Assembly: GCA_965655095.1 (NCBI GenBank)
Contig: OZ296652.1
Coordinates: 49,414,001-49,478,000 of the forward strand
Direction: 5' to 3'
DNA: 64,000 nt
DNA from: Haplodiscus bocki
Lineage: Eukaryota
Positions 1-64,000 of this stretch are shown in pieces. Position 1 is the stretch's first letter, and each line of letters opens with the position of its first letter. Made by a program: the position numbers and the translations under genes. The notes under the pieces were generated by a model. It did no database searches. It was given only the letters and a program-made list of their open reading frames with translations, and was not told the origin of the DNA.

Positions 1-1949
1 GATTTATTTTTTCAACAATCTAACGATGATGTACCTGAAAACAAAACGTAACTAAAGTAACCGTACCCTATTATTGAAACAAATTTCCAAAAATGCGGAG
101 AACAAGTAGGGAGATACAGCAGAATTTGATATCAGTCACCAAAAAAAAGACCTCTGAAGAAAAGCTTTGAAGGAAACATTCAATTACCTGAAAATTCATA
201 TAATGGAAGAGGGAAACGAAAAAAATGGTACTTGTTTTCCGTCTAAACGAACATTTTTTTGATTGTTAATCGGAAAATTGTTAATTTTTTTGCAATTTAA
301 GTAAATGGTGTCCATACGGACCTTGTAACTCCTACTATACAAAAATACTGCAAGTAAAATACCTACAGATACTTTCTTTGCAAAATCTTAGAAGTAATAA
401 ATGAACTCTACTGTGAGATAGAAGGGCTATCTTGAGGCTGAAATAAAATAGGCTCACCAAATTCTCGTAAAAGGAAGAACATTTACAGGAGATACTACGT
501 GAAGAAAAGATTCATTCCGCAGGGAAAAGAGTTTTTTGAAACCATTTGTTGAAACTACTACAAACAAAATAATTGAGATTAGCCACTAAAAAGATAGAAA
601 CAAAACGCATGAGGATGTGAAAACTGTTCTGATATCCTCAACTTGAGGTTTTTATTTCGGATGTTTCTCTCTAGAAAAGTGGTAATCTCTTTAAATTGGT
701 TAACTCACCGGTTGCTTTACGTAGAGAACAATTGGAACTACTAAATTGGTGAAGCTTTAGAAGAAACAATCAGACTCGTGTGAAAACTATAGTGTATAAA
801 CAACTGGGAAGTAGTAAGCAAGCAAACGGTTTTGCATATGAATTTTACTCATCCGTGAAAAGAAGAGCAAAAGTTAGCTAAAACAGAAACAACTGAGCGA
901 GTTTTTTTGTTGGTATCACTTTGAATTATACCTTTGGTTTCGCAGAGCACCAGAAAACAGGAACTTAAGGGATAGGTTATACCTTACCAATGGAAATTGA
1001 ACATTGTTGACCCAATACCCCAAGTTGGTACTGTTGTTTTCACTTGGAGATTTTCCAGTTCATTTTTGTTGGCTAGCTCCTCAGTGAACACCAAATTTCA
1101 CCCAGAAATTTATGTTGTGAGTGCTTTCCTTGGCGGAAAGTCCAATTGAAATGGTTTCCAATGGAAGCTCTGTTTTTATAAAAAAAAGTAAAACTACTAA
1201 TATTTACACTTTTGAATTGAATGATGATAGTGGAACGAATGTATCAATATATCAATTAGTTCGTTATCAACAACAATATTCTTTGGGTTTTTCTAACCAT
1301 ATCTCTCACATATTGATTTTTTCTTGCAGTGAATTATTGATTCAGTAACAGATCAGTAATTCTTTCTGACAAAGCCTTCTTCACTGAGCATACTAGAGAA
1401 TAGTAGTGTCAAGTTTTGTTGACGTCGTTTTTCCTTCGGATACATCGATAGAGATGCTATCTTCAAAACACATACATCTTATGATTTCAGGAGTACTTGA
1501 AAACTCTTTTTTTTTTTTTTACAAAAAAAGTGCATTCTATAGTGAAGCACAATCTTTTATGTTGGAAATCGAATCTGAAGCATGTTATGATCTGGCTGCA
1601 AAAAACTAAATTGCTCATATTTATCTTCTAACTTACAGATTGATATCTAATTGCTCTAATAGAAAATGGCAAAATGATTTAACTTAGTCTTTTTACATCT
1701 TACTGTTGATAAAACTATACCTGTTTTCAGTTGAAAGTAAATTTTATGGCTACAGTTTTTGATGTAGTTGCTTTCATCATCAAAAAATGAGAGTGGAAGT
1801 TTATCAAACAATAAAAAAAACTTATTACTAATGGTTGAGAAAAAATTGACAGTTATAAAAATTCGACAATTTCTTATATATTTGGGAAAATCTCCGAATC
1901 TGATTTTTTTTTAGTTCGTTTTGTAATTCTTTTCAGTCTTCTTCAGTCT

Positions 1950-4900
1950 TCAGTGTCAATTATAGAGGTGCCATCTTTAGAATGTAAGGCTTGATTTTTC
2001 AATGTCTACACACTGTTGATTGCTTTTACTTTAGACTTACCCACGTTTCCACTAGGTCCTTTAAGATCTAATTTACCCAAAATCGAATAAATCTTCGTTT
2101 TGTCTTGCTTTCCGAAAAACTCTACTTGTATATTTAGTTTCAATACCAGGAAAAAGAATCAAAGTCCATGTAATCAAAGTTTCAAGCATTCAATGTCCCA
2201 GAAATGTTGTAGTATATTCTGTTACTCTTCAAACATATGACACATGGAGATTTTCAAAAAAGCAAATCATAAGAAAATGGTTCACTAAGCATAGCTCCCA
2301 TACTTTTATACATAACAGCACTACAGTAGTCATAGGGTTTTGTTCCAACAGAAGCGTACTTATTTTTCAGTCAAAATTTTCTATGTTCTTGTTTAAACAT
2401 CGAACCTTCAAACAGTTTCGAGTGATTTTTGCTTCATCATTCCAAATGAAGAATTAACAGGCAATATTGGGTTTTTGCCATTTATTCTTTTATTTTTTGT
2501 TGTGTGTAGTGTTGCACTTTGTAGCCTTCGTAACTTTGCAGCTTAGATTTTTGTTTATAATTTATAACAGTGAATGACTTCAAGTTTCGCATGTTGTACA
2601 TACTCAGAAACTTTACAAGCCTTTAATGCAAAAGAGTATTATTTTTTCTGTCCATTAAGAAATTAACTCTCTTCGAGGAATTTTTTTTTGGAAAACTGAG
2701 GAGTTTTTGTGTTTGACTTCCCTGATAGATCAAATCAAAGGTTCCTTGAGCTTAATTTTAATAAGTTCACTTCCAGCTAAAGCAGTGAGTTTTTCACTCT
2801 ATTTTTTAATAGACCAGGATACTTTAAAACAACTTGAACAAACTATCCTGTGTCGGCACCACCTGCTGTTTTGAGAATCGTATCCAAACTCATCTTGCTT
2901 TCTAATTTTGAAACTTTTTTCGGGTATAGTTTGAAACACAGCTAATAGAAATAAATTTCAGCAACACTGACGAAAAAGTTAGAGCTTTTTATTTGGACTC
3001 GTTGTGACTGTCACCCAAACGTAAACTTGTTACACCCCGATTATCTTTTCAATACAAAACGTTGAATTTTTTTTATTTTTTGTAGCCGGTTTCCGATTAC
3101 CGTCAACTCACATGACTGAGTAGTCATCGGAAAAGAAAGAGAATAGGTCGGATTGACACCATGTTTTTTTTTCGAATAAACGTTTCAATTACATAAAGTT
3201 GTAGAACTTTTATAAAATGCATGTACAGCGTTGCTAAATTCACGAAGGTCTTGGGAATAAAAACTTTGATAACGAAAAAAAGATTCTTTTAAAGTACAAC
3301 TACTGACTTGTAACAGGGTCCGGATGGAAGAAAAAAATCACACAATATTTAATTTTTTTCTGAAGATATTCAACTCCATCTGTCCCATTTTCCCACTTTT
3401 TGGTCATAAAAATATTCTTTCCGAGGAAAATTTTTTCCAAACTGAGACTTGTTTGCCAAAAGCTATCGAAATCAATCAGTTGTAAACAACCACTACCTCT
3501 TGAAATCTTTCAAACTACCAATAATACCTTTTGGTTTGTTTTTGTCATTTTTTTGCAAAGTCTGGATAAACAGTTAAGAATCAAAACTTTTTATATTGCC
3601 AAGAACTATTGGAAGGAACGTCCATTCTGATTCCACAACATTTCATTAACAGCCTTGAACAGTTGCTTGTGTGCAATTTTCTTTCAAATACAACAGTGTC
3701 TAAGTTTTGCATCTGCCTCCAAAAACTTTTCCGCACAAAGCCAACAAAAATTAGTAGTATCGAAATGTTTTTCATCATCTGCACTAGTAATAAATTCAAT
3801 ATCAATCTTCATAAAAGTATAACAGTTTTCTTTACTACTTTTTACGATCTGTTCACCGAATTGATCAACGTTTTCTTTCCTCACTTCTGAGTAACAACCA
3901 GACGTTGGTGCACTTGTGATGTATCCATTGGAAACAGGATATTGTTGATGCAGATTGGTACTTCCTTTTTGTAGACTTGTTGGTAAGTTATTTCTCACAT
4001 TTTAGGATATTCAAAAAATGCCTGAAATAAACTACTAATAAAAGAAGTTTTCGTCAAAATTTCTTCCTCTCGAAAGTTCTTCTTTGAGAGGATATCTTTG
4101 CAGAGGCCTTTCAACAGAACCTTAAAACTGATGCTTCTTTATACACTCATTTCAAAATAGCATACTAAACAAATTCTACAAACAAGTATCAGATTGGAGT
4201 TTTTCAAGAAAGAAAGCATTTCTTCAGATCAATCAGTATTGAAATTCATTCATAAATAGCTAAATGAATCAGTTTCAAGTTTTAATTTCTGCTTTTTCTC
4301 AAAAAATTTACGGGGGTGCAGTAGAACTTTCAAAGTTTCTTTCATTAACATTTATTTTTGAATGACGTCTGTTTCTAAGCCTTCAACAGCTTTCGTTTTT
4401 GAACCATAATGAAAATCAATTACATCTAAAAAAGAGTTTGCAACTGTTCTTCAAATTGCCTTAATGTCTCAAAATTTCTTCTCACTGGAGGCAGATGCGT
4501 TAAGATAGACTGAAATGGACAAGAAGTATCAACAGTTTACAATTTTGATGGCCTAAAATAATTTTTGGTAAACAAACGAATGTTGACAGTATAAACAACC
4601 TTGATTCATAAAGAATATTGGCAACAGGGGTAGGTCTGTCGAGAACCCAGCAGAATTACTCCTTATAGCAGAATAATAGTCTTTTCTGTTAAATATTTTG
4701 ATTATCTCAACTAGTTTCCTCACTAAGTTTTTAGGCATAAAAAATTTCTAATCTTGACTCGCCATCTCTGTCACCTTTTCCAGTTAAAGTACTGAAAAAC
4801 TATGATTACAAGATTGAATTTCGAATGTTTGACTACTCCACAATCATTTTTATAAGTTGCTTATACAACAGCTTTCATTTCCCAAGATACAAAGAGTTTC

Positions 4901-5300
4901 CATCTTTCTCATGATTAGAAACTTCTGCACAAACAGTTTCAGACACATCAGATTCCTATTGTTTTGGAATTTCTTGTGAAGCGAGCTGTCCTGTTTTGAA
5001 TCAGAGGAAATCGTTGGACTTGGATTGTCTTCAATCACTTCATAATGTGGGGTTAATTGATTTCTTCCATAATGAATTTGTTGAAATTCATGAGTAGTAC
5101 CTGTATTTTCAAAGTGATTAATACTAATAACACACATACAACGTGGAAAATGAGTTTTACTTTTGTCATGTTGATCAGAACTTTTAAGACGATTCATCTT
5201 TCATACGTTACGATAAAATGTTGACTTTTTTTGTTCATCAGATTGTAAATGCTCCTCTGAAACAGATAGATAAATTAAATAGCTTAAAACCAGGACCAGT
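1950..5300 (-). mobile_element. Decayed Polinton/Maverick-like protein-primed DNA polymerase B region (many stops and frameshifts)
   Basis: ORF 3684..3998 reads ADDEKHFDTTNFCWLCAEKFLEADAKLRHC, matching the CxxC...KVRDHC zinc/endonuclease-VII-like segment that precedes the exonuclease domain in animal pPolB. The minus strand near 2530-2630 gives a broken H.RLVKF...IH...YKQKS.LQSY palm segment. Boundaries approximate. Confidence 0.7.
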
Positions 5301-5437
5301 TTTTGCTTAACTTCCTCGGTTAAATAATTGGTTACTTGCTCGGTTCTGTGCTGCAGAATATGGTTTCTGCACTGAGAGCATCAGTCCTAACTTCCAAATT
5401 TGGAATGTTTTCTTTGTGAATATGAAACATTTTGTTA

Positions 5438-5585
5438 GGGTGTCAGGACATTTCGTCCTATGCCATTTCAACCGCTGCAATTTCAACCGTTCACACTTTC
5501 AACCGTTCACACTTTCAACCGTTCACACTTTCAACCGCGTGCCATTTCAACCGCATGCAATTTCAACCGCATGCAATTTCAACCG
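5438..5585 (+). repeat. One end of a non-autonomous DNA element: GGGTGTCAGGACATTTCGTCC followed by 8 copies of TTTCAACCG at 15-16 bp period
   Basis: Cores start at 5466, 5481, 5497, 5513, 5529, 5545, 5561 and 5577. Spacers are ctgcaa, ttcacac x3, cgtgcca and catgcaa x2. The repeat is seen directly; the transposon-end reading is inference. Confidence 0.8.
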
Positions 5586-5599
5586 CAGTTAGTTAATTA

Positions 5600-8500
5600 A
5601 GTAATCAGCACAGTTGTAAAAAGGATTTGAACTGTCGCTCATTTTACTGTTCGAACAATGAAAATGTGATCGTATTGGCAATGGTGGCACCGCTTTGTGT
5701 TTAACTGGTTCAAAAATTAAAAGATGAACTTAGGCCAATTGTACACAAGTTTGGCTTAAAAGACTTCGGCCAGTTGCCAGTAACACTATTAAGAGTGCTG
5801 GAGCTTCAGGAATTTGAAAATTGACCTTTATAGAAGGGTTATCTGTTGTCATATTTGGTGCTGTAACTTATGTGGTGGAAGCTTCCAACAATAGAAAAGA
5901 ATGCTTTCATCAAAGTCAAATTGGCTCAACGGGGGATCACGTTGAAAGTTTGCGAAACTGTTAACACTGAGATCATCAACCAGACTTTGCGGAGTTAGAG
6001 ATCGCAATATGATGAAGCGAACACATGGTAAGTAATTATTTCCCAATTGACAAAGAAAAAAAGTGATTTTTTCAAACTGTTCTCAACACCAAAAAGTGAA
6101 AGTTGTAAAGACATAGTCGCTGCATCAGAATGTGTTTTTATGTTTGGATTCAGTACGAATTAGTAAGGAGAGAATGCCACTAGTTTGGTTTCATCTGTGC
6201 AATCGTATTAGGGACCATATTTGTTTTACGTTTTAGTGAAATTCTGTTTCAGTTTTGAAACTTTGGTTTTCATTGCATCTTGTAATGCTGAATTGTATTC
6301 ACCATTCGTAGAAAAATGTTCAAACAAGTTGTTACTATATCAATGGCTGACGAGTGGTTTGAGCGGATGACGTCCAATAAGGAGAAGTTTTGGGGTACAG
6401 TCAGCTGCTGTATGATACGAAGTATTGCTACAAAAAGTCTCTGGTTTCACATATTGGAACCAATTGTTTCAATGTTTATTGGATTTCAAATTAAAAATAC
6501 GCTCACCTGCGGAATGAGAGCGTTCCATCACTCTCATCGTTTTTCGCTCTGTCAAACTTGGATGTTCCAATTGAATTTAGGGTAGTTTTTTCCAAATTCA
6601 TGCGTGGCTTTAGAAACAGAAGTTTTACCCAGTCAAGAAACAATTGTTTTTGGCAATTAACCATGTCGGGAAATTATTGACGCCAGTTCAAGCGCAACAT
6701 TTGTCAAAGGGACAGCAGGCAAAGTTTCCGTAGGAAAATCAATAGCTCTCAACACATAACTGTGAATTGGTAACTTCACTGGTTCAACCATGTCAATTGG
6801 AAGTGTTTTACCTTGATAGGCAGTGAGCAATGAAACTGGCTCACCCATCCAGAAGGAATGTGTTCAAGTTGTAAATTCAAAAAATGGTTATTGATCGTTG
6901 AGATTAGGAGTACGGTGAAATTTAGAAACTGGAACTGTGTGCGAAATTATGAAGAGTTTTAGGTAAAGTTACTTTGATCGTTCAGGTAAATCAATCAAAA
7001 CATCCTCAAAATAGTTTTTTTATTGATTTGATTGCTGGGAATTTGGTCGTAGAGATAAACGTTGAACTAGGAACATATGTTTAGTCAGAGATAATTTGCA
7101 GGGAAGTGATCATAAAACCGTGACTTTTCAATCGCCTAAATAGTGGTCCGTCAACAACATTCAGCAGTAACGGCAAGAACATTTGACGGAGGCGCATTTG
7201 GTCCTTTTGCTTCTGTTTCACTTTCCTTTTGACATAGACTCTGTAGACTGAAACTAGGATCAGTTCGCATCCTTGAAAAATTATCTGCAGCAGAGTGCGT
7301 TTTTCCAGGAGGGTGAGCAGAGAAAACGTGAAACAACAAAGCGCGGTCTCGGCAGCTGCAGAAAGATGGATAGATACCTTTTGATTGAAAAAATTGAGCA
7401 GGGTTTCTGTTATGCGTCAAAACTAGGATGGGTTCTGTTGCACCCCAGATGAAGTGAAGTAAATGGTCTAAAAATATTTGGCAATAGTTTCATTGTGAGG
7501 CCTAGAAAAATTCAATTGAGTTTTTGCAAAAAGGTCATGAACCACAAAAATACTGAAGCAAAAACTTTTTTTTGCTTTGCCAATTTGCTAAATCCGTTTA
7601 TCTTCAATCGTTGACACAAATCGGGTGCCAGGAAAACTAGCTACACAGAGTATGATGTAGTGGAGGCTTGTTATCGCTAGAGGAAATGTCAAATTAGTAG
7701 CACGAGTCAAATAAAACTTTAGAGTCTCAAGAGTTTCACGATGACCGCTAATGAAATTAATTGCATTCGCAATTTGTAAAAGTTTCAGTATTTTCTTACC
7801 AATGTTTTGAAAAAAGTTCAGGCAAAAATACAAAAATCCAATCAGGCTTTTTATTTGTTTAACTGTGTTAGGCAATTTAATTTGCTCGATAGTTTTTCTA
7901 AATTTTGCAATTTTATAGTTCTTGTAGGAGTAATTGTGCTGCCTAAAATGTCAATTTCAGCGTTCCCATCTCTTACTTCTGTGCGGAATGTTTCAAACCC
8001 GATTGTATCAAACAATCACAAATTTTGCTATCATTAGTTATCATTTTGTCAAAAGGTTCAACTCTGGTGTCATTTTGATTCGCAAGTTGCGTGCAACTTT
8101 TTGCCGCCCAACAGGGTTCAATGTAGTGATTGACGAAAAATTTAAATCTTTTGACGGACTATTTCAAACTTTGAGCCTGGCAATTGTGAACGAAAGTGTG
8201 TGAAGCGAAGTAAATGCCAAAAAAGAACTGAAACGTCTTCTGCCATGTGAACACAATGGTATGCTTGTGCGAAAAATAGTTTGAAAAACAAGGTTTTCCT
8301 ATTTTACTCGTTTGTGGTTTTCGTAAAACTTAAAATCGCGAAACTGCTTTTTGAAAAATCTTGGCGTAGGAGATGTTTCGCTCGGCCTAGGTCAATTAGA
8401 ACTCCCAATTGACCCGCAATAGTTTGCTATGAAGACACGTCGGACTACTGTGATTGGAAAGTGCCACGATTGTGATAAGGTTAAATTTTTGCCGCAATGA

Positions 8501-11500
8501 GTGTTCTTTCAACATCTGTTCTCGTAGATGAGTTGAATCTAGTGGCAATTCAAATCACAGCGGAAATGGGTGTTCAAGCGTTGTTTTAATCTTCATGTCT
8601 GTGTAAAAACCAGATCAAAGCAAGGTTTGGAAGACAAATTTTTCTATTCAACCGGAAAATTTTGAAGCTCTTTTTTATGGTCGACTTTGAGGACAAAAAT
8701 ATCCCGTGCAACTTTTTCCCAAAAGCTCCGTCAATTTCAGAATTTTTAAGATCCGTTTTTTCCAGGCCTTTAAATTTTGTAAATCGACCAAAAACGTCAT
8801 TTTGCAGAAGTTTCAGGTTGGAAAATTCATTGCACGTCTCTGGAATTGAAGCCAGTGTGACGAGTTATCCGCTGGTGGGCGAGATGTTGGTGTATCAGTT
8901 TTTTCAAGAAAACAATTCTGAATCAACTGGTTTAGTTCGCCAAAATCATCCGGATAAACCAGTTTGGTATTGAAATTTAATGAAGATTACTTTCGATAAG
9001 GATATCAGCTTGTGCTTTGCTCCAAATTTCAAAATGGGATACTTTAGCTTGAATTTTCAAGGCAATTCGGTTATTAAAGTCACTTATGGCTGACACAAAA
9101 ACAATATTTGCATTTAATTTATCTCTCTGTTTGTCAATCAAAACTTGCTCCACAGAATCCATTCCAAAGGAAATGAATTATGATTTTTTAAATTTTTTCA
9201 ATTTTTTTTTAAACTGACATTTGAAAAAAATTACTCTGGTGCATCCTTAGCACAACAGTTTTTATCTAAATAGGCTAGCCGTCTATTTTAGAAAAAACCT
9301 TTATGCAACGGAAACTTGTTGTTCTTCCTCCAAAAGAGAACAACACGCATTTCCCGCGGGTCAAAATTGAAAAAACTATGAAATATCTTTGGATTTTTCG
9401 ATTGGACTTTCGTTGTATGGATTGGCTTTTGAATCCTTTGCTGAGTGTAACTTTTTAAAATTTTGACTCAAGATTTTTCTGCATTCTGCGTCTAGAAGGA
9501 TTTCTGCTGGCAGCAAACGATGTTGTTAAATGATTAGGATAACCAGACTTATTACACGTGGAATTTGACTGCTGTGTATACGGTATGAACCTAAGATCAG
9601 GCGTGAAAAGTTTAAACGAGAGGTTGCGGTTTAAAAATCTTGTTCTGATTTCCGATATTTTGACTATGTTGCTGGACGTTTTGACCTGTGCCGCGTAAAG
9701 TTTGATGTTTGTGGCTGCAAAACGAAGATTGAATTTTGCGTTTGGAAGATGTTCTGTTGTGACTTTTGTGGAAGCGTGTAACTGTTTTGGTTTTGTTCTG
9801 GCTATTCAGTATTGTCGATTTTAACCACGGTAGGAGCTTCTGAAATGACTACAAATTTTCAGCAAAAAAGTTGAGTTTTGTCTGCGATTTCGAAAAAAAG
9901 AGCGTGGGTGAGACTGCTGCGGTTGATATTTTAGGAAACCATTCAACTGATCTGTTCGAGTATTATTGCGTTCTTTGAAATTTTCGGACATTTCTTATGA
10001 GTGAGTGTCCATAACTTCTTGACTAGTGCTATTTTTTGCCAAGACGTGAACAAAGGTATCTGTTACTGAAAGCCCCCTTTCCCTAAAAGCATTCATCCTT
10101 GAGTCATCTGTTGTACAGAGATTGTGCATGAATCGCGTCTTTCATCAAAACTTACATTGGTCTTTTTATCTAACCTGTTCAAGTTGCTTTGGTATAATTG
10201 AATGTAACCGGCTGGGCTTTTTTGGTGACTTGTCACCTAATTTGTTATAATATACTTTTTTATTGGGCAAAAAGTTTTATTTCTGTGGCGCTCGTTGTGT
10301 GTTGATCAAATCGAGTTTGTTGCAATACAGCATCTGCTGCACATGCGTGAAGTAGATAAACTCTCGGGGTGTCTGGATCCGGATAAACCTTCAATGCTTT
10401 TTTTGAGAAAGTAAGAAAAAAGTTCTGCCGATTATCTTTTGTCGGTTCCAGTTTGAGATTTTATGAATTTTTTAAACAATTGTCGTAGCAGTGGCTTGCA
10501 GAAAACTTTTTAAAGGACCTGTTCATAAAAATTCTAAATTTTACCAGTCAAATGCAAATTTTTACGACGCCTTAGAGCTGCCATTCGAAGATGCTGTTGT
10601 GGAAAATTAGCATGTTGTTTTCCTTTCGAATCGCATTTATGGCAAGAAAATTTCTTAGTAGTTCATCAAATCTGCAAAAAATCTCCTTTTGGGAGCCAGA
10701 GGAATTAACGACTGTACATTGAGGTTGCGCTACAGCTTCTGAATTCAAGAGTTACAAGAAATTAGATGAAATAATGATTGAGTTAGATCGAAGGACAAGA
10801 AAAAAGTGAACTGGAAAATAAGAAAATAAGCCAAGGAAAATTGTTTTGGGAGAAAAAAGCTGCTTCTTTAAAGCGAATTTATTGCACTCTAAAGAAAAAA
10901 TCTGAAAAAACACGCTAAAAAGTCTGCAGAGATTTTTTTGAAGAATCCTTTCATCCATTTTTTGGTAAAAATTGTGGAAAGATTAACAACCGACGAAAAA
11001 AGTAGAGATCCAACATTTATTCCAACCGTTGCACTTAATGGAACGAAATTTACTTGCAGAAGCAGAGTTGTTTACAAGTCAGTTTTTCCAAGAAACAATA
11101 AATTTCTGATTCAGCGGGAAACGAGTTCTTCGAAATTAATGTTGAAAGTTGGACTGATCCAAAAGAAAACCGAAATTGGAAGCGAAAAGTTGAAAGGCCA
11201 TGTTGTTCCATGACAAATGAAAACAGCTGAAATAAGTTGAAGCGTTAAGATTTTTCGAAAATTACAACGTCAAAATTGGCGTCAAAAGTACCTACACTTT
11301 TGGAAAACTGCCTAAAATGAAAAATCACACCAATTTCCTGAGTGAAAATTGAAATCCCAACATTTGTTTCTGCCGTTCAACCCAAATTGACCATCATTTC
11401 TACGTCACTTGTGAAAGTGCCGCTGCGTTTCAAAATTGTTGTAAGCTGAGCAAAACGAAAACTCCACCTCTTTGAGGTTCTTGTGTGTCAAGTGTTGAAA

Positions 11501-11800
11501 TGAAAACAATATAATTGAAGATTTTTCTTCTTGCGAGTCTTGAAGCAACACACAGTCCACTTTTCGGAAAAAACTGAAATTGGTGTTTTCAATGATTTCG
11601 CCGATCCTTTTCTTCTTTTAGTTTCACAACTCCATGGACCTGAAACATGAAAACCTGAAACTTTAGAATTGAAATCCAGCGTGGAATTGCATCTGCTGTG
11701 GATGACGTACGATTGAGTTCATTGGATGACGTAAAGGGGAGTGGCAGCGGTTGGTTGGCAGGGAGCTTCAAGTGTGATTTTGAGCCCGAAAAAGGTAGTT
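5600..11800 (-). mobile_element. Decayed Ty3/gypsy LTR retrotransposon internal region (gag-RT-RNase H-integrase)
   Basis: Minus-strand fragments in gypsy order: degenerate knuckle NSTCNKSGYPNHL (~9530-9570); RT QAYHCVHMAED...LAQ (~8170-8270); thumb/RNase H MPNTVKQIKSLIGF...YIILCVAS (7588-7875); RNase H end FFQSK...AHPPGKTHSAADNFSRMRTDP (7151-7420); integrase core YVLRAIDF...AVPLTNV...RHG.LPKTIVS and MERSHS (~6500-6850). Confidence 0.88.
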
Positions 11801-14800
11801 TTTTTGTATTGTGCTATCAAGATTGTTTCCGAATTGTCATCAACTTAACTAACTCTTTTAAGATTTTGTTTGTACTGAATTTTGCAAGAATGCTATCGTG
11901 GCGAGCGGACAAATTCGTCGGCGCCCTGCTCGTAATCCTGGATATTGGTCAGCTCAAAAAACAAACCATGCAAAACTTACACTCTCCTTTTGGCTAAGTT
12001 TGGTATTAAGGATCAGTTTTTTTTCAATTTCCAAAATAAATAACTTGAACTAACAGTTTAATTGGTTTAAAGGTTGTTAGGAGTCATTGAATGTTCTAAA
12101 ACAAATGGAATTTTGGGTTTGATTTCAAGTTCAACTGTATTCAACTGAGGCATTTTGTTTCAGAACGTGACTCTAGGTTTTGTAGCTGCGCGCAAAAGTG
12201 AGTAAGAATGGTGAGATGACAATTATTAGAAAGGCAACTTGTCCAGGAATCAGAAGTTTTGTTCTGGACAGAAAATTCGAAATTGTCTCCATAATGTCTT
12301 TCGCGTTCGACTTCCACTTCAAAAGTGTGAATCACCGAGATATCTGGATAACATCTTACATTCAGCGGATAACGAAACCGGTTGTTGACCTCAGACGAGA
12401 ACAAGCCACCAATCAATTTTCTAAACTAAAAAAATTAATCTTTATCATCCAAAAATATTTTATTTTTAGAATGATTACGGACGTCCAAGGAAGGAGCCTA
12501 TCCACAAAGGCCAGCCAACATGCAATTAAAAACAGTGCTTGTGGGTCATATTGTGTAAAAATACAGTACAGTAAGATCTGAGGCCGGAAAGCAAGTTGAA
12601 AAGCAGATGTTAGATGCTTCAAAAATAAAACATTTTCGCCACCTTAAAAGCCGCCTCAAATTTCATTATGACTCAAGTACTTTATCTGATTCGATTTTTT
12701 TAACTCATATTCTAGTCAGGCTTCGCATTTTGAGGCTCTCAATTTATCAAAATGTTAGCACTAGGTAACTCCTTGCTGGGCTCGCGGCAAGCACTTTTCA
12801 GAATGGCAACGACACAGGCGCTAAAATGTTTAACCAAAGTTCCCTAGAAGAAAGTAACCCCGGCGATGGAATTTGTTCTGGTCCTGACTAATACTGCGAC
12901 CGCTGGCTTGGAAAAGAAAGCTGAGGTTAAGATCTGTTAAATAAGAATTGAGAACAATTGGTAAACATTATTACACTTCTTCCTGCTAAGAGTTTCAGCT
13001 GTAAATATTTTTCGATCATAAAAAACTGGAGGACACAACCACGCTCATTTGGTACCCTTCTGCACGCAAACAATCGTCAGTATCTGAAGTTGTCGAACGA
13101 AGAAACCGAAATAAACTTTTAAAAGAGACTGATTTTAGTAACGTTCAGGAAGGTGGTTCAATTGGTTCTTCTTTGATCCACCCTAAACTTTTTTAATGAC
13201 TCCAGACAAAAACATTTTATCACTGCAGACAAGCCATTTAACCCCGTTGAACATAAAAAGAGGTACACGATGCTTGAATTCTGCAATAAATACCAAAAAT
13301 GAACAATTCAACAATGGATTCTGTGGCACTCCTCGAACACAAAAAAACGACCTTGTGTTGATTTGAAATATACATTGACCATATCACGCAGTTTTGACTG
13401 GTGGCATTACTTGAGAGACGACACACATTACAGTCTTGTCAAGTTCATACAATTTCTCCGTCATCAAAGGTATTGTTTTTTTGCTTCTCCTCGTTTTCTA
13501 ATTACTGATCGCAATTATCAGTTGTAAAAAATTACAATAACGTTGTGATTAACCTATTAAATAGTGTTTCAAACTCTGCTCGTTTTCTCTGTCGGAGTGC
13601 TTCTGTTACCCAAAACGTGGGACGAAGACAACGGAAAAATTCAGATGGTGACTCAGTCAATTGTAACTAACGCAACACGAACACTGTAACGGATGAGGAA
13701 TGTGAAAGTGGTTCCAACATGTTCATTCATCGGTTTCATGGAAGAAGTGTTAAACTCTAAAAACAGCAAATCCATGTCTTCACTGGCATACCTAGATTCA
13801 AAAGTTCCTGTGTTTTTTGTCTACCGTCTGTCAGCGTGAAACCGAGAGAAGAAAATCGGAGTAAACTCGTCATGAAGTGAAAAACTCGAATCTCAGATTA
13901 GTATCATTCGAAACTCGCTTCAAAAATTTGAAAGTTTTCTTTCTCAACCGGTCTCCTATGCTGAAAAGTGAAAAGTACCTCCGTCACAACTGATATGAAG
14001 TTCCGACGCCCGACATACCCCCGTGAACGGACGCTCTTCATTAGCAAGAAAGAAAATTGTTCTACTTCCGATAATGCTGAAGACTGTTCAATTGTGCCAA
14101 CAGAATTAAAATGTACTTGTTTTGGGAATCCTACAGAGACTGTTCGAAGAAATATACAAAAAACTGATCGGAATAGCTACGGACGTTCCTAGAGAAAATT
14201 TTGAACAATAATTGAAAAATATTTTAGGAAGCACAGCAGTGAAACTTTATAACAGGAGCAGTCGGCGTATATCTGTAATTCATATAACGTTTGAATCAAA
14301 AATCGAATCCCAACATGCCGTATCTCTTGGAATATGTAATAGCAACTTGCATTTCAATGTTGTATCGAAAGGAATCGAAATAAATTTATTACAAGCTTTT
14401 AAATGCCGCAATAGAAGAAAGCATGTTTCGAAAAAAGGCAATTACCATCCTATTTGTGTTATATGTGGACATGATCATCCTTAAAGATCTCCTGTTTACT
14501 ATGTTTGTCAAAATCCACATAACCATAACGAGTCATGTTTATCGGAATGCTGTTATTCTGGCATATATTGTAAAGGAGGCCATCCTGCGTTCAAAGAAAG
14601 GAGAAGAGTTTTAAAGATGCTTATGATAGGGTTGCAGAGTAAAACGATGGCATTTAGATCTTCTCAAAATATCAAAATGTCAATCAAAATCGCAGTGTTA
14701 TCTCTGCATTCCGGCTCAAATCCAAGTCGCTCAAAAAACGAAAGGAAAACAAACTCTTTCCTTCCAGCCGAATTCCCGGAATCCGTCTCTAGTTTCGAAA

Positions 14801-15353
14801 ATTTTGACATTTAGCGGTCAAAAGCCAGGAGATACGGTAGCGTTTTGATCGCAAAGGAAAAATAGAAATCTTATGCAGTAGCAGATCTCTTCCTTGAATA
14901 GTTGGATGTGGGTTTTACGGTGCATATTGCCAACGTCGTCGATCATTTAGATGCACCACTATCGAATCAGGGAATATACGCTGGTTTATTAGAATGTTGC
15001 AGTGGTACTAACAGTTTTTGTGAGAAAAAAGAAAATTCTAGGACCTCGTTTTCCAGGAGGTTTCAATTCATGGCACCGTGCTTGGGGTGATCAACTTTGC
15101 AACTTTTATGCCGTCTCACTCATCATTTCCCTGATCAAAAGGTTTTCATTGTTAAATTCGCAAAAGAATATACTGTTGTCTCTAGGCATCAGATGGCGGA
15201 AGCGGTACTGAATTGTGTCTGTGCGATTTCACAGCATGCAATTATTTGTGGGATTTTTTTGTCAAAAAAAGATTGAAATTTTAATTGGTGCTCTGAAAGT
15301 TGGTCAAGGACTATTTATTTTGGCTTGCATGTCTCGAAGTATATAATTATATC

Positions 15354-15385
<32 letters not shown>

Positions 15386-15401
15386 TATGTATATGTATAT
15401 A
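15354..15401. repeat. (AT)n microsatellite with GT interruptions
   Basis: Seen directly; explains the YIYI ORFs in the track. Confidence 0.95.
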
Positions 15402-16089
15402 TTTATAAACATATATGACTTCTGTTTCCTGATTTCTGTTTCCGGTGATGGCTTTTTGATTCTAGTATTAGTGGACGAGAATATTAGTGTTTGTATAAAT
15501 TTCCTCCGACGCTCAACTGTCATGTGACGAGAGGTAATGATGGATTGACTGAAAGTCTTCGTGTGTTTTGATCGAAGAATTGTCAAGTAAAATACAAAAC
15601 CCTGACTCGAAATTGCTGCAACTACTCTTGGCTGTGTGAGAGAGATCCAAAATTTGAGCCCACACAAAAATATGGAATTGAAGTCAGCAAATGAAACTTG
15701 TTACTAGAGCACAGAAATACGATATTTCACTGAGATCAGTCTCTAGTTTCAAGAATTCTAATGAATGTTTCTGGTCCGAACAAACTTGAAAATTTTTGCT
15801 GGAAAACAGAGTTGCTGTTACGCAGGTTTTGTAAATGCTGTCCGCCAACGCACATCAATCTCTCCTATATTGAAGCAGAAATTTGTTTTGGTTTTTTGAG
15901 TCAGGAATTTATTGATAGATTGCTGATAGCGTTGAAGATTTGCAACCACGACAGACCCAAAATGGCACTAGTCTTCTCTTGCTTCGCATTTATCGACTCT
16001 TGTGATAACTGAAGTGCTGATATTTTCTATAGTTTGTTTTGTAATCGTATGATTTATGTACTTTTGCAACCTTGACAACAAAAGATTTC

Positions 16090-16093
<4 letters not shown>

Positions 16094-16150
<57 letters not shown>
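16094..16150. repeat. (CT)n microsatellite
   Basis: Seen directly; explains the ERERER ORF 15968..16357. Confidence 0.95.
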
Positions 16151-16153
<3 letters not shown>

Positions 16154-18949
16154 CCTTTCTCTCACTTTCAGTCCCTTTGTTTCTCTCTGTTCCTGATCTA
16201 AGTACAGAATAGAGAAAGTCTGAAGTGTCAAAGTGTCATGAAAATATCCGTTTTTCAATTTTTTAATGTTTTTCCGGAAATTGTCGGAGATGAAAACCTG
16301 TTTCACATTAAATTTCCCAGAAAAGTTTGCAGGTTTCCGCTTATTATCACTTCCCATGATCGCTGGGACGACGAGGTAACATTGACAGTTTGAAGTCAGT
16401 CAACTAATTGAGTCATTAGCCTAATTTTTTTAAAGCTTTTAAAATCATTCTTGTTCTAGCGCGCCGGCGAACTTTTTCGGAACTGAACTATTTTGTAGTG
16501 TCAGTTGCAATCTTGGTTTGTCCAGTTTCAATCAAAATTGAGAAGAAGTCTTTGGCACACAGGGACTTACAGTACCTTAAACAAAGAACCATTGAACATA
16601 ATGCAAAACATTTCGCCAAGAGTTTGTCGGAAAATCAGAGAACCCAATGCAATCCGAATTTTTCCCCACGTGTAGGCTTTTTTGGGACGTACTAGAGATA
16701 ATATGTACTCTCAAAACCTGGATTTTTATTTGTATTGTTCAAAAACTGGCTTGAAGCTAAATATTGGGCTGCCGGAAAGTCCGACAGCGTTGATTTCAAC
16801 TTTGTCAATCCGTTCATGAAATAGTAGACTGATCTTAGTGACACATTCGGATCCGGAAAAGTATCAGTTGATTGAAACTTAAATAAAATAAAGTTCAATT
16901 GGTTTAAACAATTTTACTCTCTATCTTGGGAGTAGTTGGATGCTGGAGTAACATCTAGGGAAAACATATTACTGGCAACCGGGATACATTTGTATAGGAT
17001 AAAACATAAACCTGATGAAAACTTGAAGAAAGTTTGAAAATCAAGACTAGTGCTCAAAAATGGGATTAACGTCTAAAAAGGGGAAAAAAGCGACTACGAA
17101 GCTGGCGTAACGTCGGAAAATCACTTGAGACGACCCAATTTACTAAAACGTTCAAAGCGTGCAGGAAACGTCTGGTCACAAAAGTAAAGTTTAAAAAAAG
17201 GGAAAGGGATGACTAAAACAAGGGCCTAGATTTCAAAATCACCAAGAAACGTCCAGTTGATCTCGTAAACAGTTCTATCTCTCAACCTGCAAAGTAATGT
17301 TTAAACTCGACAAATTGTTCTAAAGCTTCAAAAAGACGTCTGGAACAAACAAAAAGTTTCTAGGAATAGCAAAAAAATTGGTTGTGCATAAATTGCCACA
17401 GATTATGTGAATTGCGGAAACCTATGGAGTTGAATGGTGCGTAAGCGAACTATGATATAAGTGTAAGCATCATTTCCGTTCGCAAAGAATATTCAAATAG
17501 CCAAAAAGCTTCCATTTCGATCAAATGGCCGGCTTTCAACGCTTTAGAAAGTCTGAGATCTCTTCCAAGAACTTTTGCGGACCTCGATTGATTTCTTTGT
17601 CCGTAGAATCCATTTCACAAAAAATGCAGCGTGTGAAAAGCGAAAAAGAAAAACACAAAAAAAACAGGTCTGGTTCTGCTGTGCCCGTCACGTGGCATCG
17701 CAGAAATCCACGTGGGCTTTTGTTTTGCTTTTTCCTCAAAGATGAAGAATTATCCGAAAAAGCCAATTTTGGAGATTTCTTCGACCCCTGAGTGTTAAAA
17801 ATATTTCTTGCGTCTTTTTCAGTTGTTAGCTCTGGTGTCTTTGTTATTAAATTTTATTCTCGTTTTTGGACGTTTTCACAAAATTGTAGGTATTCCTTTC
17901 CCTGTAATCGAGATGTTAGATAAAAAACCTGATCGGGGGCTTAAAACCTGTTAGCATTTATTGCTTTTCTGCCTGAGAATACAGAGAAATTTCATATAGA
18001 AAAATCGGAGAAAAATCAAATTGTGGAAAAAAACTTCCAAAAAGTGAAAACAGCTCTTTTATTATCGAAAGGTCTTACAGAAAACGGTGTTAATTGCAGA
18101 GGTTATTCCTTGAGATTTTATTACTTAGACGTTACTCAGAGGGGAAGAGTATCTGAATATGGTGAATTAAATCTGAAAAGATAGATTCGGAGCAAAAATC
18201 GATAAACTCAATCCAAACACAAAGTATAAAAAGATTGATTGCCTACCCAGAACCATATTCGTCGTAAAAACTGTTTTATTCACTCTGGGCCTCGAAGCCA
18301 AGATAGTTTGCTCGTCAAGTCATGGGTTAAGATAGGTTATACTTCAGCAATGTATTGGATTCGAATAAGAATTCGAGTGTGTACTAAGGTAGGGTTCGGG
18401 TTCAGCTTCCAACAAAACAATGAATTGAGCTAGATAACAGCATTCGGCAACGTATTAAGTTATGTGATGGTGGTTGGCAGCGCAAGAAAAGTAGGCCATA
18501 GGGTTTCATAGTGAACAAACGGTAGGGAATAGTGTTTTTGACAAATTTTTGGCACTGTGAGTTTTTTAAAAGAGCAAAGTTGAATTCTTTTGAGTATGCC
18601 TGCCGTACGCTAGGTCTCTCCTCGGCCGATAAGATAAGTATCAGGGCACGGAGCTGCTCATTAGGACTTTGGTGAGTTTTTTTTGTACGCAGATAGTTTG
18701 TTACAGCTGCGTATCATGAATACTTCTGCGGATAGTTTTTTAGGTTGGTGGTTAGTATCTATGGTTACTGCTGTGACTTAGTGGGATTTATGAAGATGGG
18801 GTTAAAACCTATCAAAAGAAATAAAAATCAAAGACAACGCACAAAGCGACAGACAAATCTAATCAACGAGTTTTGAAACAACATTTTAGGTACAGTGTTT
18901 TTCTATGATGAGGGGACTAGTGTGTATTCCATTATCTTGTACCTAGGGA

Positions 18950-21900
18950 GAAAAGTAAATGATTACCTTCTTTGGTCGCTCATAGCTGCCAGCAGAATGG
19001 TTTCAACGTGCAAAAGCTACTATTGCTTGAGAGTAAATTAATCTTCTAACCTTGAATGCCCCATGCTGGAACGCTGGAGCGTCATCATTCTCTCCATTTG
19101 TTCTTCCGCTCAATAAGTTGCTGCTACTTTTGATTCTGTTTGAGTGAAAGTCATCGCAATGCAACAACACGTTGGGCACCACGAGCATCTGATTTCCAAA
19201 CAGTCCCATTTTTCACAAAAAGAACAGATTTCCGACAACCTTGCTGTTCACAATTGTTTCATCAACTATCGTTGAGGAAAGTGTCAACTAATGCTAAAAA
19301 CGGAGAATCGAAATACAACTTGAAATCTCCAACTTTTGCAAAACTTTAGTAGAGACACACTTATAGTTGTATTAGACGTTGGAAAATTTTATTCAAACAA
19401 TGACGAGTCTTCTAATTTTTGACTCATTGAAGCATCAGTTCCAGAACAAACCAAAACCAATAAAAATCCAAGTATGCTTTTGATCACTTGTATGCATATG
19501 CACACGCCGCTTCGAAGGAAAAGACTATAGCCTTAACAAGCTGCTTGTCTGGTGAAAAAACTTTTTTGCTTTCATACGAGGTTTTGCTTTCAGACAAAGT
19601 CCTGCGAAACTTTATACAAACAAGTTGTTTTCAATTTTCAAACAGCTCATTGGTTCAAGTTCTGTATCAGCATACATTGATGACATCCAACTTTTACCTC
19701 AATCATAGGTCATTTTTTGTTCGATCAAAGAAATGCAAGATAATGTAAGGAACGGAACTTAAAAAGACGCACAACGGAAGTATACTGCATGCTCTTTACA
19801 GTTTAAATTTTTGGTCACGAGATAGGTCGTGAAAAAAACAACAACTATCTAGCATAAAGTAGTCGCAATACACGAATTGGAAAGACACGAAAGTAAAAAC
19901 TTTTTTTGGAACTCGTTCAATCAAGGAGTTTCTTAGAAAAGTTTTGACAAAATTCACCAAACTTTCAGTAACACCATTGTATCAGTTTTTACCTGATGAT
20001 ATTTCATTGCAACCCAATATTTGAGAATGTTCTTTGGGGAAAATTGTCATTTCCTGCCGTAACTAGATTAACGGTAGCAGATACTTCTCAGGCGATGTAT
20101 ATTATCTTGAACTTTTTAATCTGGTGTCGGATGGTTTATGTATCAATCCTACCCAGATGATTTCAAAAAAGCCTTTAACCGAGAAAGGAAATCAACTCAT
20201 TTCGCCGAAGAACTTTCACACCCCATGAGTGAAAAATGGTTACAATTCAGCATGAATAAACTGCACTAGCTTTTTCATCACAACCTAAGAACTTCATTAA
20301 CTCAGGATGAAAATTTCTATAACTTTTCTTTACCGGTCACCCACCTTCATTAGATCTTTTCAAACATAAAAGTAAGTTAGACCCCAAACGTTCAAAATTT
20401 GCGTCCCGTTTCCAATGACACACAATGGTACTTTGCTAAACATCTTGACGCGAGACGAAACTTTGGCATGGTTGATTTGAAGAGCCGAAATTTTAACAAA
20501 AATAATGTTACCAGCCGTCAAAATAAAAACAAATCCTCACCATGAGCAACAACCCATCAAAATCAAGATCAACAAGACCCGGTTGAACCTTTAATAATTT
20601 ATGAAGAAGTAATTCATGCACAAGAATAGATTCCTCTTCTTTTTTACCAACCTTGGTGATGATCAATTTGTACTGATATCAAAATTTTTGGAAAAAATTT
20701 AGTCGATATCTTGATTGCTTCTCATTCAGTTTTGTAGATTTTCTTCCGATTGGCTTCAAATAAAAACTCGGAAAAATTTTGATGCCATCTTTTTTTGAAC
20801 GAAATTGATGTCCTTAGTGATAATGATGAGCCTATTGTGAAATGCATTCCCACTAACTCTCCGTAGTTTGGAATTTTTTGCAACACGTTTGATAAAGCTA
20901 CTCCTGAATCATCTTTAAAGTCGCAAAATCCTTCAATTTCAACTAAAACACGACAAAAAGAATCAACTCTTCTGTTGAAGGATTCTAATTGAACTTCACA
21001 TAGAACCTTTTTTTATAGAAAACCCAACACAATCTTTCATCTCAACTCCCTGGTTCATGAGAGAAAAACAGTGACCTTATTCGATTCAATGTTCCATTTT
21101 TCTTTAAAACTAGGATGACTTCAAAGATTTCTTTTACGTACCTGATGAATAAATCCTTATTCATCCTTTTCGACTTTTAACAAAGTTACCTTGTTTTGCA
21201 AAAGGTTTTCCTGTTCTTAACGGATCAATCAAAACATGTATGTAAAACTCTTGAAATTCATTGCAACTCTTTCCACTGAACTTTTAGAAGGATACACAAC
21301 GGTTCATTGACAGTAACTCCAAATTGTGTTGTTAATCTTTTCATTCCCAAAAACCGAACTAAGTTTCTCCTTTATTCTATCTTTAACACAAACTGTTTTT
21401 GTTTCTGTTTTGAGCTTCAGTCTAAATTTGTTCTGTTTCCTCAAATGTTCCCACTCAGCCGAAAATTTACCACGAATGCCTTGAAGCAAAGTTCCCACAA
21501 TGTTGTTTTGCAATTCGTTTCATATTAATATCATTCCTTTTACGTGATTGTTTAGATTGCCAAAACCGAAAACGTTTTTCGAACAAATTTCCCTAAACAT
21601 TTTTTTTGAAAAAATTGCCTCCTTCATCTATAGAAGTTGCATTCACACAAAAAGCCCTTTTGTTCTATCGTGGGATGGTATTTTTTACAATCATGATTCT
21701 ATTGACGGATTTACTGGTTCCATCATTGCGAACCCAGAATATGACAATGATGTGAAAACTGCTGTACTTACTCTTGTAAACTATAGGATTTCATTTTTCG
21801 GTTACACTGTAGCTTTAGTCTCAAGCCCAGGCCGGAAATTTACTGATATACCATTGGGTCAAAATTTTGCACGCTGTTTGATATTGACCAATCACTCTAA

Positions 21901-24281
21901 ACTCCTAATTTTTGACCGAAAGATGCTTTAGTTGAAGTTCAAAACCCTGATTTTGGCACTTATCTTTGGTTTTTCTACCTACAGGCCTATGATAAGTGGT
22001 CCCTACAGGGAGCGCTTCCTAAATACGCCCGTCTTACTCAACTTCGAGCATTACTTTTGCTGTCACTCTTTATTCATGCGTTCCACACTAAACCCTGGGT
22101 TCCCTAAGATTCCATAAGAAACTGATCAGAGATGAAAATGGTACTTGTACTTCTCGAAATTGTTTTACTTTACAAATCTTTGACTGCATAAAAAATAATC
22201 TAAATCTTGTCCTTTCTAGAATACTGTCCAGACCCAGTCCTGATGGGCTACCATGTGATGAAAGTGTCGTGCTAAAACATTATTCCGCTGTACAAAACAA
22301 ACTGGAAGAAAATTAGGAAAAACCATTATAAGTCCACAAATTTTTCCTAGAAGACATCCCCCAAAAAATGATATTTCGTGAATAAAACCCAAAACTTCCT
22401 AACGTTCATTTGATATCATGGGGAAAAGTAATTTTTGACCTAATTGATGAAACGTATTTGACTGCTAATCGTTTTGCTAAAAACCCAAGGGCTGACAGTT
22501 TGGATCTTTTTCTTGAACTGTTGAAAACCCATTGAATAAATACTGATTTTCGTGTTTGAATCGAGATCCTGGTTAATGCTCGGACTCAAGTGTGCCTTGC
22601 TTCCACTCGAATGATTTTGAAATCAATTAACCCATTCTGACAAATTATCAACACAAATAAACCATCAGTTGACATGTGAAATGAACTAGACGTGAAAATA
22701 CCAAAACTAAAAGATGATCCTCACAATAACCATATAGTTTTTCAAAGTTATACAGAAAACTTACACTATCTACCACCTCCACAAAGTGCTTACTACGGAG
22801 TGATTTTCTTCACCTCAAAGTCACTGACAACTCACAATCATTGTCAAACTTTTTAAATTCCTTGGAGGGACGCTCTAGCAACTGGTTTCTAGGAGAACCG
22901 ATTTTTTGTTTTTTTTTCACATCTTGATTCAAATCAGTCAACTCCAAGTTCCAATTACACTCCTCCACTTTAGAACACCTGTCTGACTGTTTTCTTCTGA
23001 CATTCACACCAATATCATGGCATCTCCTCATCCTCTCCCATTGAAAATTAGACCTCACAGTCACCTTGTCTTGAAATTGAAACAGAGAATATCACTATAA
23101 AAACGCCAATACAAGTGAATACTCCAACTTCACCGAAACCAAGTCTTGACACAAACTCAAACGTTTCTACTTAATGTAGCAATTGAATCACCTTCCGAGC
23201 CTTTGTGTTTACAAATATAAACTAAACCGTAACTTCTCATTCTATATCCTCAATTAAAGCCAACTCAGATCAAGCCATCCATCCAAAATCACTCGACACT
23301 ATTAAGTCTTTTATTAGCTCTATAATCTCTGATTTTATCTTCGTTTCCTTTTCCACAACCTGAGTCTCTTCAAAATGCTTCCCTTTCTGCTTTTTAGAAG
23401 CGTAGAACATACGCTTCTTACAATTTTACCATAATCCGAAACAATTTCAAACGAGCTTTCAAAACTCAGTTTATCAAACTTTCCTGTTTCCGAACCTTCT
23501 CTTTTTCAGATCCATGCAACTCAACGATATCCCCTCACCCAAAACTTTTTTCAGACTTCTGATGAAAATGCTCTTGTGATTCTATTTCAGATCTTTCTTG
23601 TGGTCTAACATAGTTAAGGCTTCCCTATACGTGTGATCTTCATGTCCATAAATTGGATTTAAAACTTCAACGTTCTGAAAATTGTAATTTACGTCCTGGA
23701 CCCGAATCATCGAATGCTTCAATCCTTTCTTGCAAAAATTTCGATAATTAACCTTCTCACATTTTTTTCTCGCCCCTCTATAGACAATGACCCTTTTTCA
23801 CTTAACACTTCTGAGTTTCAAACGTAAATTGGTGTTTTCTCTCACCTCTTTCGTGCAATTTTTTCTGGGAACCAACTTTCCAATTTCCATCGTACAGGTC
23901 TTTTACTTGCTCTCACCGAACTTTCCCCAAAAAATTCTGAATATTTCATCCAATTAACTTCTAAACCATACGACTTGTCCTTCATTTTGCCAAGTCAAAT
24001 TCATCGCCGCGCTGAAGAAGATCGAAAATTTCAAAAATGAGCAGAAATAGATTTTAGTAGCGCTAGTATTTCTAGTAATGCAAAACATAAGGAACTTACC
24101 CGCATTGAACTCGTAATATCGAAATCACCTTTGATATGGAAATGCATTTTCAAATTGTTAATACTCATCCAAAAAATACTTCCTCTCAATTTTCTGCAGG
24201 AAATTTTCGAACTTCATTTATTTTCGAGAGAGTTCACTCCGCACTTTCAGATAGCTTTTCGAGACAACATTTATGGGGAGA
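18950..24281 (+). mobile_element. Decayed Ty3/gypsy pol (RT, RNase H, integrase), a different family from the 5.6-11.8 kb copy
   Basis: Motifs YAYAHAA...KTIALTS..SGEK (ORF 19488) and an intact catalytic TAC ATT GAT GAC ATC = YIDDI at 19673-19687. Decayed RNase H/integrase-like text follows. The region ends with GGGGAGA-TGTAAC (polypurine tract plus LTR-like start) at 24275-24287. Confidence 0.8.
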
Positions 24282-24999
24282 TGTAACATGGCTCAGTAGA
24301 ACTGCCGGCTTAGAATTTCCATCTCAGTTTTGAAAGTTTTCGTTACCACTTTTTAATAGCACTCCTTTAATTTTCACTCACTCGCCCCCCATTTTTTAAA
24401 ATTGAATACGTTCCTCACCACAATTTTCTTGTAAAATAGTCCGGAAAAGCCATTCTACACGTGCTTCGAACCCTCGAATTCAAACAAAAAAAAAGTTCCA
24501 TACTCATCCGAATTTTTTTCTCATTGCCATCTACTACCAAATTTTGCTCGCCTCTTTCTGAAGATCTAACACCCGATGATGATCCTAACTTGTCTGACCT
24601 GGTGGTTCCACCTTGCGATTGCTTTTGTCAAACTAATTAAAGGTTAGTCCAATCTGACCTGAACAAAAATTAAAGCACCAACTGTTTTCAAATATGCTTT
24701 ACTTTTTTGGACGTTTTTGTTGAAGCTATTAAAGCCACTCGCCCACCTGCTTGGAGATGTGAAGCAAGATTTGTGAAACAACACGTCATTTTTGCTCAAA
24801 CTTCCAAATTATAATGAAAACGAACTGATTGCCAATCCTACAGACCTATTGTATCACACAACGTCCAAAGCTTCCCCCATTTGACTCTATCGAGTTAAAA
24901 CATGTGACTGGGCCTCGCACCTTAATTGTCACAAGTTTAAGCAAATAAAACCATCACAATTATGTTCGAAACTTCACAAATTTTTGAGAAAACTAAATT

Positions 25000-26500
25000 T
25001 CGGAGTAAATTGAGAACTTGAGGGATACATCCGGGTTATCGATTTGAAAATTCTTGCTTTTTAAAAAACTGCCCACACAAACCATGGTAAAAACTGCATA
25101 CCAAAAATATTGCTCAAACAGAATCAAGGTGCCCCGATGGTATTGAAAGACGTTCTGGTCTTGATAACTGGCATCTACAAGTTCCGCATTTTTGTCTAAA
25201 CTTCATCTGCAAGTCCAATCAATAAAAAATGATAGACATAATCTTCTCTCCATACTTAAAGGAAGACTTGATATTCTTACTACACAAAACCTTTATGCTC
25301 CTGTATAGTTTTCTGAAGACTTACATCATTTGTTCAATTTTCAAAAAAAATCATCCGTCAGATGTCTATACTTCGATCGCAATATGGATTAGAAAAGGAT
25401 CGTTTCCTTTTCCGACAGCCAATTTTTTATTGACGCCCAACAAAAACATCAAAACGTTCCCAAATACATCAGGAACAAAACTGACTGTCTTGTTTTAAAA
25501 CTTTTCCCGAATTAAGAATTTTGCGTTAAACCGGGTCTATTTTTCGTTTTAAATTTGCTGACTTGTTTGTTTGTTTCAGTGAAGGTTTCAAATTTAACAC
25601 TGTTCAAATGAATCCTTCCATTTTACCCCAAAAATATTGATTCCAATAAATTACCGAACCTTAAATGGATGCTTTCCTTGCTCAAATAAAAAAAATCAGC
25701 TTCAAATAACGCTCACTTTTCTGCCACAGTGGATTACGACACGCATATAAATACAAAAATTAATTTCTATATAAACCTTATTTTCAAAATTAAGTGAAAT
25801 GGTGAATTTAACACGCTCCATACATTTTGTTGATCAAAAAAAACAAATATAACAATATTCGCAAAGACTCTAGAACCCCACAACTCCCTGGAGTTTTACT
25901 TACAGGTGATCGGGATTAGTTTGGAAAACGGAAGCTCATCAGCATGGTTGTATGATTCTCATCAACGTTGGTGCCCGTTACAGAGTGGTGCTGAATGCTT
26001 TGACAAATTGTTCCTCATGTTGACCCTATAACAAGAAAAACATTTGACTATGTTTCTCCTATGGATGTAACAAAAACCCACAAAATGTCTACTCAAGCGA
26101 CCAAAAAACTGACGATTTTTGGACGCCTATACCAGTTGAAAAGGCCCGCCACCTTTGTTTAAACCCAGTCAAATCTTTTGGTCAATTAGCTTCAAATTGT
26201 TTACAGCGCAAACTAGTGCGGAATATCTTCAGCAGCAGAACATGATCAATTTTAGTCAAACGTAAGTTCTGCTAAATCTCCTCGTGTTCCTTTTAGAATA
26301 TCAGAAAAGTTTATAATCTATATTTTTTTGGCGCTGCCATAAATACACAATCAACCCATTTATCAAAACAGACCTACAGACCGCCCATCCGTAAACTGTT
26401 GGACAACATGATCGTCTTCTGAAGTTTACCTCTTTAGTTACCCCCTAGTGGTTTTCAGATGCATTTTTTAATCCTCTCGGATAAACAGTCTATCATTTAT
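25000..26500 (+). pseudogene. env-like viral glycoprotein relic adjacent to Ty3/gypsy pol
   Basis: Colinear fragments VDYDTHINTKINF (~25729), PQLPGVLLTGDR (~25878), GSSSAWLYDSHQRWCPLQSGAECFDK (~25930-26007) and HVDPITRKTFDY (~26017-26052). The pattern recalls retroelement-borne class III-type fusion glycoproteins. Confidence 0.55.
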
Positions 26501-29095
26501 TACGATGTAAACATCGACAAAAAGGTTGCTGTATTTTGTTTTATCTAATTATACCACTTGTTCAGTTTTTGTGCATATCAAACAGCTATGAAACAATGTT
26601 TTTTACTCTCAATTTCCTGAAATCACCTATAAAAAAAGCACATTTTTTTCTCCTGGCGCAAACGAAAAATCAACTGACAATTCAGGCAGTCCTTTGTCTG
26701 TTAATCTTATGTCGATCTCTGACACCACCCCTCCTGGAGCTAGTTATTCCATATTGAAAATAACAATACAAATCTATAGTTTTAATTCACCAAATAGTCC
26801 TACTATGTTTTACACCGTTTGTGCTTACCCAGTACCGAATAAAGTACCAAATTTGCTGTTATAAATTTTCATGATGTCTCAAATCTCGAATCAATTGTAT
26901 AAAATGTCTCTTTCCAGCTCTGTCAAAGATGACTCTGGCATTGAAAACAACTTTTTTAAACAACTCTAAACATTGCATCAAACGAGAACTTTCCGAATCA
27001 TACTGAAATTCCTTCTTAAATTGAACCCGATCAGTTTCCCTTCCTTCATTTCAGCCAGCAGTTGTAAAAGCTCCATTAACTGGTCAATCCACTTCTACTC
27101 CAATTTCAGCCCTAAAAATTGATATGATGCAATAACCAACTTCCTTCATCTAGGGAAATTTTGCACGTACCCTATCTCCAAAGACTGATACTCAACACGA
27201 GTTAATCACATCATTACAAATTTAGGCACCGTTAATGTTTATTGAAGTCGTATCTCACCTCATTGAACTTAACTCCCACACAAAATCGTTCTCAATGTTC
27301 TATATTCGATGACACCAGTCTTGACAATTTTATTTTATAGGCACCACGCCTTCTTGAAACATACATAGTTTTGTTCAGTAAAACGTTTAAGTTTTTTTAT
27401 CCAATTTTTTCTTTAAAATCCATACCAGAGGATATGAAAACATCCGATGATTCAAATTCAACATTCTGTACGTTTGGGTGTGTTCAACGAGCTCATCTCA
27501 ATATCTACACGACTTTTATGGGAAGTCAATTCGGAGAATTCAATCACCTACTCCACAATCACAAACTTTCAAGTTTTTCGACATTTGATCTAAAAGAATT
27601 GAACCGAAAACCAACCTCAAATTGGTAGTCTCCGTAATTCTCAGCCACACAAACTTCGATAATTTTACACTTTTTTGAGAAATACAGAATGCCCAATTAC
27701 TCTTCCTCAAGAGAATGTCGTTTGTGAGGAAGAGCCAGCAATGCCTAAAAAGTAATCCCACAAGTTGATAATATCATTTTTTTCTGTTATCTTTTCTACG
27801 ACCTAAACCTGATGGCAATTTTGGATCGTTATTTCGTTCAACCTTGAGAGAAAAACAAACATAGGAAGAGTTACTGTTCTTATCAGCCACCGTCGCAAGT
27901 TTTCTTAAAAAGAAGCGTCAGTCTGAAATTTTTCTCAATACTCAACTTCAACCGCTCCAAACTCCTAGCACACATACCGGAAGAGTTATATTTGAGACCT
28001 TCAACTTTTTAGAACACAAATTAATTGACGGCTAGAAATGCAGCAAATCGGCAAAAAATTTGGAAGAACAAAAGAGCCAACAGAAAAACGTACTCAATGA
28101 AAAAAATTCTCCAAGATGCTCACGCTGTAGTCGCATTCTGCTGCCCATTCCCACATAGCGCAAGCTTCCTAATATTTTTGCCAAAATCCACTCTTTTTCC
28201 ACTGTGAGCCAAAATGTCACATTCTCGAGGTTTGCAATAAATAACAAGGAGCAGTTCTGATAAAATCAAGTAAGCACCACAATCTACTACTCAAAGTGTA
28301 TTTTTCAAAACCATTTGACCGCATAAAACTCTGAAATTTCTCGCTGTCCACGAAATGCCGAATTGAGGCATTTCCTAAAAAGCGCGTCTTCTTGAAAATC
28401 TAATTTTCCTTACTTTTGAAAAAACTGTCAATTTTTCTCAAACTGAGTGTTGTTGATCTTGTGGATTCGGCACAGAATTGTCAGTCCATTGGTTTTTTTG
28501 ATAAATTCCCTTGCTCCAAAAACACGGTTTCTGGCCTGAGCACAACTTTCAGCTTAAGCCTCTCCGGGCTGAAATTGTTCTCCCTCCAAAAGAACAAAAG
28601 AAATGCAGATAATAAAATTGATAATGCTTCAGGAAGCAAGATTTATGCCGCTTTATGGCAAATCACTACTGAAATGTCGTGGAAAGTACAGTTGTACCGG
28701 GCCAGGTGGCAAGACGCGGCTTTCAGAGTGGGGTTCAAAAAAAAGAATTTTGATCGCTTTTTAATGGTTCAGGAAAGCTAGTAAGGAACGCTCGCTAAGT
28801 TAGACATTTCGTCCGATTGATCAATTAAAAGTTGCATGTTTCCGGAGGCAGGAATTAGTTGATTTGTAGGATGCATACTTCTCATAATTTTGAAAGTTTA
28901 ATGTGGTTTCGTTTAGCTTGTCAAGAGATTGGCCGTTGTTTCGCTGCTACATCGTAGATGCAGTCACTTATCAAAGTTGTTGAAAGGTTCCTTACTGCTT
29001 GTTCTTACTTGATCAGAAATACGGCTAGTATTTTTGATGTTTTCAAAGAGTAAAATTTGACATTTGAGAAATTTTTCGAGTATTTTAAATGGTAG

Positions 29096-30481
29096 CCCGG
29101 GTTGAAGTTTTGGCCGCTTTTTTCTACAGTAACGGTAGATTGTCGGAAAAAAACGCTAAACCGCCGTTCTTCCCTACAAATACAACGGCAGTAACCGGCG
29201 TTTCTTAGAAATTCAGCGGCGGTTACCGGCGTTTTTCGCAGAAACAACAGCACTTTCAACTGTTTCTTCAGAAGTTTCTGCCCATAGCTTACCACCCATA
29301 TCTTAGAAAAAAACGGCAGACTCTGAATCGCCACAATCTTTTCAGAAATTCGCCGATAAGTTTTGGGCGGCTTTCGTTCAACAATAACAGTGAAAAATTT
29401 CAATTTTAGACTTCCTCAACTAGCTTGTCAAAAGGATAAAAAACGTAAATCAAGTTGTCGGACAAGGCTGCCGTCCACAAAAGTGTTTGCAGATGATGGA
29501 AACAGCAGTCCTTATGTTTCAAAATGGATGTTTTCTAATCGTGGGCACAATGTAGCTCACTTGACAAGGTCAACGACAAGAATGTGGCCTCCACAGGACC
29601 CCAAAAACTGCTTAACACAATAGAGATATCAAGAAAAAGACACCACCTTGGAAGCCAAAAGGTCCGATTCAGATATGGTACAAAATAGAAAAGGCCCAAT
29701 ACATCTGAAAAGACGAAACCTGCCAGTCAAACGAAAACAAGAAGTAAAAAGTTGGCGGACAATGCTCCCTCCCACAAACAATGCTTGCATATGATGGATA
29801 CAGGAGCATTATGTCTTAAACTTGAAGCTCTCAGGTATTGGGCGCCAGATAGCTCAATGGACAGGATCAAAACCGAGAACATGGCCTCCAAAGGACCCCG
29901 AAGGCTGTTAATCAGAACCGATATGTCACAAAAAGGGCACCAGAGCGAAATTCAAACAGACAGATTCCGACATCGCTCCATGTAAGAAGCTCAAGGTATC
30001 GGAAAAAAAAGAAATTTAGCGTATTAAAAGAAAAAGAACGGACATGAAAGTGTCGAACAATTTTCACTACCAAAACTACAGTTGGAGATGATGAAACCAA
30101 CTGTTAGTTTGGTTTTCACCAAACTGGATTTTGTCACTTTTTTCAGTGACTTTTGTGATGCGAAGATGTGGGTGTAAGATAGCTTCAGTTTTGGACCAGA
30201 CTAAAACATTCCAATGGCTTTTGTTTTTTTCCTGTTGAAATCTGCTTTCCCGATTGGGTTAGTTTTTTACTTCATTAGTACTAAAATGTGTACCGGTGGA
30301 TCTTTGTAGGATAACAGCGGGAAAAACGTTTTTTTTTCTTGGAAAAATAGCGATGGTCAACCTCAATTCTCAATGGAAGTTCTACGATAACGGCGCATTG
30401 GCGTTTCTTCGCAGATTATCAGCGGAATTACCGGCAACTTTAAAAACTTGACGGCGAATCTGAAAAAAAATTCTACCCCGG
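29096..30481. mobile_element. MITE-like element with imperfect terminal inverted repeats
   Basis: Left end CCCGGGTTGAAGTTT matches the reverse complement of the right end (CCGGGGTAGAATTTT) at 12/15 positions. Related taccggcg/cagcgg subterminal motifs occur at both ends. No clear TSD. Confidence 0.5.
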
Positions 30482-30959
30482 AGCGACCCCAAAGATCACT
30501 GGCTCTCCCGGGTTCATGATGAGTGACCACATTTAGAAACCGTCAGATTCCCAATTCACGGCGCAAAGACACACCGACCCTTCGTTGTATAGAAATTTTG
30601 TGTGAAACACCTTACGTGTATGCCAACCTCGACCATCCAAGAGTTGACTTCCTATTCAATTGCGTGCAACTGGATGCTTTATGGAAAAGGGAGAGCTGAA
30701 TCGTGAAGAAAGCTACTGTTATTGATATCGAAAGAAGCATGTTGTCACGGCTAAGAGAGTGTGTCTGTGATGTGTTCAAGAGGAAGCAAAGAAGATGTTA
30801 TTCGACAACATTCTATTTACCACGGATAGACTCATACAAACAATTTCTCGAGGACACATCCAAAAATGTTACGCTAGATATCCTTATCCATCTGTACTCC
30901 GAAACAAAACTGTGGCAAATGCAATTTCAAAAACTGTATACCTTCTTTTATTCAGTTAT

Positions 30960-33900
30960 TGCGTAAATTGAGGATGTTTTTACCAACAAAATGGCTTCTT
31001 TATGTTCAGTTCTTTTGTGAGGTTTCTTTTCATCTGCAGCTCGTGATGCCGCTCACAACATCTGGATTACTTTAAGTGTATCAAATTTGAAAGGTAAATT
31101 GAACCCGCACGCGCTGAAGTACAAGTCACGAGCTATTCAAATTTTGTGTCCAGAGATGAGATCTTCGAATTCCGCCAACCCACAGGCCTCGCATGTTTAA
31201 TTAAAGTGCTAAATTTTTTGCTGATCTCTTGATGCTCACGATGTATTTCAAAATCTTTTAGTTGGTGAGCCTGCTAATTTTAATTTCTTTATTTCTGCAC
31301 TTCCGACTATTGTGACTTTTGTAATAATGGGAATCGCCACACTTGTAAATTTTGACGTCAATTGACATCATAGTGAGACTCTTGGAGCTGTTTAGTTTTG
31401 TCTTTACTTTGCTTGCCCTTTTCTAGAAAAGGAAATTAGGGGTACAAGGGGTCGAATTTCTGTCCTCAACGAGTCATGATTTGGACGGGACGACAATTTG
31501 ATGAAAGATATCTTTTCAAGTGACAACCAATATGGACAAAGAATTTTCCTGTTGTTTTCCCAATCTTCAATTCATACCTTGTACTGACCCAAGATGTTGA
31601 GCTCAGTGTTAACTAGTTTAGTGACAGGCTAACTTCAAAGTAAAACCTTTTCCAACTTCTTTTTCCAAAATGTCGTTAAAATGGAGCAGCAGGAGGATTG
31701 ATTGAAGTCCTGAAAACCAGGAAAACCAAGGTCAAGTTGTATCTTTATGTTTAAGAAACGAGACTAAATCTGTTACGTAAACCCAATGTGAGTAAAAATC
31801 AACAAAACAACAAAATGAAAGTTACGCAGGAAAGTAAAAGATGCCGTTCCATCAACAAAACAGAATGTGTCAGCTGCATTAGGCGCACTGACATCCGACA
31901 CTCACTTAAACTCAAATCCTAGACAAGTTACAGTTCTTTCATGTGACAACAGCAAGTACGCAGAACTTTCAACACAAAACGCCGAACACCATTGTTCCAC
32001 AAAAATCTGACAACACATTTGCCAATAGTGACAACAACAAAGGCGACTCCGACAGTAGTTGTTACCCATCATATATGGCAAAATTTTCGCCCGAGTTTTA
32101 TCCACGTCTCGAGCGTTGAAAGTCTCATTCCTAATCAATTCATTACACGTCTACGAAAATCTATGTTTTGCAGCGCAGTTTGATGGTGAGATTTCGGTAA
32201 CTTAGACGACAGGAGTATATAGTACTGAAAAATCTCATTGGCCGTGAATGGAGGAAAAATATTGATTCCAAGGTTTGAATCTTTAACAGCAGCTGCATCA
32301 GCAAATTGAAAACTGATGCTAGAGTTAAAACATCGGCCTTTTTGCGTCCGGTGTTCTATGAAAGCAAATGCAGACTAGATATATGATGTCATTTCGACGT
32401 TTGACTTTGAACATTTTGCAGAGCTTTCCTAAATCACCTTTTAGAGTTCATGTTCAGAGTCTGCATCTTCAATTTGCATGCTTTCTTTTACCTTGCTTTC
32501 ATTAAACAATCCAAAAAATTAGAAAATTTTTACCTTATGATAACTAATGTACCATTTCCGATCTTATTTCTCAATTGCTCCAACTTTGCTGAAAAGTTGA
32601 TTTAATTTTTTCTCAGGTTCGTATTTAATGAGCAGCCTGGGGTGCGGGAATGTTGGGTTTTCTTGTTAAATCCTTCTTTGTTTTTTTTCCTAAGTCATGG
32701 AGCGTCATCCACAATTTAACCATTAGATTTTCCAAAACATGGAAAAATCATGGCTTGATCCTTAGCGTGACGATCCTTGAGGCGTCAAATCGGGGTAAGC
32801 TGACGATAAAATTTATTCCCGTGTTTCGAAAAAAGCTCCACATACTTTTATGTGGAGAACAATTTTTTCAAACTCGCTAACCATTTCATTGGGCAGAGGC
32901 AGGATACTGCTTTTTGTGACAATTTGGTAAGGACGTTTTTTTCCCGTCACTGATCTTTGAAATCTTGATACGCACATTGTTTTTATCACCTTTAGATACT
33001 TCTGCTTGCCCAAACACGTTAACTTCTGCAGGGTCATATTGTAGCATAAGCATATGACAGGTTCTGATTAGATACTGTAGGGCAACAGTTTGCCATGTTC
33101 AAGGAAAAAATTCCCGCCCTCGAATTAACAAAAAATTGATTCCCCAGATTCCGTGTTGGCAAGTGGGTCAAAGAGAAAAGATAATTTTTTGTTACGCACG
33201 TGGTACAACATTTCGGCTTAGCGTGCAAACTTTGATCGAAGGTCACTCTGTAAAACTGGGGGCTGCTCGAGCTTGATGGCTATGTTTTACCAATCAGTAG
33301 CTGAAACAATTATCCAGGAGACAATTCTTGACTTAAGCCCATGAACATCTAAATAACGAGAGTTCAAGTTTCTGGTGCTGGTGTGGAAAATTTCCATTCT
33401 CGAAACTCTGTGGATTGTATTTTCAGGGTTTGGTTATTTGCTTTAGCCTCGCGAGCTTGACTTAACCAACATGTTGATTCCTCACTGCTCACATGGATGC
33501 CCAGCTTGCCGGAAAATATCATCGAAGCAACTTAGATTTTTTCACGACAGTGCGATTTCAGTTCAATAAACAAATGGAACTGCTCAAATTGCTCGAGGCT
33601 GGATTCCATTCTTTAATTGCCACAAATTTTTTGCAGCCGTAAAAACTTTTGCAACCGAGATAATAACTGCAATAATTGGAAAAAAACGGAAACCTTGCGA
33701 ACAAGCGACTTTGCAATTCGTTTGAAAAATTCGAAGTCCCACTTTCAGTTTTTTTTGACGAGTAGGGCATACATTTATGAAAATTGGAAACACCAGACTC
33801 GTGCCGCTTTTCATCCGATTGAAACCAAAACTGAAGACAAGAAAAATCCTCATGAAGGGGACTGCAAAACTCAAAATCTATCCCCTATTCGTATTTTCAA

Positions 33901-34450
33901 AATAAGTAAAGTTCTCAGAATTGTTCCATAGAAAAATCACTTTTCAGACTCAGAGTAAATCGTACTAACCATCAACGTCTAGCAGGAAACTCATTTGAGT
34001 CGCAATGTTAGGTTCTCAGCAGTGTGTTAGAGTGAGTCAAAACGTTGTAAAATAGAAGAATTCAGCTGTTTGAGCAAAATGACCCTCAAAGTGAGTTTTC
34101 TGGAAATTTTTCCTGGTTTTTTCACTAGTTTCAAGTAGGATACCTTCCAGCAGAGGTTCTGCAGGGGTTGATGGAGTTGTTAAAACAATTCTCTGCAAAT
34201 TCTTTTTCACTCTTCTTCTTTTCATTCTTCAGTCCTTGTTTCATCAATTACCTCAGTCTCCGGTGAAATTTTAAGTCCTTTGGTCTATTTCTTGCAATTT
34301 AATGTCTCATCAGTTTCTTTTTTGGGGGAAAAGAATGAAGCGCACATGTGACTTCTCAGCAGACTAATGTCAGCTGTGGAGTCGCCATTACGGCTTTTTT
34401 TTCAAGCAATCATGGTCGGGCTTATATTCGAAAATCTTCTGCGATAAAAA
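30960..34450 (-). mobile_element. Heavily decayed hAT-superfamily (hATm-like) transposase relic
   Basis: Colinear minus-strand remnants: ST...LLRSH (BED-like, ~34350), IIYLVCICFH (~32360-32390), KEL (~31935), WF...AAP/NDIL (~31670-31725) and LKVI..D..ER (~31050-31075). Each motif is broken by frameshifts. Confidence 0.4.
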
Positions 34451-34753
34451 GGCAATAGCTAACAGAAAAAAGAGGAAAATGTCCGTTAACTAGTGGCAAA
34501 ACAGCGACAGACACCGGCGATTTGTTCAAAAAGGGGGCGAGTACCAGATTTTGGCATGCAATTTCTGGCATTAACAGACTTTTTTGCCTAGTTCAATATT
34601 AAGGAAGTGCTATTGTGACGGGCCAGCTGAAAACTTTCTGATTTTAGTAATTTGAACTAACGGAAAAACTATGTCTGAAGAAGCGAAGGAAGGCTCGTTC
34701 GGTAACTTAGTTAGTTTTAAGCAGTCAAGTTTTTCACGTCTGAGTGCATCCTA

Positions 34754-35946
34754 CACTGTGAAAAAGGCGAAGGTGAATTTACAGGGAAAAGTATGCAAAT
34801 TAAACAATGGCCTACTTGTAATTTGGATCCCAGTGCGGTTTACCAGCGGTATATGGTTTATTAGCATGTAATTTAAAGGCAAAGACAACATGAAATATAC
34901 AAGTGGAATTACATGCCGGCTATAGCAGTTCTCGATACAGAGAGCAAGCAAGTTCCACTATGTAATTCAAACAAGCTTACGTGCAGAAAACATGCAAAAC
35001 TACCCGTCCGCATTTAGGTGTCAAAATCCAATGCAAGTTGCAGGCAACTTTATCAGCAGAGTTCTCAAAAGAACACCCGTACAATGCAGGCAAAATTTTG
35101 TGTACAAACGCAAATTTATCTACTTTCAGTTGTCAAATTCAACCGTAAATTGCAGGTAAGTTTGAGCGCTGCCAATTAACTGTATAACTTCGGCGAATTT
35201 ACGAAAAACCTGCACGTAAATTTACCTGCACATGGTCAGTAAGTAAACTACCAGCAAACATTCAGTAAACTTATCTTCAAACGGAACATTAAATGACACA
35301 GAAAATAAACGTGAATTAGTTTATCAGGCAAATATAGCTGCCAACTAATGCACGGCAGGTGAACCGTACGTTTGGCATATAGAAACACTGTAACTTGAAG
35401 TTCAAGAAAAAAATGATGCCATTTTCTCTGAGAGCATTTTTTGAGTACCATTTACGAGACATGTGATGGCTTCAAACCGCTCAACTTTGGTATAGTCTCT
35501 GATGGCCGACAACATAGTCATCGACACTGGCACGGCTACCAAGGAGCAGGTATACCACAAATCCCCATTTCGTAAAAAATAAGCCGTAGCAGGAAGGGAA
35601 GTTAAACACAAACAAAGGACATTTTCATAACTATAATTTATGATGCACTTTTGCAGTTTTGATCGCCATTGACGAAACTCAAGATTCAATGAAGCTTATA
35701 CGAAGACTTGCTAATCAATGTCACAACAGGCAAAATTAGAAAAACGAGAGCGTTTCTGTAAACTTTATTGTAGTTTTGCATTTTCTGATAATTTTATTGA
35801 CGATTTCGACAAATATCACGATGGAAGAATTGAAGTTTCTCCTTAATTGCACGCGGCCGCAGGTAAAATACCGAAGGTAATTTTACTGGCGGAACCACTT
35901 ACATGCAGCCGTCGCATGTATTTTCAGCTGCGGTGGTTTTGCAGTG
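34754..35946. mobile_element. Non-autonomous CACTG...CAGTG (EnSpm/CACTA-like) element flanked by TA
   Basis: TA|CACTGTGAAAAAGGCGAAGGTGAATTTAC ... GTATTTTCAGCTGCGGTGGTTTTGCAGTG|TA. Many internal degenerate tgcaggtaa/ttacctgca motifs occur in both orientations. Confidence 0.65.
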
Positions 35947-37071
35947 TAATGAGACAAAGCGGTTGACACGTAAGAAGAGAAACTTCTTTTGCTGTGTAAT
36001 ATTCAATTCGTTGTTGATTTTCTAAGCACATCAACCACAATACGGATCAAATCCGAGAGGATATAATTTGCGAGGGAAATCGGAGAATTGTTTTCCTTAA
36101 TCCTTGGCGATCTATGTTTTTTTTATCAATCCCCTTATCAAACATTGGCTAGAAGCTCTCTGTTACGGAAATTTTGACTTTTTTGCCTCTTTATACTCAA
36201 TGTTGAATCTAGTAGTGGCACTTCAAGACATTTTTATTTTCCTAAGGAAAACTTTCCAAACAAATCTCATGGATTTCCGAAGTTCCACAAGAAACCATAA
36301 TGCAATTTTTGTTCGGTTTCCAAAAACTCAAATGACCACATTTCTTCAAATTTTTCAAATTTCTAAATTAAATCTACATTGTGGAAATTTTATATTACAG
36401 CCCGAAAAACACGCGAGAAAGGTATGATTTATAAAGGATTTTAAATTTTTTTGCCGAAACTGACTAAAAAGGTTGCTTGCATGAACTTGAATCATACTTT
36501 TGGAAAGTAAAAGTCATAAGCATTCATTATAGTGACACGGGATGCGCAAGACTCCATGATCATGTCTAAGACGTGAAGTTTCAATAACTGTTTTATATTA
36601 CGTATGAATCATGTTAAAAGTTGTAGTGCACTTAACCAATTGGCTACACTTGAATGCATTTGAACGCTTCAGATTTTGCTTTCTGTAGCCCCACTTCACA
36701 AACTAGCAGTCGTCATTTTTGAACAAGTGTTGAGTCGTGATTTTTTCCTTCATCTTTCTTTAATGTTTATTTCCATTTTTGTTTTTCTCTGGGAATTCAT
36801 TGTTTTCATGGGAGCCTCTTTCGTTTTCCCGGAAGATTTTCAGACAAACCTTGGAAATATTGTTTGACCAATTTGAAAAACGAAGGAAATTTTTTTAAGA
36901 AGAAACCAAACTGCTCATCCATGAAAATCAATTTGGAACAGTTTCGGGGAAATTTTTGAGAACAAGTTTTTGTAGCCTGCTAATATTTTAATGTCGTGGA
37001 AATATTTTATAATATCATTCCAATACCAACTAGAAAATGGCACTCGGAGAGCGCAGATCCCGCGAAAGCCC

Positions 37072-37216
37072 NNNNNNNNNNNNNNNNNNNNNNNNNNNNN
37101 NNNNNNNNNNNNNNNNNNNNNNNNNNNNNNNNNNNNNNNNNNNNNNNNNNNNNNNNNNNNNNNNNNNNNNNNNNNNNNNNNNNNNNNNNNNNNNNNNNNN
37201 NNNNNNNNNNNNNNNN
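37072..37216. other. Assembly gap (145 N)
   Basis: Run of N directly abutting the tRNA-like array. Confidence 1.
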
Positions 37217-37219
37217 CCC

Positions 37220-37275
37220 AACTCTCGACCCTCGCGTTTATAGCACAATGCTCTTACCGACTGAGTTATAGTGCC
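37220..37275 (-). pseudogene. tRNA-derived cassette copy 1 (3' part lost in the gap); anticodon loop CT-ATA-AA
   Basis: Reverse complement GGCACTATAACTCAGTCGGTAAGAGCATTGTGCTATAAACGCGAGGGTCGAGAGTT. Confidence 0.7.
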
Positions 37276-37385
37276 GTAAGCAACTGATTACTATTATCAG
37301 ATTAGTATTATCAGATTACTATTATCAGATTACTATTATCAGATTACTATTATCAGATTACTATTATCAGATTAACAAAAAATTT

Positions 37386-37460
37386 TGGCCACTCAGAGGT
37401 TCGAACTCTCGATCCTCGCGTTTTTAGCACAATGCTCTTGACCGACTGAGTTATAGTGCC
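37386..37460 (-). pseudogene. tRNA-derived cassette copy 2 (tRNA-Ile(AAT)-like body; anticodon loop CT-AAA-AA)
   Basis: Reverse complement GGCACTATAACTCAGTCGGTCAAGAGCATTGTGCTAAAAACGCGAGGATCGAGAGTTCGAACCTCTGAGTGGCCA. It has an A-box-like motif, B box GTTCGAACC and anticodon stem TTGTG/CGCGA, followed by AAA and T6. The acceptor, D and T stems contain mismatches. Confidence 0.8.
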
Positions 37461-37556
37461 GTAAGCAACTGATTACTATTATCAGATTAGTATTATCAGA
37501 TTACTATTATCAGATTACTATTATCAGATTACTATTATCAGATTAACAAAAAATTT

Positions 37557-37630
37557 TGGCCACTCAGAGGTTCGAACTCTCGATCCTCGCGTTTTTAGCA
37601 CAATGCTCTTACCGACTGAGTTATAGGCCC
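37557..37630 (-). pseudogene. tRNA-derived cassette copy 3 (anticodon loop CT-AAA-AA)
   Basis: Near-identical to copy 2 except for a 5' GGGCCTA and a 1-nt shorter D loop; also followed by T6. Confidence 0.8.
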
Positions 37631-37868
37631 GTACACGTCTGATTACTCTTATCAGATTACTATTATCAGATTACTATTATCCAGGATCTGATTGAAATCT
37701 TGATCCAAAAATCCGACCAGTAGTTCATGAGAAACAGTTATCCGGATCTCAGATCCGGATTTCAATCCGGATCACGCCCAACTTTGAACTCGGTCTTCCT
37801 ATGATCATTACCTCCCTACTCACCAAATTTCATCAAAATCCGACCAGTCGTTTTTGAGAAATCCTGCT

Positions 37869-37920
37869 AACAAACAAACAAACAAACAAACAAACAAACA
37901 AACAAACAAACAGACAGACA
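37869..37920. repeat. (AAAC)n(AGAC)n microsatellite within the HINE 3' region
   Basis: Seen directly. Confidence 0.95.
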
Positions 37921-39064
37921 CACGAAGGTGATTCCAATATCCCGCTTTTCGCAGGATAATAAAAGTAAGATCAATATAATATTAAACATTCAATGATGCA
38001 ATCTGTCACTCAATAATGTTCAAAGGCTCAAAAATGTCGACTTTGTCTTTTTTGCTTCTTTTGGGCATCTTAACTTTTTTATGTTGCCCTACGCCTGAAA
38101 TAATAAAGCATGGCTTTGTAAGTATGTATCTAACACTACTTAGTCGCCTCTGTGACCGACATTTTGGAAATATTTTGAAGATAATGATAAGTTTTAATGA
38201 AATCTTGAAATCTCATTTAATTTATATTGCAAATATACCCTGGTTGAGGTCTCAGAGACATTCGGCGTTGTTCAATCCTGATTCAGAAATTTGTTTCAGT
38301 TCTGATTTGCTCAGAGACTTCAACCCGGGTAATTTACTTCCTGTTTGCAAGAAATCTTTACCCAAATTTTTCTAAGCGGCTCCTAAATTGAAACTTTCTG
38401 AAATTTTTGGAATGCCGCTTGAAAAACCGTATTTTTAGCACACAAGAGAACAAACCAGAGCGTCAAACAAAAGTTTCGCTAGTTTGAACTGCAGCTTGTA
38501 CAAATAAATTTAAAGTTGAGGACTTTTAAACAGTAGGGAGGACCTTCGTGACATTTTGGTTGACGCATAGAACAAAAATTTCGAACCCTTTGCCTAATAG
38601 TCAAAATTCAGTCAGATTGATGAAACCATTTTGAATAAATGAACTGGTTTTAGCCGTAGCCCGCTTGCAACAATAAATGTTATCAACCATTTTTTCAAAA
38701 ACTAAGTTTGTTTTTGCAGGTGAAGTGAAATGTGTGACTGTCTAAAAACCAAACTCTCTAAAGTTGTGGCAGATTGAAGATTGTAGCATATGAATTGTAA
38801 ATTTTTGTTTAAATTAGTACTCATTGTACTCATTCACTTGAAACGAGGAAATTGAAAACGTTACAGTGGTCTCATAACCTCAGAACTAACAAAATGTCAC
38901 TCGAAATTCTGCTAGATGAAATATAAGGCGTGGAATTGTGGCACGTATGCGCTGTATTGTATCTGTTACGCGCTGACTAAAACGAATCTTATCAACTTTG
39001 AATCATCAACATGCTGCATTCTTCATTAAAAATTTCTATTCTATCAAAAATTTTAAATAGAAGG

Positions 39065-39585
39065 ATGAAATTCTCAAAAAATCAATGGTTAATTGGCTTG
39101 TCGTTATTAGTTATACTAGCAACTTCTTTAAAGGTCTTTCCGATTGGGCTGTTCTCGCAGTATCAAAATGGCAATTCAGATACAAAAGAGATCGAGCGTC
39201 TCGACATTTTGAGGCCACCGCAAACAGAGACAAAACCCACAATGAAAATGGAGAAAATGCAGGAAGAATCCAGAAGTTCTGAAGCTACAAAACGAATCCT
39301 TTCTTTCGCAAAGTTTGGTGATGTTACTTTTGAGTACCCGGTTTATTTGGAATACTTAACCAAAATGGAAAATAAGGGGTGTGCAAACATGAATCCAGAC
39401 GAGCCCTACCTGGTGACAGGTTTTACTGATTGTGTTCTTTTTTGTTTGGGAAGAAACTTCTTGAGAATCTTCGAGCTAAAAATTGTAGAGCATGATGGGA
39501 AAACAAAGTGTTCGTGTGGTCCTGGCTTGCAGAATGAGAAAAATAATACGTTTAACCATTCAGAATGTGAAATGTCTAATTTTAG
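39065..39585 (+). CDS. WSCD-family sulfotransferase, exon 1 (signal anchor, stem, first WSC-like domain)
   Basis: MKFSKNQWLIGLSLLVILATSLKVF type II anchor; cysteine pattern GC..C...C...CSC...C. Phase-2 donor TTTAG|GTTGGT at 39586. Confidence 0.8.
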
Positions 39586-41608
39586 GTTGGTTTTTCACTA
39601 TTGTTTTCATGCAAATGTACGATATCCCAGAATCACTATAATACTCCTGTTCATGGAAAACCGTTCTTGATCATGGATTTATCATGGACTTGGAAAATTT
39701 GACCAGGCAACAAAAGTCTCCGTGGGTCTGTCATGTGACGTTGGGATAATGTTGCCTCAACTCCAGACTGCTTCCAAAAGATTATAATCTGGAATTCGAT
39801 GTTCTTGTACCTCCTGACTCGACAGTTTTCATCATAAAAAAGAAAATTCAACACCAGAATCTGGAATTTTGTTCCTAGCATTAGACTTATCAGATACCGA
39901 AGATGTCACAATTTTTAATTACTGCTTTTTCGACAGATTAAAACTCAGTTTTCTCCAGTTTCTTAAAGTCGGTATCTTTCATCGAAACTCAGTCGAGGCT
40001 TTTTTTCTCTGTGCAAAAGCTAAGTCATAAAACGTTTTCCACGTTTTTCCTGTGAATAGGCAATTGGATTGGCCAAAACTATCAAAAACGTCAAGTTTTG
40101 ATGGTCATTTTCTCTGTTCAAACTCAAAATTTGGAAAAAGTTTTCCTACAAAACCTGTATTGACAGCTGCTACGTTTTTGAGAATTTTTTTAAAGACACT
40201 ATTTGATTTTCGCTGCATTGGAACCCTGATAAAGCGAGATTGGTAAAAATGCGATAAATATCGATTTTTGTTGACGATCAATTTCTTTTTTTATCTCCAG
40301 AGGTATCAGCTTGAGTTCCTTCATCTAGGCCTTAAGCGACAGTTTTAGGCATGTTAAAAATATTCCGAACTATTTTGTCTGTTTGTTGTTTTGGCTGAAG
40401 TTGTGATAGGTGGAAAGTCTAGAAACTGTCCTGCATTTTATTTTTTATCGATTTTCCTATTCAATTTTCTAGAAAAATTTACGGCTAAATTTCCTCTCTC
40501 AAGGTCCAATAGACCTTGTTCTACATGTGGAAAGTATTTGAGCTCCAATATTTTAAATCATCTTGTTCCTTCGGAACTCTGTTAGGTGATGAGAATCAAA
40601 AACTGCGACCTGGAGCAACATTTTTTCGATCAGTTCCACTCCATAATTATCAGCCAGGTTTGTTGCCTCAATGAATCTACCGATGGCTCATTTCCGTAGA
40701 AAGTCTTTTGGTAAAGTGTTCTTTTGTTTTGTTCGTTGCTCCAGAACACTGATAAGCTAAAACATCTGAAAACCACTGTTTTTAGGAAAACCGCAAAATA
40801 ATTCATGCATCTTTTCAAAACTTTGTGAAGTTGTTCCAAGCAGTATTTTCTTAGACGGTGTAGACTGAAAGTATCGTAGCGTTGCTGCAGTTCCTGTTCC
40901 GTATACCTCCAATAAAATCATCTAAACAATGACGCTACATCACACAGATTAAAGAAATGGGAAAAGTTGTGACTACTTCGTTCGTGTACACTAACATTTC
41001 TGGATAAAATTGCAGAGACAATTAAAAATCTGATGAGTTAGCTTGTTTGTGTTTCCTTCCTTCATTTTTTGGTTATATATGTTACTAAGCCTAAGTTCAC
41101 ACTAAAGGCGAACGCGCAGCAATACGAGATACCCCATGTTCACTATCTAACTTGATAAAAGCTAGCTTCTCGAGGACAACCAGTCTCTACTTGGAAAAGT
41201 TTTAAGCTTTAAAAATTATTTTTACGGTTATAAACTACGATATAAAAAATCTAGATTTTAACCAATGGCACGTCTTCTTTGTGTCATCTTCAAATTAAAT
41301 ATTTTCTTCCAAAAAGAACATCATCTGTTAAAATATCATCTCAAAACACCTATGTATTACAGTCGTCAAAAAAGTTTTTTTGCGAAAAATGTCTGAATGA
41401 GAAACGAAAAGCTCACATATTCCAAAACATGATCCAAGACTACTATTTCTGATGATGCTAAGACAATTATATCATCATTTGATATGAAAAATCAACATTC
41501 CGAAAAAGCAAACCGCTGACTTTGAAAAGTCGAGTTTGTTTTTTACCGAATAATCGCTTTGAGCAGACTCTCAAAATTTCTTTTCATTTTCTTTTTCCAA
41601 TTGTTTAG

Positions 41609-41878
41609 ACACATAAATTTACAACCTCTGCTCCCCAAAAACCAAGACGTTGAACCAGAAATGGACTATTTTAGTTGTGTTGATCCAAAATTGATGACGT
41701 TGGTCAAAACTATCAAAGTGAGGCTGCTTACTAAAGAAATGTGTCATGAGTATTGTGACATCCAATCGTTCCCAGTGGCAGTTTATGAAAGACTAGATCG
41801 CTCTTCTGGTCTCTATTCCTGTTCGTGTTCACCCACTTTGATGGAAATTTTCCGTGCTGGCACAAGTTGCCTCAACCA
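41609..41878 (+). CDS. WSCD-family sulfotransferase, exon 2 (second WSC-like domain)
   Basis: Pyrimidine-rich acceptor ttgtttag| in phase 2 matches exon 1. YFSCV...LTKEMCHEYCDIQSFPVAV...CSCS...C is WSC-like. The most parsimonious donor is CA|GTGACA at 41879 (phase 2), just before the in-frame TGA; the 3' boundary is less certain. Confidence 0.75.
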
Positions 41879-42547
41879 GTGACAAACCACTTACATTTTA
41901 GGTCTTTTATTTGATTTATTAAATAATCAATTAAATCACTACAATGTCAATCGAGCTGCTTTTTTCTGAAATGCTTCCAAATTCAAATTGGCTCAGAGAG
42001 ACTTCATATAAACATATGTATTTTTCTGAAGACTTGAATTTAAAGTTTAGCTTCAACAGCCTTAAAAATGGGTTTTGAAACATTTACGCTTTCGTTGCAA
42101 AAAGGGACTTATCCTATTATTTGTTCATGAAAATAACTGCTTCACAGTCGGGTTCGTTCTTTATGTTGAAAAAATAAGTATTTCATACCATCAGTGAAAA
42201 CACTGTCTGTATTTTAAGATCTTCCGAGAATAAATTCGTTGTTCTAACTTAATCAATAGATATGCGTAACTTTTTAAAATCACCTGAACAGGCCAATGTA
42301 AAATGAATGAACTCAAAATCCCGCCAGACTGACCAAAGAAATGTCGCCAAGTCTCAAAGAAAATGAATAGTTCTAAGATTTTAGCCCAAAATGGTAAAAT
42401 TTCATTTTAATACATCCAAGCAGCAGGTACAGCCTTTAGTTCAAGCCGTAACCGTCTCAAATATTGTAACAGCTTTGGTAAATGATACATTTATTCCGCG
42501 AAAAACTGGTATCATGAGCACATTGACATTGGCTTGTCACTTTGAAG

Positions 42548-42867
42548 AGGCGATTCTGAAACTTCCGCCCAACAAATTCTGACAAGTTTTGCTATTCAAC
42601 AATGTGCGCGGGCCAGACTCTTGGATGAACGTGACCCTCCATTCCCCATAGTGGGTCTGCTAACTGTCCCGGGATCAGGTAACACCTGGACCCGACTGCT
42701 TATCCAGCATCTGACTGGCAGTCTAACTGGATCCATTTATCGTGATTTGGAAAAGGTCCAGAGTGGTTTGTATGGAGAGAGTGTTAAATGGACAGCCTGG
42801 CCTCAGAATTATTCGACAAGTTTTGTGATCAAAACCCACAATTGGGAACTTTTCGAACGACAAGCTG
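42548..42867 (+). CDS. WSCD-family sulfotransferase, exon 3 (5'-PAPS-binding loop)
   Basis: QQCARARLL...VGLLTVPGSGNTWTRLLIQHLTGSLTGSIYRD...GLYGE...FVIKTH matches the WSCD consensus SFPGxGNTWxRxLIExxTGxxTGSxY. Acceptor ctttgaag| is phase 2; donor G|GTTAGT is phase 1. Confidence 0.88.
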
Positions 42868-43485
42868 GTTAGTTCTGTTCATCCAGTCGAGATCACAAAA
42901 TTATTTTTCAGGCCAACTTTTGAATACTAAACTCTACTGGTATCGTACTTCCCACTTTTAACTACAACAAATCCATCGGAGGGTCACTATCAGCAAAAAA
43001 TGATGCTTAAATGAGTTTTTAATTATCAAGTCCCATAAGAACGAACTGCCAACCTAAATTGGCGCTGACTGTTACAGGTAATTAACTATAACTATAAGGA
43101 AGAGCTTTTAAAATTTTCAGACGTTTCCCAGGGTGCAGATGCTCTAACTGATGTTAAAGCTCATCCGCTGAAGCTCAATAAGAAATCTCGGCACATAAAG
43201 AAAAAGTAAACTGCATGCCAAAATGACTGACCATTTTGAGCGAAACTTGTGTTAAATTTAGCTGACTAAAATTAACACCATGCATGTAAATGACTGCCCC
43301 AGTTAGTGTGCTTAAATGAGGAATCATACTTACTGATCCTGGGTTTTAGTTACCATTCAGAAAATCGTCATTTGTATGTTAAAAACTGTCAAACATTGTC
43401 CCTTATGGCTAATTATCACAAATCGCCATGATTTTGTCCAATTAGGATATTTTTCTAGCATACTGTGTGTTTTTCGAAGCATTAA

Positions 43486-44539
43486 CCCTGAAAAGTCAAG
43501 TAATCGTTTCCCATGAAACTCTACACTTTCCTATGCAATATAATGATATATTGGGGCTAAAAAGGACCATGACACTCCTTTTGTCGATGCCGTATTGACT
43601 TTAAACTGCACATAATGGCATCAGGAACTAATTTTAGCAACCAATAGAGAACAAGGAGAAAAGACATAAATTGTGATGATGGTTTTACAAAACTCCGGTT
43701 GTATCCAAAACTATCAGCGATATTGTACCCACTGTTGTACCACAGCAACAATTTTTGATTGATTACTTTATTTCTTGAACTTTTACTATAAATTCAACTC
43801 GACTTTCTAATTTCTTCACCATTTTCCTTACTTGAAAAATTCATTGAAGTGGGAAAATAACTATTCAGAAAAATACATCCTATAAGTGAACCTAATTCGA
43901 AATACTTGAAGAATTCCATCGACATTGAAGCGTCTATTCCCTCTCCCCTATCCGTCGAGCATCCCTCCGCAGAACCAAAGTTCAAACTTTTAATAAAACA
44001 TTAGAATATGACACCGATTCTTAAACTCTCAAGTAATCCTTTGATATTTTGAGAAGTTTTAATTTTTTGAAGAAAGCTCCATTTTACAAAACTACAAGGG
44101 TACAATTTTAAGAAGAATTCTCATCCCTAGTATCGAAAAAGTTGGTAGAGGGCATTTTGTTGTTCTTAAAAATTTCCGTTCCCAAAGATTATTGGCATAC
44201 CAAAGGGGTGGAGCTACAACAATTTTCTTTCCTAAAACGTTCCGTCTAGCAATGCCGCAAAACCCATTGGTTTTTACGTAGTATGAGACAACGCCGATTT
44301 TTTAAAAAATGAGTAAAAAATCGAAGATTGGGTTTTTTATAGGGTCATTAAAAAGAAAAGTCATGTTTTTACTTGGTTTACCGATCAATTTTGGGGAATA
44401 AAACTTCAGAAAACTGACATTTTTTCCCCATTTCTTTTTTTTAATAACAGTGATGAAAACTATATAATATGAAACAGAACTTTTCATCTGGTAAAAAGAA
44501 CAAAATGGAATCAAACAGCTTGATATTTTTAAATAAGGG
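43486..44539. mobile_element. Possible piggyBac-type MITE in intron 3
   Basis: TTAA|CCCT ... AGGG|TTAA termini; only 4 bp of TIR beyond the TTAA. Confidence 0.3.
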
Positions 44540-45137
44540 TTAACAGTAAATAAAACCGTAGTCGATGTTCGAGCATTCCAACATGATTGACTACTCGACT
44601 TTGCATTCTACTCCCATTCGATTGTTGAAATAAAAGAAACACATTAGCTGATTTAGCGAAATGTGTCCCAAAAATCTCAAAAACTGGAAACAAAAGATAC
44701 GCTTCCATGTTACGACTGAGAACTGCAGTTGGACAGTCCTATGAGGGCTTCAAAGAAACACGACTGGCTCTAGGCAGGTTTTTTGGGGAAACGATTTGTT
44801 TGAATAATATTAATAAAATGCGTTTCTTGTATGTTCTTTACAATCACACCGAATCGATAATCGTAAAGGCAATTGATTTATCGATCAGTGATCGATTGAA
44901 TGGAAAAAACTAAATGCCACACACCTTAATTTTTCAATTGCGAATTTTTTGGGTTTTTGCGCAAAGTTTTCCCGTATGTTCTCCATAATCGTTAACGTTA
45001 TCAATTTATCCATCTGTAATCGATTAAAGCAAAAAACTGAATATCACGCACCCTCATTTTTTTATTGAGAACTTTTCGAGTTGCTGTGGAAATGTTGCAA
45101 CAGAAACTCTTGATATTTTCCAACAATTAAATTTTAG

Positions 45138-45650
45138 AAGCCTTGAACGACACAAAACGCTTCCCGCGTAGAGCAATAAATGTGATCCGAGACCCAGTCA
45201 AAAGTGCAATATCCGAGTTTCATCGCGTCAATAGCAACCAGTACGCATCAGTGAGTGAGGAAAATCTGGTGGGAAAAAATATGACAACTTTAGCCAGAAA
45301 ACCACCAAGTCATGCTAACATGTTAATCAACCATGCAAAGCTTATCAGTGAAAAGGGTCTTGACGCTCTGTACGTGAGTTACGAGGACATGATGAACAAC
45401 CTCTTGCCGCAACTTTTTCGAATCCAACACTTTTTGGGCTTCGAAGACGCTCAGTCTGTTGAGCGAACATTCTGTACCTACCTGAGGAAGAAAGAAGGCA
45501 ATCAAACAACTGCCTAAAACAGATTTCATTCCGAAAGTTCTCGGTGAGATGGATCACGAAATCATGAATCGAAGATTGAAAAAACTATCGACACTTTTGC
45601 AAACGGCTCATTCCCATTTCTTAAGAATGCCATCGTACATTCAAAAATGA
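45138..45650 (+). CDS. WSCD-family sulfotransferase, last exon (3'-PAPS-binding region), with apparent frameshift at ~45502
   Basis: Acceptor attttag| is phase 1. Motifs AINVIRDPVKSAISEFHR, VSYED, RIQHFLG and ERTFC...KEGN. As assembled the frame stops at 45515-45517, but the +1 frame continues to TGA at 45648-45650. Confidence 0.8.
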
Positions 45651-45687
45651 AGGTGGAATGTTGTCTCGAAATGAATTGTGCTTTTGT

Positions 45688-45693
45688 AATAAA
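45688..45693 (+). terminator. Candidate polyadenylation signal AATAAA
   Basis: Begins 38 nt after the TGA at 45650. The hexamer is common in AT-rich DNA, so support is positional only. Confidence 0.5.
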
Positions 45694-48600
45694 GCTCGTA
45701 AACAAACTTGCAGTTAGAACAAAATTGGCACTGATATTTATCCATCAGTAATTTTAGTAATTTTTCATATTAATCTCCTACTCTCTATACTTCTTGTATC
45801 TAAAGAGCTTTCAAAGTTTTTTTGTCAATTTCACTACTCTCCTTATATTAGGAACTTCCTTCACACTTTGCCGCTCAATTTTCAATCAGCGCTGTTATTA
45901 CTTTTCTAAAACCCCAGTATTGCTGTACTTCAGTTTTGATTTATTTTAAGTTGATAAATCGAAGATATCATTCTGTATACGACGATTTCATTTACAGAGC
46001 GCTTTTTAAAAAGTTTTCAAAAGTGAACGAGGGTTTAGAACCGATCTAACTGCGCCATGGAGATGAAATTTGGAAACATGATTCGAATAGGATGGTATTT
46101 TTGACTTTTAGAACAAAAAAAGTTACTTAAAACAGAAAACAATTTCTCTTCCCGAAAGACACTTTATCCAAATAAGGACCCCAAAACCGCCTTGAAGATT
46201 GTGTAAATTAGGCTCTTTCATTTACAGTATCAATTCTAATCTCAAGAAAAACATACATGGGGATTCTTAAAATCGGTTTTCAATTTGTTTTTTTTTCTGT
46301 TGCTTTCTGAATTCCCCTAAATGCAATGAAAGAGTCTTTGCCTCTGAAATATCATGAAACATCAAAGCTTATGGAATATTTACTCCATAGCTGCAGAAAG
46401 TATTGCCTCCTAAGTTTTCCTTCTCATGAATTTTTTTATTTTAAAAAGAATTCAAATTTATACAATTTTTCTTGTTTCTGAAATGAAATGCTTCTTAACT
46501 TATAAATTCCTTTTTTTTGAAAAACAAAAAAACCATTTGATGTTTGGTTGACTGCCGAATTCATTAATAAAAATACGAAACAATCAGACACGTTTCAGGG
46601 ATCCCTCCATCAATCTTGCTTAGAATTCTCATTGAAGAAATTCAAGAAAAAGTGTTTTCTATTTTCGTTTTGTCAATTTATCAACTTCCCAGAGTTTTGT
46701 ACGATCTACACTTTGAAATAACTGAGAGAAAAATTGTCTTGAATATTAGTTTTATTCACTGATATTGATTTTGTGAGTCAGTTTGTTTTCATTCAAACGC
46801 TAAAAAATACTTCAATGATCAAACATGAAACGCGAAGAAATATTGCTCAATATTTGCGATTTGCGAGTGTCGCTATTCTCAGTTTTTAGTTACGTTTCAT
46901 CACAATAACCCGTGGTGTGTATCAAATTAGACCGTCCACGTAAAATTGAACAATTATCTTTTACAGAATCCAATTGCTCATTCAATTTTTTTCGTTGAAA
47001 TCATGGGATGAAAATGATGAAGTGATTCAAGGTTGGTATCCAAATTTTAGTCTACCTGTAGTTTCACAATTTTTAACCACGGTCTTTCCTTTGTTCCATC
47101 ACTTGTTTCTAAGAAGATTAATGAAAGTTGATCTCAAACATGTCAAAAAACATGGCCTCAAACTCAATCCCTCGTAACCGCTGCTAAACTTGAGCTTCAA
47201 CGAAAGACTGACAGATTTTACATCCAAATACGTTAGGTATTTAGGACCGTCACAGAAATTTTTGTGTCACTTGGATGTGGAAAGGATTTCATCTTTGATT
47301 TCAGAGAATCTTGATTGCTCCCTGTTTGCACGTTTCCATGTTTCGTACCGCGGTAGCTGTCAAGCTTTCATGAAGGAAATACTAGCTCTAGACAATCAAG
47401 CTATGCACAAAATTCATCCAATCAGACGATCATTTGGAAGTGAGCTATAACACTCTTCACTTCAGTGCAGTCAAACAGTACAATACTGATTTTAATATTC
47501 AAAGTAATCTTCACCATACTTCATCTCGGTGAAATCTATTTGCGCATCTCAATTCATAACCGACAGTGAGCCGTAACACATCTCCCCAATGCTAATAAAT
47601 TTACCAACACGAAGTTTCACCAACGGCAGTGACCTGTACAACACCTCATTTTAGTAGAGTGAGCGTCACTAGACCCTACTGAAATGCAATTAGTGTACAC
47701 GACATGGGATGGCTTTTTTGAGAACGAACTCTACCAGACCTGACTGTAGTGCAGTTTAATTGTATAATAAGCAAAGGAACAACTTTGAAGTGCGATAAAT
47801 TTAAAGCATTATCATTTCAAGTACGTATTCATGAGGTTCTAAAAAACGTTGTTCTAGAGTAAGCCGAAAATGAGCTCACCCAAGTCAAGTGAGTTTTTCC
47901 GTAAAGGCTTTCTGCAGTTTAAATTAAAGAAGTAATTATTTGATGCCATCAATTAGGCCAAAACGACACAATCGGAGTGGTTATTTTGTTTGGTCGAACT
48001 ATCAGTAAAACAATCGGCTAGCTCTAAAGAATTTTTGTGATCTTCAAATTGAACAAAAAACCATTAAAAGCAGTGATCTGGGACTAAAAATGTCTTAAAA
48101 ATGTCCAATTTGCATCATAATTGAACTTTTCAGTTTCTTTCCACAACCGAGATTTTAACTAAGAAGATTACTTTTTGGAAAAGACCACTAAAGGGACGAA
48201 ATTTACGGCAACCTTGGAACAGAATCACAAAGTAAAAGTTTTAAATGTGGATTTTAGTTTTATAGTGAAATTGGCAAATTTTATGTTGAAGAAATCTGAA
48301 TGCCGAGCTAATAATTTCTCGACCATGGATAAAATTTGAGAGAAAAGAAACATCATGGACGCAATGAGGGTTGTGCTCGGGTTTCAAGTACAGGCGTCTA
48401 ATAGAAGAAACGTTCCGAACAGGTCTCCGAATATGTAATATATAACAAACTCGCCTTTTGAGTTGTTCAAATCTAGCTGGAAGTTATGTCGGGGAAATTG
48501 TCATTCTACCTTAACGTTTGTTACCCATTCTGTCCTAATCAGCAAACCTATTGGACGAAATAGTGCGAAAGGCAATTTGGTGCAAATCAAGTAATATACT

Positions 48601-51600
48601 CGAAAAGAGCGTGATTAACATTTGAGATGATGGTACTTGACAAACATTGGCTTTAAGTAAACAGAAGACAGAATCATCCTAGTTTTTTCTTGACCAAATC
48701 AACAGTTTTTCGAAAATATTTCACTCTACATGACGCTCCACTATAAGAAGCAGCTCTTGGAATTCATTTTTATTACTCTCTTCGTTGGACTGTCCGTTCG
48801 TGGAGGCCAAGTCTATTGGCAACAACAGGACATAATTATCGCGAATTATAGAAGTTACGACAAGTTTGTGGAGATATTACTTTTTTGGAAAATTTTAACT
48901 TTTTAATTGGTAAATGTATTTGTAAATTTAAGCCTTAAATCACAACTTGATATATACTCGCAGAATTGCCCAATGTTGAGAGTTTTGCGTGCTGTCAAGA
49001 CAGGTTTCGAGTAAAAAATCTAATTTCTGACTAAAAAAAAACAAACTTCGGGCATTTTTTCGACAATCGTAAAATTTTCGCAACTTCCGAAAGTTTTCAG
49101 GAAAGGCTGGAAAACAACTAGAAATCATTCGTGCTTGGTAGGAGTTTTTAGGATGGGAAGTGCTTGGAGGCACCAGCGTCTCAAAGTTACTATTGTAGTA
49201 GTTGGAGTTAACGGCTTATCACGTTCTTTCGACGGAAACGACCATTTTTTCCCGGATTTTTTTTCAATATAAAGTGTAGCTTTAAAAAACTTTATTGAGT
49301 TGTATCAGCAAACATCAGCCCAGTAGGTTCAATGGGGGCTGAGATGAGAGCGCTTTGCTGAACTCTTGTTTAACAAAATCATCAAAAAAAACAATATGAT
49401 TAAAAACATGGCCACAATGAGCATTGCCCTTGGGTTTTTTGTACATAGGCTCAGTAAAGTAAGAAACATTCAAACAAGTTTCAAAAAATGTTTACTCCTC
49501 CAGCGTGTAATGTCTAGCTAAAAGAACTTAGGCAAGGGAATTTGCCAATTGGAAAAACAATAAATAGCTTCCTTTTCATGAAGAGCAACTCCAGTGGATG
49601 GATAAGCGGAGAATGCAACTCGGCACCAATTGAATACAACCAAATAAACAACGCAAAAAGTTTTCTGAATTGATGACGGTACGTGGGAAACATCGGATTT
49701 AGGTGAACGGGAAAAAATTTCAGTAAATTTCACTTTGTACCAAATTTCATTTGTCTAAGAAGGTTTTAGAAGTTTCGATAAAACCTGGCAAGCGGTAGCA
49801 ATGGCTTGCACTTCTTTTAGGTAGCTCACGGGGCACCAGGGTGGTGATCAGGGTACTTGTAATGTTACATATGATGTCCACAGATTGAGAGTTAAAATCT
49901 TTTTTTGACAATTGTTTTTTGCCGAAAAACTGGTCAAAAACCTCCAAGTAGATCATAGCTCCTTGACCTGCGATCTCTCTTACTGGTCGGTTGAGGTTGA
50001 GCCAATGTATAGAAAAGCCAATCGAATCACGTGCATCCTTTCATGCTAGGAAACGACAAAAAAACTTAAATTGTCAAGTTTGTTGGAGTTTGTTCTAACA
50101 AATTGCCACCGAAATGAAAATTCGAAGAGTCTACGTACGCCTCATAAGGTCTACCCAAGCACTAACCGACAATAAACGAGTGTTTCAAACAAACTTTTTA
50201 CTTGCAAGTGGTGTAACATCCGGAAAAAAAAGAATTTTTCAAATTTTTGCTAAACTCTCTGCTAAAGATCCAGGGAAATTTCCCAAACAATTTAATACTA
50301 GTAGAGGATCAAGAAGGGTCAATTTCGCCCCACTTCCAGTAATATATGCACACATCGTGAACAAATGGTTTTCGTGGTGGTCAAATTCGATAATTTGCAC
50401 TAAAAATTTTCGGCGTTTTCAGTTTTTTTTCGCCATTGACTTCTGGGCGATATAATTTTGGACGCCGACGTTTTGGGACATGGTCAATTGCAACTTTGCC
50501 GTAAAGAGTTTTGAAAAAAAAAGATCGCTTCAAACATTGGGTAGGGAGTTATTATATCTCAAAGGCTAGAATCACAGAGAGCGTTTCAAAAATCGACATG
50601 AACAAATTGTCATTGGAAGTGAATTTTATATTGACAAAATGTGTCGGAAAAAAATAGCAGACAAGACTAGCTTTTGAAAAATGTTTCTTTCCATAAAAAA
50701 TATGGAGGCGAAAAATATTGCAGCGTTGCATCAAAAACACGGTGTTTGGATAGATAACTGGTGCCAAGTTGTTGAAGTTATTACAAGTGTGAAAGTGAGG
50801 TCCACTGGAACACACTGAAAGGATCACATGACTCAGTTGAGCCCGCAGTTAAGCTTCAGTCACCAAGCGCCATTCGAATGAATCGAACCTTCTTGCATCT
50901 TGCAACAATCAACAACATCGCTCTTACAGACTCTGTTTTGCAAATTCATATTCGAGTTTCTGTTACATTGCTTGTTAATGCACCTCCTCCGTCAACAAAA
51001 CAATTCAATTAATACTCCTGTAAAAATCTCTTTGTTGATGTCCAACGGAGTTGAAAACAGTTTTGAGCGCACAGCGCACAGTAGTTCAAATTAATCGATC
51101 CGATTGAGACATCATCAAGAACACGAAATGAGTTACCAAGGGACTGAATTCACTTCCGGTGAGGTTACTCACCAGTCAGTAAGTGTTATATGCTCAAATA
51201 TGGTTGGCAGCAGAACCTTTTCAAGCAAGTTAAGAAGTTGCGTGAGCTATTAGCTGCTGAAAAGAATAACCTGATTTCAACTGGAAACAGCGAAGCTGCC
51301 GGCTCCCCTCGAGATGAGACATCGTGAAGCTTATCTGACAACCGGTACGACAGTAGCCACTCTCCAAATGAAAGGAGATACTTAATCGTTTACCTTTAAG
51401 GTGAAACGAAGCAAAGAAGCACAAACAGTATTTCTTATTCCTGCACCCACTGGATTGTAGTATTTCAATAGCTATCTGGCAAAATGATAATGGTATACGT
51501 GTAATGTTCAATATTCGAGTAAATGTAAAGTTCAAATAGGAAATCTAGCATTTCGCATTTTAGATATAATGAATTTAAGAAGAAATGTGTCAAGGATAAC

Positions 51601-54600
51601 ATGCTTCTTGCTAAATAACATGCTTGCTTTCGTACGGTGTTCCCATGGCTTGGGTGGTATGCGACACAGTGTTTACACTATGTATTTGTGAAAGGTTTTG
51701 ATGGTTCTCCAAGTAAACCAAAAGACAACTAAGAATTGCATACAGAATAAATGACCTCATACACATGCATATGTTAGGCGTAAATGGTGTTACATTCGAA
51801 ACATAACTTTGGATCCTGATAGAAATGTTCCTGAGGGGTGCTGGCATCGTGTGGCCACTTTCAAGTCTCCACAAGCAGTAGACTTCAGAAAATACAAACT
51901 GAGTGTCTATCATTTTCTGGCAACATATGATTCCGGCTGAAATTTGGCCGAGTCTTTCTTAGCTTTGAGTTGGAATTCCCGTTTGCTGATTGCAAAATTG
52001 TCAGAAGACAGTCTCTAGACGCTGGTAAAACTGACAAGACGGCCGGCTACCACCGGCATATTTTCCGCCCTCCAATTTTGCTAAAGATGCTTTTTAAGAG
52101 GCCGAAAGCGTTTTTTTTCAAAATACTCTCTTGTCTCATATTTTTTGATTTCTCCAAATCTCAAAATTTTCCGACTTTTCGCCAAAAAAATTAACAGTCA
52201 AGGTGGAAAAGACATTTTACAGAAATATTTTTGCCAGCTTTAGCGATTTTGAAAAAAAAGTTTCTTTTAGAGAAAAACCCATCTATTAATTTAAGAAGCC
52301 CAAGTTTTTGTACGTTTTGAGAAATCTTACTAATTCAGTCGCATTCCACCGCAAACTTGCTACAATTTGGTTTAAAACAATTCACGGCCAGAAGTTGTCC
52401 GGTTAGGTTGAAGATCGGACATTATCAATTGGCAAAGAACAGGTGAAAAACGTCGGATTTCACCGTTTTGAGTGGATAATTTTCCTTCCATATTTTAAAT
52501 ATGGACTGAAAATATTAAAGAAATTAAACAATGGTGGACGGGTGTCACTACAAATTAAGTGGAAAAATTGGTGTTTGCTATTTTAAAGAGACCTATCGTA
52601 CTAAAAAAAACCTTGGTCTACGGAAAAAAGTCAGATTATTTCGCTAACCATGTGAACGTACTATAAAATCACTACCAGTCTAAACTGCATGATTAACAAG
52701 AAAGACAAAACCGAACTTCCTTCCCGAAAAATTGAGCTTCTCAAATTGAGAAAGATGCCTCAATTGCCAAGAGAATGAGGTATACAGCTGGAAACTTTTT
52801 AAAATCTCATTGTTGATCTAAACCTGTGACGAATGACTGCGGTGACCTCGACCTCGGGGGAAGGGTTTGTTCTAGAAACCTTCTGTGAGAGACAATCATT
52901 GAGACTTAGATTAAAGCTATTTATATTAGATTCGTTTAACTCAAAGTCGTTATTGGATCAAGATCTGCTACGTTCACTACCATTGTTTGCTGTAATTTTC
53001 GATCTGCGGTGCTTTGTCAGAGTAAAATTACTTGACTTTTTATTTTTTCTTATAGCGTTGGTTAGCTTGTTCTCAAAAGCACTTGAATTCTTCTTGAGTC
53101 CACTCTCAATAGCTTCAACAGTTCGTTGTGAAACATTTTAAAGTCAACTTTTGTTTGATTAATTCAGTTTGCGCAATAGAACCTGCACTGGTAATATCCG
53201 CACGGTTTTCATTGTTTCCAGAGCCAATTACTTGGGTTTGATTGGCTGCTCTCCAATTCTCAAAAAGTCCCCTTTTAACTCCTAGTAGGGTTCTAGATTT
53301 GCTAATAACTTGTCTGGTCTTTGACGTCATTGTAAAGAGAGGGGATTTTGCGAAACTGTAGTTCAGAGTTTATGTCTATGTCAAAAAATTTTGAAAGAAA
53401 GGACCTAGAGAACAAAATTCTTTTGGAAAAACACAACCAAATTAAATTGTTATATGAGAGTGGTTCCAAAGCCGGTCATCCCCGCCACAATACCCTCAAG
53501 ATTGAGTTCTAAAATGAATCGACGTTGGCATACACTAACAGAGTTGCACAGTGGTCCCAAAGCAAGTCATCCCACAATATTTTCCCTGTTATCTTCCAAA
53601 AATTTTACAAAAAGTCATTTAGCAAAAATTTTGTCTCACCACCTTGAGCATTGAATCTTTCCCTCAATTTTGGTTCAGCCACTACGAAAAATGTTTCTTG
53701 ATTGTTTTCTGAAAAACTGAATATAGAATTTTTACGAAAAGTTACATCTGTATTGTGTCCAGGAAGCAATGAGACATTTGGTGCACAGATTGTGCTCGAT
53801 AATTTATGTCTCGTACACAGTTTGTTGAAAGCATTAACGTCAAAAAGCATTAACGTCCCCTCAACTTCCTTTTTGAACCTTTCTGCCATAAGGTTTTCAA
53901 CATTTGGAAGTCTTAAAAATCCCTCAAAGTTGTTCAAAGCTGTGCAATGCTTGACATATTGGTTCTGTTGCTGACATCTTGAATTTTCCTAAATTACCGT
54001 ACGTTTCTCGCCAAAATCTTGGATCTGCTAGAGAATATTATTCTTCTTGCCTAGTTGTTAGTAATTCATCTTGCTAAAATTCTGGGTTTTCTTGGCAAAA
54101 TGAATACGAAATTAGTTGTATAAAGTTTGTTATTTCTAATATAATTTAACCGTTTCACTGATTTTTTCCAGTAATGAATGAAACATTCCACAAAACTTGT
54201 AAGTATAATGTAAATTAAATATTCGATTGCTATTCACATGAGTTTTACCATGAAAAAACTGATAATGGGTCAAAGAATGTTTTAAACGAACTTGTCAACA
54301 TGCAAAAAGAGTACTCACTGTTATATTAGCCAAGCTATCTTCAATAATTCAAGCATTTTCAAAATCGAGTCGCAGGTTTGGGTTCGCTGTTGTCACAATC
54401 TGTTCGCAATAGTGATTCCAAATGGTTATTGCTATTACGTTAGGACGTTGTATCTAACTTAATCAATGAATCTAAAAGTTTTGAAGTTTTAACAACCTTT
54501 ATTGATTTTCTTGCTAAGATCTTGGATTAACTTGGATTTCCAGCCAAAAAGTCCCAGATTTTGAAAAATCTTGAAAACTGATGCATGTGTTGGCAAAAAA

Positions 54601-57600
54601 ATACGAAGACCCAAGAATTTTTTTCGTGAGGAAAACCAAGATTCCATTTACTGGGTGTTATTAACATGCCGATGAAAACTCCAACGAATATTTTATTTTT
54701 CTGGCAACCTAAGACAGATGAATTTCTGAAAAAAATGCGTTTTTTCCGTGGGCATGGTGAAAATTTCAGAATAAGCAAATGTTTTAAAAAAACAAAGAGA
54801 AGCTTTACTATAATTTTAAACTTTTCGTGCAGCTATCTGCTCAAATAATCTTGAACATATTGATAAAGTACTGAAATGCTTCCATATAAGGCTTATAATA
54901 TACCCCAAGGAACTCATAAAAAATGAGGGAATGAACGACACGTCGCAAAGTAAACTGGTTGCGCAGCAAATTAGTTCCAAAATTAAAAATCACAAGTTCG
55001 TAAATCATTAAGACGCTCCAAAATAAGTAAATGGCTTGTAATCTCCAATTTAAAAGGTATTAAAAATTGAACCTAAACAACCCAGCGACTAGTATTTTGT
55101 ATATTGTAGAGGCTGAGCTGTGGGATATTTGAATAGATCCCTCAGTTTGCTACACGTAAATTCAAAAAGGTGTACTTGGCAGGGGTAGCGGAAACGTCTC
55201 TAAAAAAACCTAGGAGCAACTAGCGTTGACCTTGGCTCTCAAGAAAAAGGTGAAAATGGCACCCCGTAAAAACCACCTTTGATATAATAATCGATTCTCT
55301 GCTTTACAGGAAAGATACAAAACATGGCTTTAGAAATGGAAAAAAACTATTATCCTTCGTTTTGATTTTTGAACTAAAAGCAAGTATTTTCAGAAAATTT
55401 TGCGAAAAATGAAAAAAGGAACCGAAAGCCAGCAAATCAGCATAAGAGTCTTCGCGTTTCACTCGAAGCCCTAAAAACGCGTCTAGACTCTGTCCTCTTT
55501 TACAGGCAATTTTCACATTTCTAAGGAAACCAGTTAAACATCTGAGATACGACACGTCTTGCTACGCTATAGCAAGATAATCAATCCACTTGAGTGGAAA
55601 ACGCCCAGAGGAGCAAGATTCAGACGCACCAATTGCATCAAAATTCCCTCTTCCGAGTCATCAAGAACCATACTTCACTAACTTCGCAGAGGTTAGACGA
55701 ACAAATGTAATTAAACTGCTAATAATAAAAAAGCAAAATGTGTTCAAAAAATGAGTTGGGGAACAAATTGATACACATTGGCACACAAAAAAAGGACCCA
55801 ATAAAATTAAGTTTCGTACAGCGGTTTCACATCAATCCGGTGTATTTTGTAAGAATCTTTAAGTCTTGGTTTTGGAAACCGCCCCATTTGGCGGACTTCA
55901 AAAGTGCTACCCATGTTGAACTTTTGTCCGGAATTTTTCCACGACAAAGACGTATACCACTGCCAAAAAACCGGAAGTTGTCCGTTATCCCAAGAAACAA
56001 AAAGCATTTCAGAAAATAGTTCCACCCGGGTACCACTCAATAATTGCATTAGAAGTCTCAGGCTGCAAAAATCCTATTCCATTGACTAAAATTTTCCTTT
56101 AGTGTTCACTTTTTGTCAGTTATTTGTTCACAATCTGGTCTCTTTTCTTGAATTTTTTCCGTTTCACCAAAATATGGATTTTTCCAACCGACGAACACGC
56201 CAGCTTTCATCAATGAGCACAGAAATTTTTTCAAAGACGTAGAGTTTACAATTCTGTATTTGGGTTTGTCACTTTTTGATTCAATATCTTTAGCACATAG
56301 GTAAATGCATTTGGAATGATATCGTTATGTTATGAATCCTACGAGAATCTCGGTGTTCAAAGTGATTGTAATTTCAGGAGCTCACAAGACGTAAAGTTGA
56401 CTTGCATTTTGTCTTCAGTTTCGGATGTCTTATCTCGACTAGGAGTTTTTGACGCATTGTTATTTCTTTGAAAATCAATTAACGCCTTCAAGAAATTATT
56501 TTAAGCTTTCTAATCTTTCATTTTGCGGGTTCATTTATTTTAAACTCTGATAGAAATTTAATGGACGTGTTCTTCAGTCAGGCTGTTTGTGGCATTATTT
56601 GAATTGAGTAAACTAAATCTTGAAGAAATTTCATTTAATAGAGCGTCCTCATGAGGCGGTTGTCTTTTGTAGGCAGCTCTGAGAAATGGATTTTTATATT
56701 CCAAAGATTATATTCAGCACTCAAATTGGAATTTGCGATTGATATAATAGCATCATTTGTTCAAGTTGAACTTGCGCTATCTGAGAACTGAATTTCGTAA
56801 AGACTACACGTAGCGAGTCTATGTGGTGCTGCGATGACTTAGATTTTGAGGAAAAGCTTGTCTGATTTTCCCTGATTCCCGGCATCCGTTCACAGAGGAA
56901 ATGTTGAAACTGACACCGTGTGAGATTTAAGACAATAATTGTGAACAAAAATAATGATTTTCTGCAGTTATCGTTTTTTGATTGATCAGCAGTTTGTTTA
57001 CAAATTAATAGCTAACATTCATAAATACTTTAAACGCTCTGAAAACTTCATTTAAGCTCCAATTGAACTTTCAGTTTTGGTTTAAGTCAAGTAAATTCGT
57101 ATTTGAAATTATTATCATCAATAAATTTCATAATAGAGGTACCAAGCTTTGTACTACAAATTAGGATATTAACACGTTTGTATTCATTTTGTGTCTCAGG
57201 TGCATCATCCGGACTCAGGTATGGATTTGAGTCAGGTTTGGCGCAATCAAGACTATGAAGACAATATATTTGTTTGGTGATTTAAATATTGCATTCATGA
57301 TTCATAAGTTCAGTCGATGGTGTGCTGACACCGCATAAAGAATTAATTCAAATTTACCAGAATCTTCATGAACAAGTGGGATCAATTTAGTTCAGCGGCA
57401 ATTGGACTCAGAAGAAGCTGTAATCCTAAGTATGGCCAAATGAAGTTGAACTAAGGATTCAAAATTTCTTATGAACAATGCGACACAATGACCCTGATGC
57501 TACAATCCCTGTGGAAACCATTGTTATTTGTGCGGTTGATATTTTTTTGGTCTGTATCCAATTCACGAGACAAATTTTAGACTTTCAGTCCTACACGTAG

Positions 57601-59599
57601 TTTCAGCGGTTGAATTGTTTTTGTTTGTTTTGTGAGTTCCCTGACTGGGTTTTCAAGGTTTCCAGGATGTTATGATTGTACTTTTTATTCGAGTCCTCCA
57701 TTTTCCGGGTTCCCTTGTTTTCTTTTCTAAGGCACCTTCAACTCCTTGTTCTTTGGTTAAAATAAATTTCTCACAGTCGAGTTTGAAGGAACTAGAACTT
57801 GAAGAACATTCCTTGTCTTCAACGTCGGCGTAGCATTTTTTTATAGGAGTTCGAGTGAGCTTTTTATTACGAAAGTTTGATAGAAATTATTAAATTGTAC
57901 CAGCAAAATATTTAAAAACAATTGGTTTGAATAGTTAAAAAATCCCAATGATTACCAAATTACAAAACTGGTGTATCATTATCGCCATCTGAATTGGGAT
58001 GAAGAAAGATATCAATAAGCTGCGTTTTTCATTCAGGTCGATTTTAGGCTGCCTCAAACACTTCTCACTGCTCATCTATTTCGCGCAGACAGGACTGAAA
58101 ATTTTGGGAAAACTGTCGGATTTTTCACTTCTGTTGTCTCTTCTTTGAATAAAACTGCAGCTTTACACCCTGTACAAAATGTAAAAAATTCTTAGCAAAA
58201 ATAGAATGTAGGAATCAAATTAAAATTTCTGAACTTTGTTGGTTTTTTTTTGCTAATATACTGTTTAATGTAATACGAAAAACCATTTAACACATTGACG
58301 ACAAGTAACAAGTGTGTAGGGTTTGTTAACTAGAGAATGACCTAATTATTAAAGGAACATCGTAAGATAGTTAGTACACGCACGTCAGACGTGAATTGAT
58401 AGACCAGGAGTTTTTATAATTGATTGTAGACTTTGCGGACGAACGGTTTAGGATGCAACACTTGTAGAATCGTCACTTACATTAGGTCAACTTCGAACTG
58501 AATGTTCGAAGCAGTTGAAGTCCAACTTTTCAAAGTACAAAATTGTTCATATAGAACACCACAGACAGAATTTTCTCAGATTATTCAAAACAAATTGCTA
58601 TTCTTTTTCGAAAACGAAACATTGTTCGAAACTTTTGACCAACCAAAAATCTAAGCGTCCTGAAAAATTAGGATCTGAAGTATAAGGGAGATTTATAAGA
58701 ACTGATTTCCTTTAAACACATTTGGCTTTTAGGATGTTTCGAAAAAATGCCTATTCAAAAGCTCCGTTCATCGAAAGAAAACGTTCTCTTGTTTCGTCGC
58801 AAAGAAAAGGTTTCGAAGTTCAAAAAAAACAATTGTTTCATAGTAAACAATTCCCAAAGACTAAAGCATAGTCAACAAGTCAACTAATAGCTAGAAAAAC
58901 CTAGCTGAGAAGTTTATATTGAAAAGTTATAGAAAAGAAGACCATTAGCTCCTATAGATGCACCAAGAGTTGGAGAATAAAAAATTCAAAAGGAACTTTC
59001 CAACAGATCTGAAGAGAATTATTTGATTTAGTCTCGCTAAAAGATCAGACAGCTCGATGCTCGAACACGTCGGGTAGAAAAACTTCATTGTCCTTACAGA
59101 AAAATTTACTAACAGGGAATGCTCAAAACTTCTTCAAGAGGCAATTTAAACCTTGATGATAACATTGAAGTGGGAAAATCTCTTAAGGACACCATCGAAA
59201 AGCCTAATTACGCCTGTCTGTTGTCCGCCTCCACAACAACGAATTCTTTGTAGCTTCACAAACTTACAATAGAAATGATGAAGCCACAAAAAACACTTTT
59301 GGGCTAAATAGCCCTTTGCTGCATGGACTAATCGCAACAAAAGTCGATGTCCACCAGGACATAAATATCAGAAAAGTGAACTTCGACTTGCTTTTCTGTA
59401 AAAATGACAGTACAGTTTCTCAAAAAAGAGCCATTGAGCTCAATAAATTGAAGCGTCTTGTGAGCTCATTTTCTGAGATGGTTTTTTTACAGGTAACCGC
59501 ATGCGGAGCAATTAACCTACAGGCAGATCTTTCTTACATGCGGTCAGAAAATAAAAATGTCAACTTTGTGAGGCAGTTTACCTGATTTTTTTTAAAGTG

Positions 59600-62450
59600 A
59601 AAGGAATCATGTATAGAGTTGCTATGACTTTTACGCATCTTTCCTCATTGTAAAAGCTACTTTCGTATTTCCAAGTGAAAAGTCAACAATGACTTTGAAA
59701 CGTCCAAGATCTTTTTTATTTGTTTCATCGAAGAATTCGTGATTTCTATAGAGATTTCTCAAATCGATTATATCCATGAGGTTTCTCCAATGTTCGATTA
59801 TATTGCTAGTTTTGAAGCTAAACAACATCCAGCAGTATCAAACTAATGTGTATGTAGGCTCCTTTCATCAAAGTTTGGTTGTAGCCTACCATAATAAAAT
59901 TGACACCTTGAAAATTACTCAATTAAGGAAATATCAACCTTTAGTATATGGCTTTATTCCCTAAAATTTGATTTTGAGAATCAGCTGAAACAAATATCTT
60001 TTTCAAACTTTTCGGAATACCATCAAATTTCAATTGACTCTAAGACCGTAATGTTTTACAATGATCACTGAAAACAATCATTTCAACCCTCATTTGCACT
60101 CTAACCGGAGAAAACATTAAAAATAACCCTGAAAAAGTCTTGCTTAAAATCGTTTTTACCTTGGGATTTTCTTGCCAAAATTCAACTCAATTTTTTCTCT
60201 AACTTGTGTTCTCTGTTTTACCAGGATAAGAGAGTGGATTTTGACAATTACTATAGTCACTCGAAAATACAACTTCAACAATCTTATGTGAACTATTCGT
60301 GTGAGCTATGTTTTTATTTGGTTTAGTTTAGTACATAAAATTTGATTACTTGAAACATTTACCTACTTCATTTTCCGGTAATGACGGAAAAATTTAGTTT
60401 CTTTCAACCTCATCAGGACGTCTCAAATCAACGTCTGGAAAACTTCTTGCATCAGAGTCTTCTGTAGTAATTTTTCTGTGGTTCTTATATGTTTTCACAA
60501 AAATTCAATTCCTCATAACCTAGTGGTTGACACATTGCGAAATCTTATAATTTGTACACATCTGTATGAAACACCTTAGTTTTTCATCAGGTTCGACAGA
60601 TTTATTGCGCATAAGAATGAAGACACTCCTTCGGATAAATCTATCAAATGAAAATGCGTGGCTTTTTTTGTTGTTGAAAATCCTGAAACTTGATTCTCAT
60701 TCCTTTTAAAAGACATTGCTGAGTTTATCTAGGTAGAGTAGAACAAACTCGAAGAATAATTTTTCATTGTTGGTATTAGAAGTTGATGAACAGATCGAAA
60801 AGATGAACTAAAGTTATGACGTTTAATTTCAAACAAACGCCTCTATTTCATCATCATCATCTTCAATGAATAATTTTTCTGTGGTTTCATAAACTTTTTC
60901 TCCTTCTTGCTTACGAGGATGATACTTGAGGAAATGAGACAAAAAGTCTGCTTTTTAAATTGCAGTGGGTCTTGATATGACTCAAACAAAGTATGTTTCT
61001 CAGTGGGAGTTTTTAACTTCCTTGTGCAGAATTGTCAACTATTAGAAGATCTTTTTTCAAAAATTTGTCTCATTAGAAATAACTAAGGCTTCTACTAAGG
61101 ATGCAAAAAACGCTGGAAGAAATCTATTCCAATCAAGAAACCCTATACATCCCAATTGAAATTCTATGCAATCTGCAAAAAGTCGTTTTGTAATTCATGA
61201 CATTTAGGTTTTTGATAAACAAGTGGCAGTGTCCATTAAACGAAACATCTGCAGCCATAGTGATTGAAAACTTACCTACTTCGTAGAAGTTTTCATAACA
61301 CACTTTCTCCAAGAACTTACCATAGAAAACCGACCAGTTGCATCTCCAATAGCTACATCACTGGGGATTAAAGGATCGTTCCGATTCTTGAACCAAAATT
61401 TCGTTCCATCTACTAGTTTTTCGACAATTTATACTTACCATATAAAATAATCTTTCCGGACGTAAAAACGCATCCAACTTTTGAAAGAGTATCATCAATG
61501 TATTCTGTGAGATAAACACCATGAATGAAGGAAATTGTTTCAAGAAACTTTTTTTCTAGTTCCAATGTTCTTCATCCAATGGATTAGGACATTCTAGAAC
61601 GCAATTCCTCTGGAATATCATTAGATGAAATTATTTTGTTTATCCCATTCGAAATAACAATCCTAAATCAAGGCCAATGGTTCAGGAGTTACATTTTAAT
61701 AAACTTTTTGATGTTTGCGATAGGCATCTTCCAAACTCAAAGGAGACGGACAAGTTTGAATAAAAGGTGTTCTTTCAAATTTTTACCAAATTAATTTTTC
61801 TCCATTGTATCAACTGATTTTGAAGCAGTAAGAGGTCTGGTCAATGAGATGTTATTTGTAATGTTATTTGACATGAAGGACAGCTTATCTTCAGGAACAT
61901 CTTCGTTTTTAGTCGGCTCCAACATATTTATACTGAGATAAATCTCTTTCTCAAAAGTATGAATGTCGTCAACTCTCATACCAATAGACGAATCCTTGTC
62001 ACGGGCACTTAATTAATCTGTAAAATTAATCTTATATTCCAATACTGTTGCATAATGATCATTATCTGGAAGAACGTGTGCCAGTTCATACCAATAGCAA
62101 AAAGAAACAAATTTTCTTACCCTTTTTGATAATACCGATTGACTATTGATTCAATTTTTTTGGAAGTTTGAAGTTTAACGTCATCTTATGCGTTAGTTTT
62201 GAAAACAATGTTTGCCATTGGAAGTATTTTTCAAAAACCTTTCCACTATCGTTCATTTCCTTGTCTTCTATTGGAGCTTCAGGCATTTTTTCAACTGTTA
62301 TGACAAATATTTCGTTTTCTTACCTTATTTGAAAAAAAATTGACTTTTATAACGAATACTTTCGTTGTTGTTTTGATGATGGAAACTTTTTCGGAAGTTC
62401 ATTGTCAATTGAAGATGAATTTTTGAACTAGGTGATACTTTTATTTCTGA
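59600..62450 (-). mobile_element. Second decayed Polinton/Maverick-like pPolB
   Basis: Colinear minus-strand remnants: YTDVYKL..FAMCQPLGY (Pol motif A, ~60515-60570); KNDFKQDFFRVIFN (motif B region, ~60115-60160); degenerate DTD motif (~59830-59860); LFSFKTSNIIE..RNL.DIIDL.NL..NHEFFDETNKKDLGRFK (ORF 59631..59828). Confidence 0.8.
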
Positions 62451-64000
62451 ATATTATTTGGAAATATTTTTGAAAAGATCCTTGGTAACTGTCCATCACT
62501 CCAAACATATCCTTTTGGCTAAGATAGGCCAAAATCAGGGAAGTCATAAATTCTTGAAAACTGTGATTCGATTAGAAAGTAAGAAACTTTAGTAATGAAA
62601 GTTTATGAAAACTCCTAGCAATTTTACTCATTCTGCGTTCTCGTAAAACTGTCGTGTTTTGGAAAATTGGCCTCCAAACGCGCGTAATTGTTGCTCCCAA
62701 TTTCAATTAATCCATAACAATGCCTGCGCTGAGATTCGATACATTCTCAGCAATGGCCAGTTCAATTCCATCTAAGCCACTGCAAGCCATTCATTACTGA
62801 AGAGACAAGTGGACGTTTCTCTTAAAAAATAATCGGGACAATATCACTTCAGGGGCTGTGTACTCACTACAACAACAGCAACAACAACCCTTGGCTAAAT
62901 TAGGTGCGAGTTATTCAGAATTCCATCTATGGCCATCATTGGTGTACCGTTGGACAACCTCAGGTGACCAGAACATATCGAGACCTTTCTACTTGAAAAC
63001 ATGGCACGGCTAGATTAAGATACCAAAAATAACAAAATAAATACATTCAATTTAGCTAAGAGATTTGCTATAGTGTATTTTGGAGTAGAAGTTCCGCCGT
63101 AAATAGCGGAAAACTCTACAAATGTTGAGCAAGTGAACAACAGATTAGTTCCAAAAACCAGCTAAACATCACACTTTGCTCTATTACCCCAGCTGGTCTC
63201 TGCACTGTTTATAGCAAAATTAACCGTTGACATCATTATTCCTGGACTCGCGGCTAATTTCTAGAGAGAGGCTCTAAAAAATGGACATGCAAGGATGGAA
63301 CCAGTCACGGAAGTAATGCATATAGGAGCAATAATTACTATCATTGGCATAGAGTGAACGAAGGATGCTAACAGCCTTTTCCGGGCTTCTGACTTTTACT
63401 ATAGAAAGAAACTCCCTTCATTACCGCCAATGATCCATCGATGGGATTGCTCAAGACATCCCTGAGAGTGTCAGTACGGGTATAATCTCAGTACGAACAA
63501 TCGCAACTTGGGAATTTGGTAGAAATTGATGACGTTCGTTTGTCAATTTTCACAGCTAGTATGTTGAAATGTTTCTAAAACAAAAGCTGCTCACTGTTAA
63601 TTTGTATGACCAAATCCGTGTAGTCGCCATTTTGGGGCATACTGAGTAATTATCTTTAACTTAGAGGATTGACTCTGATTAAAACCAGGAAAAGAATTGG
63701 CAATTACTTAAAAAAATCGTCATGACTTTGTTCAATTTCCCATGGTTTGCTTCAAAGTATCCATATCTTTAAATGTGAGACTAAGATAGCAAACATGGTG
63801 GCCGGCTAGCACCAGCATAATTTTCGCCCCCTGACAAAGTTTTTGATCAACGTTTGAAAATATTAAAAAACACGATAATAGTGTTTTGGATCTAGTTTTC
63901 AAAAGTTTTCCACAAGTATCAATTGAACCAACGACTTCTGCAATTTCTGGCACTATCGATTTATCAAGGGTTCGAAGCAAATTACGAAACTCGAGGTATT

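What the first reader, a model, noticed from the sequence alone, without database searches (positions are those of the whole stretch)
37029..37960. Rolling-circle (HINE) element carrying a tandem array of tRNA-derived Pol III cassettes with variable minisatellite spacers
Seen: at least three ~170-185 bp units, each a tRNA-like 74-75-mer on the minus strand. In copies 2 and 3 a T6 run follows immediately 3'. On the 5' side lie an 11-bp linker and 6, 5 and ~3 copies of ATTACTATTATCAG. The array sits inside an element with intact HINE termini and runs into an assembly gap, so it may be longer. The units are nearly identical, unlike the decayed neighbours. Established: Helentrons/HINEs capture host DNA and breed internal tandem repeats; tRNA A/B boxes recruit TFIIIC/Pol III; tRNA-STR arrays are known in Entamoeba. 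Inference: a rolling-circle vehicle spreading multi-copy Pol III units (small-RNA source or insulator) ~1.1 kb upstream of a host gene.
Basis: partly seen in the sequence, partly recalled or inferred. Interest (0 to 1): 0.75.

Follow-up and report, generated by a model that had tools for sequence, protein, structure and literature searches.

The report
Rolling-circle transposon carrying tRNA-derived repeats
This is one copy of a roughly thousand-copy non-coding rolling-circle transposon (a Helentron-type HINE) whose internal tandem repeat was built from the host's isoleucine tRNA gene plus its terminator. The element type is well known. I found no published case of this tRNA cargo, and nothing shows that the copies here still work.

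Summary
Window 37028-37963 is one non-coding element. After a 145-N assembly gap it contains three 171-185-bp units. Each unit is a tRNA-like 74-75-mer on the minus strand. Units 2 and 3 have a T6 run 4 nt downstream. Upstream lie 6.4, 5.4 and 2.9 copies of a 14-bp minisatellite.

The ends show most HINE/Helentron hallmarks: 13-14-nt subterminal inverted repeats, a 5' hairpin, a GTCT/GTTT microsatellite, T-rich boundaries and no target-site duplication. By HINE convention the element lies on the minus strand, the same strand as the tRNA-like units.

Genome-wide there are about 1,000 3' ends, 1,461 5' ends and at least 1,488 tRNA-like units. The unit consensus is about 90% identical to this genome's own tRNA-Ile(AAU) genes, with the anticodon changed to AAA.

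The same ends also carry unrelated cores, so the tRNA array is one of several interchangeable cargoes. The window's units score below the Rfam tRNA threshold. Stems decay without compensation across the family. No RNA data were available, so Pol III activity or an insulator role remains untested.

The gap could not be bridged. An autonomous partner was located only by coordinates.

The scan had already noted this family on other DNA of this genome. Verdict: a new variant of a known kind.

The parts
37028..37071 (-). 3' end module of the element (RF in HINE convention). It ends ...CTAGTT at 37028. It holds a weak palindrome at 37040-37054 and the 3' subterminal inverted repeat at 37057-37069. 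It is cut by the assembly gap.
   Evidence: The boundary is sharp at 37028 in 21 aligned copies. The 37-mer occurs 974 times genome-wide with up to 2 mismatches, and the 17-mer core 1,022 times exactly. The palindrome is not significant (z -0.12).
37072..37216 (.). Assembly gap of 145 N (length only estimated). It was not filled.
   Evidence: No contig of runs X1 or X3 bridges it.
37217..37275 (-). Unit 1: a tRNA-like sequence truncated by the gap. Its anticodon loop is the ATA variant.
   Evidence: (family D2), and the unit listing.
37286..37374 (.). 14-bp minisatellite, 6.4 copies.
   Evidence: 97% matches, score 171.
37377..37382 (-). T6 run (Pol III terminator-like), 4 nt after unit 2.
   Evidence: In the family sample, 171 of 183 units keep a run of at least 4 T within 30 nt downstream.
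37386..37460 (-). Unit 2: a tRNA-like 75-mer with anticodon loop CTAAAAA. It has a 1-nt deletion in the 5' acceptor strand and a G10 to A change in the A box.
   Evidence: Rfam RF00005 gives 24.7 bits, below the cut-off of 29.
37471..37545 (.). 14-bp minisatellite, 5.4 copies.
37548..37553 (-). T6 run, 4 nt after unit 3.
37557..37629 (-). Unit 3: a tRNA-like 73-74-mer. This is the position-specific variant that always sits next to the 187-nt block.
   Evidence: Rfam gives 26.9 bits. It is 98-99% identical to the equivalent unit of six other loci.
37641..37681 (.). 14-bp minisatellite, 2.9 copies.
37682..37868 (-). Conserved 187-nt block between the microsatellite and the array. It is shared by all core variants of the family.
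   Evidence: A search with 37682-37965, which holds this block, gave 42 scored hits out of 1,087 candidates at 86-98% identity. It is present in tRNA-type and non-tRNA-type copies alike.
37869..37920 (-). Microsatellite, (GTCT)(GTTT)n on the minus strand, typical of a HINE 5' flank.
   Evidence: period 4, 13 copies. The HINE description is in PMC7492417.
37921..37963 (-). 5' end module (LF). The T-rich terminus lies near 37960-37963. The 5' subterminal inverted repeat is at 37944-37957. Its complementary inverted repeat at 37939-37945 forms an 8-bp hairpin.
   Evidence: Boundary alignment. Hairpin z -2.74. The 37-mer occurs 1,461 times genome-wide.

Best explanation
Window 37028-37963 is one copy of a young, high-copy, non-autonomous Helentron-type rolling-circle transposon (a HINE).

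Read on the minus strand, its parts are:
- a T-rich 5' terminus;
- a 5' subterminal inverted repeat that folds back on an adjacent complementary repeat;
- a GTCT/GTTT microsatellite;
- a conserved 187-nt block;
- a central tandem array;
- a 3' subterminal inverted repeat;
- an end reading ...CTAGTT.

The central repeat was built from a host tRNA-Ile(AAU) gene together with its downstream T-run terminator, plus a 14-bp minisatellite on the tRNA's 5' side. In most copies the anticodon has since changed to AAA.

The array travels as cargo when the element is mobilised in trans by a Rep/helicase transposase. That step is inferred. The array also changes length locally by slippage or unequal exchange, in 14-bp and whole-unit steps.

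The copy in this window is ordinary selfish DNA. Its tRNA look-alikes are decayed and are very unlikely to serve as tRNAs. Each unit still has a B box identical to that of units of the genome's tRNA-Ile array. Each of units 2 and 3 also has a T6 run. Residual TFIIIC binding or Pol III transcription is therefore possible but unshown.
For: Anatomy and boundaries:
- 21 copies share a sharp 3' boundary and about 17 share the 5' boundary.
- 12 complete copies have no target-site duplication. The base before the element is T in 7 of 11, and the end is always CTAGTT.
- The subterminal inverted repeats match at 13 of 14 positions.
- The 5' hairpin has z -2.74.
- This layout matches published HINE anatomy: subTIR, complementary IR and GTCY-type microsatellite in the 5' flank, central repeats, then a 3' subTIR and palindrome, with T-rich insertion sites (PMC4067079; PMC7492417).

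Copy number:
- 974 to 1,022 3' ends, 1,461 5' ends and 1,488 exact 25-mers of the AAA anticodon arm, with 0 control hits.

tRNA origin:
- This genome's own tRNA-Ile(AAU) genes were found by pattern search and ARAGORN.
- The consensus of 183 unique units is about 90% identical to them over 74 nt, with the A and B boxes intact in the consensus.
- A few HINE-borne units still have the anticodon AAT.

The array is cargo:
- Position-specific unit variants are shared between loci at 98-99%.
- Spacing between units differs in 14-bp steps of 54, 68, 82, 96 and 110 nt.

No constraint on tRNA folding:
- Stem cells show 518 broken pairs against 8 double compensatory changes. Stems diverge by 8.2% and loops by 4.1%.
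- Units elsewhere in the family score at most 48.6 bits, against about 66 bits for genuine genes. The window's units score 24.7 and 26.9 bits.
Against: - No autonomous Helentron with the same ends was read. I have only a coordinate coincidence: a 5' end of this family lies 7.8 kb upstream, on the same strand, of an intact 2,203-codon Rep-domain open frame at C1:147.37 Mb. The sequence could not be fetched.
- The 3' palindrome is weak.
- No empty site was available, so insertion between two T's without target modification is inferred from flanks only.
- The assembly gap means contiguity of the 3' end with the array is unproven at this locus.
- 'No function' rests on decay patterns and absence of data, not on a test.
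Confidence: 0.85

Rival explanations
1. The tRNA-like units are live Pol III units. They would bind TFIIIC through the B box and be transcribed into short RNAs that end at the T6 run. The family would then seed small-RNA sources or chromatin boundaries across the genome, including upstream of the neighbouring sulfotransferase-family gene.
For: - The B box is identical to that of units of the genome's tRNA-Ile array, and the family consensus keeps an intact A box.
- 171 of 183 units keep a run of at least 4 T downstream.
- About 73 units in 18 loci still pass the Rfam tRNA threshold.
- Loops, which hold the A and B boxes, diverge less (4.1%) than stems (8.2%) or flanks (about 12%).
Against: - No RNA run holds the stretch, so there is no expression evidence at all.
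- The window's units have G10 to A in the A box and score below threshold.
- The lower loop divergence is confounded by subfamily structure and CpG content.
- About half of the sampled copies with the same ends carry unrelated cores, so the tRNA cargo is not needed for the element to spread.
Confidence: 0.15
2. It is a cluster of tRNA-derived SINE retro-copies, or a local tandem duplication of a host tRNA gene cluster, that merely sits between HINE-like sequences.
For: The units are tRNA-derived. The genome does hold a genuine giant tandem tRNA-Ile array on the same chromosome.
Against: - The units have no LINE-like tail, no A-tail and no duplications of their own.
- They are followed by a terminator T run, as a gene is, not as a retro-copy would be.
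- Every sampled locus that held the units together with an element end showed the same end modules in one orientation.
- The genuine array has a 379-bp unit with unrelated spacers.
Confidence: 0.02
3. The juxtaposition at this locus is an assembly artefact. The 3' end module left of the gap and the array right of it would then belong to different molecules or copies.
For: A 145-N gap lies exactly between them. Short-read contigs collapse at the repeat and none bridges it.
Against: Order, strand and approximate spacing match complete copies elsewhere. Unique flanks on both sides run into the respective end modules in two samples (records 1, 8, 17, 24).
Confidence: 0.08

Closest known systems
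HINEs: non-autonomous Helentrons such as Drosophila DINE-1, mite HINE-Mo and oyster Cg_HINE (PMC4067079; PMC7492417)
   Same: Both are non-coding. Both have 11-15-nt subterminal inverted repeats, a complementary inverted repeat beside the 5' one, a GTCY-type microsatellite in the 5' flank, satellite-like central tandem repeats of about 150-200 bp, T-rich boundaries and no target-site duplication. Both reach high copy number and combine ends and cores modularly.
   Different: Here the central repeat is recognisably a host tRNA gene with its terminator. The Cg_HINE paper never mentions tRNA, and I found no paper describing such cargo. The 3' palindrome is weak. No autonomous partner was read.
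Arabidopsis chromosome 5 tRNA-Cys cluster overlapping annotated Helitrons (PMC10701932)
   Same: Tandem tRNA genes lie in the same polarity as rolling-circle element annotations. The authors discuss tRNA capture and tandem amplification.
   Different: That is a single locus, and Helitron-prediction tools gave no reliable call. [quoted passage not shown] Here the cargo sits between defined ends in hundreds of dispersed copies.
tRNA-derived SINEs
   Same: Both are dispersed, high-copy tRNA-derived sequences with internal A and B boxes.
   Different: SINEs move through RNA. They have a body and a LINE-related or A-rich tail, and they create target duplications. These units are tandem, keep a gene-style terminator, lack tails and duplications, and move as DNA cargo.
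Entamoeba tRNA array units with short tandem repeats (cited from general knowledge, not tested here)
   Same: tRNA genes are interleaved with short tandem repeats in tandem arrays.
   Different: Those are the organism's functional tRNA genes in non-mobile arrays. These are decayed look-alikes inside a transposon.

Membership tests
HINE (non-autonomous Helentron) | Short and non-coding | tested here: met
   The element spans about 937 nt including the gap. The ORF list from 37900 rightwards shows none inside the element; the rest, read by eye, is repeats and shows no coding frame. Other complete copies are 0.5-2.2 kb.
HINE (non-autonomous Helentron) | 11-15-nt subterminal inverted repeats, a few nt from the 5' end and tens of nt from the 3' end | tested here: met
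   The 5' repeat lies at 37944-37957 and the 3' repeat at 37057-37069. They match at 13 of 14 positions with one indel. They start about 6 nt from the 5' end and about 30 nt from the 3' end.
HINE (non-autonomous Helentron) | Inverted repeat complementary to the 5' subTIR (a 5' hairpin) | tested here: met
   8-bp stem, -6.1 kcal/mol, z -2.74.
HINE (non-autonomous Helentron) | Microsatellite in the 5' flank followed by central tandem repeats | tested here: met
   The microsatellite is at 37869-37920 and the array at 37217-37681.
HINE (non-autonomous Helentron) | Palindrome 8-35 nt from the 3' end | tested here: inconclusive
   A 6-bp imperfect palindrome lies at 37040-37054, 12 nt from the end. 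The fold is no better than shuffles (z -0.12).
HINE (non-autonomous Helentron) | Insertion in T-rich or TT sites without target-site duplication | tested here: inconclusive
   12 complete copies show no duplication and have T-rich boundaries. No empty site could be examined.
HINE (non-autonomous Helentron) | An autonomous Helentron in the same genome sharing the ends | tested here: inconclusive
   A 5' end at C1:147361956(+) lies 7.8 kb upstream of an intact 2,203-codon Rep open frame at C1:147369799(+). The sequence could not be fetched. The Rep frames that recur at about 17-kb intervals on C1 have no exact end of this family nearby.
Canonical Helitron | 5' TC and 3' CTRR ends, with insertion between A and T | tested here: not met
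   The 3' end does contain CTAG, but it is followed by TT. The 5' end is (A)TTATCC, not TC. The flanks are not A and T.
Functional tRNA gene | A cloverleaf that scores above curated thresholds | tested here: not met
   The window's units score 26.9 and 24.7 bits against a cut-off of 29, and ARAGORN finds none. Genuine tRNA-Ile genes score 65.6-66.8 bits.
Functional tRNA gene | Internal A and B boxes and a downstream T run | tested here: inconclusive
   The B box and the T6 run are present. The A box has G10 to A in the window's units.
Functional tRNA gene | Transcription and processing | not testable with these tools
   No RNA run holds the stretch.
tRNA-derived SINE | tRNA head plus body and tail, flanked by target duplications, dispersed singly | tested here: not met
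   The units are tandem, lack tails, and in every sampled locus that also held an element end sit beside the same HINE end modules.

The most novel reading that the evidence does not exclude
A DNA rolling-circle transposon, rather than a retrotransposed SINE, has scattered well over a thousand tRNA-Ile-derived Pol III promoter and terminator units across an animal genome (probably a reef cnidarian). A fraction of them would still be bound by TFIIIC or transcribed. They would then act as boundary elements or small-RNA sources near genes such as the sulfotransferase-family gene beside this copy. The tRNA cargo might also help the element itself, for example by keeping its chromatin open.
Probability: 0.2. 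Interest if true: 0.75.

Novelty: new variant of a known kind. Interest (0 to 1): 0.5.

Why it matters
HINEs are already known to breed and spread satellite-like repeats. Here the origin of such a repeat can be traced to a specific host gene, tRNA-Ile(AAU), including its terminator.

This would be a clear, multi-hundred-copy case of a non-coding RNA gene captured and amplified by a rolling-circle element. A 2023 paper still treated that as unreported.

It also gives a DNA-level route, independent of SINE retrotransposition, for dispersing Pol III control elements. Finally, it is a practical warning for tRNA annotation: about 73 of these units in just 18 loci pass the Rfam tRNA threshold.

Tried and rejected
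1. Bridging the gap with public runs. Only short contigs were available and none spans it.
2. Expression. No RNA run holds the stretch.
3. Fetching candidate autonomous elements. A 10-kb tandem repeat that holds an end module (L049) turned out to be a copy without tRNA units and without a long ORF.
4. Looking for the partner through alternative cores. The 795-nt core is itself a family with at least 222 candidate copies, and it gave only full-length hits.
5. A clean head-to-tail junction to define the exact ends. The one candidate (L062) is a deletion junction.
6. Flank homology between the HINE unit and genuine tRNA-Ile genes. None was found beyond the T run, so the donor locus is unknown.
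7. Two scans of metagenome contigs with unit 25-mers were blank.
8. Literature searches for tRNA-derived HINE or Helitron cargo found nothing direct.
9. SINE and host tRNA-cluster readings were rejected on anatomy.

Tool outputs incidentally showed family-level letters next to the end module in other copies. I did not use them to fill the gap.
Full report
What is there.

The window belongs to a 1.5-Gb eukaryotic genome, at contig C5:49,414,001-49,478,000. Between 37028 and about 37963 lies a non-coding element interrupted by a 145-N assembly gap at 37072-37216.

To the right of the gap, Tandem Repeats Finder reports a 171-bp period (37300-37681, 94% matches, score 692). It also reports three 14-bp minisatellite blocks of 6.4, 5.4 and 2.9 copies, and a 4-bp microsatellite at 37869-37920.

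On the minus strand each unit holds a tRNA-like 74-75-mer. Rfam's tRNA model aligns full length at 37557-37629 (26.9 bits) and 37386-37460 (24.7 bits), both under the gathering score of 29. ARAGORN calls nothing. A T6 run begins 4 nt after the discriminator base of units 2 and 3. Unit 1 is cut by the gap.

These are look-alikes rather than callable tRNA genes, and only two units are complete.

The gap.

I tested continuity as far as the data allow. Contigs of two samples of the same organism run from unique upstream sequence into the element and stop at 37053/54. Others resume at 37930/37969 and run on into unique downstream sequence. Nothing bridges the gap.

Order, strand and spacing are those of complete copies elsewhere, where the end module lies 42-110 nt from the nearest unit. 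Contiguity is therefore likely but unproven.

It is a family, and the array is part of it.

- The tRNA-like unit has 79 scored hits out of 555 candidates.
- The stretch 37682-37965, which holds the 187-nt block, the microsatellite and the 5' end module, has 42 scored hits out of 1,087 candidates at 86-98% identity.
- Whole-genome pattern counts, with 0 control hits each, are: 1,488 exact copies of the 25-mer anticodon arm; 974 copies of the 3'-end 37-mer with up to 2 mismatches; 1,022 exact copies of its 17-mer core; and 1,461 copies of the 5'-end 37-mer.

Annotating 60-odd loci shows one architecture. On the window's plus strand it reads: end module L, about 50 nt, [tRNA-like unit + 14-mer spacer] repeated n times, the 187-nt block, the microsatellite, end module E.

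Compound forms with internal copies of E are common. That explains why 5' ends outnumber 3' ends.

Unit-to-unit spacing varies in steps of 14 nt: 54, 68, 82, 96 and 110. The window's unit 3 is 98-99% identical to the unit occupying the same position, next to the 187-nt block, in six other loci. Arrays are therefore inherited with the element rather than grown afresh at each site.

Classification.

Published HINE anatomy has these parts: a 5' subterminal inverted repeat with a complementary inverted repeat beside it, a GTCY-type microsatellite, a variable segment, central tandem repeats, a 3' subterminal inverted repeat and a palindrome. Boundaries are T-rich, insertion is at TT, and there is no target duplication (PMC4067079; PMC7492417).

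Read on the minus strand, the element fits this:

- The subterminal repeats (37944-37957 and 37057-37069) match at 13 of 14 positions.
- The 5' hairpin is significant (z -2.74).
- The microsatellite is (GTCT)(GTTT)n.
- 12 complete copies show no target duplication, a T before the element in 7 of 11, and an invariant ...CTAGTT end.

Two features are weak or missing. The 3' palindrome is no better than shuffles (z -0.12). I also could not read an autonomous partner.

The genome does hold 147 Rep-domain matches, many within open frames of 2,200-2,780 codons. One intact 2,203-codon frame, at C1:147369799(+), lies 7.8 kb downstream of an exact 5' end of this family on the same strand. I estimate about 0.07 such coincidences by chance on that contig. 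The sequence could not be fetched.

The Rep frames that recur at about 17-kb intervals on C1 have no exact end of this family nearby.

Canonical Helitron ends (5' TC, 3' CTRR, insertion between A and T) are not met.

Origin of the repeat.

A pattern built from the unit, with the anticodon set to AAT, found this genome's real tRNA-Ile(AAU) genes. One is a solo gene on C1. The rest form a tandem array on C5:79.53-79.62+ Mb, with 241 hits on one strand spaced at about 379 bp or multiples of it. These score 65.6-66.8 bits.

The consensus of 183 unique HINE-borne units is about 90% identical to them over 74 nt. Its A and B boxes are intact and its anticodon is AAA. A few units still read AAT. Outside the tRNA, only the T run is shared. 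What was captured is therefore a gene with its terminator, at the DNA level, and the donor locus cannot be named.

Are the units constrained or active?

Across the 183 units, stem cells show 518 broken pairs, 94 one-sided changes and 8 double changes. Stems diverge by 8.2% and loops by 4.1%. There is no selection for a cloverleaf, and an AAA-anticodon tRNA would be harmful if it were charged.

On the other side:

- 171 of 183 units keep a run of at least 4 T.
- The B box is identical to that of units of the genome's tRNA-Ile array.
- About 73 units in 18 loci pass Rfam's threshold, up to 48.6 bits.

The window's own units are among the more decayed. They carry G10 to A in the A box, and one has a deletion in the acceptor strand. 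No RNA run holds the stretch. Pol III transcription or TFIIIC binding is therefore a reasonable but untested possibility.

The tRNA array is optional cargo.

Of 25 further loci retrieved by the 5' end alone, 11 carry tRNA-like units. The other 14 carry other cores of about 400, 545 or 795 nt, or 495-nt arrays. Those cores share at most short stretches with one another: 193 nt in one pair, 37 nt in another. The 795-nt core alone has at least 222 candidate copies at 95-96%.

As a lower bound, 225 of 1,022 3' ends have an exact B-box 8-mer 60-90 nt upstream. The element's ends move whatever lies between them.

Mechanism, with what is shown and what is inferred.

Shown:
- the architecture and the boundaries without target duplication;
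- the copy number;
- the tRNA-Ile origin;
- inheritance of arrays with the element;
- 14-bp and unit-step length variation;
- decay of the stems.

Inferred:
- mobilisation in trans by a Helentron-type Rep/helicase through a single-stranded, rolling-circle intermediate that recognises the 5' hairpin and the 3' end;
- a single ancestral capture of the tRNA gene;
- slippage or unequal exchange as the source of length variation.

Context.

Pieces of the family at 90-98% identity, covering a unit plus the 187-nt block, occur in a coral metagenome run and in another organism's run. Other small-share holders are coral and reef metagenomes. The host is probably a reef cnidarian, but this rests on run labels only.

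Downstream on the plus strand lies a sulfotransferase-domain exon at 45143-45517.

Novelty.

HINEs carrying satellite-like repeats are well described. In the held literature I found no HINE or Helitron whose cargo is a tRNA gene. [quoted passage not shown] A blank in an open-access library is not proof of absence.

Earlier notes of this scan describe the same family on other DNA of this genome and reach the same reading. I reached the tRNA-Ile origin independently before reading them. Their claim of an intact longer copy with the same ends I could support only by coordinates.

Noticed in passing
G000:C5:79,527,000-79,625,000 (loci L039-L048), about 30 Mb from the window: A giant tandem array of tRNA-Ile(AAU) genes, with 241 pattern hits on one strand spaced at about 379 bp or multiples of it. 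Many units carry mutated anticodons (ATT, AAG, AAC) or a second degenerate tRNA-like stretch in the spacer. Several tRNA-type HINE copies cluster 100-200 kb further on, at 79.72-79.80 Mb.
   Followed up: partly
G000:C3:133.75-134.31 Mb, C9:18.6-19.0 and 1.75-1.83 Mb, C1:134.8-135.0 Mb, C23: Clusters of Rep-domain open frames of 2,300-2,780 codons recur every 15-17 kb (16.9 kb where measured). They look like tandem arrays of large rolling-circle elements. On C1 they lack exact ends of the HINE family studied here.
   Followed up: partly
G000:C1:147,361,956 (+) and C1:147,369,799-147,370,407 (+): An exact 5' end of the HINE family lies 7.8 kb upstream of an intact 2,203-codon Rep-domain open frame on the same strand. 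This is a candidate autonomous partner. It was not read.
   Followed up: no
Loci L053, L059-L065, L068-L070, L073-L075: The same element ends enclose cores of about 400, 545 and 795 nt, or 495-nt arrays, instead of tRNA units. These cores share at most short stretches with one another. The 795-nt core is itself a family with at least 222 candidate copies.
   Followed up: partly
window 38182-38352: A short stretch in the otherwise single-copy downstream flank reaches a summed contig depth about 40-600 times that of its neighbours. It is another, unidentified dispersed repeat.
   Followed up: no
window 38016-38120 and 39011-45517 (+): An ATG followed by a signal-peptide-like stretch and a GT splice-like site lies about 60 nt past the element. 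Further downstream are cysteine-rich ORF pieces and a sulfotransferase-domain exon (45143-45517). The gene model is unresolved.
   Followed up: partly
G000:C1:14,078,193 / 14,088,664 / 14,099,134: A 10.47-kb segment containing one tRNA-less copy of the element is repeated at least three times in tandem. This is a segmental tandem duplication.
   Followed up: partly
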